This document shows, in pieces, positions 1 through 64,000 of a stretch of DNA of 64,000 bases (the stretch's first letter is position 1; each line of letters opens with the position of its first letter). The notes below the pieces were generated by a model that saw only the letters and a program-made list of their open reading frames with translations, was not told the origin of the DNA and did not search any database. The DNA is taken from contig JALNWY010000001.1 of the NCBI GenBank assembly GCA_023230665.1, positions 21,031-85,030 on the forward strand, given 5' to 3'. The position numbers were made by a program, and so were the translations under genes. This stretch comes from Deltaproteobacteria bacterium (GTDB lineage Bacteria > Desulfobacterota > Desulfomonilia > UBA1062).

Positions 1-163
1 GGGCAAGTTTCAAGCCATTCTTTTTCTTCGCGCGTCTTTTCCCATCAAAATCAGGCCGAAAATTTCCTTGCCCTGATTCTTGGTGTCCTGTATCTGTCTT
101 TCAGAAGGTTCGGTTCGTAAATCACTGCTGAGACAAGGAAAATATCTTGGTAACTTGCTTGTC

Positions 164-180
164 TTATGATAACATCATAA
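164..180. promoter_or_regulatory. Perfect 7-3-7 palindrome TTATGATAACATCATAA about 33 nt upstream of the first CDS; candidate repressor operator over a weak promoter
   Basis: Read directly from the sequence. Only perfect palindrome in the 5' intergenic region; it sits over a -10-like TAACAC element. Confidence 0.35.
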
Positions 181-212
181 CACACTCTGTGTATTGAAGA
201 CCGGGGGTTCAC

Positions 213-1673
213 ATGGATCTTACGAGGCTTTTTTTCCCGCGCACGATTGCGGTGATCGGGGCATCCCCCCATCTGGGGGGAGGGAAGCTCCCCTATTATC
301 AGGTCATCCAGCTCGCCGGATACACGGGCAGGCTCTATCCGGTAAACCCGAAATACCAGGATATCGCAGGGGCAAAGGTCTATACCTCGCTCGACGATAT
401 TCCCGAGCCCGTGGATCTGGCCATTGCATCCGTTCCCGCCAAGCTCGCGCTTAAAACCGTGGAGGCCGCGGCCCGGAACAAGGTCAAGTTCCTCCATTTT
501 TTCACCTCGGGATTCTCCGAGGTCGGCAACCGGAAGCTCGAAGAGGACATGCTCGAGGCAGCCCGCAAGGGCGGAACCAGGATCATCGGCCCCAACTGCA
601 TCGGGATCCACTGCACGCAGTCCGGGATAACCTGCGACCTGCCCAAAAGCCCCATGAAAGGGGTGGGAAATGTCGCCTTTCTGGGACAGTCAGGGGGTAT
701 GACCCACAACTTCATGCGTATGGTCCACTCGCGCTATCTGGAGCTGAACAAGGTGGTGTCCTATGGCAATCAGATCGACCTGAAGGTGGAGGACTATCTC
801 GAATACTTTGCGCACGACGACACCATCGGCGTGGTGGCCGCCTATATCGAGGACATCAAGGATATGGGCCGGTTCCTCAAGGTCCTCCGGAAGACGACCG
901 CCCGCAAGCCCGTCATCATTCTGAAGGGGGGGACCACCGAGCAGGGGGCCCGCGCAGCCGCATCCCACACCGGGGCCATGGCAGCACGCCAGGATCTGTG
1001 GTCTGCGGTCATGCGGCAGTACGGCTGCATCGAGGCGGATAATTTCGAGCACATGGTCGATCTGACCATGATGGCCGTGGCCCTTCGGGTGCCCGGCGGG
1101 AACCGCCTCGGCTTCCTGGGCGCAGGCGGAGGGACCTCGGTGCTCTTTACGGATTTAGCGGCCCGGTACGGGCTCGTTCTCCCGGAACTCGAGAGCCGGG
1201 TTCAGGAAAAGATCGGGCTGAAGATCAGCAGCGTGAACACGAGCACCGCCAACCCCGTCGATCTGGGTTTCTACGGCTTCGATTTCACCATCATGGGACA
1301 CACCATCGAGGCAATGGCTCAGGACGAGGCCATCGATGTCATCATCCCTTACTTTTCCCTCGATTTCATCACCTCGTTCCAGAGCGACCAGGTGGAAAGC
1401 GGCCCCCACGCCATCGTGGAGGCGTTCCGGAAGACGGACAAGCCCGTGGTGCCTATCCTGTCCCGGTTCACAGAGAACATGGTGGATGTCGAAAAGGTCC
1501 GCATCCGGTTTACCGAGCTGTTCCGCAAGGCCGGACTCGCGGTCTACAACACCCCGCAGGACGCCATTGCATCCATAAGCGGTTTTCTCGGATGGAAAAG
1601 GCATGCAGGCCGGGTCGCCGCGGGCGATGTGCCCTCGTCAAAGCCGCAGCTTGCGGAGGGAGGCAAGGGATGA
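213..1673 (+). CDS. NDP-forming acyl-CoA synthetase alpha-subunit-like protein (CoA-binding plus succinyl-CoA-ligase-like domains)
   Basis: 486 aa. N-terminal IAVIGAS...GG CoA-binding Rossmann signature, then FLGQSGG and GPNCIG ligase-CoA motifs. Size matches AcdA-type alpha subunits. No ATP-grasp beta subunit is adjacent. Confidence 0.6.
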   Translation: MDLTRLFFPRTIAVIGASPHLGGGKLPYYQVIQLAGYTGRLYPVNPKYQDIAGAKVYTSLDDIPEPVDLAIASVPAKLALKTVEAAARNKVKFLHFFTSGFSEVGNRKLEEDMLEAARKGGTRIIGPNCIGIHCTQSGITCDLPKSPMKGVGNVAFLGQSGGMTHNFMRMVHSRYLELNKVVSYGNQIDLKVEDYLEYFAHDDTIGVVAAYIEDIKDMGRFLKVLRKTTARKPVIILKGGTTEQGARAAASHTGAMAARQDLWSAVMRQYGCIEADNFEHMVDLTMMAVALRVPGGNRLGFLGAGGGTSVLFTDLAARYGLVLPELESRVQEKIGLKISSVNTSTANPVDLGFYGFDFTIMGHTIEAMAQDEAIDVIIPYFSLDFITSFQSDQVESGPHAIVEAFRKTDKPVVPILSRFTENMVDVEKVRIRFTELFRKAGLAVYNTPQDAIASISGFLGWKRHAGRVAAGDVPSSKPQLAEGGKG

Positions 1674-2614
1674 ACTACCTGGTCATGGGCGCAGGCGCCC
1701 TGGGAAGTGTCTTCGGGGGCCTGCTGGCTGAGAAGGGGCACGAGGTCGCCTTCGTGGGTCTGGACGATCATCTGAAGGCCATGCAGGACCGGGGGCTTGC
1801 CATTCGCGGCATCTGGGGGGATCACGCGGTCCCGGAGGTCAGAACCTTCTACGGCGTACAGGGGCTTGAAGGAACCTTCGATATCGTGCTCCTGAGCGTG
1901 AAGTCATATCATACCTCCCGGGTGATTCAGCAGACCCTGCCCTTCATGCATGACAACACCCTGGTGTTTTCGATCCAGAACGGCCTGGGGAACTGGGAGG
2001 CGATCGCTCGGGTCGTGGGATGGAGCCGGACTGTAGGGGCTCGCGTGATCTTCGGGGCCGAAATCGAGGAGCCGGGTATTGCGCGCGTCACGGTCTACGC
2101 GGACAAGGTGCTGCTGGGAAGCCCCTCGGGCGACGTTCCCGCAGAGAGGATCCGGCAGGTAGCGGACGACTTCAACAAGGCCGGCATCCCGACCGCCTTG
2201 AGCGACCACATCGAATCGTCCCTATGGGGCAAGGTCCTCTACAACTGCTCGCTCAACGCCCTGGGCGCCATACTGAACGTGCCGTACGGGCATCTGGAGA
2301 CCGTGCCCGAGTTACGCGCAACCTTACGACAGATCATTTCCGAGATCTTTGCCGTGGCCAAGGCCAAGGGGGTCGCGCTTCCCTATGCAGGGCCGGAAGG
2401 ATACTACCGGTTTCTCATGAAAGAGCAGCTCCCGCCCACCGCGGCCCACCGGTCATCCATGCTCCAGGACCTGGACCGGGGGAACCTGACCGAGATCGAT
2501 GCCTTAAACGGCGCCATTGTGCGCTATGGAAAGGATCTCTCGGTGCCCACGCCCGTAAACGAGGTCGTCACGGCCATCATCAAGGGCATAGAGGCGAGCA
2601 GCGCAGGGGCCTGA
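1670..2614 (+). CDS. panE: 2-dehydropantoate 2-reductase (ketopantoate reductase)
   Basis: N-terminal MNYLVMGAGALGSVFGG NAD(P)-binding motif and ApbA/PanE-like C-terminal domain. ATG overlaps the upstream stop (ATGA). Confidence 0.8.
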   Translation: MNYLVMGAGALGSVFGGLLAEKGHEVAFVGLDDHLKAMQDRGLAIRGIWGDHAVPEVRTFYGVQGLEGTFDIVLLSVKSYHTSRVIQQTLPFMHDNTLVFSIQNGLGNWEAIARVVGWSRTVGARVIFGAEIEEPGIARVTVYADKVLLGSPSGDVPAERIRQVADDFNKAGIPTALSDHIESSLWGKVLYNCSLNALGAILNVPYGHLETVPELRATLRQIISEIFAVAKAKGVALPYAGPEGYYRFLMKEQLPPTAAHRSSMLQDLDRGNLTEIDALNGAIVRYGKDLSVPTPVNEVVTAIIKGIEASSAGA

Positions 2615-2782
2615 TCCCTTTCCCTTTCCCGTGAAAGCCCCGGGAAGCCCGCCATCCAGGAAGGCGCGTGGCAACCATTTCCTCCTGGTCAGGGGGCTTA
2701 TCCATCTTTCGCTTATCGCCGCGGGCAGACGGAAACTCCTTGGGCCCGGAGGTGTCGGGAAACCACCAGACAGGCTGCCTGC

Positions 2783-4165
2783 TCATTCCGGACCAGCCCC
2801 CTTTCCCGCCGCCAATGCAGAGGATGCGCTGCGCCCGGCTGCGAGCCTGATCTCCCGGTACATGGACAGATCGAGCCCCTCCCAGGCGCAGGGGAGCAGC
2901 GTGTTGTTATGGAACAGGGGGTCCTCGTCCAGGGGATACCTGCTGAACCGTAGGGCCTCCTCCCACATGCCGGTGCCGGGCAGGGGCGAATACTCGGTGA
3001 TGACCGGTCTGGCGCCAGAGCTCCTGACGAACTCGACGGCATCGAGGACCTCCCGCGCATGCTGGCCCGGCAGGCCGCAGAGGATATACACACCGATATC
3101 CGAGGGGTCGAATCCCGCGCGGGAGAGGTTTTCCAGGGCGTGCAGGAGCTCGTCGTTGGAGACCTTTCCGCCGGTTTTTTCCTGCAGGACAGGGTCCGAG
3201 GTCTCCAGGCCGAGCCGTATGGTGGCGAACCCGCTTTCCTTCATGGCTGAAGCCACCTCCGGGCTTAAGTATCGGGCGTGCAGGGCATTGGGACAGTGAA
3301 ACCTGACGCCAAGCCGCCTTTGGACGATCTCCTGCATGAACGGCAGGGCAAACCTTTGGCTCCGGAAGAGAAAGGCGTCGTCATACAGGGCGAAATCATC
3401 TATCTGGTAACGGCGGTGCCAGTGCTCGACTTCGTCGACTGCCTTATGCGGATCTCTCACACGAAGACCGGATGCGAGCAGGTGTGAGGCGCAGTAGGTG
3501 CAGCGGAACGGGCATCCCCGGGAGGTCTGGATGCAGACATATCTCAAGGGCTCCACGAGATCGAACAGGGGGTAGGGAAGACTGTCGAGATTATCCATGT
3601 CCGGGCAATATCCCGGGCTTGTCCTCCAGAGCCTACCGAGCACTCGCAGGGCCTCGAGCTCGCCCTCCCCGCACAGGACATGGTCCGCGCCCGCGTGTTT
3701 TCCGGCATGGCCGCCGCACAGGGTCGCATAGATTCCCCCCAGCAGGACAACAGCCCGGGGAAAAGCCTCCCGCACGCACCTGACCGCCTCGTGCACCCCC
3801 GGATACCAGTAGGTCATCTGCGAGGTGACCAGGACCGCGTCCGGTTCCCCGATCTTCCCGAGATCATGGTAAAAAGCCTCCCTGCTGATGCCGTATCTGC
3901 CGTATCGCCGGGGAAACCCTTTCAGGAGCGCGGGGGAATCCACGATCTGACGATAAAACTTGCCGTGCCCGCCCGGATGCGCCTTGGGGGGTTTCCCGCC
4001 CATCTGTTCGTGGGGCGCCTTGAGGCAGTCCACAAAGGACACCTCGCACCCGTTGAGCCTCAGGAGTGCCCCCAGAAAGAGGAGTCCCAGAGGCTTTGCC
4101 CACAGGTCATACGCCGCAAAGTCATAGATCCAGGGGTTGACCAGGAGTACTCGTTTTCCCTTCAT
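2783..4165 (-). CDS. B12-binding-domain radical SAM protein
   Basis: N-terminal MKGKRVLLVNPW...AYDLW...LGLLFLGALL cobalamin-binding fold, then a CxxxCxxC-type cluster in TSRGCPFRCTYCAS. Start set at MKGKR (ATG at 4165), which has a GAGG Shine-Dalgarno sequence upstream. Confidence 0.75.
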   Translation of the reverse strand: MKGKRVLLVNPWIYDFAAYDLWAKPLGLLFLGALLRLNGCEVSFVDCLKAPHEQMGGKPPKAHPGGHGKFYRQIVDSPALLKGFPRRYGRYGISREAFYHDLGKIGEPDAVLVTSQMTYWYPGVHEAVRCVREAFPRAVVLLGGIYATLCGGHAGKHAGADHVLCGEGELEALRVLGRLWRTSPGYCPDMDNLDSLPYPLFDLVEPLRYVCIQTSRGCPFRCTYCASHLLASGLRVRDPHKAVDEVEHWHRRYQIDDFALYDDAFLFRSQRFALPFMQEIVQRRLGVRFHCPNALHARYLSPEVASAMKESGFATIRLGLETSDPVLQEKTGGKVSNDELLHALENLSRAGFDPSDIGVYILCGLPGQHAREVLDAVEFVRSSGARPVITEYSPLPGTGMWEEALRFSRYPLDEDPLFHNNTLLPCAWEGLDLSMYREIRLAAGRSASSALAAGKGAGPE

Positions 4166-4273
4166 GCCTTCCTCGCCCCTTTGCCCTCGGCTTGTCATGG
4201 CATCTGATGCTGCCAGGCCCGGCCATCCTACCTCTGCCGGTCCATGGATGGCAAGCGGTTGCAAGGAGCGCCC

Positions 4274-5392
4274 TTACCGGAACGTGGCCCTGAAGCGGTA
4301 CATGGCCCCGACGAACAGCACCGTGCCGATGAGAGCCATGGCTGCGAGCTGCGGCCACACCGTGCCGAGCCCGGCATCCCTGAACAGGACCCGCGCACAG
4401 AACTCCATGTAGTGGGTGGTCGGCGCGAACTGCATGATATTCTGCAGCAGCGGCGGCATGGACTCTAAGGGCGTTGTCCCGCCATGCAGCATTCCTATGG
4501 GAACAATGATGGGCATGCTCAAAAGCCCTGCCTGGGGCATGTTCTTGGCAATGGTTGAAAGGAACACTCCGAGTTCGGTGGCTGCATAGAGGAACACGAG
4601 GGTGCCGAGGAGAAAGAGGGCCGTGGAACCGTGAATCGGCGCCCCAAGGACCCCCTTTACGGCAAAGAAGAGCGAGAACATGGCCCCGGAGGCAACAATG
4701 AAACTGTTGGCCCAGACCTTTGCGATGGTTATCTCCACAGGGAGCAGCGGCATGACGAGCAGGTGCTCCACAGTGCCGCGCTCCTTCTCCTTGATCAGGG
4801 CCGCGGTAGGCAGGACAATGGACAGCATGGTGATCATCTGGGTGAGAAACACAACACCCATGTACCACGAGCTTTCGCGGTTCTGGTTGTAGAGCACACG
4901 GGTGACCAGCCGGATGGGCAGGTCAGCCTCGGTGCTCACGCCGGTCACGAAGGTGTTGATCTCATCGTTGATGATCCTCATCAGGTAGCCTGCTCCGAGC
5001 TTGGCATGGCCGATGGCGGTGGCGTCCACATCTATGCGGATCCCGGGGTTCTTTCCCGCCAGCACGTCCCGCTGGAACCCGGGCGGGATGTGGATGACGA
5101 AGATGCACTCGGCGTTGTCAAGGACCCGGTCGATCCCGGCATATGCGATGGCGCGGGGTTTCTTGAAATACGGCTCCTGTATGGCATCCACGATCCGCGC
5201 AGACAAGGCGGACCGGTCCTCGTCCACGTAGGCCACCGAGGAGCTGCGCACCTGGAGTCCGGTGCCCTTGGAGGGGACTATGATCATGACCGTAAAGCAA
5301 TAGGCGACCAGGGCCACCAGCACGAAGTCGTAGCGGAAGCTGATGAGTTCCTTGAGCCCGAGCCGGTAGATGTGCCAAGTCTTTCTCATCAT
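4274..5392 (-). CDS. ABC-2 type transporter permease (YhhJ-like)
   Basis: 372 aa polytopic membrane protein with ABC-2 topology. Lies immediately downstream of the RbbA-like gene with a 1-nt gap. Confidence 0.75.
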   Translation of the reverse strand: MMRKTWHIYRLGLKELISFRYDFVLVALVAYCFTVMIIVPSKGTGLQVRSSSVAYVDEDRSALSARIVDAIQEPYFKKPRAIAYAGIDRVLDNAECIFVIHIPPGFQRDVLAGKNPGIRIDVDATAIGHAKLGAGYLMRIINDEINTFVTGVSTEADLPIRLVTRVLYNQNRESSWYMGVVFLTQMITMLSIVLPTAALIKEKERGTVEHLLVMPLLPVEITIAKVWANSFIVASGAMFSLFFAVKGVLGAPIHGSTALFLLGTLVFLYAATELGVFLSTIAKNMPQAGLLSMPIIVPIGMLHGGTTPLESMPPLLQNIMQFAPTTHYMEFCARVLFRDAGLGTVWPQLAAMALIGTVLFVGAMYRFRATFR

Positions 5393-5393
5393 G

Positions 5394-8150
5394 TCACGGC
5401 TCCTGCTTCTTCAATAAAAAGACCGTCAAGGCCTGTAAGGCGATGTAGTACCCGATGAGATAGACAAAGTTCCAGGCGAGTTCAGCAAACCCGATGCCCT
5501 TGGTGAAGGTTCCGACAGCGATGCTCAGGAAATATCGCGAGGGAAAGATCCACGACATGACCTGCGCGCCTCCCGTAAGGGCGGACACCGGCGTGGTGAG
5601 GCCCGAAAACTCGAAGGAGGGGACAAGCGTGAGGGCAAAGGCTGCCACGAGAGCCGCTATCTGTGTCCTGGTGAAAGTGGAGATCAGAAGGCCGATACCG
5701 GTGCTCGTGACAATGTACAGCAGTGCGCCCAGCGCCAGTGCTGCGGCGCTTCCCTTGAAGGGGATCCGGAACAGGTACAGGATCACGGCTACCAGGATGA
5801 GAAAGCTGATGAAGTTCAATACGATGTAGGGAATCTGCTTTCCCCAGAGATACTCCAGGCGTGTCATGGGGCTCGAATAGAAGTTCGAGATGGACCCCAG
5901 CTCTTTCTCCCTCACCACGCCGATGGCCGTGAGCATGGATGGGACGAGCAGGAGTACGACTGCCATAAGTCCGGGCACGACGGAGAAACGGCTCATCACG
6001 CGGGGATTATACCAGTAGCGGGGCTCGATGTTTGCGTATGAGAACCTGGCCGGCACCGGAGACAGCTCGGCCAGATCGGCGAGATAAGACAGATGCACCG
6101 CCTCGACATAGTTTTTTGTTGTTTCGGCACGAAACGGCATGGTCCCGTCGATCCAGACTCCCACCTCAGGGCTCCCTCCCCGCTTGATGTCCTTTTCAAA
6201 CCCTGGCGGGATCTCGATCACAAACGTGAACGCGCTCTCCTGAAAACCCTTTTCGATCTCCGTATGGGAGCGTATGGCGGGCCGCTCGTTGAAGAAACGG
6301 GAACCCGAGTAGTATTCCAGATAATCCCGGCTCCAGAGCTTCTGGTCGTAATCCAGGATGTTGAAGTTGATGTTCTCGATATCCGTCGAGATGCCGAAGC
6401 CGAACACGATGAGAAGAAAGGGCGTGATGATGAACGAGGTGATGAGCCTCACCGGGTCGCGGAAGAGCTCCATGGTTTCTCTCCGGGCAAGGGCTGCAAG
6501 CCGGCCCGCGTCGAACCACCCACCCTGCGCGCGCTCTCGTCCGGGGGCGGTCGTAAAGGGGATGCCTTTGCGCCCGTCACCGGCCTCTGGTATGCCCGAG
6601 CGCATCTTGATGTCATCTTCCATATATCCGATGAACGCATCCTCGAGAGTCGTGCAGCCGCGCCGGGCCATGAGTTCGGCGGGAGATGCGCAGGCCAGGA
6701 CCCGGCCCATGCTCATGAGCGCCACCCGGTCGCACCGGGACGCCTCGTTCATGTAATGGGTGGTCACGAAGATCGTCACCCCGTACTCGCGGGAAAACTT
6801 GATGAGGATTTCCCAGAAGTGGTCCCGGGCCACCGGGTCGACGCCCGAGGTAGGCTCGTCGAGGATGAGTATCTCCGGAGAATGAATGGCCGCAACCGCA
6901 AGCGAGAGGCGCTGCCGCATGCCGAGAGGAAGACGCTCGGCCCGGTCATCCATGACCTCGGTGAGCCCGAACTGCTCGGCCATCTCTCCGACCCGGGCCG
7001 GCACCTCGTCCATAGGCAGATCAAAGAGATGGGCGTGCATATCCAGGTTTTGCCGGACCGTCAGCTCGCCATAGAGCGAAAACGTCTGCGACATGTACCC
7101 GATGCGCCTCTTGATCCCGATGCTCCCGGCCTCCACCGGACTCCCGAAAAGCAAGGCCTCGCCCTCGGTCGGCCGCAGAAGCCCGGTGAGCATCTTCATG
7201 GTCGTGGTCTTTCCGCACCCGTTGGAGCCCACAAAGCCGAAAATCTCGCCCCTGGGGATGGAAAAAGAGACATTGTCCACGGCCGTGAAGTCCCCAAAGC
7301 GTTTGGTGAGGCCGCTGGCCTTGATTGCAGAGCCGTCATCAGAACGTATGGGCGGCGGGGTCGTGAATGCGCGGTGGCCGTAGCGCATCTCTTCGGGCAG
7401 CAGGACGATGTAGGCCTCCTCAATGGTGGCCGTGCCGGTCCCGGCCTTCAATTCAGCGGGCGTTCCGCAGGCAAGGACGCGCCCTCCCTCCATCATGACC
7501 AGCCAGTCGAGGTGCTCCGCTTCCTCCATGTATGCGGTTGCGATGAGAATGCTCATGCCCCCGCAGTAAGCGCTCATATCCTTGATGAGCTCCCAGAACT
7601 GCCGGCGGGACAGCGGATCGACCCCGGTTGTGGGCTCGTCCATGATGAGCAGCTCCGGGTCGTGGATCAGGGCGCAGCACAGGCCCAGCTTCTGCTTCAT
7701 GCCTCCGGAAAGCTGTCCTGCTGGCCTGTCCGCAAAGGGCGAGAGGCTCGTTGCCTCAAGGAGGCGCTGTATGCGCTCCTGTCGTTCTGTGAAAGTAAAA
7801 CCGAAGAGGCGGCCGAAAAAATCGACGTTCTCGGTTACCGAAAGGGTTGCGTAGAGATTCTGGCCCAGGCCCTGGGGGATGTAGGCGATATCGGAACAGA
7901 CGTTGTGGCGGTGAATGCCCGAACGCATGTCGCCGCCCAGGACCGAGATCGAACCCTGCTGAATCTTCTTCTGGCCGGCGATGATGCCGAGCAAGGTGGA
8001 TTTCCCCACCCCGTCGGGACCGATGAATCCGACCTGGCAGCCGCCGGGGATATCGAGACCGACCCCGTTCAGGGCGATCTTGCCGCCATAGCGGTGTCCG
8101 ACGCCCCTGATCCGCGCGATGGCGGGGCGGTCATCCGCAGGCCCGTTCAT
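5394..8150 (-). CDS. rbbA: Ribosome-associated-ATPase-like fused ABC protein: two ATP-binding cassettes plus a C-terminal ABC-2 permease (RbbA/YhiH-like)
   Basis: 918 aa. Two Walker A motifs (GPDGVGKST, GSNGCGKTT), two LSGG signatures and a C-terminal membrane domain. The start ATG overlaps the HlyD stop (ATGA). Confidence 0.8.
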   Translation of the reverse strand: MNGPADDRPAIARIRGVGHRYGGKIALNGVGLDIPGGCQVGFIGPDGVGKSTLLGIIAGQKKIQQGSISVLGGDMRSGIHRHNVCSDIAYIPQGLGQNLYATLSVTENVDFFGRLFGFTFTERQERIQRLLEATSLSPFADRPAGQLSGGMKQKLGLCCALIHDPELLIMDEPTTGVDPLSRRQFWELIKDMSAYCGGMSILIATAYMEEAEHLDWLVMMEGGRVLACGTPAELKAGTGTATIEEAYIVLLPEEMRYGHRAFTTPPPIRSDDGSAIKASGLTKRFGDFTAVDNVSFSIPRGEIFGFVGSNGCGKTTTMKMLTGLLRPTEGEALLFGSPVEAGSIGIKRRIGYMSQTFSLYGELTVRQNLDMHAHLFDLPMDEVPARVGEMAEQFGLTEVMDDRAERLPLGMRQRLSLAVAAIHSPEILILDEPTSGVDPVARDHFWEILIKFSREYGVTIFVTTHYMNEASRCDRVALMSMGRVLACASPAELMARRGCTTLEDAFIGYMEDDIKMRSGIPEAGDGRKGIPFTTAPGRERAQGGWFDAGRLAALARRETMELFRDPVRLITSFIITPFLLIVFGFGISTDIENINFNILDYDQKLWSRDYLEYYSGSRFFNERPAIRSHTEIEKGFQESAFTFVIEIPPGFEKDIKRGGSPEVGVWIDGTMPFRAETTKNYVEAVHLSYLADLAELSPVPARFSYANIEPRYWYNPRVMSRFSVVPGLMAVVLLLVPSMLTAIGVVREKELGSISNFYSSPMTRLEYLWGKQIPYIVLNFISFLILVAVILYLFRIPFKGSAAALALGALLYIVTSTGIGLLISTFTRTQIAALVAAFALTLVPSFEFSGLTTPVSALTGGAQVMSWIFPSRYFLSIAVGTFTKGIGFAELAWNFVYLIGYYIALQALTVFLLKKQEP

Positions 8151-9118
8151 TTGAGCCTCTCCGGCCAGTCGGCTTCAGGATCGAGGCGCATATACGCGAC
8201 ACCGGGCATGCCGGGCTTCAGGCGGGGATCGTCAAATTCGGACAAGCTCACGGTCACCCGGAAAACAAGCTTCTGACGCTCTTGGGCAGCCTCAACCTCT
8301 TTCGGGGTGAACTGGGCCTTTTGCGAGACATAGGCCACCCTCGCCGCAAAGGGCCTGTCCGGAATGGCGTCCAGAACAACCTTTGCATCGCCGCCCAGCG
8401 GGACCATGCCGGCCAACCGTTCGGAGAGAAAAACATTCATATAGACGTCCTGAACATTCACGATGGTCAGGATCTTGCCTCCTGCGGGCAGGACCTCGCC
8501 GGGTTCGGCAAGGCGAGTGAGGACAGGCCCACTGATGGGGCATTTCAGCATGCAGTCGCTGATATCCGCCCCCAGGCGCTCGGCCTGTGCACCGGCGGAT
8601 ACGATCGCCGCCTCGATCTCTGCGATGGACGACTTTGCTGCGGCATACTCCGCCTGAAGGGTCTGCTGCGCCAACCGGTCGCGGTCATACTGCTGCTCCG
8701 GCATGACGCCCCGTTCATAGAGGTTTTTCGACCGTTTGAGCTCCTTGTCGGCCAACTCGAGCCTGAGCCGGGCTCCCTCGGCGCGGGAGATGGCGGTCAG
8801 GCGCGCCTGCCTGAGCCGGGCCACTTCGGCCTCGGCCTGCCTGAGCTGTGCCTGAAGGGATGAAATATCCATCCTGGCCACGATCCGGCCCTCTTCCACC
8901 AGGTCGCCCTCTTCGACAAGGACCTCTGCAATCCGCCCGGGCGTCTTGGTGGCGATGTCGACCTCGGTTGCCTCCAGCCGTCCGTTTCCGTATGCAATCC
9001 CTGCCGGCAGAGCGTCCTTGTCTGCCTGCAGGAATACATGATATGCCAGCGCACCCGCCAGGGGGACGGCGATGCACGCCAGAGAAATCCTCTTCAGAAA
9101 ATGCCTGTCTCTCAACAT
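8147..9118 (-). CDS. HlyD-family secretion/efflux periplasmic adaptor
   Basis: N-terminal transmembrane anchor, long coiled-coil (LQAQLRQAEAEVARLRQARL...) and a beta-barrel C-terminal domain. Start placed at the internal M (MLRDRH, ATG 9118), which has a GGAGG Shine-Dalgarno sequence 6 nt upstream. Confidence 0.75.
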   Translation of the reverse strand: MLRDRHFLKRISLACIAVPLAGALAYHVFLQADKDALPAGIAYGNGRLEATEVDIATKTPGRIAEVLVEEGDLVEEGRIVARMDISSLQAQLRQAEAEVARLRQARLTAISRAEGARLRLELADKELKRSKNLYERGVMPEQQYDRDRLAQQTLQAEYAAAKSSIAEIEAAIVSAGAQAERLGADISDCMLKCPISGPVLTRLAEPGEVLPAGGKILTIVNVQDVYMNVFLSERLAGMVPLGGDAKVVLDAIPDRPFAARVAYVSQKAQFTPKEVEAAQERQKLVFRVTVSLSEFDDPRLKPGMPGVAYMRLDPEADWPERLK

Positions 9119-9238
9119 GATCCCTCCTCGCACCAAAACAGTCGAACCTAAAAAGCCTGTCCGGTAAAAACAGTCTCGCGGACAGCGGCCGTTCAGCCGG
9201 CAGGCCCTTTTGAAAGCCTGTCGATGATCTGTGCGTGA

Positions 9239-9886
9239 TCAGCTTCCGTGCTTCCCGGTGTGCGAAGACCCCGCAGGCCCTGTTTGACGTTCCTTTTCCG
9301 GCAGGAGCCTGTTCATGACTCCGGACACGCTCCGGCGAATTTCCTCCAGATCGAGGTCCTTGTTCAGAACCTGCCGAACGATCACTCCCTCCATCATGGC
9401 GATCATGAGTGCGGCATAGATCTTCTTGTCCGGAACGGCAAACTCGCCGGCACGTTCACCGTCATCGAGAAGCCCGGTTAAGATCCGGCCGTAGAAGCGA
9501 TACTGATCCATCAGCATCTCCCGGATGGATTCATCCAAAAACGAGCTTTCCCAGAATACGATCAGCGCGCTAAAGAGCTCGATGTCTTCCTGCAGTGACC
9601 GGGCCAAGCGCTCACCAATGGCCACGATCCTGTCTCTTGCCGAGCGGATGCTCCCGATCTCGGTGAGAATCCTGTTCAGGGTCTCTTCGACAAATACCCG
9701 GAACAAATCGATGAGCACTGCCTTTTTCGAAGGATAGTACCAGTAGAGGCTGCCCTTGGACATGCCGTATTCGGCCGCGATCTCGTCAATCGTGGTCTGG
9801 GCATAGCCCTTGCGCTGGAAACAGCGCTTGGCCGCAGCGAGTATCTGCTGCTTCCTGATCCCGGAAGACACCCTGGGGCCTTTCAA
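9239..9886 (-). CDS. TetR/AcrR-family transcriptional regulator
   Basis: N-terminal helix-turn-helix RKQQILAAAKRCFQRKGYAQTTIDEIAAEYGMSKGSLYWYY. The only in-frame start after the upstream stop is TTG at 9886, preceded by a GAGGGAGGG Shine-Dalgarno sequence. First gene of the exporter operon. Confidence 0.8.
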   Translation of the reverse strand: MKGPRVSSGIRKQQILAAAKRCFQRKGYAQTTIDEIAAEYGMSKGSLYWYYPSKKAVLIDLFRVFVEETLNRILTEIGSIRSARDRIVAIGERLARSLQEDIELFSALIVFWESSFLDESIREMLMDQYRFYGRILTGLLDDGERAGEFAVPDKKIYAALMIAMMEGVIVRQVLNKDLDLEEIRRSVSGVMNRLLPEKERQTGPAGSSHTGKHGS

Positions 9887-9912
9887 AACCCTCCCTCATT
9901 CATTCATAACAT

Positions 9913-9922
9913 ACTGATCAGT
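9913..9922. promoter_or_regulatory. 10-bp perfect palindrome ACTGATCAGT in the TetR / PilZ divergent region; candidate operator
   Basis: Read directly from the sequence, 27 nt upstream of the TetR TTG start. Confidence 0.3.
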
Positions 9923-9983
9923 CAGTTTAGTTCATTTTCGCATACAGGTCAACTGGGTAATAGCCTTCAAAAGAATCAAGGGT

Positions 9984-10012
9984 TGACATATACTGTGTTT
10001 TCAAGGTAATAG
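9984..10012 (+). promoter_or_regulatory. Sigma70-like promoter (TTGACA, 17 nt spacer, GTAATA) for the PilZ gene
   Basis: -35 TTGACA at 9984-9989, a 17-nt spacer, then -10-like GTAATA. The ATG is about 8 nt downstream. Confidence 0.45.
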
Positions 10013-10019
10013 AAAAACA

Positions 10020-10379
10020 ATGGCCATCAGGAAAGAAAAACGTGCATTAGAGAGGATCAGGCTGGAGGACCTGAGCGGATCTGTCGAGCTCATGGAGATC
10101 GTGAAATCCGTTTCCGTGGTCAATGCCTCGGAAGAGGGTGTATGCGTGGGCGGAGCGGATTTTCCGGTAGGCTCTGTGGTGCGCCTTGCCATCGGCCCTC
10201 AGAAGGAGGAGCCGGATATCTCTCTGTACTGCAAGGTCGTCTGGGCATCACAGGAGAAGGACTCTGAGAAGAAATCAGGGCTTATTCTCCTGAACACGAA
10301 CAAGATCCTCTTCCGCAAGGACCTGCTTTCGTTTGTGAAGCTGATCGAATCGGCCCGCAAGCAGGCGTCCTGCTCTTAG
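10020..10379 (+). CDS. Single-domain PilZ (c-di-GMP-binding) protein
   Basis: RxxxR motif (RKEKR at residues 4-8) and N-x-S-x-x-G motif (NASEEG, residue 35 onward) at canonical PilZ spacing. 119 aa. Confidence 0.55.
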   Translation: MAIRKEKRALERIRLEDLSGSVELMEIVKSVSVVNASEEGVCVGGADFPVGSVVRLAIGPQKEEPDISLYCKVVWASQEKDSEKKSGLILLNTNKILFRKDLLSFVKLIESARKQASCS

Positions 10380-11377
10380 CCCCCCAGGGAACTCATCAGG
10401 GTCCGGCATCCCTGATCGGCTGCCGTATGGCTTCCTGTGCAGAGGCGGTGGTTCAGGTTTTTCATCCCGACCCCTTCCTCGATGAGGAGTTCGAGCTCAT
10501 GGTCGGAGATGCCCTGCCTCATGGGGACCCTCAGGTTGAGTTCCTCTTCCGAAAAGAGGCACGGCCTTAAGCTCCCGCACGCCGTGATCCTGATCCGGTT
10601 GCACCTGCTGCAGAAGGCGTGCTCGCTCAAGGCCCCGATGAGCCCGATGGTACCTTTTGCCCCGCCTATGCGGTAAACCTGCGCAGGGCCGTGCTTGTAT
10701 TCGACCTTCTGAAGCGCACCGAAGCGCTTCTCGATGATATCCCGGATCTCGGGAGCGCCGATGAGCTCGCATTTTCCATACCTGGTTGCGCAGCCCATGG
10801 GCATGAGTTCGATGAAACGGACCTCGACCGGAGAGTTCAGGGTCATCTCCGCGAACGCGGGGATCTCGTCGTCGTTGAACCCTCTGATCGCCACGACATT
10901 GACCTTCACCGGGGACAACCCGACATCGAACGAGCGCCGGATCCCGGCGCTGACCCGCTCAAAGGCGTCCACCCGGGTGATGTGCGAAAACTTCTCCCTG
11001 CTCAGTGTATCCAGGCTGATGTTCAGCCGGTTCAGGCCTGCGTTTTTGAGATCTTGCGCCATGGAGTACAGCATCACCCCGTTGGTGGTGAGCGAGAGGT
11101 CCTTGAGTCCGTCGAGCTCCTTCAGTCCCCGGATGAACGGGATCAGACCCTTTCGCAGAAGCGGCTCGCCTCCGGTGATCCGGACCTTGTCCACCCCGCG
11201 GGAAACGCCGATGCGAACGATGCGCAGAAATTCCTCATACCGCATGATGTGTTCGTGAGGGATCCATTCCACCCCTGTTGCGGGCATGCAGTATCTGCAC
11301 CGCAGATTGCACCGGTCCGTAATGGAGATCCTCAAGTACCGGATCTGCCGCTGATAGTTGTCCGTGAGGGGCTTCAT
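10376..11377 (-). CDS. moaA: GTP 3',8-cyclase (molybdenum cofactor biosynthesis protein A)
   Basis: CNLRCRYCMP radical SAM cluster motif near the N-terminus; C-terminal second-cluster cysteines (CSRCNRIRITACGSLRPC); about 333 aa from MKPLTD. Start trimmed to ATG at 11377, which abuts the upstream gene's stop. Confidence 0.85.
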   Translation of the reverse strand: MKPLTDNYQRQIRYLRISITDRCNLRCRYCMPATGVEWIPHEHIMRYEEFLRIVRIGVSRGVDKVRITGGEPLLRKGLIPFIRGLKELDGLKDLSLTTNGVMLYSMAQDLKNAGLNRLNISLDTLSREKFSHITRVDAFERVSAGIRRSFDVGLSPVKVNVVAIRGFNDDEIPAFAEMTLNSPVEVRFIELMPMGCATRYGKCELIGAPEIRDIIEKRFGALQKVEYKHGPAQVYRIGGAKGTIGLIGALSEHAFCSRCNRIRITACGSLRPCLFSEEELNLRVPMRQGISDHELELLIEEGVGMKNLNHRLCTGSHTAADQGCRTLMSSLGG

Positions 11378-12126
11378 CGCCTTATCTTCCTGATGATTTT
11401 TTCCATTGCTGCGTTTTTGTACAGGATTTGGGTCCCCCCTCCTTCCATGACAATATCCAAGGCCTTCCCGGCATCGACCACCCGGCATCCGGCGAGAAAG
11501 GTCACGGGTGTGGACGAAAACACCCGGGGGAGCATGGGGGTCGAGGGACCCATGAGAATCATTGCCCGGGCCCCGCTTTGAAAGGCAAGAATGTCCGAAA
11601 GGCTCCCATTGATGATCGACGTCGCAGTGACAATGGCGACATCCGCCCGGGAGAGGCATTCTTCCATGGCTTCCTGCGGCCGGATTCGCACATCATCGTG
11701 CCTGCGGTGCTCGAATATGTCGACGGTGCAGCCTTTTGCCTTGAGCATTGCAGCCACCGGGGCGATGAACCCCACCATGACCACCCTGTCGCCTTCACGA
11801 ACGCCGGCGGCTTCAAACACATCTTCTTGGGCGCCGCTGTCTTTTTCCTGATTGCTCACGGCATTGAGGGCAGCCAAGGCAATGGACCGGCCCGGGAGAC
11901 CGCCTTTCATCCCAAGCTCGAAGAGATCGGACACCCTGGAGCCCTTGAGTGAACCGGCCCGGGGGAAAACCGTGCAGCTCGTCTTTTCCTGCGACAGGAT
12001 ATTGGCGCACAGCCCGACTCCCGAGCCTTCCACCTCGACCGCGAAATATCCCAGGCCCAGCACCACCCTTGAGATCTTCTGCTGCTGTCTCGTTTCCGGC
12101 ACTTCCCTGATGAGCTCGCTGAACAT
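11374..12126 (-). CDS. DUF4213/DUF364 (Rossmann-like) protein, translationally coupled to moaA
   Basis: 250 aa. N-terminal DUF4213-like segment, then a Rossmann-like region (VVMVGFIAPVAAML, MILMGPSTP). Stop/start junction with moaA at 11374/11377. Confidence 0.5.
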   Translation of the reverse strand: MFSELIREVPETRQQQKISRVVLGLGYFAVEVEGSGVGLCANILSQEKTSCTVFPRAGSLKGSRVSDLFELGMKGGLPGRSIALAALNAVSNQEKDSGAQEDVFEAAGVREGDRVVMVGFIAPVAAMLKAKGCTVDIFEHRRHDDVRIRPQEAMEECLSRADVAIVTATSIINGSLSDILAFQSGARAMILMGPSTPMLPRVFSSTPVTFLAGCRVVDAGKALDIVMEGGGTQILYKNAAMEKIIRKIRR

Positions 12127-12240
12127 ACTCCTGCTTGTAAGCCTTTCGGATATGCTTTGTCAAATATATGATGCGGCGTATACAACAAGGATCGGGCAGT
12201 CGCCCTGTTCTTCAGCCTTCAGGAACGCCGAGCCCGACAA

Positions 12241-13221
12241 TCACACGAACGAGCCCGGCTTGGGTCTGATGCTGATGTCGTTCTGTTCGATCTTCTCGAC
12301 CAGCCGCTCCAGCAATTCGCGCGTCCTGCGCTGTTCATCCAGCAGCTTGTTGAGCATGTCTCTTAAGTCTCCGTTCTTCTGGGCGCCAGGGGCCGGTCCG
12401 GCCGGAACGGCCTTGTGTTTCGGGGCCTTTACCAGCATGGTGATGAGCCGTGTCCAGAACTTGTCGTGGTCTGCCTCCACCGATTCCTGCCCCAGAAGCG
12501 TGGACGCAATGATCCGGTAGCAACGGGCGATATCCGAGGTAGGGTACCTGACCACGGCCGGTACCTGGTCGGTAACGGCCCGGGAGAGTTTGTCGTCGCG
12601 GTAGACGCTCCCCAGGTATTCTACGTGGGTGTCCAGAAAACGCTGGGAAGCCGACGAGATCTTTTTGTAGAGGTTGTGCCCGGCAGAGCTGTTTTTCACC
12701 ATGCTTGAGAACATGGATATTCTCCCCGGGTAATCGTTTTTCTTGAGCACTTTGATCATGGCGTATGCGTCTGTGAGGCTGGTGGGCTCGGGCGCGACGC
12801 CCACGATCACCTCAGGCGCGGCCATGAGAAAGGAAATGACGCTTGAGGAGATGCCCGATGCCGTGTCGACGAGCAGGTAGTCAGAGGAAGCGGACAGGGC
12901 GGAAACCTGCTTCACCAGCTCTTTCAGCTGTTCCCTGCCCAGATCGGCCATATCCTGCGTGCCGGAGCATCCCGGGATGAGCTCCACATGGTAATCAGTC
13001 CTGAAGACGATCTCTCCAATCTCGAGCCTGCCCAGGATGACGTCTTCGAGTGTTCTGTTGGGCCGGATTCCCAGGAGCACGTCCATATTGGCAAGCCCGA
13101 GATCGGCATCGAGGATGCGCACCCGATGGTTCATCATGGCGAGACAGATGCCGACATTGAGCGTGAAGTTGCTCTTGCCCACGCCGCCCTTTCCTGATGT
13201 TACCGCCATGATCCGTGCCAT
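12241..13221 (-). CDS. MinD/ParA-family P-loop ATPase with an unusual C-terminal extension
   Basis: Deviant Walker A motif SGKGGVGKS. MinD-like core of about 250 aa, then an extra 75-aa Pro/Ala-rich plus coiled-coil tail. Start at MARIM (ATG 13221), with an AGGGAAG Shine-Dalgarno sequence upstream. Confidence 0.7.
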   Translation of the reverse strand: MARIMAVTSGKGGVGKSNFTLNVGICLAMMNHRVRILDADLGLANMDVLLGIRPNRTLEDVILGRLEIGEIVFRTDYHVELIPGCSGTQDMADLGREQLKELVKQVSALSASSDYLLVDTASGISSSVISFLMAAPEVIVGVAPEPTSLTDAYAMIKVLKKNDYPGRISMFSSMVKNSSAGHNLYKKISSASQRFLDTHVEYLGSVYRDDKLSRAVTDQVPAVVRYPTSDIARCYRIIASTLLGQESVEADHDKFWTRLITMLVKAPKHKAVPAGPAPGAQKNGDLRDMLNKLLDEQRRTRELLERLVEKIEQNDISIRPKPGSFV

Positions 13222-13352
13222 AGTTACTTCCCTGTGTTTTTTAAAAGCCTGCAATATGTGTGCAAAACATGCATATGGAAAATAAACGGGTTTTTCAAGG
13301 ACTTTGCTTAAGAAGAGAAAAATGTTTCTCCGTAAGGAGAACTATTTGTCTT

Positions 13353-16300
13353 CTATGCCCTCTGGAGCGACATGGACACCACCTTGCTGATTCCCGGCAC
13401 ATCAAAGGTCACGCCGTAGAGGATGTCGGACATTTCCATAGTATGCCGGTTGTGCGTGACAATGATGAACTGGGAATCGCGGGCAAAGCTCCGGATCAGG
13501 TGATTGAAGCGGACAACGTTGGCATCGTCGAGGGGCGCGTCCACCTCGTCGAGGATGCAGAAGGGAGACGGCCGCACCTTGAACAGGGCGAAGATGAAGC
13601 TCAGTGCGCACAGCGTCTTTTCACCCTCGGAGAGCAGGCTCATGGATTTGAGCCGTTTGAACGGCGGACAGGCCAGTATCTCGACCCCGGAATCGGGCGA
13701 GTTGCCGTCAAGGAGCACCAGGTCCGCCTTCCCTCCCCCGAACATGGTCGTGAAGAGCTCCTGGAAATGGTATTTCACCTGCTCAAAGGTCTCGGTGAAG
13801 GCCTTGACGCTCTGCTTCTCGATATTGGCGATAACCTCTCTCAGCCTTGCGCTCGCCTGGACGATATCCTCATACTGCCGGTGAAGTTCGTCCCATCTGG
13901 CCTGTACGTGCTCGAAGGCGTCCAGGGACGCGAAGTTGATCTGGCCCAGCTTCTCGATCCGGCCCTCCAGGGCTTCGACCTTCTGCCGGGCATCCTCGGA
14001 AGAGAAATCTTCCGGAACATCGGGGAGATCTTCTCCGGAAAACCGGGAGGCAAAGCGTTCGCTGCTCATGGTCAGGGCGATCTCCTGCTCCTTGGTTTTG
14101 AGAAGGATGTCGTTGCGTTTTTTTTCCAGGGAGACCAGGGTTTCCCGGCACTCGTCCCTGCTCTGGGCGAGCGTGGCCAGAGAGTCCAAGAGCTCCTCGT
14201 GTTCGGGAGTGGCGCTCTCCAGGGCCTCCCGCTGATTTTCGGCCTGCACCTGAAGCGCCTGGAGCCGGCTCCTGGACTTCACCAGGGCGTCCTGCACCGA
14301 GGCGAGCGTCTTGACCAGGTCTTCCCTTTTGCCGGCATCCCGGGAGACCTGCCGGGATATGCCCTCGATCTGTTCTTCAATCCCCTCAAGCCGTTGCCGT
14401 GCTGCCGCTGCCGCAACCTTGAGCTCGCCCGCCCGCTGCGCATGGGTGCTGATCGACTCCCGGGCATTCTGGAGCTGCTGCCGTGCGACCGCCCTCTTTT
14501 CGTCGAGGGACTTGACCTCATCCTGCAAGGCTTTGATCTGCTGGTCCAGCTCCTGCTTCTGTGTTTGGATATCCGCAAGATCGCTCTCGACCTTTTTCAC
14601 CATCGATTCCCACGTCTCGATGTCGCGCCGGTAAGACAGCTCGCGCTCGGAAATGCGCTCCAGCTCTCGCGAGGCAGCGTTCTTTTTTTCAGAAAGGGAT
14701 GCCGCCTGCTGCCTGAGCGACCGTTCCTCGCTCCCGGCCAGCTCCCGGTCTTCTCTGATCTGCTGCATCTCCTGCCTGAGCCGGGTGAGACACTCTTTTG
14801 TCGAGACGATCTCCCGATCCAGGACGATCTCCTGCCGGGAGAGCTCTTCCTTCTCGGCCTTTGCCTTGAGCCCTTCGGCATACTTGGCCATCTCTGCAGT
14901 GGTCCGGACGACCCCCGAGGGCTCGAGGATGACGCCGTCCCGGGTGACAAAGGTACAGAACCTCATGCCCTGTTTCCAAAACGAAAAGGCGCAGTGGATA
15001 TCCTCCACCACCCACATGTCTCCGGACAGGGCATGAACCACGTCTTCATAACCCTCCTGGGCCTCGACAAGATCTTCCAGACATGCAACGACGCCCTCTC
15101 CCTTCGGATCGGCCCCTGCCGGCCGGCCGTTCAGGTGCGGGCTCCGGGGGATGTACCCCGGGCCCCCGTCCTCGATCCGGCCCAGCTTCAGGATATCTTC
15201 ATGGTCCTGAACGATCAGGTAATCGAGCGATTTTCCCAGGGAGAGGCCTACGGTCTCCTCAAACCCGCTCCTCGCCTTCAGGGCTTCCGCAACCCGCCTT
15301 GTGCCGTTGTTCGTGGAGAGATCTCTGGGCCGTGGCATGGTTCCGGCGAGAATGATCCTCTCGAGCATGGATATCTTTGCCAGGAGCTGTGCGTGGGACT
15401 TCTCCAGTCCGGCCAGGGTGTGCGCGGTCCCCTCGATCCGGGACTGGAGCCCGTGCATCTGATCTCCCAGCGATTTCACCTTCTCGCCGAGGCTTTCGGC
15501 CCGAGATTTCGCCCGGGCATACTCTGCTTCAATCCCTTCATATTTCGACTCGAGAGATGCCCTTTGCGATCCGAGCTCGGACAGATCGGCGCGCCGTTTC
15601 CTTGCGTTGGCTTGGGCCTCGTGCCGCCTTGTCTCCATGGACGAGATCCGCTGCTGGGTTGCCCTGGAGTGGCCGATCGCATCGAAAAGCTGCGCCCTCT
15701 TCTGGTTGTACTCGCCCTCGAAAGCCCCGAATTCCTTTTCCACGGATTCGAGGTGGAGGTTCCGGGAATCCATCTCCTCTTCGATCTGCGCGATGTCCAG
15801 AGAAAGCCTTTCCAGATGGCCGCGTTCCTGTTCGCCCCTTTCGCGGAGCTCGCCGGTTTCCCGGGTCATCTGCCCGATGCGGCTCTGGAGCATCTCGATG
15901 GTTGACGCTATGTCCCGGGCCCTGTTCGTGTTCGCCTCGATCTCGCCCTCTGCGAGCAGGCCGCTGGAGCGGGCCTCTTCCATGGCGCGTCTGATCTCAT
16001 CCATGTTTCCGCGGACTACAGACAGCCTGGCATCCAAGCCTCCCATGGCCCGGGCATACTCCTCGTGCTGCTTCCTAAACGACTCCTCCTGCTGCCGCAC
16101 CTCCTGCAGCATCTCGTCGAGCTTTTCTTTTTTTTCCGTGATCTTCTGGATCTCGGAGGCCCAGAGCATCTTGGTGAGCGAATTGATTTCCGAACGCAGG
16201 CCCTGATATCTGCGGGCCTTGTTGGCCTGCGATTTCAGCTCGTCTCTCTGCCGGGAGACCTCGGTCAGCAGGTCGCGCACCCGCTCGAGGTTCCCTGCCG

Positions 16301-16859
16301 TGGCTTCGAGGCGCTTGATGGCGTCGGCCCGTTTGAAGCGGAACCTCCCCACCTCTGCAGCCTCTTCGATGAGATAGCGGATATCCTCGGGCCGGGACTG
16401 GATGATGTCCTTGACCTTGCCTTGTTCCACAATGGCATACCTGTGCCGGTCGAGGCCCGTGTCCAAAAACAGGTCGGTGATGTCCTTGAGCCTGCATCTG
16501 ACCCCGTTCAGGGAATAGATGCTCTCGCCGGTGCGATAGAGCCTCCGGGAGATGGACGCCTCGTCGAACCCGTCCAGGCTTTTGGGAAAATAGCCGCCGT
16601 CCCGCGCGAACTCCATGACCACTTCGGCCATTGATCCGGGAGGCACATCCTGGGTGCCTGAAAAGATCACCTCGCTCATGGACCCGGCGCGCAGAGAGCG
16701 GTTCGACTGTTCACCCAGGGCCCACCGGACAGCGTCGATGATATTGCTCTTCCCGCAGCCGTTGGGCCCGGCAATGCACGTCACTCCATCGGCGACGGGC
16801 AGCGAGGTCTTCTTGGCAACGGATTTGAAACCCCGGATCTCAATCCTCTTCAATTTCAC
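13353..16859 (-). CDS. smc: Chromosome segregation protein SMC
   Basis: N-terminal Walker A motif GPNGCGKSN; very long coiled-coils; hinge; C-terminal LSGGEKTLCALSF signature and Walker B motif ILDEVDAPLD. Probable GTG start (VKLKRIEIRGFKS) at 16859. An in-frame ATG at 16925 is a possible alternative start. Confidence 0.9.
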   Translation of the reverse strand: MKLKRIEIRGFKSVAKKTSLPVADGVTCIAGPNGCGKSNIIDAVRWALGEQSNRSLRAGSMSEVIFSGTQDVPPGSMAEVVMEFARDGGYFPKSLDGFDEASISRRLYRTGESIYSLNGVRCRLKDITDLFLDTGLDRHRYAIVEQGKVKDIIQSRPEDIRYLIEEAAEVGRFRFKRADAIKRLEATAGNLERVRDLLTEVSRQRDELKSQANKARRYQGLRSEINSLTKMLWASEIQKITEKKEKLDEMLQEVRQQEESFRKQHEEYARAMGGLDARLSVVRGNMDEIRRAMEEARSSGLLAEGEIEANTNRARDIASTIEMLQSRIGQMTRETGELRERGEQERGHLERLSLDIAQIEEEMDSRNLHLESVEKEFGAFEGEYNQKRAQLFDAIGHSRATQQRISSMETRRHEAQANARKRRADLSELGSQRASLESKYEGIEAEYARAKSRAESLGEKVKSLGDQMHGLQSRIEGTAHTLAGLEKSHAQLLAKISMLERIILAGTMPRPRDLSTNNGTRRVAEALKARSGFEETVGLSLGKSLDYLIVQDHEDILKLGRIEDGGPGYIPRSPHLNGRPAGADPKGEGVVACLEDLVEAQEGYEDVVHALSGDMWVVEDIHCAFSFWKQGMRFCTFVTRDGVILEPSGVVRTTAEMAKYAEGLKAKAEKEELSRQEIVLDREIVSTKECLTRLRQEMQQIREDRELAGSEERSLRQQAASLSEKKNAASRELERISERELSYRRDIETWESMVKKVESDLADIQTQKQELDQQIKALQDEVKSLDEKRAVARQQLQNARESISTHAQRAGELKVAAAAARQRLEGIEEQIEGISRQVSRDAGKREDLVKTLASVQDALVKSRSRLQALQVQAENQREALESATPEHEELLDSLATLAQSRDECRETLVSLEKKRNDILLKTKEQEIALTMSSERFASRFSGEDLPDVPEDFSSEDARQKVEALEGRIEKLGQINFASLDAFEHVQARWDELHRQYEDIVQASARLREVIANIEKQSVKAFTETFEQVKYHFQELFTTMFGGGKADLVLLDGNSPDSGVEILACPPFKRLKSMSLLSEGEKTLCALSFIFALFKVRPSPFCILDEVDAPLDDANVVRFNHLIRSFARDSQFIIVTHNRHTMEMSDILYGVTFDVPGISKVVSMSLQRA

Positions 16860-17121
16860 ATCTTTTGTGTACCAGAGCTTCCCTGGGATCGCAAGAGGGG
16901 TTCTCCTCAAGGCCCGTGGATGCATGCCACACCTTTTTCTTTGCTGCCTGGTTTCCTGTTTTCGCCTGCTTGGGCAGGAGGCCCCCGGAGGAGAGCAGCG
17001 ACCGAGGAAGACGCAGGGTGCCCTCAGGACGTATGCGGTGGAGTGGAAAATCCTTGCAATATCTTCCCGAAAACGGCAATACATGAAGGAATATTTTCCA
17101 AGGGTGTGCCAGGAGGGAATC

Positions 17122-17718
17122 ATGTACGGAGTGAACAATCCCCTTGTATTTGCCGGGCAGCTGCTTCATATCGCGCTTACGGTCTATCTGTGGATCATTA
17201 TCATCGGCGCTCTGATATCCTGGGTGAATCCCGATCCCTATAACCCGGTGGTGCGGTTTCTCCGCAGGGCCACCGACCCGCTCTTCTTCTGGCTCAGACG
17301 GCATATACCGCTTATTGCGGGCGGGATTGACTTCTCGCCCGTCATCGCCATCGCGCTCATCATCTTCCTCGGTTCTTCCCTGGTCCCTATCCTGATCGAA
17401 GGAGGAAATATCCCGGCGAATGTTCTCATCGGGTTCGGACAGTCCGTTTCCATGCTGCTGAACTTTTATCTCGTCGTAGTGATCCTCTCCGCGGTATTGA
17501 GCTTCGTGAGTCCCAACCCCTATAACCCTGTCGTGCGCATCATTTCCGCGCTGACCTTCCCGGTGTTCTCCTGGTTCCGAAGGAGATTGCCGCTGGTTTA
17601 TGGAGGCATCGATTTCACCCCGGCACTGGTCATCGTCCTGATCCTGCTCATCAATTCCTATGGGACTCAAACCCTGATCCGTCTGGGGGTCAATTTAAAA
17701 ATGAAAGGAGTGTTCTGA
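17122..17718 (+). CDS. yggT: YggT-family membrane protein (tandem duplicated YggT domain)
   Basis: Two repeats of the WxNPxPYNPVVRF...RRxxPL...GGIDFSP pattern. AGGAGGG Shine-Dalgarno sequence before the ATG at 17122. Confidence 0.7.
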   Translation: MYGVNNPLVFAGQLLHIALTVYLWIIIIGALISWVNPDPYNPVVRFLRRATDPLFFWLRRHIPLIAGGIDFSPVIAIALIIFLGSSLVPILIEGGNIPANVLIGFGQSVSMLLNFYLVVVILSAVLSFVSPNPYNPVVRIISALTFPVFSWFRRRLPLVYGGIDFTPALVIVLILLINSYGTQTLIRLGVNLKMKGVF

Positions 17719-18248
17719 TGCAACTGACGCCTGAAATGATCCGGGAGCAGCGTTTTCGAGGGAGGTTGTCCGGGTTCGACAAGGAAGAAGTCACGAGCTT
17801 CCTGGTGGGGATAGCCGAGGACATGGAAGAACTTCTCGAGGAAAACAATCTGCTCAAGAGCGAGCTGGATTCTATGAAGGAAAAGCAGAAAGACCTCGAA
17901 GACCTTTTTCTTTCCGCCAAACAGTTCTCCGACGAGAAGAAAAGACTGGCCGAGCAGGAGGCCCACATGAAGATCGCCGAGGCCCAGCGGAAGGTATCCG
18001 CGATGCAGGAAGAGGCCCGGCAGAAGATCGAGGGTGCCGGCCAGAAGGCGCTGGAGATCGAGGAGCAGGCCCAGGAAAGGGCGCGAGAGATCCTCAGCGA
18101 GGCCCAGCAGATGAAGTCGGCCCTGGAAAAGGAGCTCACCGAGCTGAAGGCCAAGAGAACGAACCTCTTCACCGAGCTCAGGTCGGTTCTCGACTCCTAC
18201 CAGAACTGGATCAGAGAGATGGGGAATGTGGATCCGTCCGGAAGATGA
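17718..18248 (+). CDS. DivIVA-domain protein
   Basis: N-terminal LTPEMIREQRFRGRLSGFDKEEVTSFL DivIVA signature, then a long coiled-coil. The ATG overlaps the yggT stop. Confidence 0.65.
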   Translation: MQLTPEMIREQRFRGRLSGFDKEEVTSFLVGIAEDMEELLEENNLLKSELDSMKEKQKDLEDLFLSAKQFSDEKKRLAEQEAHMKIAEAQRKVSAMQEEARQKIEGAGQKALEIEEQAQERAREILSEAQQMKSALEKELTELKAKRTNLFTELRSVLDSYQNWIREMGNVDPSGR

Positions 18249-18510
18249 CGGCACGATCCTCGTGTGCAGGGTCCGCCCCAATGCCGGCAGGAACTCGATT
18301 GAGGGTGTCCGTGATGACCATGTGTCCGTTCACTTGAGCGCCCCTGCCGTGGAAGGCAAGGCAAACAAGGCCCTGGTGGCGTTTCTCGCCAAACAGCTCC
18401 ATATTGCAAAGTCTAAAATCTCGCTGAAAGTCGGGGAAAAGGCTCGGACCAAGGTGCTCTTTATCAGCGGGATGGCCCCGGAGGAGGTGTCCGGGCTTCT
18501 GGGGCTTTAG
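18226..18510 (+). CDS. yggU: DUF167/YggU-family protein
   Basis: 94 aa with a DGTILVCRVRPNAGRNSIEGV...KANKALVAFLAK pattern typical of UPF0235. Gene order yggT - divIVA - yggU. Confidence 0.55.
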   Translation: MWIRPEDDGTILVCRVRPNAGRNSIEGVRDDHVSVHLSAPAVEGKANKALVAFLAKQLHIAKSKISLKVGEKARTKVLFISGMAPEEVSGLLGL

Positions 18511-19106
18511 TCTACCACCCGTACACCGCGATAACCCAACTGGATGAGCTCTTCGGCAATGGCTGCGGTGTCGCCGCCGGAGATGCGGAAGTGATGGGCG
18601 TTTTCATCGCCGTTGATGGTCATGCCTGCGCTGATGATATAACCACCCTTGCTTTCGATGATCGACACCACCTCGTCAAAAGACCCGTGGACGCCCTTGA
18701 GGACCACGTCGATCCGGGAGCCCGACTTGAGGACCCCCATGATCTCGATAAAGGCCTTGAGAATGTCTTTGATGGTGATGATCCCGGCGACCTTCCCGCT
18801 TTCAACCACCGGCAGGCACCCGATATTCTTTTCGTAAATGATCCGGGCCGCCTTTTCCAGCGAGGTGTCCCGGGTAATGGTAATCGGGTTCCGGAGCATC
18901 AGGTCCCCGACCTTCAGGGTTTCGAGCATGGAGGCCAGGATCGCCTGCTTGAGGTCTCCGGAGGTGACCAGCCCGATGAACAGGCCACCCTCCACCACAG
19001 GAAGATGGCGGATGGAAAACTTCTTCATGACTGTCAGGGCATCTCTGATTCCCGCTTCTTTTCCTATGGTGACGAGGTCGGTGACCATCCATGATTCTAC
19101 ATTCAT
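18507..19106 (-). CDS. CBS-pair domain protein with a C-terminal ACT-like domain (AcuB-like)
   Basis: Two CBS motifs (VMKKFSIRHLPVV, IYEKNIGCLPVV) and a C-terminal regulatory domain. Start set at the internal ATG 19106 (MNVESW); the longer form starting at 19193 is possible. Confidence 0.6.
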   Translation of the reverse strand: MNVESWMVTDLVTIGKEAGIRDALTVMKKFSIRHLPVVEGGLFIGLVTSGDLKQAILASMLETLKVGDLMLRNPITITRDTSLEKAARIIYEKNIGCLPVVESGKVAGIITIKDILKAFIEIMGVLKSGSRIDVVLKGVHGSFDEVVSIIESKGGYIISAGMTINGDENAHHFRISGGDTAAIAEELIQLGYRGVRVVD

Positions 19107-19202
19107 AATGACCTGTATAACAAACCCGATCGGAAATTGAAACCATGAACCTTCTGCAGAGCGTAGTGGCTCGGTTTTAAGAGAAGATATCAAGTTTGCG
19201 GG

Positions 19203-20570
19203 TTACCCGATTTTGCTGCGAAGAAAGTCCATGGCTTCGCCCCTGGTCCGGACCTCTCCTCTGGCTCGGGCCTCCTCAATGGTTCGCAGCCACTTCCCCA
19301 CCTCCGGCCCGGCACCGCCTCCCAGGACTCCGGCCACGTCGCTGCCGGAGACCAACGGGTTCTTCTTGTGCTCCTGATATGTGGTGCAATAGTACTCCCA
19401 AATCCTGGCCACGGTCTGCCGGGGAAAGGACTCCTGCGTCTGCACCCGGGAGAGGGAGAGCAGGAGGGTCTCGGGGAGCTGCTGAGCGGTATTCTCACAA
19501 AACCGGTGGATATCCAGCACAGAGGGGTTCCGCTGTGCAAGGAACTCCCGGGTGCGCTTCTCCCGGGCCAGAAGCGAGCGGATCGTCCTGGCGGAGCGGG
19601 TGGAAAACCGGAGCGAGGAACAGAGGTCCATTGCCCTGCCCTCCATGGAGCGATCCCGGGCCGATATCTCGCTCTCCCCGCTCTGGAGATGCCCCGATCT
19701 CAGCCCCTCCAGTCCCAGCAGAAACGAGGCGAGCCTGAGCAGGGCACCCCGCTGGACCCTGCTTTCGGTTTCCTCTGTCAGAGAGCTCAAGCATCCGGGC
19801 ATCAGGGCATCGCAGGCATAGATGATGCCGTCCAGCTCCTGACAGGCCGGGATGACCGAGAGAAGCAGGGCGTGCTGGTGATCGCCTCCATGATCTTGCT
19901 CCGGGAAATACGGGGCGAACAGGACAGGGACCAGGGCATTCCAGGTGAGCAGCCGCAAGAAGTCCGCCCCGTGAACAGTGCGAAGCGCCTGGAGAATTTC
20001 CTGCCTGATGCGCTCGCCGGAAACCCCCTTGAGCCTCCTGGCATGCTGTTTGATCATCCGGGAGGTTTCCTCGTGCATGGCGAAATCGAGCGTCACCGAG
20101 AATCTCACGGCCCGCAGGCCCCTCAGCGGGTCGTTCAGCAGGTTTTCTTCTGAAACGATCCTGATCGTCCCGCAGGAGAGGTCGTGAAACCCGCCCAGGG
20201 GATCGATGAACCTGCGATGGGCTATATCATATGCCATGGCATTGATGGTGAGATCCCGGGATCTCAGGTCTTCTTCGATGCTCAGACCCTTGGGCTCGGA
20301 AATGTCGATGCTCGCGCCCGAGGATTTCAGGGCGATCCGGATGACCCCGCGGCGTTCATCCATCCAGAACGGTCTGGCGCCGAGCCGGCCGGCGATCCTC
20401 CCGGCCAGATCCGCAACCGGCGCATAGGTGACGAGATCGAAGTCCAGAGGGACCCTGCCCAGGAGCATGTCCCGGATGCATCCCCCCACGAGGTAGGTCC
20501 CCTGGGGAAAGAGATCTTCGATCTGCTTTAAGATCTCATTGCTTGAGACGGTTCTCGACAGATCGTGCAT
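19203..20570 (-). CDS. tRNA nucleotidyltransferase / poly(A) polymerase family protein (CCA-adding-enzyme-like)
   Basis: N-terminal YLVGGCIRDMLLG...DFDL...RDLTINAMA pol-beta nucleotidyltransferase head domain. Start at ATG 20570, which has a GGAGG Shine-Dalgarno sequence; it overlaps the hisD 3' end by 35 nt. Confidence 0.6.
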   Translation of the reverse strand: MHDLSRTVSSNEILKQIEDLFPQGTYLVGGCIRDMLLGRVPLDFDLVTYAPVADLAGRIAGRLGARPFWMDERRGVIRIALKSSGASIDISEPKGLSIEEDLRSRDLTINAMAYDIAHRRFIDPLGGFHDLSCGTIRIVSEENLLNDPLRGLRAVRFSVTLDFAMHEETSRMIKQHARRLKGVSGERIRQEILQALRTVHGADFLRLLTWNALVPVLFAPYFPEQDHGGDHQHALLLSVIPACQELDGIIYACDALMPGCLSSLTEETESRVQRGALLRLASFLLGLEGLRSGHLQSGESEISARDRSMEGRAMDLCSSLRFSTRSARTIRSLLAREKRTREFLAQRNPSVLDIHRFCENTAQQLPETLLLSLSRVQTQESFPRQTVARIWEYYCTTYQEHKKNPLVSGSDVAGVLGGGAGPEVGKWLRTIEEARARGEVRTRGEAMDFLRSKIG

Positions 20571-21825
20571 GAGCCTCCAGCCCTTCCGCCCGTGCAATCT
20601 GAACGGCCAGCGTGCCGAGCTCCCGGATGGCGCGCTCGGGCGCATAGAGGATCGACGACCTCTTGATAAAATCGTGGACCCCCAGAGGGGAGGAGAACCT
20701 GGCCGTGGAGCCGGTGGGAAGGGTATGATTGGGCCCGGCGATGTAATCCCCTATCGCCTCCGGGGTATGATACCCCAGGAATATGGCGCCCGCATTCCTG
20801 ACCTTACCCAGATGATCGAACGCATTGGCCATCATCAGCTCCAAATGCTCGGGCGCCACCGTATTGGCAACTGCGAACGCCTCGTCAAGATCTTTCGTGA
20901 CCACGCACAGGCTGTGCTCCCCCAGGGACGTCTTCAGCACCTCCCTTCGGGGGAGTGCCTGTGCCAGGTCCTCTGCTTTTTCCATGACGGCGCGGGCCAG
21001 TCCTTCGCAGGGTGTGACCAGGATGGCCGATGCACAGGGATCGTGCTCTGCCTGTGAAAGGAGGTCCATGGCCACGGTCTCGGGATCAGCCCCGTCATCG
21101 GCGATGATAAGGATCTCCGAGGGACCGGCAAAGGCGTCGATCCCCACCCGGCCTTGGACGAGCCTCTTGGCATGAGCCACATAGATGTTGCCCGGACCCA
21201 CGATCTTGTCGACCCGGGGGATGGTGCCGGTGCCGAAGGTCAGTGCGGCCACGGCCTGGGCGCCTCCGATTCGGAAGATTCTCTGCACTCCGGCGATATG
21301 CGCGGCCGCCAGAAGAGCGTCGCTCACCACGCCTCCCGGTGTGGGTGAAACCACCACGATCTCTTCCACGCCCGCGATCCTCGCAGGGATGACATTCATC
21401 AGGAGGGTGGAGGGGAACGCATTTCTCCCTCCAGGCACATACACGCCCACGCTGCTCAGGGCCGTGACCTTCTGACCGAGGATCATGCCGCTGTCATCGG
21501 TGGTGATCCAGGAGCGCTCCATCTGCCGGGCGTGAAAGGACTCGATCCGGGACGCAGCGGTGCTCAGCGCCGAGAAGAGGGCCCTGTCTATCCTGGAGGG
21601 TGCCTGTTCGATCTCCTGGCGCGTGATTGCAAAACCCTCGGCAGCGGGATCGAATTCGTCGAACCTTTGCGTATACTCGGCCAGCGCGGCATCCCCGCGG
21701 CTCTTGATGTCTCGGATGATGGCCCGGACCGATTCGTCCACCTCTTCCGGGGTGCCCGTCAACCTGTCCAGAATGCCTGCGAGGGCCTCACGCCAGCCAG
21801 GCAGGTTCGTCGAGAGCATCTCCAT
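20536..21825 (-). CDS. hisD: Histidinol dehydrogenase
   Basis: Characteristic HisD length and motifs (AGPSE, QAEHD). The ATG at 21825 overlaps the murA stop. Confidence 0.9.
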   Translation of the reverse strand: MEMLSTNLPGWREALAGILDRLTGTPEEVDESVRAIIRDIKSRGDAALAEYTQRFDEFDPAAEGFAITRQEIEQAPSRIDRALFSALSTAASRIESFHARQMERSWITTDDSGMILGQKVTALSSVGVYVPGGRNAFPSTLLMNVIPARIAGVEEIVVVSPTPGGVVSDALLAAAHIAGVQRIFRIGGAQAVAALTFGTGTIPRVDKIVGPGNIYVAHAKRLVQGRVGIDAFAGPSEILIIADDGADPETVAMDLLSQAEHDPCASAILVTPCEGLARAVMEKAEDLAQALPRREVLKTSLGEHSLCVVTKDLDEAFAVANTVAPEHLELMMANAFDHLGKVRNAGAIFLGYHTPEAIGDYIAGPNHTLPTGSTARFSSPLGVHDFIKRSSILYAPERAIRELGTLAVQIARAEGLEAHARSVENRLKQ

Positions 21826-23093
21826 CACAGATCCCCCTTCTCTCTCGTGACTTGGGCCCCGAGCTTTGCCAGCTTCACGTCCAGGCATTCATATCCGCGG
21901 TCCAGATGATAGATCCTCCTGACCTCGGTATATCCCTTGGCATTGAGCGCCGCCAGCACCAGGCTTGCCGAGGCCCTCAGATCAGTGGCCATGACCGTAG
22001 CGCCCTGGAACTGGTCCACCCCCTGCACGATCACGGTGCTCCCCGCTTCCTGAAGCTCGGCGCCCATGCGCACCAGCTCGGGAACGTGCATGAACCGGTT
22101 CTCGAAGATGTTCTCCGTGATGCACGAAACCCCTTTTGCCACGCATGCCAGGGCCATGATCTGGGCCTGCATGTCCGTGGGAAAACCGGGGAAGGGCACG
22201 GTCTCCACGCGGGTCGGCAACAGCTCGCCGGTGCCGTCTACCAGGAGCCCTCCATCAGAGAGATCAGTGATGGAAATACCCATCTCGACCAGCTTCTCGA
22301 TCACGGCCGCCAGGTGGTCTGCGCGGTGATTTCTCAAGACGATCCGGCCTTTCGTGATGGCGCCGGCCACGATCAGGGTGCCGGTTTCTATCCGGTCCGG
22401 GATGATCCGATAATTCGTTCCGGAAAGCGACCTGACCCCCTCGATGGTGATGGTGCTCTCCCCCGCACCTTCGATGCGGGCCCCCATGGCGTTGAGGGCG
22501 TGAGCGAGATCCACCACCTCGGGCTCCTTGGCCGCTCCCCGGATGATCGTGGTGCCTTCCGCAAGCGCAGCCGCCATGAGGATGTTCTCTGTGCCGCCCA
22601 CTGTGGTGTTGTCGAACACAATGGCCGCGCCCTTGAGACGGCCGTTCGTCCTGGCCATGACATATCCGTGAGAGAGATTGATCTCTGCTCCCATCCTGGC
22701 CAGGGCCTTGAGGTGCATGTCTATGGGCCTGACCCCGATGGCGCACCCGCCCGGAAGCGATACCTTTGCCCGGCCGAATTTTGCCAGGAGCGGCCCGAGG
22801 ACCAGAATGGAGGCCCTCATGCTCTTGACAAGGTCGTACGGGGCCTCGCACGAACGGATCCCCGCCGGATCGATCTCGACGGTATCGTCACCGGTTCTCT
22901 GCACCTTCATCCCCAGGGTGGAGAGAACATCGCTCATGGTCTTGATGTCTCGGAGCTTCGGCACGTTGGTATACGTGCAGGGCCCATCCGCCAGGATAGA
23001 AGAGCACATGACGGGCAGCGACGCATTCTTTGATCCCGAGACGCTCACCTCTCCCTGTAAGGGTGTGCCGCCGCAGATGATGAACTTATCCAC
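21825..23093 (-). CDS. murA: UDP-N-acetylglucosamine 1-carboxyvinyltransferase
   Basis: MDKFIICGG...GSKNASLPVM N-terminus; 422 aa; EPSP-synthase fold signatures. Confidence 0.9.
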   Translation of the reverse strand: MDKFIICGGTPLQGEVSVSGSKNASLPVMCSSILADGPCTYTNVPKLRDIKTMSDVLSTLGMKVQRTGDDTVEIDPAGIRSCEAPYDLVKSMRASILVLGPLLAKFGRAKVSLPGGCAIGVRPIDMHLKALARMGAEINLSHGYVMARTNGRLKGAAIVFDNTTVGGTENILMAAALAEGTTIIRGAAKEPEVVDLAHALNAMGARIEGAGESTITIEGVRSLSGTNYRIIPDRIETGTLIVAGAITKGRIVLRNHRADHLAAVIEKLVEMGISITDLSDGGLLVDGTGELLPTRVETVPFPGFPTDMQAQIMALACVAKGVSCITENIFENRFMHVPELVRMGAELQEAGSTVIVQGVDQFQGATVMATDLRASASLVLAALNAKGYTEVRRIYHLDRGYECLDVKLAKLGAQVTREKGDL

Positions 23094-23937
23094 TGATCCT
23101 CTCCACGATCACGGCCCGGTCGATCCCGGACAGGTCCCTGATCCACTGGAGCTGCGCGAGTTTCCTGTTTTTCCGTATCATCCGCTCCACCTCATGCCTC
23201 TGGCCATATCCTGTTTCCAGAATGAGCTTTCCGCCCGGCGCCAGGTGCCTGTGCACCGCAGCCAGAATTTCTCTTATTACATCAAGACCGTCATTGCCAG
23301 CAAAAAGGGCCCCCTTGGGCTCGAAGCGCACGACATCGGCCGGGAGCCTGCCGGAATCTGTCAGAGCGATGTAGGGAGGGTTTGCGACGATGATGGAAAA
23401 CTCCTCGGAAAGGGCGCGAAAATCGGCTCCCTGGAAGAGATGGAGCCTTGGAGATACGCCGTGGATACGCGCGTTTTCCCTGGCGGTTGCCAGGGTTTTT
23501 CTGCTGGTGTCGTTCCCGAATCCGACGAGATCCGGCCTGCCCAGGAGGATGGAGATGATCACCGCACCCGAGCCCACACCCAGCTCAAAGACCGCGCTGT
23601 CCAAAGGCGCCAGATCGACCGCCTTTTCCACGAGGATTTCCGTCTCGCTGCGGGGAATGAGGACATCGGGGTTCACCTGGAAGGTGTGGGAATAGAATTC
23701 CTTGCGCCCGAGAATGTACGCTACGGGCTCGCGCGCAGATCGCCTCTTCAGGAGAACCCGGTAGGCTGCCAGCTCATCGGGCGAAAGGGGCCTGTCCATG
23801 TCGAGGTAGAGCTGGATCCGCTCCTTACCAAGCGCATGGGACAGGAGCACTTCTGCATCCAGCCGGGGAGTATCGATTCCCTTATCCTGAAGATACCCCT
23901 TTGCCCAGGCGAGAACCGACCGGATGGTCCATGTCAC
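23086..23937 (-). CDS. prmC: Release-factor glutamine N5-methyltransferase
   Basis: NPPY motif (IVANPPYIA) and SAM-binding ELGVGSGAV motif. Lies immediately downstream of prfA. Confidence 0.85.
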   Translation of the reverse strand: MTWTIRSVLAWAKGYLQDKGIDTPRLDAEVLLSHALGKERIQLYLDMDRPLSPDELAAYRVLLKRRSAREPVAYILGRKEFYSHTFQVNPDVLIPRSETEILVEKAVDLAPLDSAVFELGVGSGAVIISILLGRPDLVGFGNDTSRKTLATARENARIHGVSPRLHLFQGADFRALSEEFSIIVANPPYIALTDSGRLPADVVRFEPKGALFAGNDGLDVIREILAAVHRHLAPGGKLILETGYGQRHEVERMIRKNRKLAQLQWIRDLSGIDRAVIVERISG

Positions 23938-23941
23938 GCCT

Positions 23942-25009
23942 TTAGCTCCCGGTATGGTTCAGAGCCTCTGCCTGGTAGTGGGCGGTAAGCTCGTCCACGA
24001 GCTCGTCGATGTTTCCCTCGAGGACCTGTGGAAGCTTGTGCAGGGTCAGGTTGATCCGGTGGTCCGTCACCCGGCCCTGGGGAAAGTTATAGGTCCGGAT
24101 CCGCTCGCTCCGGTCGCCGGTACCCACCTGCAGCCTTCTCTGGGATGCGATCTCCTCGGCCTGATCCTCCTGGTACTTCTGAAGGAGCCTGGACCTGAGC
24201 ACCCGCATGGCCTTGGCCTTGTTCTTGTGCTGAGACTTCTCGTCCTGGCAGGAGACCACGATCCCGGTGGGAATGTGGGTGATCCTTACCGCGGACTCGG
24301 TCTTGTTGACATGCTGGCCTCCGGCTCCAGAGGACCGGTAGGTGTCGATGCGCAGGTCCTGCGGATCGACATGGACATCGACCTCCTCGGCCTCGGGCAG
24401 CACCGCGACCGTAACCGCCGAGGTGTGGATCCTGCCGCTTGCCTCGGTGGCGGGTACCCGCTGCACCCGGTGCACCCCGCTCTCGTACTTGAGGCGGGAG
24501 TAAGCGCCGTGGCCGGTGATGGCGGCAATGACTTCTTTGATCCCGCCGATGCCGGTCTCGTTGATGCTCAGGAGTTCGACCCGCCAGTTCCTTTCTTCTG
24601 CATAACGGGTGTACATCCGGAAGAGGTCGGCGGCGAACAGGCCTGCCTCCTCCCCCCCGGTGCCGGCCCTGATCTCCAGGATCACGTCTTTTTCGTCCAG
24701 GGGGTCTTTGGGGATCATGAGGGTCTTCAGGGTGTGTTCGAGCTCGCGCTTCCTTTCTTTTAAAGCGGCGAGTTCCTCGCGCACCAGGGCCTTTATCTCG
24801 GGGTCCGGGTCGTCGAGCATGGACTCGTGCCCGCTGATCTCTTCATTGACTTCCTTGAGGCCCAGGTAGGGGCCCATGAACTCTTCGAGCGAGGCGTGTT
24901 CCCGTGCAAGCGCGGTATACTGGGAATGATTCTGAATGACCGTGGGATCGGCCAGGAGATCGGAGAGCTCGTGGTAGCGAGATTCGATCTCCTTGATTTT
25001 ATCCTGCAT
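23942..25009 (-). CDS. prfA: Peptide chain release factor 1
   Basis: GGQ motif ([23 protein letters not shown]) and the RF1-specific PxT region; 355 aa. Confidence 0.95.
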
Positions 25010-25027
25010 ACTGATGGTTCTGTGCTC

Positions 25028-25249
25028 TTACTTCTTCTCCGCCTTGTTGAGGTAGTCTCCGTATTTTCTCCTGAACAGCTCCGCTTTGCCCGCGGTGGCG
25101 GTCAGTCTCTGCTGCCCGGTGTAGAAGGGATGGCAGGCACTGCATATTTCCACCCTGATGTCCTTTTTGGTGGAACGCGTCTTGAAGCTGTTGCCGCATG
25201 CGCAGGTAACCGTTGTTTCGTGATATTCCGGATGGATATCCTTTTTCAT
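25028..25249 (-). CDS. rpmE: 50S ribosomal protein L31
   Basis: [22 protein letters not shown]...[10 protein letters not shown] zinc-ribbon pattern; 73 aa. Confidence 0.9.
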
Positions 25250-25261
25250 TGTCCGTTACTC

Positions 25262-26509
25262 CTATTTATTCATTGACTCCAGGAAGTCGGCATTATTATC
25301 CGTCTTTGATAATTTGTCCAGCAGAAATTCAATGCTGTCTACGGGGTTTAAGGGGCTCAGAAGCTTCCTCAAGATCCAGATGCGATCGAGCTGCTCCTTG
25401 GGCAGCAGGAGCTCCTCTTTTCGCGTGCCCGACTTGGATATGTCGACCGCTGGGAACACCCGCCGCTCCATGATGGACCGATCGAGATGGATCTCCATAT
25501 TGCCGGTCCCCTTGAATTCTTCATAGATGACCTCGTCCATGCGCGAACCCGTGTCGATCAGGGCCGTTGCAATGATGGTGATGCTCCCGCCCTCTTCGAT
25601 GTTTCGGGCGGCCCCGAAAAACCGTTTCGGCTTCTGCAGGGCATTGGCGTCGATCCCGCCGGAGAGCAGCTTACCCGAAGGAGGGCACACGGTGTTGTGG
25701 GCACGGGCCAGCCTGGTAAGCGAATCCAGGAGGATGACTACATCATTTTTATACTCCACCAGGCGCTTGGCCTTCTCCATCACCATCCGGGCTACCTGAA
25801 CGTGCCGGGAAGCGGGCTCGTCGAAGGTGGACGCCACCACCTCGCCATTGACCGAACGCTGCATGTCGGTCACCTCTTCGGGCCGCTCGTCGATGAGCAG
25901 GACCATGAGAACCACCTCGGGATGGTTGGAGGTAATGCTGTTGGCGATGTTCTGGAGCATCATGGTCTTCCCGGCCTTGGGAGGCGACACGATGATTCCC
26001 CGCTGGCCCTTGCCGATGGGTGAGAGCAGGTCCAGGGTCCGGCCGGTCAGATTGTCGTGCAAGGTCTCCAGGGTGAACTTCTCCATGGGGTACAGCGGGG
26101 TGAGGTTGTCGAAGGGCACCCGGTGTTTGGCCTCGTCGGGGTCTTCGCCGTTTATGGTCTCCAGCTTGAGCAGGGCGAAGTACCGCTCGTTGTCTTTTGG
26201 CGGGCGGATCTGGCCCCGCACCTCATCGCCGTTCTTGAGATTGAACTTGCGGATCTGGGACGGGGATACATATATGTCGTCTGGACCGGGAAGGTAGCTG
26301 TAGTCTGCCGAACGCAGAAAACCGAACCCGTCCGGGAGTATCTCCAGCGTGCCCTGCCCGGAAATATAGACGTCTTTTTCCGACTGGGCCTGGAGGATGG
26401 CAAAGATCAGCTCCTGCCTGGTCATGGTGGCAGAGCCCTCGATATTAAGCGCGTTTGCGGCTTCAAGAAGTTCTTTGGGCTCAACCTTCTTCAAGTCTTC
26501 TAAATGCAT
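25262..26509 (-). CDS. rho: Transcription termination factor Rho
   Basis: N-terminal RNA-binding domain ([39 protein letters not shown]) and a RecA-like ATPase with Walker A motif PPKAGKT. Confidence 0.95.
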
Positions 26510-26616
26510 ATCAGTATCCTTTCGGCTATTTGAAGTGAAGTGCTGTGAAATAGTGAAGAAACACTACAACAGTTTGGTACAGTCTGAACTAAATGAATCG
26601 ATAAATAATGTCAAGG

Positions 26617-26661
26617 AGAAAAAAAGCGGGAAAAAGCTATCCAGTACTGCCTTTCCCCGCT
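26617..26661 (-). terminator. Rho-independent terminator downstream of fadBA; likely bidirectional, flanked by an A-run and a T-run
   Basis: GC stem GCGGG(G)AAA / TTTCCCCGC with a 17-nt loop, followed on the minus strand by a 7-nt U-run. Placed right after the fadB-like stop (TAA, 26683-26685). Confidence 0.5.
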
Positions 26662-26682
26662 TTTTTCGTCATGGGTGAATCC

Positions 26683-28761
26683 TTATTCCTTTTCGAGCAG
26701 GCCCTGGGGATGGAACTTCCTGCCGCAGGCCTTTTCCGAATAGCCCATCTGATCGAGGTACGGAGTGATGCCGCCCATGAAGAACGGCCAGCCGGCGCCC
26801 ATGATCACGCCGGTGTCCACATCCTTCGGGCTTGCCACAACGCCCTCTTTCAGGATGAGATCGATCTCCTGGGCCACCCTCATGAGCACGCGGTCCTTGA
26901 TCTCCTGATCAGTGAAGCTCTTGCTGCCCTGGGGCCAGCCCTGTTTGATCTCGGGGTCCACGTCGATGCCCGTATCCGTGAAGGTGAGCAGCTGCTTCTT
27001 GCCCTTTGTCACCAGGTTCTTCAGGCCTCCGCTCACCGGGAACCGCTCGGGCCACGAGGCATTGAGCGTCTCCTGCACGTGCAGAGCGATTGCCGGACCC
27101 ACGAGACCCGCCAGGGTAAACGGCGACATGGGGAATCCGAGGTCTACCACGGCGTTGTCCACCTGCATGAAATCGGCGCCTTCGTCGATGCACTGGAAGA
27201 TGCCGTCCATCCAGGCCAGCAGGATCCGGTTGACCAGGAAGGCCGGTGCGTTCTTTACGAGAACCGGGGTCTTCTTGATCCGCTTGGCGATGTCAAAGGC
27301 CGTGGCCAGTACCACTTCGCTGGTCTTCTCGGCCTTGATGATCTCCACCAGAGGCAGCACCGCGATGGGGTTGAAGAAATGGAAGCCCACCACGCGGGAC
27401 GGATCCTTGAGGAACTTGGCCATCTCGGAGATGTCGAGCGACGAGGTGTTGGTGAGGAACAGGCACTCGGGCTTGCAGACCTCTTCGAGCTCGCCGAAGA
27501 CCTTCTGCTTGATGCCGATCTCCTCGAACACCGCCTCGATCACGAAGTCGCAGTCTTCGAACCCGTCATAGGTGACCGTGCCGGTGATGAGATCTTCGCC
27601 CATCCACCTGGCATCGGCTGCGCTCATTCTGCCCTTCTTCGCCCGCTTGCCGAGCTGCTCGCGTACATAGGCAAGTCCTTTGTCCACGAACTCCTGCTTG
27701 ATGTCCTTCATGATCACGGGGCACTGGAAGCGCTGCGCAAAGAGCAGGGCCATCTGCGAGGCCATGAGGCCGGCGCCGATGACGCCGATCTTGTTGATGC
27801 CGTAGCCCTTCACCTCTTTCGGAGGTCTTCCGGGCAGCTTCTTTGCCCTTCTCTGGGTGAGGTCGAAGGAATAGACGCTGCTGAGGAACTGGCGGGACTT
27901 GATCATGTCGGCAAGGGTCTGGTTCTCCTGCTCGAAACCCTCGTCCAGAGACCAGTCGGCCGCGCCCTTGATGAGGTCCAGGGCCCGGTAGGGGGCCATG
28001 GCGCCGGAGTGCACCCTGCCAAGAACCGCGAACTTGGTGTTGTTGTAGAGCTCGTCGCTCATCTTCGGGTCGATTTTCTTGCGCTCGATCTTCTCTTCGC
28101 CCGTGATGATGTTCTCCAGGAGCCTGATGGAGTCGTCCACGAACTCGATCGGTGCAATGAGCCGGTCTGCCAGGCCCATCTCGAAGGCCTTCTTGGAGTT
28201 GATCATGGCGTTCATGTTCAGCGGGTTGGTGATGATGAGCTGAATGGCGACTTCAGGACCTGCCAGCTTGGTGACGAGCTGGGTCCCGCCCCATCCGGGC
28301 ACGAGGCCCAGGAAGCACTCGGGCAGGGCATAGTGGTCGCAGCCGCCCGGGCTTTTTGAGATGGTGCGGTAGTCGTGATACAACCCCACTTCCACTCCGC
28401 CGCCCATGGCCGCGCCGTTGATGGCCGCCAGGGTGGGGATTTTCAGGTCCATGATACGCTTGAACGAGCTGTGGCCCATCCTGCCGATCTGCACCGCGTC
28501 GTCGCGGGACATGCCGGGATCCACGCTCATGATGTCCGCGCCCACGTTGAAGATGAAGGGCTTGCCCACCAGGAGCCAGCCTTTCACGTCCGGATCGCTC
28601 TCCACGATGTCCAGGACCTTGTTCAGGGATTCAAAGGCCTCAAAGCCCCAGGTATTGGGGACGTTATAGCTCTGCCCATTGTCCATGGTGACAATGGCGA
28701 TTTTGCCCGCCTTCTTTGATTCGTAGAAATTCAGCTTGCATGTCATGATATATTTGGCCAT
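26683..28761 (-). CDS. fadB: Fatty-acid oxidation complex alpha subunit (enoyl-CoA hydratase / 3-hydroxyacyl-CoA dehydrogenase)
   Basis: 692 aa. N-terminal crotonase fold, central NAD-binding motif GVIGAGLMASQMA, and C-terminal 3HCDH domains. Confidence 0.85.
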   Translation of the reverse strand: MAKYIMTCKLNFYESKKAGKIAIVTMDNGQSYNVPNTWGFEAFESLNKVLDIVESDPDVKGWLLVGKPFIFNVGADIMSVDPGMSRDDAVQIGRMGHSSFKRIMDLKIPTLAAINGAAMGGGVEVGLYHDYRTISKSPGGCDHYALPECFLGLVPGWGGTQLVTKLAGPEVAIQLIITNPLNMNAMINSKKAFEMGLADRLIAPIEFVDDSIRLLENIITGEEKIERKKIDPKMSDELYNNTKFAVLGRVHSGAMAPYRALDLIKGAADWSLDEGFEQENQTLADMIKSRQFLSSVYSFDLTQRRAKKLPGRPPKEVKGYGINKIGVIGAGLMASQMALLFAQRFQCPVIMKDIKQEFVDKGLAYVREQLGKRAKKGRMSAADARWMGEDLITGTVTYDGFEDCDFVIEAVFEEIGIKQKVFGELEEVCKPECLFLTNTSSLDISEMAKFLKDPSRVVGFHFFNPIAVLPLVEIIKAEKTSEVVLATAFDIAKRIKKTPVLVKNAPAFLVNRILLAWMDGIFQCIDEGADFMQVDNAVVDLGFPMSPFTLAGLVGPAIALHVQETLNASWPERFPVSGGLKNLVTKGKKQLLTFTDTGIDVDPEIKQGWPQGSKSFTDQEIKDRVLMRVAQEIDLILKEGVVASPKDVDTGVIMGAGWPFFMGGITPYLDQMGYSEKACGRKFHPQGLLEKE

Positions 28762-28773
28762 GTCATCAACCTC

Positions 28774-29982
28774 CTAAAAGTCTTTGCCTACAACATTTTC
28801 CCACAGGATCGATCCGCCCATGCCCAGGCCCACGCACATGGTGGTGAGGCCGTAGCGCGCCTTGGGGTCCATCTCGAAGTCCTGGGCCAGCTGCATGCTG
28901 AGACGCACGCCCGAGCTCGCCAGGGGATGCCCCACCGCAATGGTGCCTCCGTAGGGGTTGAGCCTGGGATCTTCAGGCAGCTTCATCCCGAAATGCTTCA
29001 TGAAGCCCACCGCCTGCACGGCAAAGGCCTCGTTGAGCTCAATGATGTCGAGGTCGTCAAACTTCATGCCGAAGCGCTTGAGCACTTTCTCGGTCGCCGG
29101 GACCGGACCCCACCCCATGACGGTCGGATCCACGCCCACGAAGGCACCGCCGATGTAGCGCATCTTGGGTTTGATACCGAGCTCTTTGCACTTGGCTCCA
29201 GACATGAGGAGAGACACACAGGCGCCGTCGTTGAGCCCCGAGGAATTGCCCGCCGTGACCCTGCCCGCCTTTTTGAAGGGGGTCTTCAGATTTCTCATGC
29301 CCTCGATGGTCGCACCCCTGCGGGCCTGCTCGTCCTTGTCGGCCACGACCCAGCCGTTGGGGGTGAACACGGCCATGTTCACGCAGTGCTTGTCGTAGTA
29401 TCCCTTGTCCAGGTTCTCGAAATACCTTTCCGTCACCCGGAGGGCATACCGGTCCGCCTCCTCCTTGCTCACGGGCTGCTCGCCCTGCTCAGGCATCCAG
29501 TCATGCAGCTTCTCGGCGGTGACGCCCATGTTGAAGTACTTGGGATCCACCATCTTCTCGGTAACGATCCTGGGGTTGGGGTCTGCCCCGGCGCCCATGG
29601 GGTGATGCGCCATGTGCTCCACACCGCCCGCGATGATGATGTCGGCTGAGTTGGTCTTGATGAACGAAGCGCCTATCGCCTGACAGGTCATCCCGCCCGC
29701 GCACATCCTGTCAACGGAGAAGCCGGCCACCTTGTCGGAAAGGCCTCCGGTGAAAACCGTGGTGCGGCCCATGGTGGTCCCCTGATCACCCACCTGCGTG
29801 GTTGCACCCCAGATGTTGTCGTCCACCTCGTCCCAGGACACTTTGGGGTTTCTCCTGATGAGCTCCCTCATGATCTTGCTCACCATGTCATCGGCGCGAG
29901 TGGTCCAGTAAAACCCATCGGGCCTTGCCTTGCCGAACCAGGTACGTACGCCGTCTACAAAATAGGCATCTCTTAAATCCAT
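28774..29982 (-). CDS. fadA: Acetyl-CoA C-acyltransferase (3-ketoacyl-CoA thiolase)
   Basis: Thiolase motifs (VDRMCAGGMTCQA active-site Cys region; C-terminal NVVGKDF-type end). Start at ATG 29982 with a perfect AGGAGG Shine-Dalgarno sequence. Confidence 0.85.
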   Translation of the reverse strand: MDLRDAYFVDGVRTWFGKARPDGFYWTTRADDMVSKIMRELIRRNPKVSWDEVDDNIWGATTQVGDQGTTMGRTTVFTGGLSDKVAGFSVDRMCAGGMTCQAIGASFIKTNSADIIIAGGVEHMAHHPMGAGADPNPRIVTEKMVDPKYFNMGVTAEKLHDWMPEQGEQPVSKEEADRYALRVTERYFENLDKGYYDKHCVNMAVFTPNGWVVADKDEQARRGATIEGMRNLKTPFKKAGRVTAGNSSGLNDGACVSLLMSGAKCKELGIKPKMRYIGGAFVGVDPTVMGWGPVPATEKVLKRFGMKFDDLDIIELNEAFAVQAVGFMKHFGMKLPEDPRLNPYGGTIAVGHPLASSGVRLSMQLAQDFEMDPKARYGLTTMCVGLGMGGSILWENVVGKDF

Positions 29983-30244
29983 ATTACCCTCCTTCTTAGG
30001 ATATTGCGTCACCTTGCCATTATACCTGTAGAGACTGTGGACAGCCTAACGATCCGACCATTTCAAACTGTTTTGAGTAATAACATAATATACTACCCCA
30101 AGAAGACTGGTGTCAAGGCAATTCTGAATGACGGTTCATTTTTAATCTTCCGGACAGGCTGCCTGGACAGCACCGGCATGAGATGGTATTCGCAGCTTTC
30201 ACACGGGTGCGGGAAGCCGCTTCCGGCAGGCTGCCGGGCGCCGG

Positions 30245-31519
30245 CTATCGTGAATCCTCCTGCGGAAGAGGGTTCTTGTCGTGATAGATGACCTTCATGG
30301 GGTTTACATCCCGCTTGATGCCTTTGACACGGATCGTTCCCATGGGCTCGAAGCCCGACAAGATCTCGGATCCCTCGGGAACCATCTCTCTGGTGATGCT
30401 GGAGACGATGATCTCTCCCGGCATGCTCACGGATTCGAGCCTCTGGGCGAGATTCACCGGCTCACCTATCACGGTGTAGTTCATCTGGTTCTTCGTTCCG
30501 ATGTTCCCTGCCAGAACAATGCCGGTGGCAATCCCCACACCGATATCGATGGGGAAAAGACCATCGCTCTGAAGTTTCTTTTTCAGGGCCTTCATTTCCA
30601 GCTGGATGTCCACCGCGCACGCGATTGCCCGCACCGGATCGCGGGCGTCCGGGTCGGGAATCCCGAAAACGGCCATGACACCGTCTCCCAGAAACTTGTC
30701 GAGCATGCCCCCATGCTTGAATATGATGGGCACCACGGTGGCAAAAAACCGGTTCAGGACCTCCACCACGTCCTCCACCGTGTGTTTCTCCACCAGCGAG
30801 GTAAATCCCGTGATGTCGGCGAACACGATGCTCACCATTTTTCTCTGTCCGCCCAGCCCGGTCATGCGCTCATCCGCCACCAGGCGCTCCGCCAGGCCCG
30901 GCGAGAAATATCTGCCCAGGTTCATCCGCTTCTTCTCAAGATCGAGCAGGTCTTGATACGTCCTCACCAGGGATGCCGTAATGGAGAGCTGGTCGGCAAT
31001 GAGCTCAAAAAACCGCAGATCGTTGGGTCCGAATGAGCTGGCCACATTGTCGCGGAAATTGATTACCCCGATGCAGCTTCCCTCGGAGATGATCGGCACG
31101 CAGGCGAGCGACCCCTTCTGGTTCGTGCCCCGGTTGGAAAAATTCGGGTCCTTGGTGACATCCGGGATATAAAGGGTCCGGCCGGTTTCCAGCACCTTCC
31201 CCGCCACCCCTTCTCCCTTTTTCAGCAGAATGGGGGGCCTTTTGGGTGAATCGCTCCGCATGGAGGCGCTGACCACATAGAGCTGCTGGGTATCTTCATC
31301 CAGGAGCATCACCGAGACACTGAAGATGCCTGTTGCCTGCTTGATGATATCGAGCTGTCCGATAAAGAGCTGGTTCCAGTGAGCGAGACTGGCTCCCTTG
31401 AGCGCGTCTCCCAGCTCCTTGAGCAGGGAGAGCTCCGCGATCTTCTGTTCGTATCCCTCTTCCAGGGATACGATGCGCTCTTTGAGAACGGTTTCGATAT
31501 CCGGGTTGATCATATTCAC
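30245..31519 (-). CDS. GAF-domain adenylate/guanylate cyclase (class III nucleotidyl cyclase)
   Basis: Central GAF region, then a cyclase domain (VSIVFADITGFTSL ... FLGDGVMAVFG ... YTVIGEPVNLAQRLES). A GTG at 31519 overlaps the HDOD stop; the alternative ATG is at 31513. Confidence 0.7.
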   Translation of the reverse strand: MNMINPDIETVLKERIVSLEEGYEQKIAELSLLKELGDALKGASLAHWNQLFIGQLDIIKQATGIFSVSVMLLDEDTQQLYVVSASMRSDSPKRPPILLKKGEGVAGKVLETGRTLYIPDVTKDPNFSNRGTNQKGSLACVPIISEGSCIGVINFRDNVASSFGPNDLRFFELIADQLSITASLVRTYQDLLDLEKKRMNLGRYFSPGLAERLVADERMTGLGGQRKMVSIVFADITGFTSLVEKHTVEDVVEVLNRFFATVVPIIFKHGGMLDKFLGDGVMAVFGIPDPDARDPVRAIACAVDIQLEMKALKKKLQSDGLFPIDIGVGIATGIVLAGNIGTKNQMNYTVIGEPVNLAQRLESVSMPGEIIVSSITREMVPEGSEILSGFEPMGTIRVKGIKRDVNPMKVIYHDKNPLPQEDSR

Positions 31520-32946
31520 GTTTCCAGTATCGTCTTGACCCGCTGCACGATATCTCCTGCTGTCTGGGAGAGCTCGTCCTGTGATATGGCAGGCTCCTTC
31601 CGCTCGGAGAGGTAGCTCACCGCAGCACTGTTGACCTTTGCCGGATCAATGCTTCCGCAATGCGCCAGGACATCGGCGAGATGCACTGTGACAGCGAGCG
31701 ACATGTCCCGTGCCCTGGAGGGAAGATGGTGGCTCATGAGGCCGTCGACGATCGCCTCGGGCAGGTTCCACCGCTCGGCGATGTATCCCCCCATCTCGGC
31801 GTGGGATATGCCCGAATCTATTTCCTCGTCGGCCAGGTCTTCCAGCGAGGCAGGCCCGGTGAATCCGCCAATGAAATGGCCCCGCTGCAGAAACACGATC
31901 TTGCCCAGATCGTGCAGCAGCCCCACCGTATACAGGCGCTGCTTGTTGGAATAACCCAGGTGGGGCCCCAGCCATTGGGAAAGATGCGCCACTACCAGGC
32001 TGTGCTCCCAGAGCCGTTTCGCGACTTCAGGAGAAATGGTTTCGAGGATCTTGTGGATCGCAATGGAAAAGGCCAGGTTGATCACCTCGTCATTGCCCAG
32101 GATGACCACGGCCTGCTCGACAGAGTCGATCTGCCGGTGAAACCCGTAGAAAGCCGAATTTACCACCTTCAGAATACGGGAGGTCAGCACGGGATCTTTC
32201 TCGATGATTCCCGCCATCTTCGAGGCCGCCAGCAATGAATCCCCTGCAAGACCAATGATCTCCTGGGATATGGACGGCAGGGTGAAGAGGTTCTCGATGT
32301 TCCGGAACCTTCTGAGCGTGTTCTTTCCCTTTTCGCTCTTTGCCTCCATCTTTTCCTGATAGCGCCACGACTGAAACAGGGCCGTGATTTCAGCCTCGCT
32401 GACACTCTCGCGGCTATCGCCTGAGTTCCAGTGACCATAGGGGATGTAGTCCCTCACCCAGGAGAGCTCGGGATTGTCCGATTCTCCGAGAAGGTACCTC
32501 ATTTCGTTGGGGTGGCTTGCAAGGAAGGCCAGGAATTGATAGAACGTGGATGAGATGAACCTGCTTTCAGGATCATCCCTGATCCCGCTGCTCCGAGCGT
32601 CCTTGATGGAATCCCACAATCGCTTCACCCAGGGGGTGGATCCCATGAAGCGGAGCCGATCCATTGCCTCGAAGAACAGGGCCTCGATCTCATGGCCGTC
32701 CTGGGGATACACGGCGATGCCCTTGGGAAGAGAGAGAAATCGGGTGGATGCCTCGCTGGCCTGCGTGTTGAAAAGCCCAATCACGAGGTAGTCTTTCATG
32801 CTCACCGCAGTGTCAACGGCCCTCTTGCAGCCCAGGGCCTTGTCTGCATACCGCCGGGGGATGACCACGATGGACATGCTCCCCCCCAGCGAGCGCACCT
32901 TCTGCAGCTCGATGTCCAGTGGGGCAAGGATATCGGTGTGTTCCAT
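31516..32946 (-). CDS. HDOD-domain protein with an uncharacterised N-terminal domain of about 230 aa
   Basis: C-terminal HD-related output domain (LPSISQEIIGLAGD...DPVLTSRILKVVNSAFYGF ... GLLHDLGKIVF ... HAEMGGYIAERWNLP). I cannot assign a family to the N-terminal half from sequence alone. Confidence 0.7.
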   Translation of the reverse strand: MEHTDILAPLDIELQKVRSLGGSMSIVVIPRRYADKALGCKRAVDTAVSMKDYLVIGLFNTQASEASTRFLSLPKGIAVYPQDGHEIEALFFEAMDRLRFMGSTPWVKRLWDSIKDARSSGIRDDPESRFISSTFYQFLAFLASHPNEMRYLLGESDNPELSWVRDYIPYGHWNSGDSRESVSEAEITALFQSWRYQEKMEAKSEKGKNTLRRFRNIENLFTLPSISQEIIGLAGDSLLAASKMAGIIEKDPVLTSRILKVVNSAFYGFHRQIDSVEQAVVILGNDEVINLAFSIAIHKILETISPEVAKRLWEHSLVVAHLSQWLGPHLGYSNKQRLYTVGLLHDLGKIVFLQRGHFIGGFTGPASLEDLADEEIDSGISHAEMGGYIAERWNLPEAIVDGLMSHHLPSRARDMSLAVTVHLADVLAHCGSIDPAKVNSAAVSYLSERKEPAISQDELSQTAGDIVQRVKTILET

Positions 32947-33040
32947 AATTGCTCTCTATCGACCCAAGTCGATCGAATCTTGACTTTCAGGGCATGGGCC
33001 ATTAGGATACCTCATCATCAAAATCTAAAGGGACCGGAGC

Positions 33041-34243
33041 ATGATCACTGTAGAACAAGCCCGTGGAATCATCGTAGGCCGGATTACGCCCCTTCCCGCG
33101 GAAAAAATCCCCCTCGATCAGGCCCTGGGCAGATATTTGGCCGAGGATATCGTTTCTGCGACGGATATCCCGCCCTGGGACAATTCTGCCATGGACGGCT
33201 ATGCGGTTCGCGTCCAGGATGTCCCAAAGGAGGGGGTGCGCCTGGATATCTCCTATGAAATCCCTGCCGGCAGCCTGCCTAAAGGGCCTCTCGACAAAGG
33301 CCGTGCGGTGAAAATCATGACCGGAGCGCCGGTGCCGCCGGGCGCGGACGCCGTGGTCAAGCGGGAAGACTCTCAGGAGTTTGAGGGTTCGGTCGTCATC
33401 CGCACCCTTCCCCGGAAGCACGACCATATCCGTTTCGCGGGAGAAGATATCCGTACAGGCGAGATGATCCTGGAGAAGGGGACCCTGCTGGAGGCGCCCG
33501 AGATCGGCGTTCTTGCCTCTCTCAGGCGCAGGATGGTGTTCTGCCGGCAGAGGCCTGTGGTGGCGATCATCGCAACCGGGGACGAGGTGGCGGATCTCGA
33601 TGAGGAACTCGCCGAGGGCAAGATCCCGTCGTCCAACTCATGGTCCCTCATCTCCCGGGTGAGGCAGCTCGGGGCGGTACCTTTATACCTCGGGATTGCC
33701 AGGGATACTGCGGCCGATCTCAGGGGCAAGTTCGCCCGGGCATCACGGGCGGATCTCATCCTGACATCCGGAGGGGTATCCATGGGCGATTACGATGTGG
33801 TACGCGATGTCATGACCGAGAGCGGCAACTCCATGGAGTTCTGGAAGGTGCGGGTGAAGCCGGGCAGGCCGCTTGCTTTCGGTGTCATCAACAACATCCC
33901 CGCCATCGGGCTGCCCGGAAACCCCGTATCTACCATGCTCTCATTCGATCTGTTCGCCCGTCCCGCCATCCTGAAGTTCATGGGCGCCCTCACCCTCACT
34001 CTGCCAAGGGTCCGTGCCAGGCTCACGGAAGAGATACGTGGCTCCAGTGACCGTCCACAGTATGTCCGGGGTATCTTAAAGAGATGCGGCGACGAGCTGT
34101 GCGCTTCGCCCACCGGGCCGCAGGGCTCGGGTATTCTGTCTTCCATGGCCAGGGGAAACTGCTACATGATCGTTCCCCAGGGGAACGAAACACTTAAGGA
34201 GGGGGAGTATGTAGAGTGCGAGATTTTCCGTCCCTCGTGGTAA
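33041..34243 (+). CDS. moeA: Molybdopterin molybdotransferase
   Basis: 400 aa, MoeA domain order, GGVSMGDYD motif. Confidence 0.85.
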   Translation: MITVEQARGIIVGRITPLPAEKIPLDQALGRYLAEDIVSATDIPPWDNSAMDGYAVRVQDVPKEGVRLDISYEIPAGSLPKGPLDKGRAVKIMTGAPVPPGADAVVKREDSQEFEGSVVIRTLPRKHDHIRFAGEDIRTGEMILEKGTLLEAPEIGVLASLRRRMVFCRQRPVVAIIATGDEVADLDEELAEGKIPSSNSWSLISRVRQLGAVPLYLGIARDTAADLRGKFARASRADLILTSGGVSMGDYDVVRDVMTESGNSMEFWKVRVKPGRPLAFGVINNIPAIGLPGNPVSTMLSFDLFARPAILKFMGALTLTLPRVRARLTEEIRGSSDRPQYVRGILKRCGDELCASPTGPQGSGILSSMARGNCYMIVPQGNETLKEGEYVECEIFRPSW

Positions 34244-34402
34244 TGCCGGAGAATCCCTTTTGCGGGATAGAACATCTAAAAACTCCGAAAAATGCTTGTA
34301 CATGCTGCAGCAGCCAATATCTTCTATGATAAGCATTTTCTGTTGACAGCTTGAGATTTATCAGTATAAGTACCCTACTTCCTAAGCGAAACGGAGGATA
34401 GA

Positions 34403-34789
34403 ATGCTGAGAAAAAATGAGCTCCTCGAGATTAAGGAGATCTTGGCGGAAATGAAGCACGAGATCCTCAAGAACCTGGAAGAGAGGATCAAATCGAATGA
34501 CCTCTCCGATCAGAGAGAAATCGGCGACATCTTTGATGACGCGGATCTTGAGCAGTCCCGTGAGTTCAATCTCCTGCTCAGCACCCGGGAGAGGCAGAAG
34601 CTCGAGCAGATAGAGAATGCCCTGGCCCGAATGGAAAGGGGTGAATACGGTTTCTGTGAGGACTGCGGAGAGAATATTCCGGTGGGCCGCCTCAAGGCCA
34701 TGCCGTTTGCTGTTTTATGCGTGAAATGCAAATCCGAAAGAGAGAGTATCGAAGGGCACGCAACCGTGTATCTTGAAGAAAAGGGGTAG
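34403..34789 (+). CDS. dksA: DksA/TraR-family C4 zinc-finger transcription factor
   Basis: N-terminal coiled-coil, then CEDCGENIP...CVKC four-Cys zinc finger; 128 aa. Confidence 0.75.
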   Translation: MLRKNELLEIKEILAEMKHEILKNLEERIKSNDLSDQREIGDIFDDADLEQSREFNLLLSTRERQKLEQIENALARMERGEYGFCEDCGENIPVGRLKAMPFAVLCVKCKSERESIEGHATVYLEEKG

Positions 34790-34794
34790 AGGAT

Positions 34795-37743
34795 ATGCCC
34801 TATAGAATCGAGGTCGGCCTGAAGCCCGGCCTCTTTGATGCTCGTGGGGAGCGTTCGAAAAAACAAATCCTGCGTGCTTTTCCGGCTCTCGACAAAAATA
34901 TCGCGGTCCGCTGTATCGACGTCTATACCGTGGACGGGGAGGATCTCGACAATGCATGGATAAGCGATGCATTCTGTGATCCCGTGATCCAGGACATCGC
35001 TCTCAACGCCCCGTTTACCCGGGAGTTCGCCTGGTACATCGAGGTGGGTTACAAGCCCGGTGTCACCGACAATGTGGGCCGGAGCGCTTCGTATGCCCTG
35101 CATCTCATTACCTCCCGGCATTATCCCGTGTATTCCGGACGGGCATATCTTCTTTCGGGAAACTTAAGCCGGGACCAGGCCGAGAAGATCGCGGCAGACT
35201 GTCTTGCAAACTCGCTGATTCAGGATGTCCGGGTCCTGGGCCCGCACGAGATCCTCGGGGTCAGGCCGCACATACCGGTCGTCTCGCTGAATCATGTTCC
35301 GGCGGTTCATGAGGTATCGCTCGATCTCGACGATCAGGGGCTCATCAAGCTCTCACGAGAAAAGACCCTGGCGCTCAATCTCGAAGAGATGAAGACGATA
35401 GCCTCGTTCATAGCCGATCCGGAAGTAAGGCGGATACGCGCTCAGATGGGCCTGGGTGAAAAGCTCACGGACGTGGAGCTCGAGAGCCTCGCACAGACCT
35501 GGTCGGAGCACTGTAAGCACAAGATATTCAATGCCGAGATCGACTATCAGGAAAACGGGAAGAGGGAGCGCATTTCCTCTCTCTTCAAGACCTATATCCA
35601 GGGCGCAACCCGAGACATCCGGGCCAGTGCCGGAGAAAAGGACATCTGCGTGAGCGTGTTCACCGACAATGCGGGTGTGATCCGCTTCACGGACGATCAT
35701 CACCTCGTGTTCAAGGTTGAGACGCACAATTCGCCTTCCGCCCTTGATCCCTACGGCGGCGCGCTCACCGGGATCGTGGGCGTGAACCGCGATCCCTTCG
35801 GCACGGGCATCGGCGCGAAGCTCATCTTCAATACCGATGTCTTTTGTTTTGCAGATCCTGCCTATGCAAAAGCTCTCCCGCCCAAGATCCTCCACCCGGT
35901 CAGGATCTTCGAGGGGGTCCGGGAGGGCGTGGAACACGGAGGAAACAAGTCCGGGATACCAACGGTAAACGGCTGCATCGTCTTCGACGACCGCTATCTC
36001 GGAAAGCCCCTGGTATACTGCGGAACGGCCGGAATCATGCCCGTACAGGTCGCAGGCGTACCTTCCCATATCAAGGACATCAGGCCGGGCGACCTCATCG
36101 TCATGTCGGGCGGCAGGATCGGCAAGGACGGCATTCACGGCGCGACCTTCTCTTCCGAGGAGTTCCACGAAGAATCGCCCACCTCGGCCGTCCAGATCGG
36201 CGACCCCATCACCCAGAAGAAGCTCACCGACTTTCTCCTGCGGGCCCGGGACCTCGGGCTGTACCGCGCAATTACCGACAATGGGGCAGGGGGCCTCTCC
36301 TCTTCGGTGGGCGAGATGTCACAATTGAGCGGGGGCTGCCTTATCGAACTGGACAAGCCTCCCCTGAAATACCCGGGCCTGGATCCGTGGGAGATCCTTC
36401 TTTCCGAGGCCCAAGAACGCATGACGCTTGCGATCGCACCCGAGAACATCGATGCCTTTCTCGATCTCTCCGCTCAGATGGACGTGGAATCAACGGTCAT
36501 CGGTTCCTTCACCGATTCGGGATACTTCCAGTGCACCTATGAAAGGAAGACCGTGGCATACCTGCCGCTCGAATTCCTGCATAACGGGGTCCCCCGGATG
36601 CATCTCTTCGCCGGGTGGGAGCCGAAGATCGAGCCGGATCCGCTTACCCCCGTTCCCGAGGATCAGAACGCCAAGCTCTTGGAAATGCTCTCCCGGCTCA
36701 ATATCTGTTCCAAGGAATACGTGGTCCGGCAATATGATCATGAGGTGCAGGGCGGCTCTATCATCAAGCCGCTGGTCGGCCGCTATGCGGACGGTCCCTC
36801 CGACGCAGCCGTTGTCCGTCCGATCCTGGGGCTCTCGAAGGGAGTGGTCGTTTCCAACGGCATCGTTCCCCGGTATTCAGACATAGATACCTACCACATG
36901 ACTGCCTGTGCCCTTGACGAGGCCCTGAGAAACTATGTGTGCGTGGGCGGCGACCCTGACCACTGGGCCTGTCTCGACAATTTCTGCTGGTGCGACCCGG
37001 TCAGGAGCGAGCGCAACCCGGACGGCGAACACAAGCTCGCACAGCTGGTCCGCGCGAACAAGGCCCTCTACGACTACGCGGTCGCATTTTCCTGCCCCCT
37101 GATCTCAGGCAAGGACAGCATGAAAAACGACTACATCGGCCCGGGGATCAAGATATCCATTCCTCCGACCATCCTCATCTCCGTGATCGGCACCATCCCT
37201 GAGGTGAAGAAGGCCCTCACCATGGACTTCAAGAGCGCTGGCCATCTCGTATACCTGCTCGGCGCAACCAGACATGAGCTCGGCGGAAGCGAATATTTCG
37301 CATCCTGCGGAATCATCGGGTCATCCGTGCCAAAGGTCGATGCCGAAACCGCTCGTGCGAGATACCGAAATCTCCATAAGGCCATCTGCGGTTCGCTCGT
37401 CGCTTCGGCCCATGATCTCTCCGACGGCGGGCTGGCCGTGGCGCTGGCCGAATCGGCTTTTTCAGGTAATCTGGGCGTGGAAATCGATCTGAAGGAAGTC
37501 GCCTGCGAGCCCGGCATGAATGACACCGAGGTCCTGTATTCTGAATCTCAGAGCAGGATTCTCGTTTCGGTCTCCCCTGAAAGGGCCCAGGAATTCGACT
37601 CGATTTTTGCCGGCGATGCACGCCGGATCGGCAGGGTAATACCGGAGCAGAGACTTATCATCAGATCACTCGACAACGGGCGGCTCATCGACCGCGATCT
37701 CGCATCGCTGAAGCGGTCATGGAAAGCCCCTCTGGACTTCTGA
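34795..37743 (+). CDS. purL: Phosphoribosylformylglycinamidine synthase subunit PurL with a fused N-terminal PurS-like domain
   Basis: 982 aa. First 90 aa follow the PurS pattern (RIEVGLKPGLFDARGE); the rest has PurL AIRS-like domains (SHCKHKIFNA, GTGIGAKL). Confidence 0.85.
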   Translation: MPYRIEVGLKPGLFDARGERSKKQILRAFPALDKNIAVRCIDVYTVDGEDLDNAWISDAFCDPVIQDIALNAPFTREFAWYIEVGYKPGVTDNVGRSASYALHLITSRHYPVYSGRAYLLSGNLSRDQAEKIAADCLANSLIQDVRVLGPHEILGVRPHIPVVSLNHVPAVHEVSLDLDDQGLIKLSREKTLALNLEEMKTIASFIADPEVRRIRAQMGLGEKLTDVELESLAQTWSEHCKHKIFNAEIDYQENGKRERISSLFKTYIQGATRDIRASAGEKDICVSVFTDNAGVIRFTDDHHLVFKVETHNSPSALDPYGGALTGIVGVNRDPFGTGIGAKLIFNTDVFCFADPAYAKALPPKILHPVRIFEGVREGVEHGGNKSGIPTVNGCIVFDDRYLGKPLVYCGTAGIMPVQVAGVPSHIKDIRPGDLIVMSGGRIGKDGIHGATFSSEEFHEESPTSAVQIGDPITQKKLTDFLLRARDLGLYRAITDNGAGGLSSSVGEMSQLSGGCLIELDKPPLKYPGLDPWEILLSEAQERMTLAIAPENIDAFLDLSAQMDVESTVIGSFTDSGYFQCTYERKTVAYLPLEFLHNGVPRMHLFAGWEPKIEPDPLTPVPEDQNAKLLEMLSRLNICSKEYVVRQYDHEVQGGSIIKPLVGRYADGPSDAAVVRPILGLSKGVVVSNGIVPRYSDIDTYHMTACALDEALRNYVCVGGDPDHWACLDNFCWCDPVRSERNPDGEHKLAQLVRANKALYDYAVAFSCPLISGKDSMKNDYIGPGIKISIPPTILISVIGTIPEVKKALTMDFKSAGHLVYLLGATRHELGGSEYFASCGIIGSSVPKVDAETARARYRNLHKAICGSLVASAHDLSDGGLAVALAESAFSGNLGVEIDLKEVACEPGMNDTEVLYSESQSRILVSVSPERAQEFDSIFAGDARRIGRVIPEQRLIIRSLDNGRLIDRDLASLKRSWKAPLDF

Positions 37744-37744
37744 C

Positions 37745-38557
37745 ATGGCACAGATCAAGGCGCTGGTTATCACGGGCTTCGGCACAAACTGCGAGATGGA
37801 GATGTCTTATGCATGCAGTCGGGCCGGGGCACTGAGCGATGTGGTTCACATAAGCGATGTTCTGAACGGCTCTACCCGCCTGGCCGACTATCATTTCCTG
37901 AATCTGCCGGGCGGTTTCCTCGATGGTGACGATCTGGGCTCCGCCCAGGTGGAAAGCGTGAGGTTGAAGTATGCCAGGATTCAGACATCCGGTAGGACCC
38001 TTTTCGAGGAAATCCGAGACTTTATCGATCGAGGGATGATCATTCTCGGGGTATGCAACGGATTTCAGGCCCTGGTGAAATCCGGACTTCTTCCCGGGAA
38101 CCCGGTGGGAAAGCGCCGCGTTTCCCTCTCGTTCAACGATTCGGCCAAGTTCGAAGACCGCTGGGTCAGGCTTGCCGTGGATCCTCAGAGCCCGTGCATC
38201 TTCACCCGCGGCCTCGACCGGATCTTTTTGCCTGTGCGCCACGGTGAGGGAAAGTTCGTCTGCGACAGCGACGCCACGCTCGGCGAGATCAGAAACAGCC
38301 GTCTTGCGGTCCTGAAGTATGCGGACGATTCGTATATGCCTACCATGGATTACCCTGCAAACCCAAACGGCTCCATAGACGCGATAGCCGGTATCTGCGA
38401 CCCCTCCGGCCGCATCTTCGGGCTCATGCCGCATCCAGAGGCGTTCAATCACCCAACGAACCATCCCGCATGGACCCGCCTGAAAGAGCTTCCCGAAAAA
38501 GGGGAGGGCATGGTCATCTTCGAGAACGCGGTGGAGTTCCTCAAGGGAATCATCTAG
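37745..38557 (+). CDS. purQ: Phosphoribosylformylglycinamidine synthase glutaminase subunit PurQ
   Basis: Class-I glutamine amidotransferase motif (GVCNGFQAL nucleophile elbow) and the PHPE motif near the C-terminus. Lies 1 nt after the purL stop. Confidence 0.8.
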   Translation: MAQIKALVITGFGTNCEMEMSYACSRAGALSDVVHISDVLNGSTRLADYHFLNLPGGFLDGDDLGSAQVESVRLKYARIQTSGRTLFEEIRDFIDRGMIILGVCNGFQALVKSGLLPGNPVGKRRVSLSFNDSAKFEDRWVRLAVDPQSPCIFTRGLDRIFLPVRHGEGKFVCDSDATLGEIRNSRLAVLKYADDSYMPTMDYPANPNGSIDAIAGICDPSGRIFGLMPHPEAFNHPTNHPAWTRLKELPEKGEGMVIFENAVEFLKGII

Positions 38558-38650
38558 TTCTACGGCGGCAGACGCTCGCAATCCGACCCCAAGGAACGGC
38601 GTGGTTCATCTGCAGAGAAAGGGTTTTGCCAATGATGGTGATTGCTCTGC

Positions 38651-41071
38651 TCAGGCCTCCTCGCCCACGTTTCTGGTGAAGTCAATGATCTTTTCGTTTT
38701 CCTTCATCCTGATGGCGCGCACCCCCTGCGCAGAGCGCGTCGAGGTTGTGCGTATCTGGGACACCGGCATCCGGATGATCTGTCCGGATGTGGAGATGAT
38801 CATGAGCTCGTCGGTTCTCTGAACCACCCTGATCCCCACCAGATTGCCCGTCTTTTTCGTGATATGCACCGTCAGCACGCCTTTGCCGGCCCGTTTCTGG
38901 ACAGGATACCTGTTCACCGGGGTCTTCTTGCCATAGCCGAACTCCGTGAGGTTGATCACGTAGTCCTCGGGTGAGGTGATGACGTCCATCCCGACCACCA
39001 GATCGCCCTCGTCCAGACGAATGGCTCTCACGCCCTGGGCCTGCCTTCCCATGACCCTGACCTGATCTTCGGAGAAGATAATGGCCTTGCCATGGCCCGA
39101 GGCAACGATGATGTCGTCATTGCCGCTGGTGAGACGGGCGGATATCACTTTGTCCCCGGGCTCCAGGGTGCAGGCGATGATGCCGTTTTTGATGATGTTC
39201 GCAAAGTCTCGGAGCATGACTCGTTTGGTATACGCCTTTGCGGTGACCATCATCACCCTTGCGTCGGCCGTGAGATCAGACGCCACCAGGATGGCACAGA
39301 TCCGCTCCTCTTTCTGCAGGGGCCGGATATTGACGATGGGTACCCCCTTCAGGGCCCTGTCGCGTTCGGGAACCTCATAGACCTTGGTGTGATACACCCT
39401 GCCGGTATTGGTGAAATAGAGGATCGAGGTATGATTGGAGGCAACAAAAATATGCTCGATAAAGTCGTCCTCCGTGGCGGCCCCGGCCCGTATGCCCACT
39501 CCACCCCGCTTCTGGGTCCGGTACTTGGTGAGCTCGGTGCGCTTGATATATCCCTTTCTCGTCATGGTGACGACCATCTGCTCGTCGGGAATCAGCTCTT
39601 CGATATTGAATCCTCCTGCGGAACCGCGGACGATGAGTGATCTGCGCTCGTCGGCATACTTTTCCTTGATCTCGATGAGCTCGCTCCTGATGACATTGAG
39701 CAGCTCTTCCCGGTCGGCGAGAATTTTTTCAAGACGAGCAATTTCTTCCATAAGCCTTTGATATTCATCGGTTATCTTGTCGCGCTCGAGTCCGGTGAGC
39801 CTTTGGAGTCTCATATCGAGAATGGCCTGCGCCTGGATCTCGCTCAGCTCGAACCGCTGCATGAGGTTGTCCCTGGCAACCTGCGGGGTGGACGAAGCCT
39901 TGATGATGGCCACCACCTCATCGATATTGTCCAGGGCCTTGAGCAATCCTTCGAGGATGTGAACCCGTGCCCTGGCCTTGCCCAGCTCGAAGATGCTCCT
40001 GCGGGTGACGACTTCCTCGCGGAAATCGAGGAACGCCTGGAGCAGCTCCTTGATGCCCATCACCTTGGGCCTTCCGTTATGGATGGCGAGCATATTCATG
40101 GAAAATGAGTTCTGGAGGTTGGTGAGCTTGTAGAGCTGCTTTTCGACCACCTCGGGTTGGGCTCCCCGTTTCAGATCGATCACCACGCGCATGCCGTCCT
40201 TGTCGGACTCGTCGCGGATATTGGAGATGCCGTCGATCTTCTTGTCCTGGGCCAAGATCGCGATCCTTTCAACCAGATCCGCCTTGTTCACCGTATAGGG
40301 AAGCTCGGTGATGATGATCTTCTCGCGGTTGCTGTCCCGCTCGATATCGACCTTCCCGCGTATTGTGATGATTCCCCGGCCCGTTGCATAGGCCTTCTCG
40401 ATCTCGCCGTTGGAAAAGATGATCCCTCCGGTGGGGAAGTCCGGGCCGGGGATGATCTTCATGATATCCGCAAGCCCGATTTCCGGTGAATCAATCAGAG
40501 AAATCAGGGCGGCTATGGTCTCGTCACTGTTGTGCGGAGGGATGCTCGTAGCCATTCCGACGGCGATTCCCGATGAACCGTTCAGCAGCAAAGCCGGTAT
40601 CCGGGTGGGAAGGACGTCCGGCTCAAGCAGGGATTCATCGTAATTCGGGTGCATGTTCACGGTTTCTTTTTCGATATCCGAGAGCATTTCCTCGGCAAGG
40701 CGCTCCATCCGGATCTCGGTATATCGCATAGCAGCCGGTGGATCGCCGTCAATGGACCCGAAGTTGCCTTGGCCGTCCACCAGGGGATAGCGCATGGAGA
40801 AATCCTGGGCCATGCGGACAATGGTATCGTACACCGCGGAATCACCGTGGGGATGGTATTTACCAATGACGTCTCCCACGATTCTCGCTGATTTCTTGTA
40901 TGGCCGGTTATAGGTATTGGAAAGCTCGCTCATGGCGAACAATACCCTTCGGTGGACAGGCTTGAGGCCGTCCCTCACATCCGGGATGGCCCGCCCGATA
41001 ATGACGCTCATGGAATAATCCAGGTATGAGCGCCTCATTTCCTGATCTATTGCTACTGAATCTGTCTTCAT
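38651..41071 (-). CDS. gyrA: DNA gyrase subunit A
   Basis: N-terminal gate with the active-site Tyr region ([10 protein letters not shown]), and QRDR-like [17 protein letters not shown]; 806 aa. Confidence 0.95.
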
Positions 41072-41098
41072 GAATATTCCTTGTCGTATGAATGTATA

Positions 41099-44628
<3,530 letters not shown>

Positions 44629-44798
44629 TTTTTATTCTCCCTATGTAATAGTAAAAAATATTATACGGTGTCAAGATGTTCATATGTCAATCAATGCACT
44701 GTTATTACAAGAATATTTCACTCCAAAACAAGGTCTAAAACTTATCGACATACACCCTGTCTGCCCTGCACCTGTCGATATGTCTGCAAACCATTGCA

Positions 44799-45653
44799 TC
44801 AGATCGGCGCCTCTTGTTCACAAATCGCTGCAACGATGCGGGAAAGCTCATCTCGAGAGGAAACATTGATCACGATTTTTCCTCTGCGTTTTTTCCAATC
44901 ACAAATAACCTTTGCCGAGAGCTTCTCGGAAAGAAGGGTGGAGAGGTGATCAAAATAGGGATCGGCCTTTTTCGCCCCTTTTTTCTTGTTCCTGGTATCT
45001 ATACCAGAGGCATGGTGCTCGGCCTCCCTGACGTTCAATGACTGGCTGACGATACGGTTCAGGAGAGAAATCTGACCGGTCCCGCCCTCCACCATCAGAA
45101 TTGCCCGGGCATGACCGGTTGTGATCATGCCTTCTCGCAAGGCCTGCTTCACCTCCTCGGGCAGATGGATCAAACGCATGGAATTTGTTACGGTCGAACG
45201 GTCCTTGATAACGGCATCGGCGATCTCCTGATGGGTCAGGCCAAACTGTTCTTTCAGTGTATAGTATGCCTCGGACTCTTCCATGGGGTTCAGGTCTTCG
45301 CGCTGAAGGTTTTCGATGAGTGATATCTTGAATGCCTCGGCATCGGGAATGTCCCTTACAATGGAAGGTATCTTCTGGATGCCGGCGAGCTTGCATGCCT
45401 GATACCTTCTTTCACCGGCTATGATCTCATAGCGGGTATTTGTTCTCCGGACCAGGATGGGAGAAATGAGCCCATGGCTCTTGATGGATGCGGCAAGCTC
45501 GGCAATGGTCTTCTCGTCAAAGGATTTTCTCGGCTGAACAGGATTTGGATAAATCTCATCAACCGGTATATCGATAACCTGGACACCGTCTTCATGAACA
45601 CTGTCAGCAAAGATGGCGTCGATACCTCTTCCTAACCGGGATTTAGGTTTCAT
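44799..45653 (-). CDS. parB: Chromosome partitioning protein ParB/Spo0J
   Basis: ParB box motifs (GERRYQA, helix-turn-helix region) and an N-terminal arginine patch; 284 aa. Confidence 0.9.
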   Translation of the reverse strand: MKPKSRLGRGIDAIFADSVHEDGVQVIDIPVDEIYPNPVQPRKSFDEKTIAELAASIKSHGLISPILVRRTNTRYEIIAGERRYQACKLAGIQKIPSIVRDIPDAEAFKISLIENLQREDLNPMEESEAYYTLKEQFGLTHQEIADAVIKDRSTVTNSMRLIHLPEEVKQALREGMITTGHARAILMVEGGTGQISLLNRIVSQSLNVREAEHHASGIDTRNKKKGAKKADPYFDHLSTLLSEKLSAKVICDWKKRRGKIVINVSSRDELSRIVAAICEQEAPI

Positions 45654-46425
45654 GATCAGCCTCCATTTCGAGGATTTCTTTTGCCAGCATCAGATAATGC
45701 TGAGCCCCTTTCGAAGAAATATCGTACAGACAGATCGGGACACCGAAACTCGGGGCCTCGCACAAGCGGATATTCCTCGGAATGATGGTGCGAAACACCT
45801 GGGAATCGAAGTGAACCCTCACGTTCTCGGCGATATCATGACTGAGCCTGGTGCGCGAGTCAAACATGGTGAGAAGGAAACCCTCGATGCTCAGACTCGG
45901 GTTCAGCCTTTTTTTCACGAGCCGGAAGGTGTTCATGAGGCTCTTGAGACCTTCCAGGGCATAATACTCGCACTGAACAGGCACCAGGAGAGAGTGAGCA
46001 GCAGTGAGGGCGTTGAGGGTGAGGAGCCCGAGAGAGGGGGGGCAGTCGATCACGATGAAATCGAAAGTATGCGTCATCCCGGCAAGGGAGCGGGAAAGGA
46101 TGCGCTCACGGAAGGGAGCGTCCATCAACTCTACCTCGACACCCACAAGATCGGCATGACTCGACATGATGAAAAAGTTCCGGAGCTTTGTCTCCTGGAT
46201 CACGGAATCGGCATCCTTCTGACCGATCATCACGTGATATACATGAGAAGAAAAAGAGTCTGGGTTGTAACCAAGACCCGTGGTTGCATTTGCCTGGGGA
46301 TCAAGATCGATCAGCAGGGTTCGTTTTCCGAGCAACGCCAGAGAAGAACCGAGATTTATGGATGTGGTGGTCTTCCCGACTCCGCCTTTTTGATTGGACA
46401 CACTTATGATTTTAGGACGCACCAT
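45643..46425 (-). CDS. parA: Chromosome partitioning ATPase ParA/Soj
   Basis: Deviant Walker A motif NQKGGVGKTTT; 260 aa; overlaps the parB start by 11 nt. Confidence 0.9.
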   Translation of the reverse strand: MVRPKIISVSNQKGGVGKTTTSINLGSSLALLGKRTLLIDLDPQANATTGLGYNPDSFSSHVYHVMIGQKDADSVIQETKLRNFFIMSSHADLVGVEVELMDAPFRERILSRSLAGMTHTFDFIVIDCPPSLGLLTLNALTAAHSLLVPVQCEYYALEGLKSLMNTFRLVKKRLNPSLSIEGFLLTMFDSRTRLSHDIAENVRVHFDSQVFRTIIPRNIRLCEAPSFGVPICLYDISSKGAQHYLMLAKEILEMEADHET

Positions 46426-46463
46426 GATGATCTACCATAAAAGAAAACTTTTTTAAATAAAAA

Positions 46464-46479
46464 AGTTTCACGTGAAACA
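46464..46479. promoter_or_regulatory. parS centromere-like site AGTTTCACGTGAAACA (15/16 match to the TGTTTCACGTGAAACA consensus)
   Basis: Perfect 14-bp palindrome GTTTCACGTGAAAC read directly, 39 nt upstream of the parA start. The ParB-binding consensus is established knowledge. Confidence 0.7.
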
Positions 46480-46480
46480 A

Positions 46481-46489
46481 TGTGGATAA
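46481..46489 (-). promoter_or_regulatory. Perfect DnaA box (TTATCCACA on the minus strand) within an AT-rich stretch; candidate oriC element
   Basis: TGTGGATAA read on the plus strand, immediately 3' of parS. The surrounding 46440-46530 is about 80 percent AT. Confidence 0.55.
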
Positions 46490-46674
46490 CATTTGAATTA
46501 AACAATGATTTTTCTGATAAAATAATGAAAAAGGGTGAATTCTCTTTCCTGGTAGGCTTTGGATGACTGTAAAGCAAGGCCCTCATTCGCGTTTGGGCTT
46601 GCTGTGCGAGGCCAGGCCTTTGGACCGTGATCTCAAGGCCCATAGCAGAGACGCCCCCCTTTTTTTAAGGCTGT

Positions 46675-47190
46675 TCATCGGGGGAAAAACCGGATGATGA
46701 CGATAATGAAGAGCAGGATCACTGTAATCCAGGCCCCGGTGATATCGCTTTTGCGTACGATGATATGCTCTTTCAAGGCAGAGAGACCGGACCCCAACAC
46801 CTCGGGATTTGCCACACTCTCCAGGTCCGAGATAATCTCCGGAAATCCGGCAAAGCTGTTCGGTATGAGGAAGCTCTTCTTTTTTGTGGTCAGGGATATG
46901 AACTGCCTCGAGCCGATTGATATGCCCTCAATGCGCATGATATCGCCGATGGAAACCTTTCTTGGGCCGAGTATGCCGCCTATGGTGACGGCGGAATCAG
47001 TGATCCGAATCTTGCGCAGCAGGTTGTTGATGGTAAGGAGATAGAACAGTATCATGAGGAGCAGGGCCATCAACAAAATAGAGAGCTCGAAGCCCGACAA
47101 GATCACGTCCACGAAGATGGGGATGGACACGAGTGTGGCAAGGACCATGGGGACCTGCAGGTTCTTTTTTATCTTGTAAACCCTATCCAT
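46675..47190 (-). CDS. Hypothetical membrane protein
   Basis: ORF with two predicted transmembrane helices (LATLVSIPIFVDVILSGF..., AWITVILLFIIVIIRFF) and a central soluble segment. I recognise no motif. Start set at the internal M (MDRVYK). Confidence 0.4.
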   Translation of the reverse strand: MDRVYKIKKNLQVPMVLATLVSIPIFVDVILSGFELSILLMALLLMILFYLLTINNLLRKIRITDSAVTIGGILGPRKVSIGDIMRIEGISIGSRQFISLTTKKKSFLIPNSFAGFPEIISDLESVANPEVLGSGLSALKEHIIVRKSDITGAWITVILLFIIVIIRFFPR

Positions 47191-47234
47191 GTTCACTATG
47201 CTACATGAAATACCTGGTGCTGACAAGGGTCGCT

Positions 47235-48002
47235 ATGTTGAATTTCGCGCTCAATCTTGCAAAAAAAGCCGGAGAGTACCTCAAGGAAAGTTTCGGAAAA
47301 GAGCTGAACGTCGAACACAAGGGCAGAATCGATCTGGTGACCCAGATCGACCGGAACTCGCAGGACATGATCCTGGATGGGATCGAGCGCGAATTTCCCC
47401 ATCATTCCATCATGGCCGAAGAAGGCGTGAGCAAGACAACCGGACACGACTACACCTGGTTCGTTGATCCTCTTGACGGCACGGTGAATTTCGTCCATGG
47501 GATTCCCTTTTTCTGTGTTTCTCTTGGCGTCTTCAAAAGGGGGAAACCCTTTATCGGGGTATGCTACAATCCCATGAGCGGCGACCTTTTCTCCGCACAG
47601 TACGGGAAAGGGGCCTTCCGAAACCGTGAAAAAATCAGGGTCTCGGATACCTCCCTTCTCATCGACGCGCTTGTGGTCACGGGATTTCCATACTCACTGG
47701 CCAGGCTCGATGATTCGATGTCGCGCTTTGCCAGAATTCTTAGCGAGGTGCAGGGTATTCGGAGGTTCGGATCCGCGGCCCTGGACTTGTGTTTCGTGGC
47801 CTCGGGGTCTTTCGACGGATTCTGGGAGGTCGGGCTCCATCCCTGGGACCTGGCCGGCGGAGTGGTCGTTCTCCTGGAGGCCGGAGGAAGGGTTACCGGC
47901 CTTTCCGGAGAAGAGTTCGATCCGCACCACGGGGACATCCTTGCCAGCAACGGGAACATCCATAACGATTTAAGGAGGCTCATGCAGGGTGAACCTGGTT
48001 GA
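47235..48002 (+). CDS. suhB: Inositol monophosphatase family protein
   Basis: Metal-binding motifs (WFVDPLDGT, ALDLCFVASG pattern); start MLNFALN matches typical SuhB N-termini. Confidence 0.8.
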   Translation: MLNFALNLAKKAGEYLKESFGKELNVEHKGRIDLVTQIDRNSQDMILDGIEREFPHHSIMAEEGVSKTTGHDYTWFVDPLDGTVNFVHGIPFFCVSLGVFKRGKPFIGVCYNPMSGDLFSAQYGKGAFRNREKIRVSDTSLLIDALVVTGFPYSLARLDDSMSRFARILSEVQGIRRFGSAALDLCFVASGSFDGFWEVGLHPWDLAGGVVVLLEAGGRVTGLSGEEFDPHHGDILASNGNIHNDLRRLMQGEPG

Positions 48003-48780
48003 TTCCCACAATCATCTCCATTTCAACGACTTCCGGAAAGACCGCTCCGAGGTGATGGACAGAGCCCGTCAGGCAGGGGTGAAAGCCATGCTTCTGGTGG
48101 GCATCGATCCGGACGACACTTGCCGCGCGATCGAAACGGCAGAGGCAGGAGACGGGCTTTTTGCAAGTGTGGGCATCCATCCACAGATGGCAGGCGTGTT
48201 CTCTCCGGATGATGTGCTCGCGCTTGAGGCCCTGGCACAAAACCACAAGATCGTTGCTGTTGGTGAGACAGGGTTTGATCTGTATCGCACACCAGACACG
48301 GAAAATCAGCAGAAAGAGCTCTTCAGGGCTCATATCGAGCTTGCCAGAACGTGCTCGCTCCCCCTGATCATCCATGATCGTGACGCTCACCGGCAGACCC
48401 TGGATCTGCTGGAAGAAGAGGGTGCATGGTCCCTTGGCGGGATGTTCCATTGTTTTTCCGGAGATGCCGCCATGGCCCGGCAAATCGTCGACAAGGGATT
48501 TTTCCTTTCCGTGCCGGGCGTTCTCACCTATAAAAATGCCGCAGTCCTGAGGCAGGCGGTGCGCGCCTGCCCTCTGGAATCCCTTCTTGTGGAAACTGAC
48601 GCGCCGTATCTTGCCCCTGTTCCCTATCGGGGGAAAAGGAACGAGCCCTCCTTTCTGATCGAGACGGTCAGGGAGCTGGCAGCGATCAGAAAACTCGATG
48701 CAGAACAGATGGCCGAGATCACGACTGAGAACTTTTTTCGTTTGTTTGCAAGAAGATCCATGCCATTGAATCACGGGTGA
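47989..48780 (+). CDS. tatD: TatD-family metal-dependent hydrolase
   Basis: DSHNHL N-terminal His motif; later SVGIHPQ, IIHDRDAH and ETDAPYLAP. GTG start. Confidence 0.85.
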   Translation: MNLVDSHNHLHFNDFRKDRSEVMDRARQAGVKAMLLVGIDPDDTCRAIETAEAGDGLFASVGIHPQMAGVFSPDDVLALEALAQNHKIVAVGETGFDLYRTPDTENQQKELFRAHIELARTCSLPLIIHDRDAHRQTLDLLEEEGAWSLGGMFHCFSGDAAMARQIVDKGFFLSVPGVLTYKNAAVLRQAVRACPLESLLVETDAPYLAPVPYRGKRNEPSFLIETVRELAAIRKLDAEQMAEITTENFFRLFARRSMPLNHG

Positions 48781-48794
48781 AAAGGAGGCAGGGT

Positions 48795-49202
48795 ATGCTC
48801 AAACGTCTGGAAGTCAGAACCACGGGCAAATCCCAGTTTGTGGATATAACGTCGAATATCAGGACCGTATTGAAAAGCGAGCATGTGTCCAGCGGCCTGG
48901 TCCTTGCTTATGTGCCCCACACCACCTGCGGGATAACGATCAACGAAAACGCCGATCCTGCGGTGAAAGAAGACATCCTCGCCACCCTGGAGGGTCTGGT
49001 CCCCCGGCAGGGGGGTTACCGGCATCTGGAGGGAAATGCTGATGCCCACATCAAGGCAAGCCTCATGGGGTTTGATGTCATGCTCATTGTCGAAGGAGGG
49101 GCCCTGGTCCTGGGGACATGGCAGGGGGTCTTTCTCGTCGAGTTCGACGGGCCCAGGAACCGTTCGGTTCTCCTGAAGATCATTCCCGATACGAACAGCT
49201 AA
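48795..49202 (+). CDS. YjbQ/UPF0047-family secondary thiamine-phosphate synthase-like protein
   Basis: About 135 aa with VPHTTCGITINENADP and HIKASLMG motifs. Start at ATG 48795 after an AAAGGAGG Shine-Dalgarno sequence. Confidence 0.7.
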   Translation: MLKRLEVRTTGKSQFVDITSNIRTVLKSEHVSSGLVLAYVPHTTCGITINENADPAVKEDILATLEGLVPRQGGYRHLEGNADAHIKASLMGFDVMLIVEGGALVLGTWQGVFLVEFDGPRNRSVLLKIIPDTNS

Positions 49203-49375
49203 AAAGAAGAGACCATAACGCCCTCCCGCTTCTTAAAAACCCATTGCGCACAGGGCCTGTTCTCATAGAAAAATGGGTTGAAATCGTACGCGAGTGGTGA
49301 TATATCGCCGCTACACTAAAAATTTCTTCCTCAAACCCTAGGAATCCCTTAGCCTTGAGGTTTGCTAAAGATTTG

Positions 49376-49404
49376 TTGACAAACCATAGGGCATATTCTA
49401 TTAG
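49376..49404 (+). promoter_or_regulatory. Sigma70-like promoter (TTGACA, 17 nt spacer, TATTAG) positioned to start about 4-5 nt upstream of the tRNA
   Basis: -35 at 49376-49381 and -10 at 49399-49404, read directly. Confidence 0.5.
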
Positions 49405-49415
49405 AGTAACTCAGC

Positions 49416-49488
49416 GCGGGCATAGCTCAGTTGGTAGAGTGTCAGCTTCCCAAGCTGAATGTCGCGGGTTCGAATCCCGTTGCCCGCT
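49416..49488 (+). tRNA. tRNA-Gly (anticodon CCC)
   Basis: I folded the cloverleaf by hand. 7-bp acceptor stem GCGGGCA/TGCCCGC; D-arm GCTC-AGTTGGTA-GAGT; anticodon stem TCAGC/GCTGA with loop TTCCCAA; T-arm GCGGG-TTCGAAT-CCCGT; discriminator U. CCA is not encoded. Confidence 0.85.
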
Positions 49489-49539
49489 TTTGATACGCGT
49501 ATGGGAAGCGAAAGAACAGGAAATGTGGAGGGAGACGAA

Positions 49540-49562
49540 GTGGGCGATAGCCCACTTTTTTA
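49540..49562 (+). terminator. Terminator/attenuator hairpin (GTGGGC-GATA-GCCCAC plus U-run) between the tRNA and rimP
   Basis: 6-bp GC-rich stem, 4-nt loop, then TTTTTTATTT, ending 8 nt before the rimP ATG. The arrangement mirrors the E. coli metY-rimP leader. Confidence 0.5.
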
Positions 49563-49569
49563 TTTCATA

Positions 49570-50004
49570 ATGAAGCAGACGGAACAGGAGAAAAAATTAT
49601 ACAAGCTGGTGGCGCCGGAAGTGGCCATGATGGGCTTTGAGCTCATCGATATGGACTTTTCCCGGGGGCTCCTGCGCCTCACCATCGACAAGCCGGGCGG
49701 GGTCACGCTGGACGACTGTGTTTCAGTCAACCGTAGAGTGAGCCTGCTGCTGGATACGAACGATCCCATCGAGGGATCGTACCGGCTTGAGATATCGTCG
49801 CCGGGCCTCAATCGGAGGCTCAAGACGCTGAAGGAATTCGAGCACTTTGCCGGGAGAAAGGTCAAAATACAGACGAGAGAGGCAACATTCCGGGGAACAA
49901 TCAAGGGGTTGGCACAAGAGAGTGTTCTGATTGCCATCGACGGCACGCAACAGGAGGTGCCGTTTAAAGATATTCAGAAGGCCAATCTGGAATTCGATCT
50001 CTAG
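49570..50004 (+). CDS. rimP: Ribosome maturation factor RimP
   Basis: N-terminus aligns with E. coli RimP (TEQEKKLYKLVAPEVAMMGFELIDMDF versus [26 protein letters not shown]); SPGLNRRL motif. Confidence 0.85.
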   Translation: MKQTEQEKKLYKLVAPEVAMMGFELIDMDFSRGLLRLTIDKPGGVTLDDCVSVNRRVSLLLDTNDPIEGSYRLEISSPGLNRRLKTLKEFEHFAGRKVKIQTREATFRGTIKGLAQESVLIAIDGTQQEVPFKDIQKANLEFDL

Positions 50005-50012
50005 GAGAACGT

Positions 50013-51248
50013 ATGGTTTTAAATCTTTCAAAGGTCATTGAGTTGATCGTAAAGGAAAAGGGCCTCAGGGAAGAAGACCTGGTGCAGGTGGTAGAGGCTG
50101 CGGTGCAGAGCGCTGCGAAAAAGGTCTATGGCGATTACGACAACATCGAAGCGCACTACAACCCTGAGCTCGACGAGGTGGAGGTCTTCCAGTTCAAGGT
50201 CATCTCTGAAGAGGTTGAAGATCCGAATGTCCAGATATCTTTTAAAGAGGCGCGGAAGCTCGATCCCAACTGCCAGATCGGCGATGAGCTCGGGGAAAAG
50301 CTCGATTCCTCCAAGCTGGGGAGGATCGCCGCCCAGAGCGCCAAGCAGGTGATCGTACAGAAGGTGAAGGAAGTCGAGCGCGACGCTGTGTATAATGATT
50401 TCATCGACCGGAAGGGCGAGCTGGTATCAGGCTTTGTTCACCGGTTCGACAGGCGCGATGCCATCCTCAATCTCGGGAAGGCGGAGGCGATCCTGCGCGA
50501 AAAGGAAATGATCCCCGGCGAATCTTTCAGAAGAGGGGATCGCATCCAGGCCCTTATCCTGGACGTGACCAAGTCGTTGAGAATGCCCCAGATAGAGCTC
50601 TCCCGCACGCATCCGAGGTTTCTCGTCAAGCTCTATGAGATGGAAGTACCGGAAGTCACCGAGGGGATCGTGGAGATCGTAGCCGTTGCGCGGGAGCCCG
50701 GGATCCGGGCGAAGATCGCCGTGCGCTCGCACGATCCCAAGGTGGATCCGGTGGGAACCTGCGTCGGCGTAAAGGGGGCGCGGGTACAGAATGTGATCCA
50801 GGAGCTGAAAGGCGAGAGGCAGGATATCGTCGTGTGGTCGGAAGACCCGGTCAGGTTCGTTTGCAATGCCCTTTCGCCCGCCCGGGTGTCCAAGGTGATT
50901 GTGGATAAATCCGCCTGGAGCATGGATGTGGTCGTCGCGGACGACCAGCTCAGCCTTGCCATCGGGAGAAAGGGGCAGAATGTCAGGCTTGTGGCCAAGC
51001 TCACGGGTTGGAAGATCGATGTCCGCTCCGAGCACGCTGAAGAGAGCGTGTCTTCCGAGGAGGGTACTGCGTTAACCAGCATCAATGAGCTCGATGAATC
51101 GCTGGCTGAAATTTTGATGGAAGCCGGTTATCGGACCATTGAGGATCTGGCCAAGGCAAAGGAGGAAGACCTCCTGGAGTTTGAAGGAATCGATGAAAAT
51201 CTGGCAAAAGAACTGATAAAAAAGGCGTCGGTGGGAGTGAGTGGATAA
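50013..51248 (+). CDS. nusA: Transcription termination/antitermination protein NusA
   Basis: N-terminal domain, S1 domain, two KH domains (GxxG) and a C-terminal acidic repeat; 411 aa. Confidence 0.95.
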   Translation: MVLNLSKVIELIVKEKGLREEDLVQVVEAAVQSAAKKVYGDYDNIEAHYNPELDEVEVFQFKVISEEVEDPNVQISFKEARKLDPNCQIGDELGEKLDSSKLGRIAAQSAKQVIVQKVKEVERDAVYNDFIDRKGELVSGFVHRFDRRDAILNLGKAEAILREKEMIPGESFRRGDRIQALILDVTKSLRMPQIELSRTHPRFLVKLYEMEVPEVTEGIVEIVAVAREPGIRAKIAVRSHDPKVDPVGTCVGVKGARVQNVIQELKGERQDIVVWSEDPVRFVCNALSPARVSKVIVDKSAWSMDVVVADDQLSLAIGRKGQNVRLVAKLTGWKIDVRSEHAEESVSSEEGTALTSINELDESLAEILMEAGYRTIEDLAKAKEEDLLEFEGIDENLAKELIKKASVGVSG

Positions 51249-51807
51249 CAGGCACCAACCGCTGAGACAGTGTGTCGGATGCAGAAAGATCCGCCCTAAG
51301 ACGGAATTGCTGCGGTTTGTCAGCAGGGCTTCAGCAGAGGCTGTCTTTGACCCTGAAGGCCGCCTCGAGGGCAGGGGATTTTACCTCTGCCCGGTTGAGC
51401 AGTGCTTTGCAAAGGCTTACAAAAATAAAAGAGCGAGATCCAGCTATTTTCGGAAACGAGAGCAGGTAAACGAACTTATTTACGAGGTGCGGGAAGAACT
51501 ATCGAATATGATCGAAAAAGACCTCATACGGTATAAAAAAACGGCTTATCTGAAGGATGGCCTATGTGAAGAGAAGACGATCCGGGAGGATGATCTGATA
51601 CTGTATCGCAGCGATAATCCTCCGGAAGAGAAAGTAGGAATGCATACAGCTGCACGAGCCGGCAGGGCAAAGGTATACCGCCTGCCTAAGGGATGTGAAT
51701 GCAGCAGTCCGTGTCTGATCGTGAGCAGTGAGCGCCCGATCGCTCCACGGCTGGCGATGAATCTGCAGAAGTATGATTTGCTTTCTTCCAAGGGGCTGGC
51801 AAGATGA
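51241..51807 (+). CDS. ylxR: YlxR/DUF448-family protein with a C-terminal extension of about 100 aa
   Basis: RQCVGCRKIRPKTELLRF DUF448 signature. 188 aa, versus about 90 aa for stand-alone YlxR. The GTG start overlaps the nusA stop. Confidence 0.6.
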   Translation: MDNRHQPLRQCVGCRKIRPKTELLRFVSRASAEAVFDPEGRLEGRGFYLCPVEQCFAKAYKNKRARSSYFRKREQVNELIYEVREELSNMIEKDLIRYKKTAYLKDGLCEEKTIREDDLILYRSDNPPEEKVGMHTAARAGRAKVYRLPKGCECSSPCLIVSSERPIAPRLAMNLQKYDLLSSKGLAR

Positions 51808-54401
51808 AAAAAATGCGGGTTTTTGAATTAGCAAAAGAGTTGAACATCGATGCAAGGGAACTGATGAAGGTTGCAAAAGACCTGGCGATATCGGTCGAGA
51901 ACAATATGAGCCTGATCGATGTGCACGATATCGGAAGGATAAGAAAGCGATTCGTGAAAGAGAGCGAAAAGCAGCCCGATGAGCCTCCGCAGGAATCGTA
52001 TGTTGAGAAGCGTGTCAGTGCAAATGTTATACGACGGAGGGCCCGGGTCGCCCCCCCTCCTGAAAAGCAGGATGCAGAGCCTTCCGAGCCCGAGATAGTG
52101 ACGACCGCCGAAGCCATTGAGGAAAAGCCGGAAAAGAAAGAACGGAAAAAAGCCCCGAAGCTTGCCGAGGAAGAGCAGCCTGTTGCCGGGGAGGCAGAGG
52201 TCCCAGGCGTTCCCGCCGGCGAAGCAGCCGGAGCAGCGCCGGAAACGGCTCCTCAGGAAGAGCCTGTTGCGACACCTTCGGCCCCGGAGCAAAAACCCGA
52301 AGCCCCTGCAGAGGAACAGCCCCGGGAGAAAGAGGTCCCGGAGGAGAAGCCTGGGCCCCGGGAGGAAGAAAAGGAAGCAGAAAAGGGAGAGGAGAAGAAA
52401 AAGAAGGAAAAGAAGAAGGGCAAGAAGGTCAAGGCCCCCGAGGTCGTCGAGGTCCCGGAGGAGGGGGAAGGCGCCGCAGCCCGCCATACGGCAAAGAAGC
52501 CCAAGAAGCCAAAAGAGAAAGAGAAGGAAGTATACACTCAGAGCGATCTCTACGGGTCGGAAAGAACCGCGTTCGGCAAAAAACAGAAGAAACGCAGAGA
52601 TAGAAGGGCCGTCGCACAGCCCATGCAGGCCAAGAAAAAGAAGATCCGTATCGGAAGAGCCGTCATGGTCTCCAGCCTCGCGAAAGAAATGGGGGTGAAG
52701 GCCTCGGATGTCATCCGCATACTCATGGATCTCGGGGTCATGGCCAACCTGAACCAGTATATCACTGCAGACGAGGCATCGTTTGTCGCATCCGAGCTCG
52801 GCTTTGAAGCGGAAGAGGTCCGCGACGAGATCAGGGAAACCTATCTGGTTCCCCCAACCTTTTCACCGGAAGAACTGGAGCCCAGGCCGCCGGTCGTAAC
52901 GGTCATGGGCCACGTCGATCATGGCAAGACCTCCCTGCTGGACGCCATCCGGCAGGAAAATGTCATCGACAGCGAGTATGGCGGAATAACTCAGCATATC
53001 GGAGCATACCAGGCCCGGTGCAACGGGAAGATAATCACCTTCATCGACACGCCCGGGCACGAGGCGTTTACCTCCATGCGTTCGCGGGGGGCTCAGGTGA
53101 CGGACTTCGTGGTGCTCGTGGTGGCCGCGGACGACGGGGTCATGGACCAGACGAAAGAGGCGATAAATCACGCCCGGGCAGCGAACATTCCCATTCTGGT
53201 GGCGGTCAACAAGATCGACAAGCCCGGCGCCAATCCCCAGCGGGTCAGGGAACAGCTTGCAGAGGTCGGGCTCGTCCCGGAAAGCTGGGGCGGCGATACG
53301 ATCTTTGTCGATGTGTCGGCAAAGAACCGTATCGGGATCGACGATCTGCTGGAGATGATCCTTCTGCAGGCAGAGGTTCTGGATATCAAATCCTCCCGGA
53401 AAGACGGGGCGCGGGGCGTCGTGCTGGAGTCCAAACTCGACAAGGCCAGAGGCCCCATGGCAACAGTCCTCATCCAGAGCGGCGAACTCAAGCGCGGCGA
53501 CACCTTTGTGGTGGGTTCCTCATGGGGCAGGGCCAGAGGGGTGTTCGACTTTACCGGGAAGCCCATCTCCCTAGCCGACCCCGCAACCCCGGTTGAGATC
53601 ATCGGATTTTCCGCACTCCCCTCTGCCGGGGACACCTTCTTTGTCGTGCCCAATGAAAAGAAGGCAAAGGACATTGTCTCATATTTCCATGAGAGCGATG
53701 AGATCCAGCGGCAGCAGAGGCAGGAACCCAAGGAAAAGGTCACTCTGGAAGATCTCTACAGTCAGGTGAGAGAAGGAAAGATCAAGGATCTCAACCTCAT
53801 TATCAAGGGAGATGTCCACGGCACCGTAGAGGCCATCCAGAGCACGGTGATGGGGATAGACACCGGCGAAGAGCTGAGGATCAATGTCATCCATTCCGCT
53901 GTCGGAGGCGTCACTGAAAACGACATTCTGCTCGCCTCGACAGCGGACGCCATCGTGGTCGGTTTCAACGTGCGGCCTGAGCCGACCGCCGGTGCCCTGG
54001 CAAAGAAATACAATGTTGAGATAAAACTCTACACCATCATTTATGATCTTATCGAAGACATCAAAAAGGCCCTCAAGGGCATGCTCGAGCCGGTCTACGA
54101 AGAGGTTCTCCAGGGCCGGGCCCAGGTGCGAGATCTGTTCAAGGTGCCCAAAGTCGGCACCATTGCCGGATGCATGGTGACCGAAGGGCAGATCACAAGG
54201 GGAGCCAATGCGCGGCTGCTGCGCGACAACATCGTTGTCTTCGAGGGCAAGGTGGATTCCCTGAAGCGTTTCAAGGAAGATGTCCGCGAGGTACAGAGCG
54301 GCTATGAATGCGGCATCGGCCTGAACGGGTTCAACGACATCAAAACGGGCGACGTCATCGAGGCCTACACCCATCAGAAGGTGGAGGCAGAGATCGAGTG
54401 A
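51804..54401 (+). CDS. infB: Translation initiation factor IF-2
   Basis: Low-complexity Lys/Glu/Pro-rich N-terminus, then GTPase motifs (GHVDHGKTS, DTPGHEAF, NKID) and C-terminal beta-barrels; 865 aa. Confidence 0.95.
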   Translation: MKKMRVFELAKELNIDARELMKVAKDLAISVENNMSLIDVHDIGRIRKRFVKESEKQPDEPPQESYVEKRVSANVIRRRARVAPPPEKQDAEPSEPEIVTTAEAIEEKPEKKERKKAPKLAEEEQPVAGEAEVPGVPAGEAAGAAPETAPQEEPVATPSAPEQKPEAPAEEQPREKEVPEEKPGPREEEKEAEKGEEKKKKEKKKGKKVKAPEVVEVPEEGEGAAARHTAKKPKKPKEKEKEVYTQSDLYGSERTAFGKKQKKRRDRRAVAQPMQAKKKKIRIGRAVMVSSLAKEMGVKASDVIRILMDLGVMANLNQYITADEASFVASELGFEAEEVRDEIRETYLVPPTFSPEELEPRPPVVTVMGHVDHGKTSLLDAIRQENVIDSEYGGITQHIGAYQARCNGKIITFIDTPGHEAFTSMRSRGAQVTDFVVLVVAADDGVMDQTKEAINHARAANIPILVAVNKIDKPGANPQRVREQLAEVGLVPESWGGDTIFVDVSAKNRIGIDDLLEMILLQAEVLDIKSSRKDGARGVVLESKLDKARGPMATVLIQSGELKRGDTFVVGSSWGRARGVFDFTGKPISLADPATPVEIIGFSALPSAGDTFFVVPNEKKAKDIVSYFHESDEIQRQQRQEPKEKVTLEDLYSQVREGKIKDLNLIIKGDVHGTVEAIQSTVMGIDTGEELRINVIHSAVGGVTENDILLASTADAIVVGFNVRPEPTAGALAKKYNVEIKLYTIIYDLIEDIKKALKGMLEPVYEEVLQGRAQVRDLFKVPKVGTIAGCMVTEGQITRGANARLLRDNIVVFEGKVDSLKRFKEDVREVQSGYECGIGLNGFNDIKTGDVIEAYTHQKVEAEIE

Positions 54402-54682
54402 TTATCGGTGCCTGCGAGGTCAGACTCAGGATCATGGGGGCCCGCTCCCTCAAGGAGAAGCGCAAGACCCTCAAATCCATGAAAGACCGTGTTTCCAAGA
54501 TGAACATCTCCGTAGCCGAGGTGGATGATCAGGACAAGTGGCAGGCCGCCACCCTGGGATTTGCCCTGGTCAGCAATGATTCATCATATGTGAACTCGGT
54601 TCTGGACAGGATCTTTTCTTTCCTTTCTGAGTTTCCGGATGTAGAGGTGATTGACCGGAAAATGGAGATCATGCACATATGA
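54398..54682 (+). CDS. DUF503-family protein (YlxP-like)
   Basis: VIIGACEVRLRIMGARSLKEKRK matches the DUF503 N-terminus. The GTG start overlaps the infB stop (GTGA). Confidence 0.55.
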   Translation: MIIGACEVRLRIMGARSLKEKRKTLKSMKDRVSKMNISVAEVDDQDKWQAATLGFALVSNDSSYVNSVLDRIFSFLSEFPDVEVIDRKMEIMHI

Positions 54683-55041
54683 AGCTGGTTACCAAACGGC
54701 AGGCACGGGTCGGCGATCTTATCAAGCAGACTCTTGCCGAGCTCATTCAGCGCAAGGTAAAAGACCCCCGGGTAGACGGGGTGACCATTACCGGTGCCGA
54801 GGTAAGCGTTGATCTCCGGGTGGGGCGGGTGTTTTACTGCGTCTTGGATCCTGATCGGCAGGAACAGGCCCAGCAGGGTCTGCAGAGCGCCGCCGGTTTC
54901 TTGAGGCGCGAGTTGAGCAGGCTGCTTCGGATAAAGCACGTGCCGGAGCTGACATTCATGTACGATGCATCTTTCGATTATGGATCGAGGATAGACGAGA
55001 TTCTGGAAAAGCTTGATAAGGATGAAAAACCGGATAGCTGA
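54679..55041 (+). CDS. rbfA: Ribosome-binding factor A
   Basis: 120 aa with an RVGDLIKQTLAELIQR...DPR pattern. Confidence 0.85.
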   Translation: MKLVTKRQARVGDLIKQTLAELIQRKVKDPRVDGVTITGAEVSVDLRVGRVFYCVLDPDRQEQAQQGLQSAAGFLRRELSRLLRIKHVPELTFMYDASFDYGSRIDEILEKLDKDEKPDS

Positions 55042-55951
55042 AATCATACATCAATACGACCGCTTTGAGATCATCACCCACGAAGGTCCGGACGAGGACG
55101 CCGTCGGCTCAAGCCGGGCACTTGCCCATGCCCTGAACGCCCTGGGAAAGTCCGTGCGCCTGATCTATCCTACCCCCATTCCCGAGCCCCTGCTGTTCAC
55201 CGCAGAGCCCAGGCAGAAAAAGGGGATGGTGCCCGAAATCTCCATCCTCCTCGACGTCTCCGACGTGAAGCTCTTAGGCGGTGTAAACCCGCAGGGAAAG
55301 GTCGTGGTGATCGATCACCACCGCACCAACGGCACATATGGCGAGATATCCTGGATCGACTCGCAGAAATCGTCGGCCTCGGAGATGGTCTATGACCTGA
55401 TACGGGAGCTTGCGGTGGAGATCACCCCGGCGATCGCATCGAACATCTACATGGGTATTTTCGGCGATACCGGCGGGTTTATCCACGCCAACACCTCGCC
55501 CAGGGTGTTCAAGGCAGCCTACGAGCTCACCCAGGTAGGGGCGGATGCGAGCCAGATCGCCTACCGGCTGAAGCGCACCAGGAGCGTGAAATACTATCAC
55601 ATCCTCTGCCTGGTTATGGACAGGCTCGTGCAGTCTGGAAGAATATACGGCAGTTATATCCGCTATCAGGATTTCGGGGCTATCCGCGCAAACCCCGACG
55701 ACGCCTCCGGGATCGTCGAGGAGCTGGCCTCCCTCTCCGGGTCGGAGATGGTGGTGCTCCTGCGTGAATTGAACCCGGACACCGTGCACGGCTCCATCCG
55801 GAGCAAGGGCTCTGATGCAGCGTTGAAAACGGCCCGGGCCTTCGGTGGAGGCGGGCACGGCATGGCCGCAGGATTCACCCAGAAAGGCCGGGCAGACGAA
55901 CTGATCGAACAGGTGATCGAGGAAGGAATGAAGTGGGTAAGCAAGGCGTAG
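55022..55951 (+). CDS. nrnA: DHH-family phosphoesterase (NrnA-like bifunctional oligoribonuclease / pAp phosphatase)
   Basis: DHH motif (HEGPDEDAVGSS ... IDHH) and DHHA1 GGGH motif (FGGGGHGMAAG). ATG at 55022; the longer TTG form starting at 55013 is possible. Confidence 0.7.
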   Translation: MKNRIAEIIHQYDRFEIITHEGPDEDAVGSSRALAHALNALGKSVRLIYPTPIPEPLLFTAEPRQKKGMVPEISILLDVSDVKLLGGVNPQGKVVVIDHHRTNGTYGEISWIDSQKSSASEMVYDLIRELAVEITPAIASNIYMGIFGDTGGFIHANTSPRVFKAAYELTQVGADASQIAYRLKRTRSVKYYHILCLVMDRLVQSGRIYGSYIRYQDFGAIRANPDDASGIVEELASLSGSEMVVLLRELNPDTVHGSIRSKGSDAALKTARAFGGGGHGMAAGFTQKGRADELIEQVIEEGMKWVSKA

Positions 55952-56835
55952 TACTCATAGACAAGCCTAAGGAGATCACATCGCGCAAGGCGGTCGACCA
56001 GGTTATGAAGGCCCTGAAGGTGAAGCGGGCCGGACACTTTGGCTCACTGGACCCCTTTGCCACCGGACTCCTGTGCATCGGCGTCGGGCAGGGCACCAAG
56101 CTGCTGCCTTTCATGCACGCCCACGAGAAGGAGTATCTTGCGATCATCGGGTTCGACATGTTCACCGATACGGACGATGTGACGGGAGAGCCCATCGAGC
56201 ATTTCACCGGCGTCTCCGTGGATGTCGATGCCGTCCGGAAATGGTTTCGCGAACATTCGGGCTGGATCAATCAGATTCCGCCCCGTTACTGCGCCCAGAA
56301 GTTCCAGGGCCGACCCCTGTACAAGCTGACCCGGGCGAATATCGATGTCCCGCCGAGGGAAAAGCAGGTCCATATCGAAAGGGCGGACATCCTGTCCCAC
56401 GGGGCCGACTGGGTGTATGTCCGGATCATCTGCTCCCGCGGGACATACATTCGGTCGATTGCCCGCGACCTTGGGGCTTCCCTGGGATGCGGGGGCTATT
56501 TAAGAGAGTTGAGGAGGCTGCGCAGCGAGGGATTCCACGTGGATGAGGCCATGACGCTGCAGAAGCTGGAAGAGAAGGCGGGGTGCGCAGAAGAGGTCAT
56601 CATCCCCCTTTCGCGGGCGCTGCACATCCAGAAGGTGCGGGTCACCTCCACGGGGCAGAAGGGGATCCTGGACGGAAACCCCATCCAGTCATCCTGGATC
56701 CTCGATACGGTGGAAAGCGTGGAGGGAAACTATGTCGCCGTGGTCAATGGAGAAGACAAGCTTCTCTGCGTGGCACGGCATCAGCCTTCGGGAGGAATCT
56801 GGGGTTATATTGAGCGAGGGTTCCGTCCGGATTAG
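55933..56835 (+). CDS. truB: tRNA pseudouridine(55) synthase
   Basis: HFGSLDPFATG catalytic-Asp motif. GTG start with an AGGAAGG Shine-Dalgarno sequence. Confidence 0.9.
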   Translation: MGKQGVVLIDKPKEITSRKAVDQVMKALKVKRAGHFGSLDPFATGLLCIGVGQGTKLLPFMHAHEKEYLAIIGFDMFTDTDDVTGEPIEHFTGVSVDVDAVRKWFREHSGWINQIPPRYCAQKFQGRPLYKLTRANIDVPPREKQVHIERADILSHGADWVYVRIICSRGTYIRSIARDLGASLGCGGYLRELRRLRSEGFHVDEAMTLQKLEEKAGCAEEVIIPLSRALHIQKVRVTSTGQKGILDGNPIQSSWILDTVESVEGNYVAVVNGEDKLLCVARHQPSGGIWGYIERGFRPD

Positions 56836-56918
56836 CTATTTACAGCAGATCGGATGGTGTGTTAAGTTCCCTCGTTGCCCATAGAAAGAGAACAAACGGT
56901 CATTAGGAGGACAAAGAA

Positions 56919-57188
56919 GTGGGTTTAAGCGTAGAGGAAAAGAAAGAAGTCATCAACCAGTTCAAGAGGCATGAGAGCGATACGGGTTCCCCTGATGTTC
57001 AGGTTGCAATACTGACAAAACGGATCAATATGCTCACCGAGCATTTCAAGGTTCACAACAAAGATCATCATTCCCGCAGAGGGCTGCTGATGCTCGTTGG
57101 ACAGAGGCGGAGGCTTTTGAATTACATAAAAGACCGTGATATCAAAAGATATCGAGAGCTCCTCCAGTCTCTGAACCTCAGGAAGTAG
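56919..57188 (+). CDS. rpsO: 30S ribosomal protein S15
   Basis: 89 aa with the [28 protein letters not shown] pattern. GTG start after an AGGAGG Shine-Dalgarno sequence. Confidence 0.95.
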
Positions 57189-57196
57189 GAGATATC

Positions 57197-59284
57197 ATGA
57201 AAATCGAAGCAAGAGGCACCGGCACACCGCTGATCTTTTCCGTGGGAGAAGTAGCCAGACAGGCGGGTGGTTCTGTTCTGGTCCACCAGGGAGGCAGCGT
57301 GGTTCTCGTTACCGCGACCGCAGCCGCCGAAGAGCGCAAGGGCGTGGATTTCCTTCCCCTGGTGGTGGACTATCAGGAGATGAGCTATGCAGCCGGAAGG
57401 ATCAAAGGGGGTTTCATCAAGAGAGACGGCCGTCCCGGCACTCAGGAGATACTCACTGCGCGTGCCATAGACAGGCCCATCCGGCCCCTGTTCCCAAAAG
57501 GTTTCCGCAACGAGACCCAGGTGATTGCCATGGTGCTCTCTGCAGACCCGGCATTCACACCCGACATCCTCGCCCTGAACGGGGCGTCGGCCGCCCTGCA
57601 CATCTCGAACATCCCCTTCAGCAGCCCCATCGGCGGCGCGCGGGTCGGACTCATCGACGGTGAATTCGTTATCGACCCGTCGGTTTCCCAGCTCGAGAAG
57701 AGCCGGTTGGAGCTCATCGTGGTGGGCACGCGCGACGCCATCGTCATGGTTGAGGGAGAGGCGGGAGAGTTGCCGGAGAGCACGGTCCTCAATGCCATCA
57801 AGTTCGCGCATGTCAGGGTCATCGAGGTCATCGATGCGATCGAAGAGCTTCGGGAAAAGGCCGGAAAGCCGAAGATGCCGCATACCCCTCCGAGGGAGAA
57901 CGAGGATCTTTACCGGCAGATCAGGCAGACCATGGCGCCCAAGATCGAGGGCATGGTATCCGGCTCGTATACCAAACAGCAGCGGCACGCGCTCGCCGAT
58001 CAGCTCCGCGCGGAGATCCTCGAGGCCTTCTCAGACCGTACGGAAGAGGAAGACGCCCTGGTCAATGGCGTTTTTGAGGCTGCGGAGAAGGATATCATCC
58101 GGGGCATTATGAAGGAGCGGAAGGTCAGAATCGACGGCAGAAGCTTTGACGAGATCCGGCCAATCGACTGCCGGGTGGGGATACTGCCGCGCACGCATGG
58201 TTCGGCCCTCTTTACGCGGGGTGAGACACAGGCGCTCGCAACCACGACCCTGGGGACCCCGCGGGACGAGCAGCGGGTGGAGACCCTGCTGGGAGAGACG
58301 ACAAAATCGTTCATGCTCCACTACTCATTCCCGCCGTTTTCCGTGGGAGAGGTCCGGATGCTCAGAGGACCGAGCCGGCGTGAAATCGGGCATGGAAATC
58401 TGGCGGAGCGGGCCTTGAGCAAGATGCTGCCCGAAGAAGGCACGTTCCCCTACACCATCAGGCTCGTCTCGGAGATCCTCGAATCCAACGGGTCTTCCTC
58501 CATGGCCACGGTCTGCGGGGGCTCGCTGTCCCTGATGGATGCGGGAGTTCCCATGAAAAAGCCGGTGGCCGGCATCGCCATGGGACTCATCAAAGAGGGT
58601 GAGGAGTACATGGTCCTCACCGATATCCTCGGCGACGAAGACCACCTGGGAGACATGGACTTCAAGGTTGCCGGCACCGCAGACGGGGTGACCGCCCTGC
58701 AGATGGATATCAAGATCTCCGGCCTCCCGGATGCGGTTCTCGGACAGGCCCTGGAAAAGGCCAGAGCGGCCCGGCTTGCCATTCTGGACAAGATGAACCA
58801 GGCCATCAGCGCCCCCCGGGGAGACATCTCCCCCTATGCGCCAAGGGTCTACACGATGAACATCAATCCCGACAAGATCAGAGACGTGATCGGTCCGGGT
58901 GGGAAGATCATCAAGGATATCATCGCCAAGACAGACACCAAAATCGAGATCGACGACTCCGGCCGGGTGGATATCTTCTCTCCAGACGAGGATCACGCAA
59001 AGATGGCAGTGGACATAATCCAGGCCCTCACCAAGGAGATGGAGCTCGGGCGTGTGTACAGCGGCAAGGTGGTCAAGATCATGGACTTCGGCGCCTTTGT
59101 CGATTTCCCGTCCGGAGAGTCCGGGCTGGTTCACATCTCGCAGCTCGCAAACGAGCGGGTGAAGAATGTGCGCGACGTGGTGCAGGAAGGCGACGAGGTC
59201 ATTGTCAAGGTGATCGGCATCGACAGCAAGACCGGGAAGATCCGGCTCAGCAGGAAAGAAGCACTCAACGAAACCAGCCGCTGA
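57197..59284 (+). CDS. pnp: Polyribonucleotide nucleotidyltransferase (PNPase)
   Basis: Two RNase PH domains, a KH domain (GPGGKIIKDI) and an S1 domain; 695 aa. Confidence 0.95.
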   Translation: MKIEARGTGTPLIFSVGEVARQAGGSVLVHQGGSVVLVTATAAAEERKGVDFLPLVVDYQEMSYAAGRIKGGFIKRDGRPGTQEILTARAIDRPIRPLFPKGFRNETQVIAMVLSADPAFTPDILALNGASAALHISNIPFSSPIGGARVGLIDGEFVIDPSVSQLEKSRLELIVVGTRDAIVMVEGEAGELPESTVLNAIKFAHVRVIEVIDAIEELREKAGKPKMPHTPPRENEDLYRQIRQTMAPKIEGMVSGSYTKQQRHALADQLRAEILEAFSDRTEEEDALVNGVFEAAEKDIIRGIMKERKVRIDGRSFDEIRPIDCRVGILPRTHGSALFTRGETQALATTTLGTPRDEQRVETLLGETTKSFMLHYSFPPFSVGEVRMLRGPSRREIGHGNLAERALSKMLPEEGTFPYTIRLVSEILESNGSSSMATVCGGSLSLMDAGVPMKKPVAGIAMGLIKEGEEYMVLTDILGDEDHLGDMDFKVAGTADGVTALQMDIKISGLPDAVLGQALEKARAARLAILDKMNQAISAPRGDISPYAPRVYTMNINPDKIRDVIGPGGKIIKDIIAKTDTKIEIDDSGRVDIFSPDEDHAKMAVDIIQALTKEMELGRVYSGKVVKIMDFGAFVDFPSGESGLVHISQLANERVKNVRDVVQEGDEVIVKVIGIDSKTGKIRLSRKEALNETSR

Positions 59285-59290
59285 TCATTC

Positions 59291-60547
59291 ATGGTGAAAT
59301 CTACGGTTCTCGATAACGGAGTCCGCGTCCTGTCGGCGAAGATGCCCGGGGTGCGCTCCGTTTCTCTGGGCGTCTGGGTCGGCGTAGGCTCGCGGCACGA
59401 CCCTCCGGACAATGCAGGCGTTGCGCACTTTACCGAGCACATGCTCTTCAAGGGTACCAAGAAGCGCAGCGCTCTGCAGATCGCCAAGGAGATCGATGCG
59501 CTGGGCGGTGTTCTCAATGCCCAGACCGCGAAGGAATATACCGTCTACTACACCCGGGTGCTCGACGAGCACCTGGACAAGGCCGCCGACATCCTTTTCG
59601 ATCTCTTTCTCAACTCGCAGATCGATGAAGAGGAACTGGACAAGGAAAAAAAGGTGGTGCTCCAGGAAATCCGGATGACCGAAGACACGCCTGACGACCA
59701 TGTCACCGATCTGTTTGCCGAGGCATTCTTCCCGAGCTCGCCTCTGGGAGTTCCCATTCTCGGAACTGAAGAGGTCGTAGGCTCCTTCCGGAGAGAAAAC
59801 GTTTTAGCGTTTCTCTCCTCCCGCTACACCCCTTCTTCCATCATTATCGCTGCCGTGGGCAGCCTGGATCATGACCGGATCGTCGATCTGGTGCGGTCCA
59901 GGTTCAGCCGCCTGCCCCGTGTACAGGACCCGGAGCCGGAAAAGATATTTCCCGAAAGAAACAGCGGCTCCAGGGTTTTTACCAAGGACATCGAACAGGT
60001 CCACATCACCCTGGGAACCACCGGCCCCTCCATGCTCGATGAAAGGCGATGGGCCTATATCACGCTCAACACCATGCTGGGAGGGTCCATGAGCTCCATG
60101 CTGTTTCAGGAAGCCCGCGAGAAGCTCGGCCTGGTGTATTCCATTTACTCATACGTAAGCTCCTATAGAGACTGCGGCGTCATGGCGGTTTATGCCGCCA
60201 CCACCCCGGACTGCCTCTCTAAGACCATAGAGGTGATCGTGCAGCAGATGTCCAGGGCCAGAGCGGGCGATTTCGGCGGCGCCAGTCTCGAAGATGTGAA
60301 GGAGCAGGTAAAGGGCAATCTCCTCCTCGCCCGGGAGAGCACCGCCCACCGGATGTCTTCCCTTGCACGAAACATGATGTATTACCAGCGTGACGTCACG
60401 GATGAAGAGATCATCGAGAAGATCAGGAAGGTGAGGGTGGAAGATATCGTGAACCTTGCCGAAGCGATTTTTCAGCAAGAGAAGATCACCGCGGTGTATC
60501 TCGGAAAGATCGGGAGGGAAGATGTCCGGGAGGTTGGCCTTCCGTAA
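59291..60547 (+). CDS. M16-family zinc metallopeptidase (insulinase-like)
   Basis: HxxEH inverted zinc motif (HFTEHMLFKG); 418 aa. Confidence 0.8.
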   Translation: MVKSTVLDNGVRVLSAKMPGVRSVSLGVWVGVGSRHDPPDNAGVAHFTEHMLFKGTKKRSALQIAKEIDALGGVLNAQTAKEYTVYYTRVLDEHLDKAADILFDLFLNSQIDEEELDKEKKVVLQEIRMTEDTPDDHVTDLFAEAFFPSSPLGVPILGTEEVVGSFRRENVLAFLSSRYTPSSIIIAAVGSLDHDRIVDLVRSRFSRLPRVQDPEPEKIFPERNSGSRVFTKDIEQVHITLGTTGPSMLDERRWAYITLNTMLGGSMSSMLFQEAREKLGLVYSIYSYVSSYRDCGVMAVYAATTPDCLSKTIEVIVQQMSRARAGDFGGASLEDVKEQVKGNLLLARESTAHRMSSLARNMMYYQRDVTDEEIIEKIRKVRVEDIVNLAEAIFQQEKITAVYLGKIGREDVREVGLP

Positions 60548-60553
60548 GCCATG

Positions 60554-60958
60554 TTACGGAGAGACGTGCCTGATCTCCGTGAAGAACGAAGGCCGGGGAT
60601 TTTCCGCGACAAATCTCTTCCAGGCGGGCCGATCAGATTTGCTGATGAGAATGCCGATGAGGTAGAGGTCTCTCTCGATCGTGTACCCCATGATCGTACC
60701 TGTTACGGTTACGTTCCCGGTGCTTACGGTTACGTCCTGGTTCAGGAGTTTCAAAAGCGTAATCTTGATTCGCGTGGTAGGGGCCTTTATGCAGATTTCA
60801 TGAGGGGAGAAATACTGAGTCTTTCCTTCGAACGAGCAATTTTCCACGGGACAGGATATTTTCAGGTGTATCGACTCATGTCTTCTGTTCAGGCTCAAGT
60901 TCAGGGGAAACATGTTTCTGCTTGCATCTCCTTTCAATAGTATCTTATTCTTCTGCAA
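60554..60958 (-). CDS. Hypothetical protein, lower GC, possibly a degenerate PilZ-like beta-barrel
   Basis: 134-aa ORF convergent with the M16 peptidase gene, 6 nt from its stop. N-x-S-x-x-G motif (NCSFEG) but no intact RxxxR. Contains an internal TTACGGTTACGT direct repeat in the DNA. Confidence 0.35.
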   Translation of the reverse strand: MQKNKILLKGDASRNMFPLNLSLNRRHESIHLKISCPVENCSFEGKTQYFSPHEICIKAPTTRIKITLLKLLNQDVTVSTGNVTVTGTIMGYTIERDLYLIGILISKSDRPAWKRFVAENPRPSFFTEIRHVSP

Positions 60959-60972
60959 GAATGATGCCTGCT

Positions 60973-61881
60973 ATGAGAAACCTGAAGATTATCCTTGCCT
61001 ATGACGGGTCGAACTTTCATGGGTGGCAGTTTCAGACCGCGATGAGGACGGTTCAGGAAACGGTTGAAAAGAGCCTTCAGGATATCCTGGGCCACGAGGT
61101 CAGGGTGACCGCCTCGGGCCGTACCGATGCCGGGGTCCATGCCCTGGGGCAGGTCATCAATTTCCGGACCCGCTCCAGGATTCCGGCCCACGGGCTGCTC
61201 AGGGCATTGAACACCGTGTTCCCCCCGGACCTTTCCGCCCGTGAAGTCCGGGAGGTTTCCCCTGATTTTCATGCCAGATATTTGGCGATTTCCAAGAAAT
61301 ATGTGTATGTCGTTGATATATCCACGATCCCAAGCCCGTTTCTCTCCCGATACGTCATGAATCTGCCGGGCGGGCTCGATGTCCAGGCAATGAGACAGGC
61401 TGCGCATGCACTGAAGGGACAACATGATTTCAGCTCGTTCATGGGTGCGGGATCGTGGGTCAAAACAACGGTCAGGGAGATCTTCGATTTCGAGATATTC
61501 GGCAAAGGTTCCCGAGTGTTCTTCTGTATACGGGGTAGCGGCTTTCTGCGTCATATGGTAAGGAACATCGTGGGCACGCTGATCCCGGTGGGGCAGGCAG
61601 AGATGACACCCCGGGACGTGGAGAGGATCCTTGGGCTCAGGGATCGCACCCAGGCAGGTCCCACGGCGCCTCCGCAGGGGCTCTATCTCGTAGAGGTCGA
61701 GTACGGCGGGCACGGGAAAAGCAGCGATACGGACACGCATCGCCGGCAGGAGGGAGAGCCCGGAACAGGGGCCACCGGCGAGAACAAGAAATGGCTCGAG
61801 GAGGGTTTGAATGATGAGGGGCGTTGTGCTGGCAGGCGGTCTGGGGACGAGGCTGCATCCGCTGACCAAGGTGACCAATAA
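60973..61881 (+). CDS. truA: tRNA pseudouridine(38-40) synthase
   Basis: ILAYDGSNFHGWQ and RTDAGVHALGQV catalytic-Asp motifs. About 50 aa of acidic, low-complexity C-terminal extension overlaps the next gene by 71 nt. Confidence 0.85.
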   Translation: MRNLKIILAYDGSNFHGWQFQTAMRTVQETVEKSLQDILGHEVRVTASGRTDAGVHALGQVINFRTRSRIPAHGLLRALNTVFPPDLSAREVREVSPDFHARYLAISKKYVYVVDISTIPSPFLSRYVMNLPGGLDVQAMRQAAHALKGQHDFSSFMGAGSWVKTTVREIFDFEIFGKGSRVFFCIRGSGFLRHMVRNIVGTLIPVGQAEMTPRDVERILGLRDRTQAGPTAPPQGLYLVEVEYGGHGKSSDTDTHRRQEGEPGTGATGENKKWLEEGLNDEGRCAGRRSGDEAASADQGDQ

Positions 61882-62545
61882 GCATCTTCTGCCGATATAC
61901 GATAGGCCGATGATCTATTATCCCATCGAGGCGCTCACCAATGCCGGGATAAAAGAGATCATGGTGGTGACGGGTGGAAACAATGCAGGGGATTTTCTCC
62001 GGCTGCTGGGCAACGGCAAGGAGTTCGGGCTGAGCCGGATTCACTATGCCTATCAGGAAGGCGAGGGCGGGATCGCCGAGGCCCTGGGGCTGGCGGAGTC
62101 CTTTGCCGAGGGAAGGCCCATCTGTGTGGTGCTGGGTGATAACATCATCGAGAAGAACATCGTCCGGGCCGTCACCGAGTATCGACAACAGGGCGGGGGG
62201 GCCCGGATCATGCTCAAGAAAGTGCCCGACCCGGATCGCTTCGGCGTGCCGGTCTTCGAAGGAGACCGTATCACCGCTATCGAGGAAAAGCCGAAGGATC
62301 CAAAGAGCAGCTATGCCGTAATCGGGATCTACATGTACGACTCGCGGGTTTTCGACATTATCCACGGGCTTTCCCCCTCCAAGCGGGGAGAGCTGGAGAT
62401 CACGGACGTGAACAACGACTATATCCGCGCGGGCACCATGCAGTGGTCTATTCTCGACGGCTGGTGGACCGATGCGGGGACCATCGAGAGCCTGTTGAAG
62501 GCAGGAAATCTGGTGGCAAAGACGGGCGCCAACAAAAGAGACTAG
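61811..62545 (+). CDS. Sugar-phosphate nucleotidyltransferase (short RmlA-like glucose-1-phosphate thymidylyltransferase)
   Basis: GVVLAGGLGTRLHPLT N-terminal signature. 244 aa, shorter than the roughly 290 aa of canonical RmlA. Confidence 0.65.
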   Translation: MMRGVVLAGGLGTRLHPLTKVTNKHLLPIYDRPMIYYPIEALTNAGIKEIMVVTGGNNAGDFLRLLGNGKEFGLSRIHYAYQEGEGGIAEALGLAESFAEGRPICVVLGDNIIEKNIVRAVTEYRQQGGGARIMLKKVPDPDRFGVPVFEGDRITAIEEKPKDPKSSYAVIGIYMYDSRVFDIIHGLSPSKRGELEITDVNNDYIRAGTMQWSILDGWWTDAGTIESLLKAGNLVAKTGANKRD

Positions 62546-62576
62546 CGAGGGTGTCTTGAAAACAAAGGGGAAGCAC

Positions 62577-63593
62577 ATGAAGGTACTCGTGACGGGAGGC
62601 TGCGGATTCATCGGGACAAACCTTTTGCGCCACATTCTCGCAAACAGGCCTGACTGGAGCGTGGTGAACCTCGATCTGCTCACCTATGCCGGGAATCTCG
62701 AGAACACCATGGATCTGGCCGAGGCATATCCGGGGCGGTATGAGTTCGTCAAAGGAGACATCGCGGACCATGCGGGTGTCGACGCCCTGTTTTCCCGGCA
62801 TTCGTTCGATCTGGTGTTCAACCTTGCCGCGGAATCCCATGTGGACAGAAGCATCGAGGACTCGGGCATATTCGTGAGGACGAACATCCTGGGCGTTCAG
62901 GTGCTCCTCGACGCGGCGAGACGGCACAAGGCCGGCCGCTTTCTGCACGTCTCGACCGACGAGGTGTACGGCAGCTTGGGCCCAGAGGGGCGTTTCAGGG
63001 AGGACTTTCACCTGGCGCCCAACAGCCCGTACTCCGCGTCAAAGGCGGCCGCCGATCTTTTGGTGAGGTCCTACGTGAAGACCCACGGCCTGGATGCGGT
63101 GATCACCCGGTGCTCCAATAATTACGGGCCCTACCAGTTTCCGGAAAAGCTCATACCCCTGATGGTGATCAATGCCTTCAACGATAGGGAGCTCCCGGTG
63201 TACGGACAGGGCAGGAACGTGAGAGACTGGATCTACGTGGACGACCACTGCCGGGGGATCGTCATGGTGGCGGAGAACGGGAGGTGCGGCGAGGCCTACA
63301 ACATGGGCGGAGACGCGGAAAAGGAAAATATCCAGATCGTCCGGCTTATCCTCGAGAATCTGGCCAAGCCCGATTCCCTCATCCGGTTTGTCACCGACAG
63401 GCCGGGCCACGATTTCCGCTATGCCATGGACTTTGCGAAGATCGAAGCGGAGCTGGGCTGGCAGCCGGAACACGGGTTCGATGAAGGGTTGAGAAAGACC
63501 ATCGCGTGGTATCTGGGCAACCAGTCGTGGTGGGAGAAGATCCTTTCGGGAAGTTACCGGCACTATTATGAGAGGATGTACGGAAGCCGATGA
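62577..63593 (+). CDS. rmlB: dTDP-glucose 4,6-dehydratase
   Basis: VLVTGGCGFIG NAD-binding motif and YSASKAA catalytic YxxxK. Start at ATG 62577. Confidence 0.9.
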   Translation: MKVLVTGGCGFIGTNLLRHILANRPDWSVVNLDLLTYAGNLENTMDLAEAYPGRYEFVKGDIADHAGVDALFSRHSFDLVFNLAAESHVDRSIEDSGIFVRTNILGVQVLLDAARRHKAGRFLHVSTDEVYGSLGPEGRFREDFHLAPNSPYSASKAAADLLVRSYVKTHGLDAVITRCSNNYGPYQFPEKLIPLMVINAFNDRELPVYGQGRNVRDWIYVDDHCRGIVMVAENGRCGEAYNMGGDAEKENIQIVRLILENLAKPDSLIRFVTDRPGHDFRYAMDFAKIEAELGWQPEHGFDEGLRKTIAWYLGNQSWWEKILSGSYRHYYERMYGSR

Positions 63594-64000
63594 AGATTCT
63601 GATCACAGGATCCCGGGGTCTCCTTGGGCAGGAGGTGGCGGAGGTGTGCCGGAACCTGGGAGACGAGGTCCTGGCCACGGATATCGCCTCACCGTCAGCC
63701 CCGCTGGATATCACGAGCCCGGCAGCCGTCCGCGGGTTCCTTGCAGCGAACAGACCCGACTGGGTCGTCAACTGCGCGGCCTTCACCGATGTCGACGGCT
63801 GCGAAGAAAAAGAAGACCTTGCCTTCGAGCTGAATGCGCGAGCTCCGGGGCTCCTGGCCAGGGCCTGCGAAGAACATGGCGCGAAGCTCCTGCACGTCAG
63901 CACTGATTATGTCTTCGACGGCGAGAAGCTAGGCCCTTATGAAGAGGACGACGCGCCGAACCCCTTAAGCGTGTACGGAAAGAGCAAGCGCGCAGGCGAG
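63590..64000 (+). CDS. rmlD: dTDP-4-dehydrorhamnose reductase (partial; continues past the window end)
   Basis: I translated this in-frame by hand: MKILITGSRGLLGQEV ... HVSTDYVFDG ... NPLSVYGKSKRAGE (YxxxK). The ATG overlaps the rmlB stop. No stop codon appears before 64000. Confidence 0.75.
   Translation, partial: MKILITGSRGLLGQEVAEVCRNLGDEVLATDIASPSAPLDITSPAAVRGFLAANRPDWVVNCAAFTDVDGCEEKEDLAFELNARAPGLLARACEEHGAKLLHVSTDYVFDGEKLGPYEEDDAPNPLSVYGKSKRAGE

Follow-up and report, generated by a model that had tools for sequence, protein, structure and literature searches.

The 64-kb window, i.e. the whole stretch of DNA that was analysed, carries the gene series parA-parB-dnaN-gyrB-gyrA on its minus strand. 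By gene calling and Pfam searches, parA (45643-46425) encodes a 260-aa Soj-type Walker ATPase (Pfam AAA_31/CbiA) and parB (44799-45653) a protein with the ParB_N, HTH_ParB and ParB_C domains; dnaN (43504-44628, the beta clamp), gyrB (41099-43483) and gyrA (38651-41071) were placed next to them by gene calling, and Pfam identified smc (13353-17138, minus strand), encoding a condensin that is the expected downstream client of ParB-parS. Gene calls and Pfam thus confirmed the neighbourhood reported in a preliminary description of this DNA, namely that the five genes adjoin and smc lies ~30 kb off. A GERRY CTP-binding motif was read from the ParB translation, and the closest solved structures of this protein are Thermus Spo0J 1VZ0 (E=4e-56) and H. 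pylori ParB 4UMK, with 7BNK (‘ParB family protein’), B. subtilis Spo0J 6SDK and 6T1F (‘Chromosome-partitioning protein ParB’) as other relatives in the PDB. Next to parA, a predicted membrane protein of 157 aa with no Pfam family is encoded at 46675-47148 (minus strand), and the stop of its gene bounds a 249-bp parA-upstream spacer at 46426-46674.

From 47205 onward the genes lie on the plus strand, i.e. an inositol-monophosphatase-family gene (suhB-like), tatD, yjbQ and tRNA-Gly(CCC), followed by rimP-nusA-ylxR-infB-rbfA-truB, rpsO and pnp; rho, prfA, dksA and purL/Q are located between smc and gyrA. The tRNA-Gly(CCC) occupies 49416-49488 (plus strand), just upstream of rimP, and an orphan Mrp/ParA-like P-loop ATPase is encoded at 12241-13254 (minus strand), directly beside smc. 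Two mechanically predicted ORFs exceed the called genes: a 181-aa rimP ORF (49459-50004) overlaps tRNA-Gly(CCC), the called rimP having 154 aa, and an 810-aa gyrB ORF overlaps dnaN, the called gyrB having 794 aa. Long minus-strand ORFs at 60554-63563, including the one at 61637-62683, were discarded as spurious, the called genes there (PseudoU_synth_1 family, nucleotide-sugar) being on the plus strand.

For comparison, species-representative genomes with a DnaN alignment were collected, giving 45 loci with DnaN identities from 92% to 45%; the DnaN relatives belong to uncultured Desulfomonilia, Ca. Phosphitivorax, ‘Deltaproteobacteria bacterium Phox-21’ and UBA1062. An identical ParA is encoded by metagenomic contigs and by the MAG GCA_050949585.1, whose 893-kb contig JBMNFZ010000006.1 has it in a 20.8-kb locus at 532603-553385, with parA at ~0.54 Mb. 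Gene order was kept in each of the 37 loci of sufficient length: a suhB-like gene (where one was detected) comes first, then the membrane protein, parA, parB, dnaN, gyrB and gyrA. The 157-aa membrane protein directly precedes parA, in the same orientation, in every related genome, at 32-86% identity. The absence of dnaA from the window, stated earlier, was verified by tblastn, in which a DnaA query obtained no match in the window even at E≤10; likewise, no dnaA was detected within ±10 kb of dnaN in the 45 related species (tblastn, E≤10). The query was a B. subtilis DnaA sequence, and a Pfam check assigned it 270 bits to Bac_DnaA and 108 bits to Bac_DnaA_C.

The parA-upstream spacer holds AGTTTCACGTGAAACA at 46464-46479 (TGTTTCACGTGAAACT in the parA sense), which matches the parS consensus TGTTNCACGTGAAACA at 15 of 16 positions and includes the perfect 14-bp palindrome GTTTCACGTGAAAC; direct reading bore out the near-consensus match and the palindrome that had been described. 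This is the sole parS match at ≤3 mismatches in the 64-kb window and in its extension to 80 kb on the same contig, where the search for further copies found none, and 100 dinucleotide shuffles yielded no match at ≤1 mismatch. Canonical ParA and ParB are encoded adjacent to the site. Among the related loci, the 13-bp parS core TTTCACGTGAAAC was invariant in 39 of 39, with DnaN identities down to 47%, and parS started 54-63 bp before the parA start in all of them, with flanks diverging freely. Because the core is invariant and held at a fixed distance from parA, it is judged to be under purifying selection, and 46464-46479 is, on the strength of this conservation, a genuine and deeply conserved chromosomal parS to which ParB is predicted to bind.

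A second parS-like site, TGTTTTACGTGGAACA (2 mismatches), occurs just beyond gyrA in the closest sister species (loci L007-L010), ~+8.0 to +8.2 kb when counted from the start of parA; no counterpart of it was detected in the window at ≤3 mismatches.

The DNA around parS is AT-rich, as had been noted for a segment of ~90 bp: positions 46440-46530 are 80.2% AT, the whole window being 57.5% GC, and the most AT-rich 90-mer of the window (46437-46526, 81% AT) holds parS, a DnaA-box match and a putative parA promoter. By aligning the related loci on the palindrome, we found the order TTGATT-N16/17-TATGGT(AG)-N8-start codon conserved after parS in the parA sense. In the window, the putative -35 element reads TTTATT (46456-46461, minus strand; TTGATT in relatives) and begins 2 nt after the parS 16-mer, and the putative -10 element TATGGT (46434-46439, minus strand) falls in a conserved TATGGTAG block. 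The conserved TTGATT-N16/17-TATGGT may thus be read as the parA promoter, with an mRNA that is possibly leaderless or near-leaderless; alternatively, TATGGTAGA could be a weak ribosome-binding site, and the promoter would then lie upstream of parS. The proposal is drawn from conservation, and a sigma-70 scan of the sequence did not flag the proposed promoter. Under either reading of TATGGT, parAB expression signals would account for both the AT-richness and the fixed distance from parS to the start codon.

A perfect match to the DnaA box TTATCCACA is present at 46481-46489 (minus strand; TGTGGATAA on the plus strand), as reported before, except that one base and not two separates it from parS. 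The window contains two perfect boxes, compared with 0.21 expected, the second being located at 50900-50908 inside the nusA codons I-V-D-K. At ≤2 mismatches, the only other box in the parA-upstream spacer is TCATCCAAA at 46558, 69 bp away, so the box search suggested earlier returned a single box here and no cluster, and it was the parB-dnaN spacer that displayed a conserved cluster of box-like repeats. The box is perfect in the window species only and is absent from 37 of 38 related species. At the nine homologous positions, 0 mismatches to TTATCCACA were counted in the window species, 1 in one locus, 2 in two loci, 3 in six and 4-9 in 29, and at ≤1 mismatch a box was found in the window and in one other among the 38 loci compared. 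Even the nearest relatives, with DnaN 90-92% identical, have TTATCTGTA, TTATCCATA and TTATCAATA at the box position. TTAT alone is semi-conserved there (21-26 of 39 loci); agreement with CAC, the triplet at positions 6-8 by which a DnaA box is defined, is at chance level, with 5, 12 and 9 of 39 loci matching at the three positions in turn. Moreover, the box is polymorphic within the species, since one of the six contigs with a 100% identical ParA (L003) has TTATCCGCA, with a substitution at the position homologous to 46483. Because it is non-conserved in relatives and varies within the species, the box does not appear to be under purifying selection, and the perfect match at 46481-46489 is, judging from these comparisons, a recent and unselected coincidence that overlaps the semi-conserved TTAT element. 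From base composition we estimate, however, that a 115-bp AT-rich stretch would carry a perfect TTATCCACA at a single base's distance from parS with an a priori chance of only ~1e-3, which counts against coincidence.

Boxes at ≤1 mismatch were enriched at 43-51 kb (8 of the window's 13), and this enrichment was set aside, the recurring ones being coding coincidences. Both TTGTCCACA at 43338-43346 (gyrB codons V-D-N) and the nusA box at 50900-50908 recur in relatives, which is attributed to coding constraint and not to a DnaA-box function.

The cumulative G-C curve of the window is V-shaped, with a minimum at 45158 and a plateau from 39 to 46 kb, and the minimum stayed at 45158 after extension to 80 kb on the same 893-kb contig. 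Gene orientation diverges at ~47.2 kb: left of 47.15 kb, ~32 kb of coding sequence lies on the minus and 8 kb on the plus strand (~80% minus), and right of ~47.2 kb nearly all called genes are on the plus strand. The skew minimum was also located in 22 related loci of 21 kb each: measured from the start of parA, its median position is +1.4 kb, inside parB, and 15 of these loci have it in the range +575 to +1658. As GC skew and gene orientation both switch at ~45-47 kb, the locus is plausibly origin-proximal, as judged on 80 kb, and the proposed skew check, made over those 80 kb, thus placed the minimum near the locus, albeit within a broad plateau. Of the candidate origin proposed in the preliminary description, the origin-proximal setting was judged plausible, while the placement in the parA-upstream spacer itself, with its single non-conserved box, was only partly supported. 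Per-gene skew at four-fold degenerate sites in ~40 species revealed no step, gyrA resembling parB, and with 1.7 kb between them the parA-upstream and parB-dnaN spacers are too close to be told apart by GC skew. Proximity to oriC is described for chromosomal parS sites (PMC7022226).

The parB-dnaN spacer (44629-44798, 170 bp) comprises an array of box-like repeats, the dnaN promoter and AT-rich DNA. Three repeats were identified in the window, i.e. ATATCGACA at 44773-44781 (minus strand), which lies in a conserved column block ACATATnnACA; its inverted partner TTATCGACA at 44742-44750 (plus strand), with 1 mismatch to the DnaA box; and ATATGAACA at 44677-44685 (minus strand), 2 nt upstream, in the dnaN sense, of the -35 element TTGACA of the dnaN promoter (44669-44674). 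Across 45 species, the density of wTATnnACA was 13.0 per kb in this spacer versus 0.39 per kb in the background, a ~33-fold enrichment, and relative to the dnaN ATG the repeats keep their places, at about -155, -120 and -55. In most species the array is the only cluster of at least three wTATnnACA in a 20-kb locus, and in the 64-kb window the spacer accounts for 3 of 9 matches. Summed over 38 species, 92 lineage-type boxes were counted in 6.9 kb of parB-dnaN spacers versus 1 in 5.4 kb of parA-upstream spacers, that single one being the window's own. The least stable 40-mer within ±8 kb was located for 38 species: 21 have it in the dnaN-upstream spacer, 6 in the parA-upstream one and the other 11 elsewhere. 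In addition, the promoter-proximal box is followed by at least three NTN trios in 27 of 40 species as against 41% of shuffles, a mild enrichment. C at position 6 is conserved in known high-affinity DnaA boxes. The repeats of the parB-dnaN spacer are non-canonical, matching at 7-8 of 9 positions, and overlap the dnaN promoter.

Where replication starts can be read from these data in several ways. That the parA-upstream spacer is the chromosomal origin, with DnaA binding at the perfect box and the AT-rich stretch acting as the unwinding element, would agree with the position of the box in the most AT-rich 90-mer of the window and with the skew minimum and orientation switch within ~1-2 kb. The box also formally satisfies the permissive rule of PMC8287927 for a basal unwinding system (BUS: DnaA box, spacer, DnaA-trios, AT-rich DNA): T-rich DNA follows it, and at the loosest setting, with 16 bp of spacer, TTT TTT ATT can be read as the trios. 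Yet the 16-bp ‘spacer’, of the maximum allowed length, is parS itself, the trios lack the GAT consensus, and 87% of shuffles of the T-rich downstream sequence pass as well, so the BUS/DnaA-trio rule was set aside as origin evidence, being too permissive in T-rich DNA. Against this reading also stand the solitary box with no second one at ≤2 mismatches next to it, its lack in 37 of 38 related species and its mutation in one strain of the same species, the conserved promoter-like element that would explain the AT-rich DNA, and the scarcity (6 of 38 species) of the least stable 40-mer at this place; an origin at 46426-46674 is accordingly improbable. The box beside parS might still be functional without being an origin, coupling initiation to segregation or regulating parAB, for which speak its perfect match, the single nucleotide that separates it from parS, its place immediately before the putative promoter, and the binding of DnaA in the Caulobacter parS region, next to parS, according to a passage in the review PMC6399470 citing Mera et al. 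2014. The likeness to Caulobacter lies in a DnaA box directly beside parS; the difference is that the box here varies within the species and is not conserved in close congeners, and a function confined to part of one species is unlikely; we regard this reading as very improbable. Also very improbable, for these uncultured Desulfobacterota as a class, is a bipartite origin/centromere module around the partition operon and uncoupled from dnaA, made up of the dnaN-proximal TTATSNACA array and the parS-bearing AT-rich parA promoter, in which the box would strengthen the link in a manner comparable to Caulobacter.

The parB-dnaN spacer appears the best candidate, and the origin is more likely to lie there, just upstream of dnaN, than in the parA-upstream spacer. 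It would be the origin or the main DnaA-binding region, a relic of the ancestral dnaA-dnaN origin that stayed after dnaA had relocated, with the relaxed, lineage-specific box TTATSNACA (variants TTATCGACA and TATGAACA), where the AT-rich DNA before dnaN unwinds and parS is separate, 1.7 kb away. The wTATnnACA enrichment with the cluster at fixed positions, the share of the window's matches, the frequent location of the least stable 40-mer, the NTN trios and the skew minimum of the relatives in the adjoining parB all argue for it. A precedent is offered by cyanobacterial origins, which lie beside dnaN with dnaA elsewhere and use the variant box TTTTCCACA (PMC4009838); 44629-44798 resembles them in having dnaN without dnaA and a variant-box cluster directly upstream, but is much shorter, has boxes that relax the position-6 C and parAB in the place of dnaA, and is a candidate from sequence only. 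Several points weigh against it, namely that the spacer is only 170 bp and must also house the dnaN promoter, that the boxes deviate at position 6 (C), that certain boxes overlap in pairs with a period of 8 bp, unusual for DnaA, that the repeats could be operators of DnaA or another regulator controlling dnaN, and that parB, parA and the membrane-protein gene would run head-on to the fork; a literature search for the variants TTATCGACA, TTATGAACA and TTATCTACA found no paper on them in the library searched. Hence this placement of the origin is proposed tentatively, as a serious candidate. The true origin may instead lie in neither spacer, e.g. beside dnaA outside the window, with the local skew and orientation reflecting gene content. 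Consistent with this are the 80 kb covered of an 893-kb contig, the very weak skew of the left arm (-0.004 to -0.063), the purine-rich translation genes that boost the skew of the right arm, and a synonymous-site skew without a step. However, the cumulative minimum is stable on extension, the genes diverge from the locus, and parS, parAB, dnaN and gyrBA are classic origin-linked markers, which makes an origin elsewhere rather unlikely.

Taken as a whole, we consider it likely that parS lies in the parAB promoter, that the DnaA box beside it is coincidental and that the origin is better placed in the parB-dnaN spacer, although the parA-upstream spacer is the window's most AT-rich segment and lies nearer to the gene-orientation switch than the parB-dnaN spacer, both of which count against this reading. 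The site itself is, as far as conservation and position indicate, a chromosomal parS of the ordinary kind that sits among the promoter elements of parAB. It would serve, in the promoter region of its own parAB operon, as the centromere of the origin-proximal part of the chromosome. From what is known of the family, ParB dimers would recognise the 16-bp palindrome through the HTH domain, bind CTP at the GERRY motif, close into a clamp and slide onto the flanking DNA, and the partition complex would be moved by ParA and load SMC onto the origin region. ParB nucleation at parS would probably also feed back on parAB transcription, because parS adjoins the -35-like element and its spacing from the parA start is constant across the class. 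The AT-richness would be that of the promoter, and the replication origin would probably lie within a few kb, the parB-dnaN spacer being the best candidate.

The locus resembles the ParABS systems of B. subtilis (Spo0J-parS), Thermus, H. pylori, Caulobacter and Myxococcus in matching TGTTNCACGTGAAACA at 15/16 and in its canonical adjacent ParA and ParB (GERRY, HTH and dimerisation domains), and it shares with such chromosomal systems a nearby smc and, plausibly, the origin-proximal setting, but differs in that a single site was detected in 80 kb. One parS site of B. subtilis lies inside the spo0J gene, whereas here parS is located upstream of parA, abutting a -35-like element, at a fixed distance across the class. 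The centromere upstream of the par operon is a feature in common with V. cholerae chromosome II parS2/rctA and plasmid par operons; unlike these, the present site is a canonical parS on a primary chromosome, and repression would be deduced from its position only. In V. cholerae, ParB auto-represses parAB2 from a centromere upstream of the operon (PMC6399470), and in P. aeruginosa the genes next to intergenic parS sites are repressed by the ParB bound there (PMC7022226).

The main bearing of the locus is cautionary: a perfect DnaA box beside parS in an AT-rich parA spacer mimics an origin, and the parA-upstream spacer would probably be flagged by a rule of the Ori-Finder type. Comparison with 45 related genomes shows that, as far as conservation reveals selection, only parS and not the neighbouring box is under it. 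For an uncultured lineage of syntrophs and phosphite oxidisers, the analysis also provides a firmly supported predicted centromere, the class-wide gene order parA-parB-dnaN-gyrB-gyrA with no dnaA alongside, and a candidate origin that is linked to dnaN and has a variant box motif. The fixed geometry of parS and promoter further makes it possible to test whether ParB autoregulates a chromosomal parAB operon.

Two further features were observed in the parA-upstream spacer. Its GC-rich half (46540-46674), bracketed by an imperfect inverted repeat (46528-46545/46647-46664), is present in the closest relatives only, in which the spacer measures 237-252 bp versus ~120-130 bp elsewhere; as a structured RNA this half was rejected, with no Rfam match and non-significant folds on both strands (z -0.5 and -1.05). 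The other is a perfect 11-nt inverted repeat (AAACTTTTTTA/TAAAAAAGTTT, 46445-46468), which shares sequence with the putative -35 region and with the left arm of parS and is semi-conserved among near relatives only.
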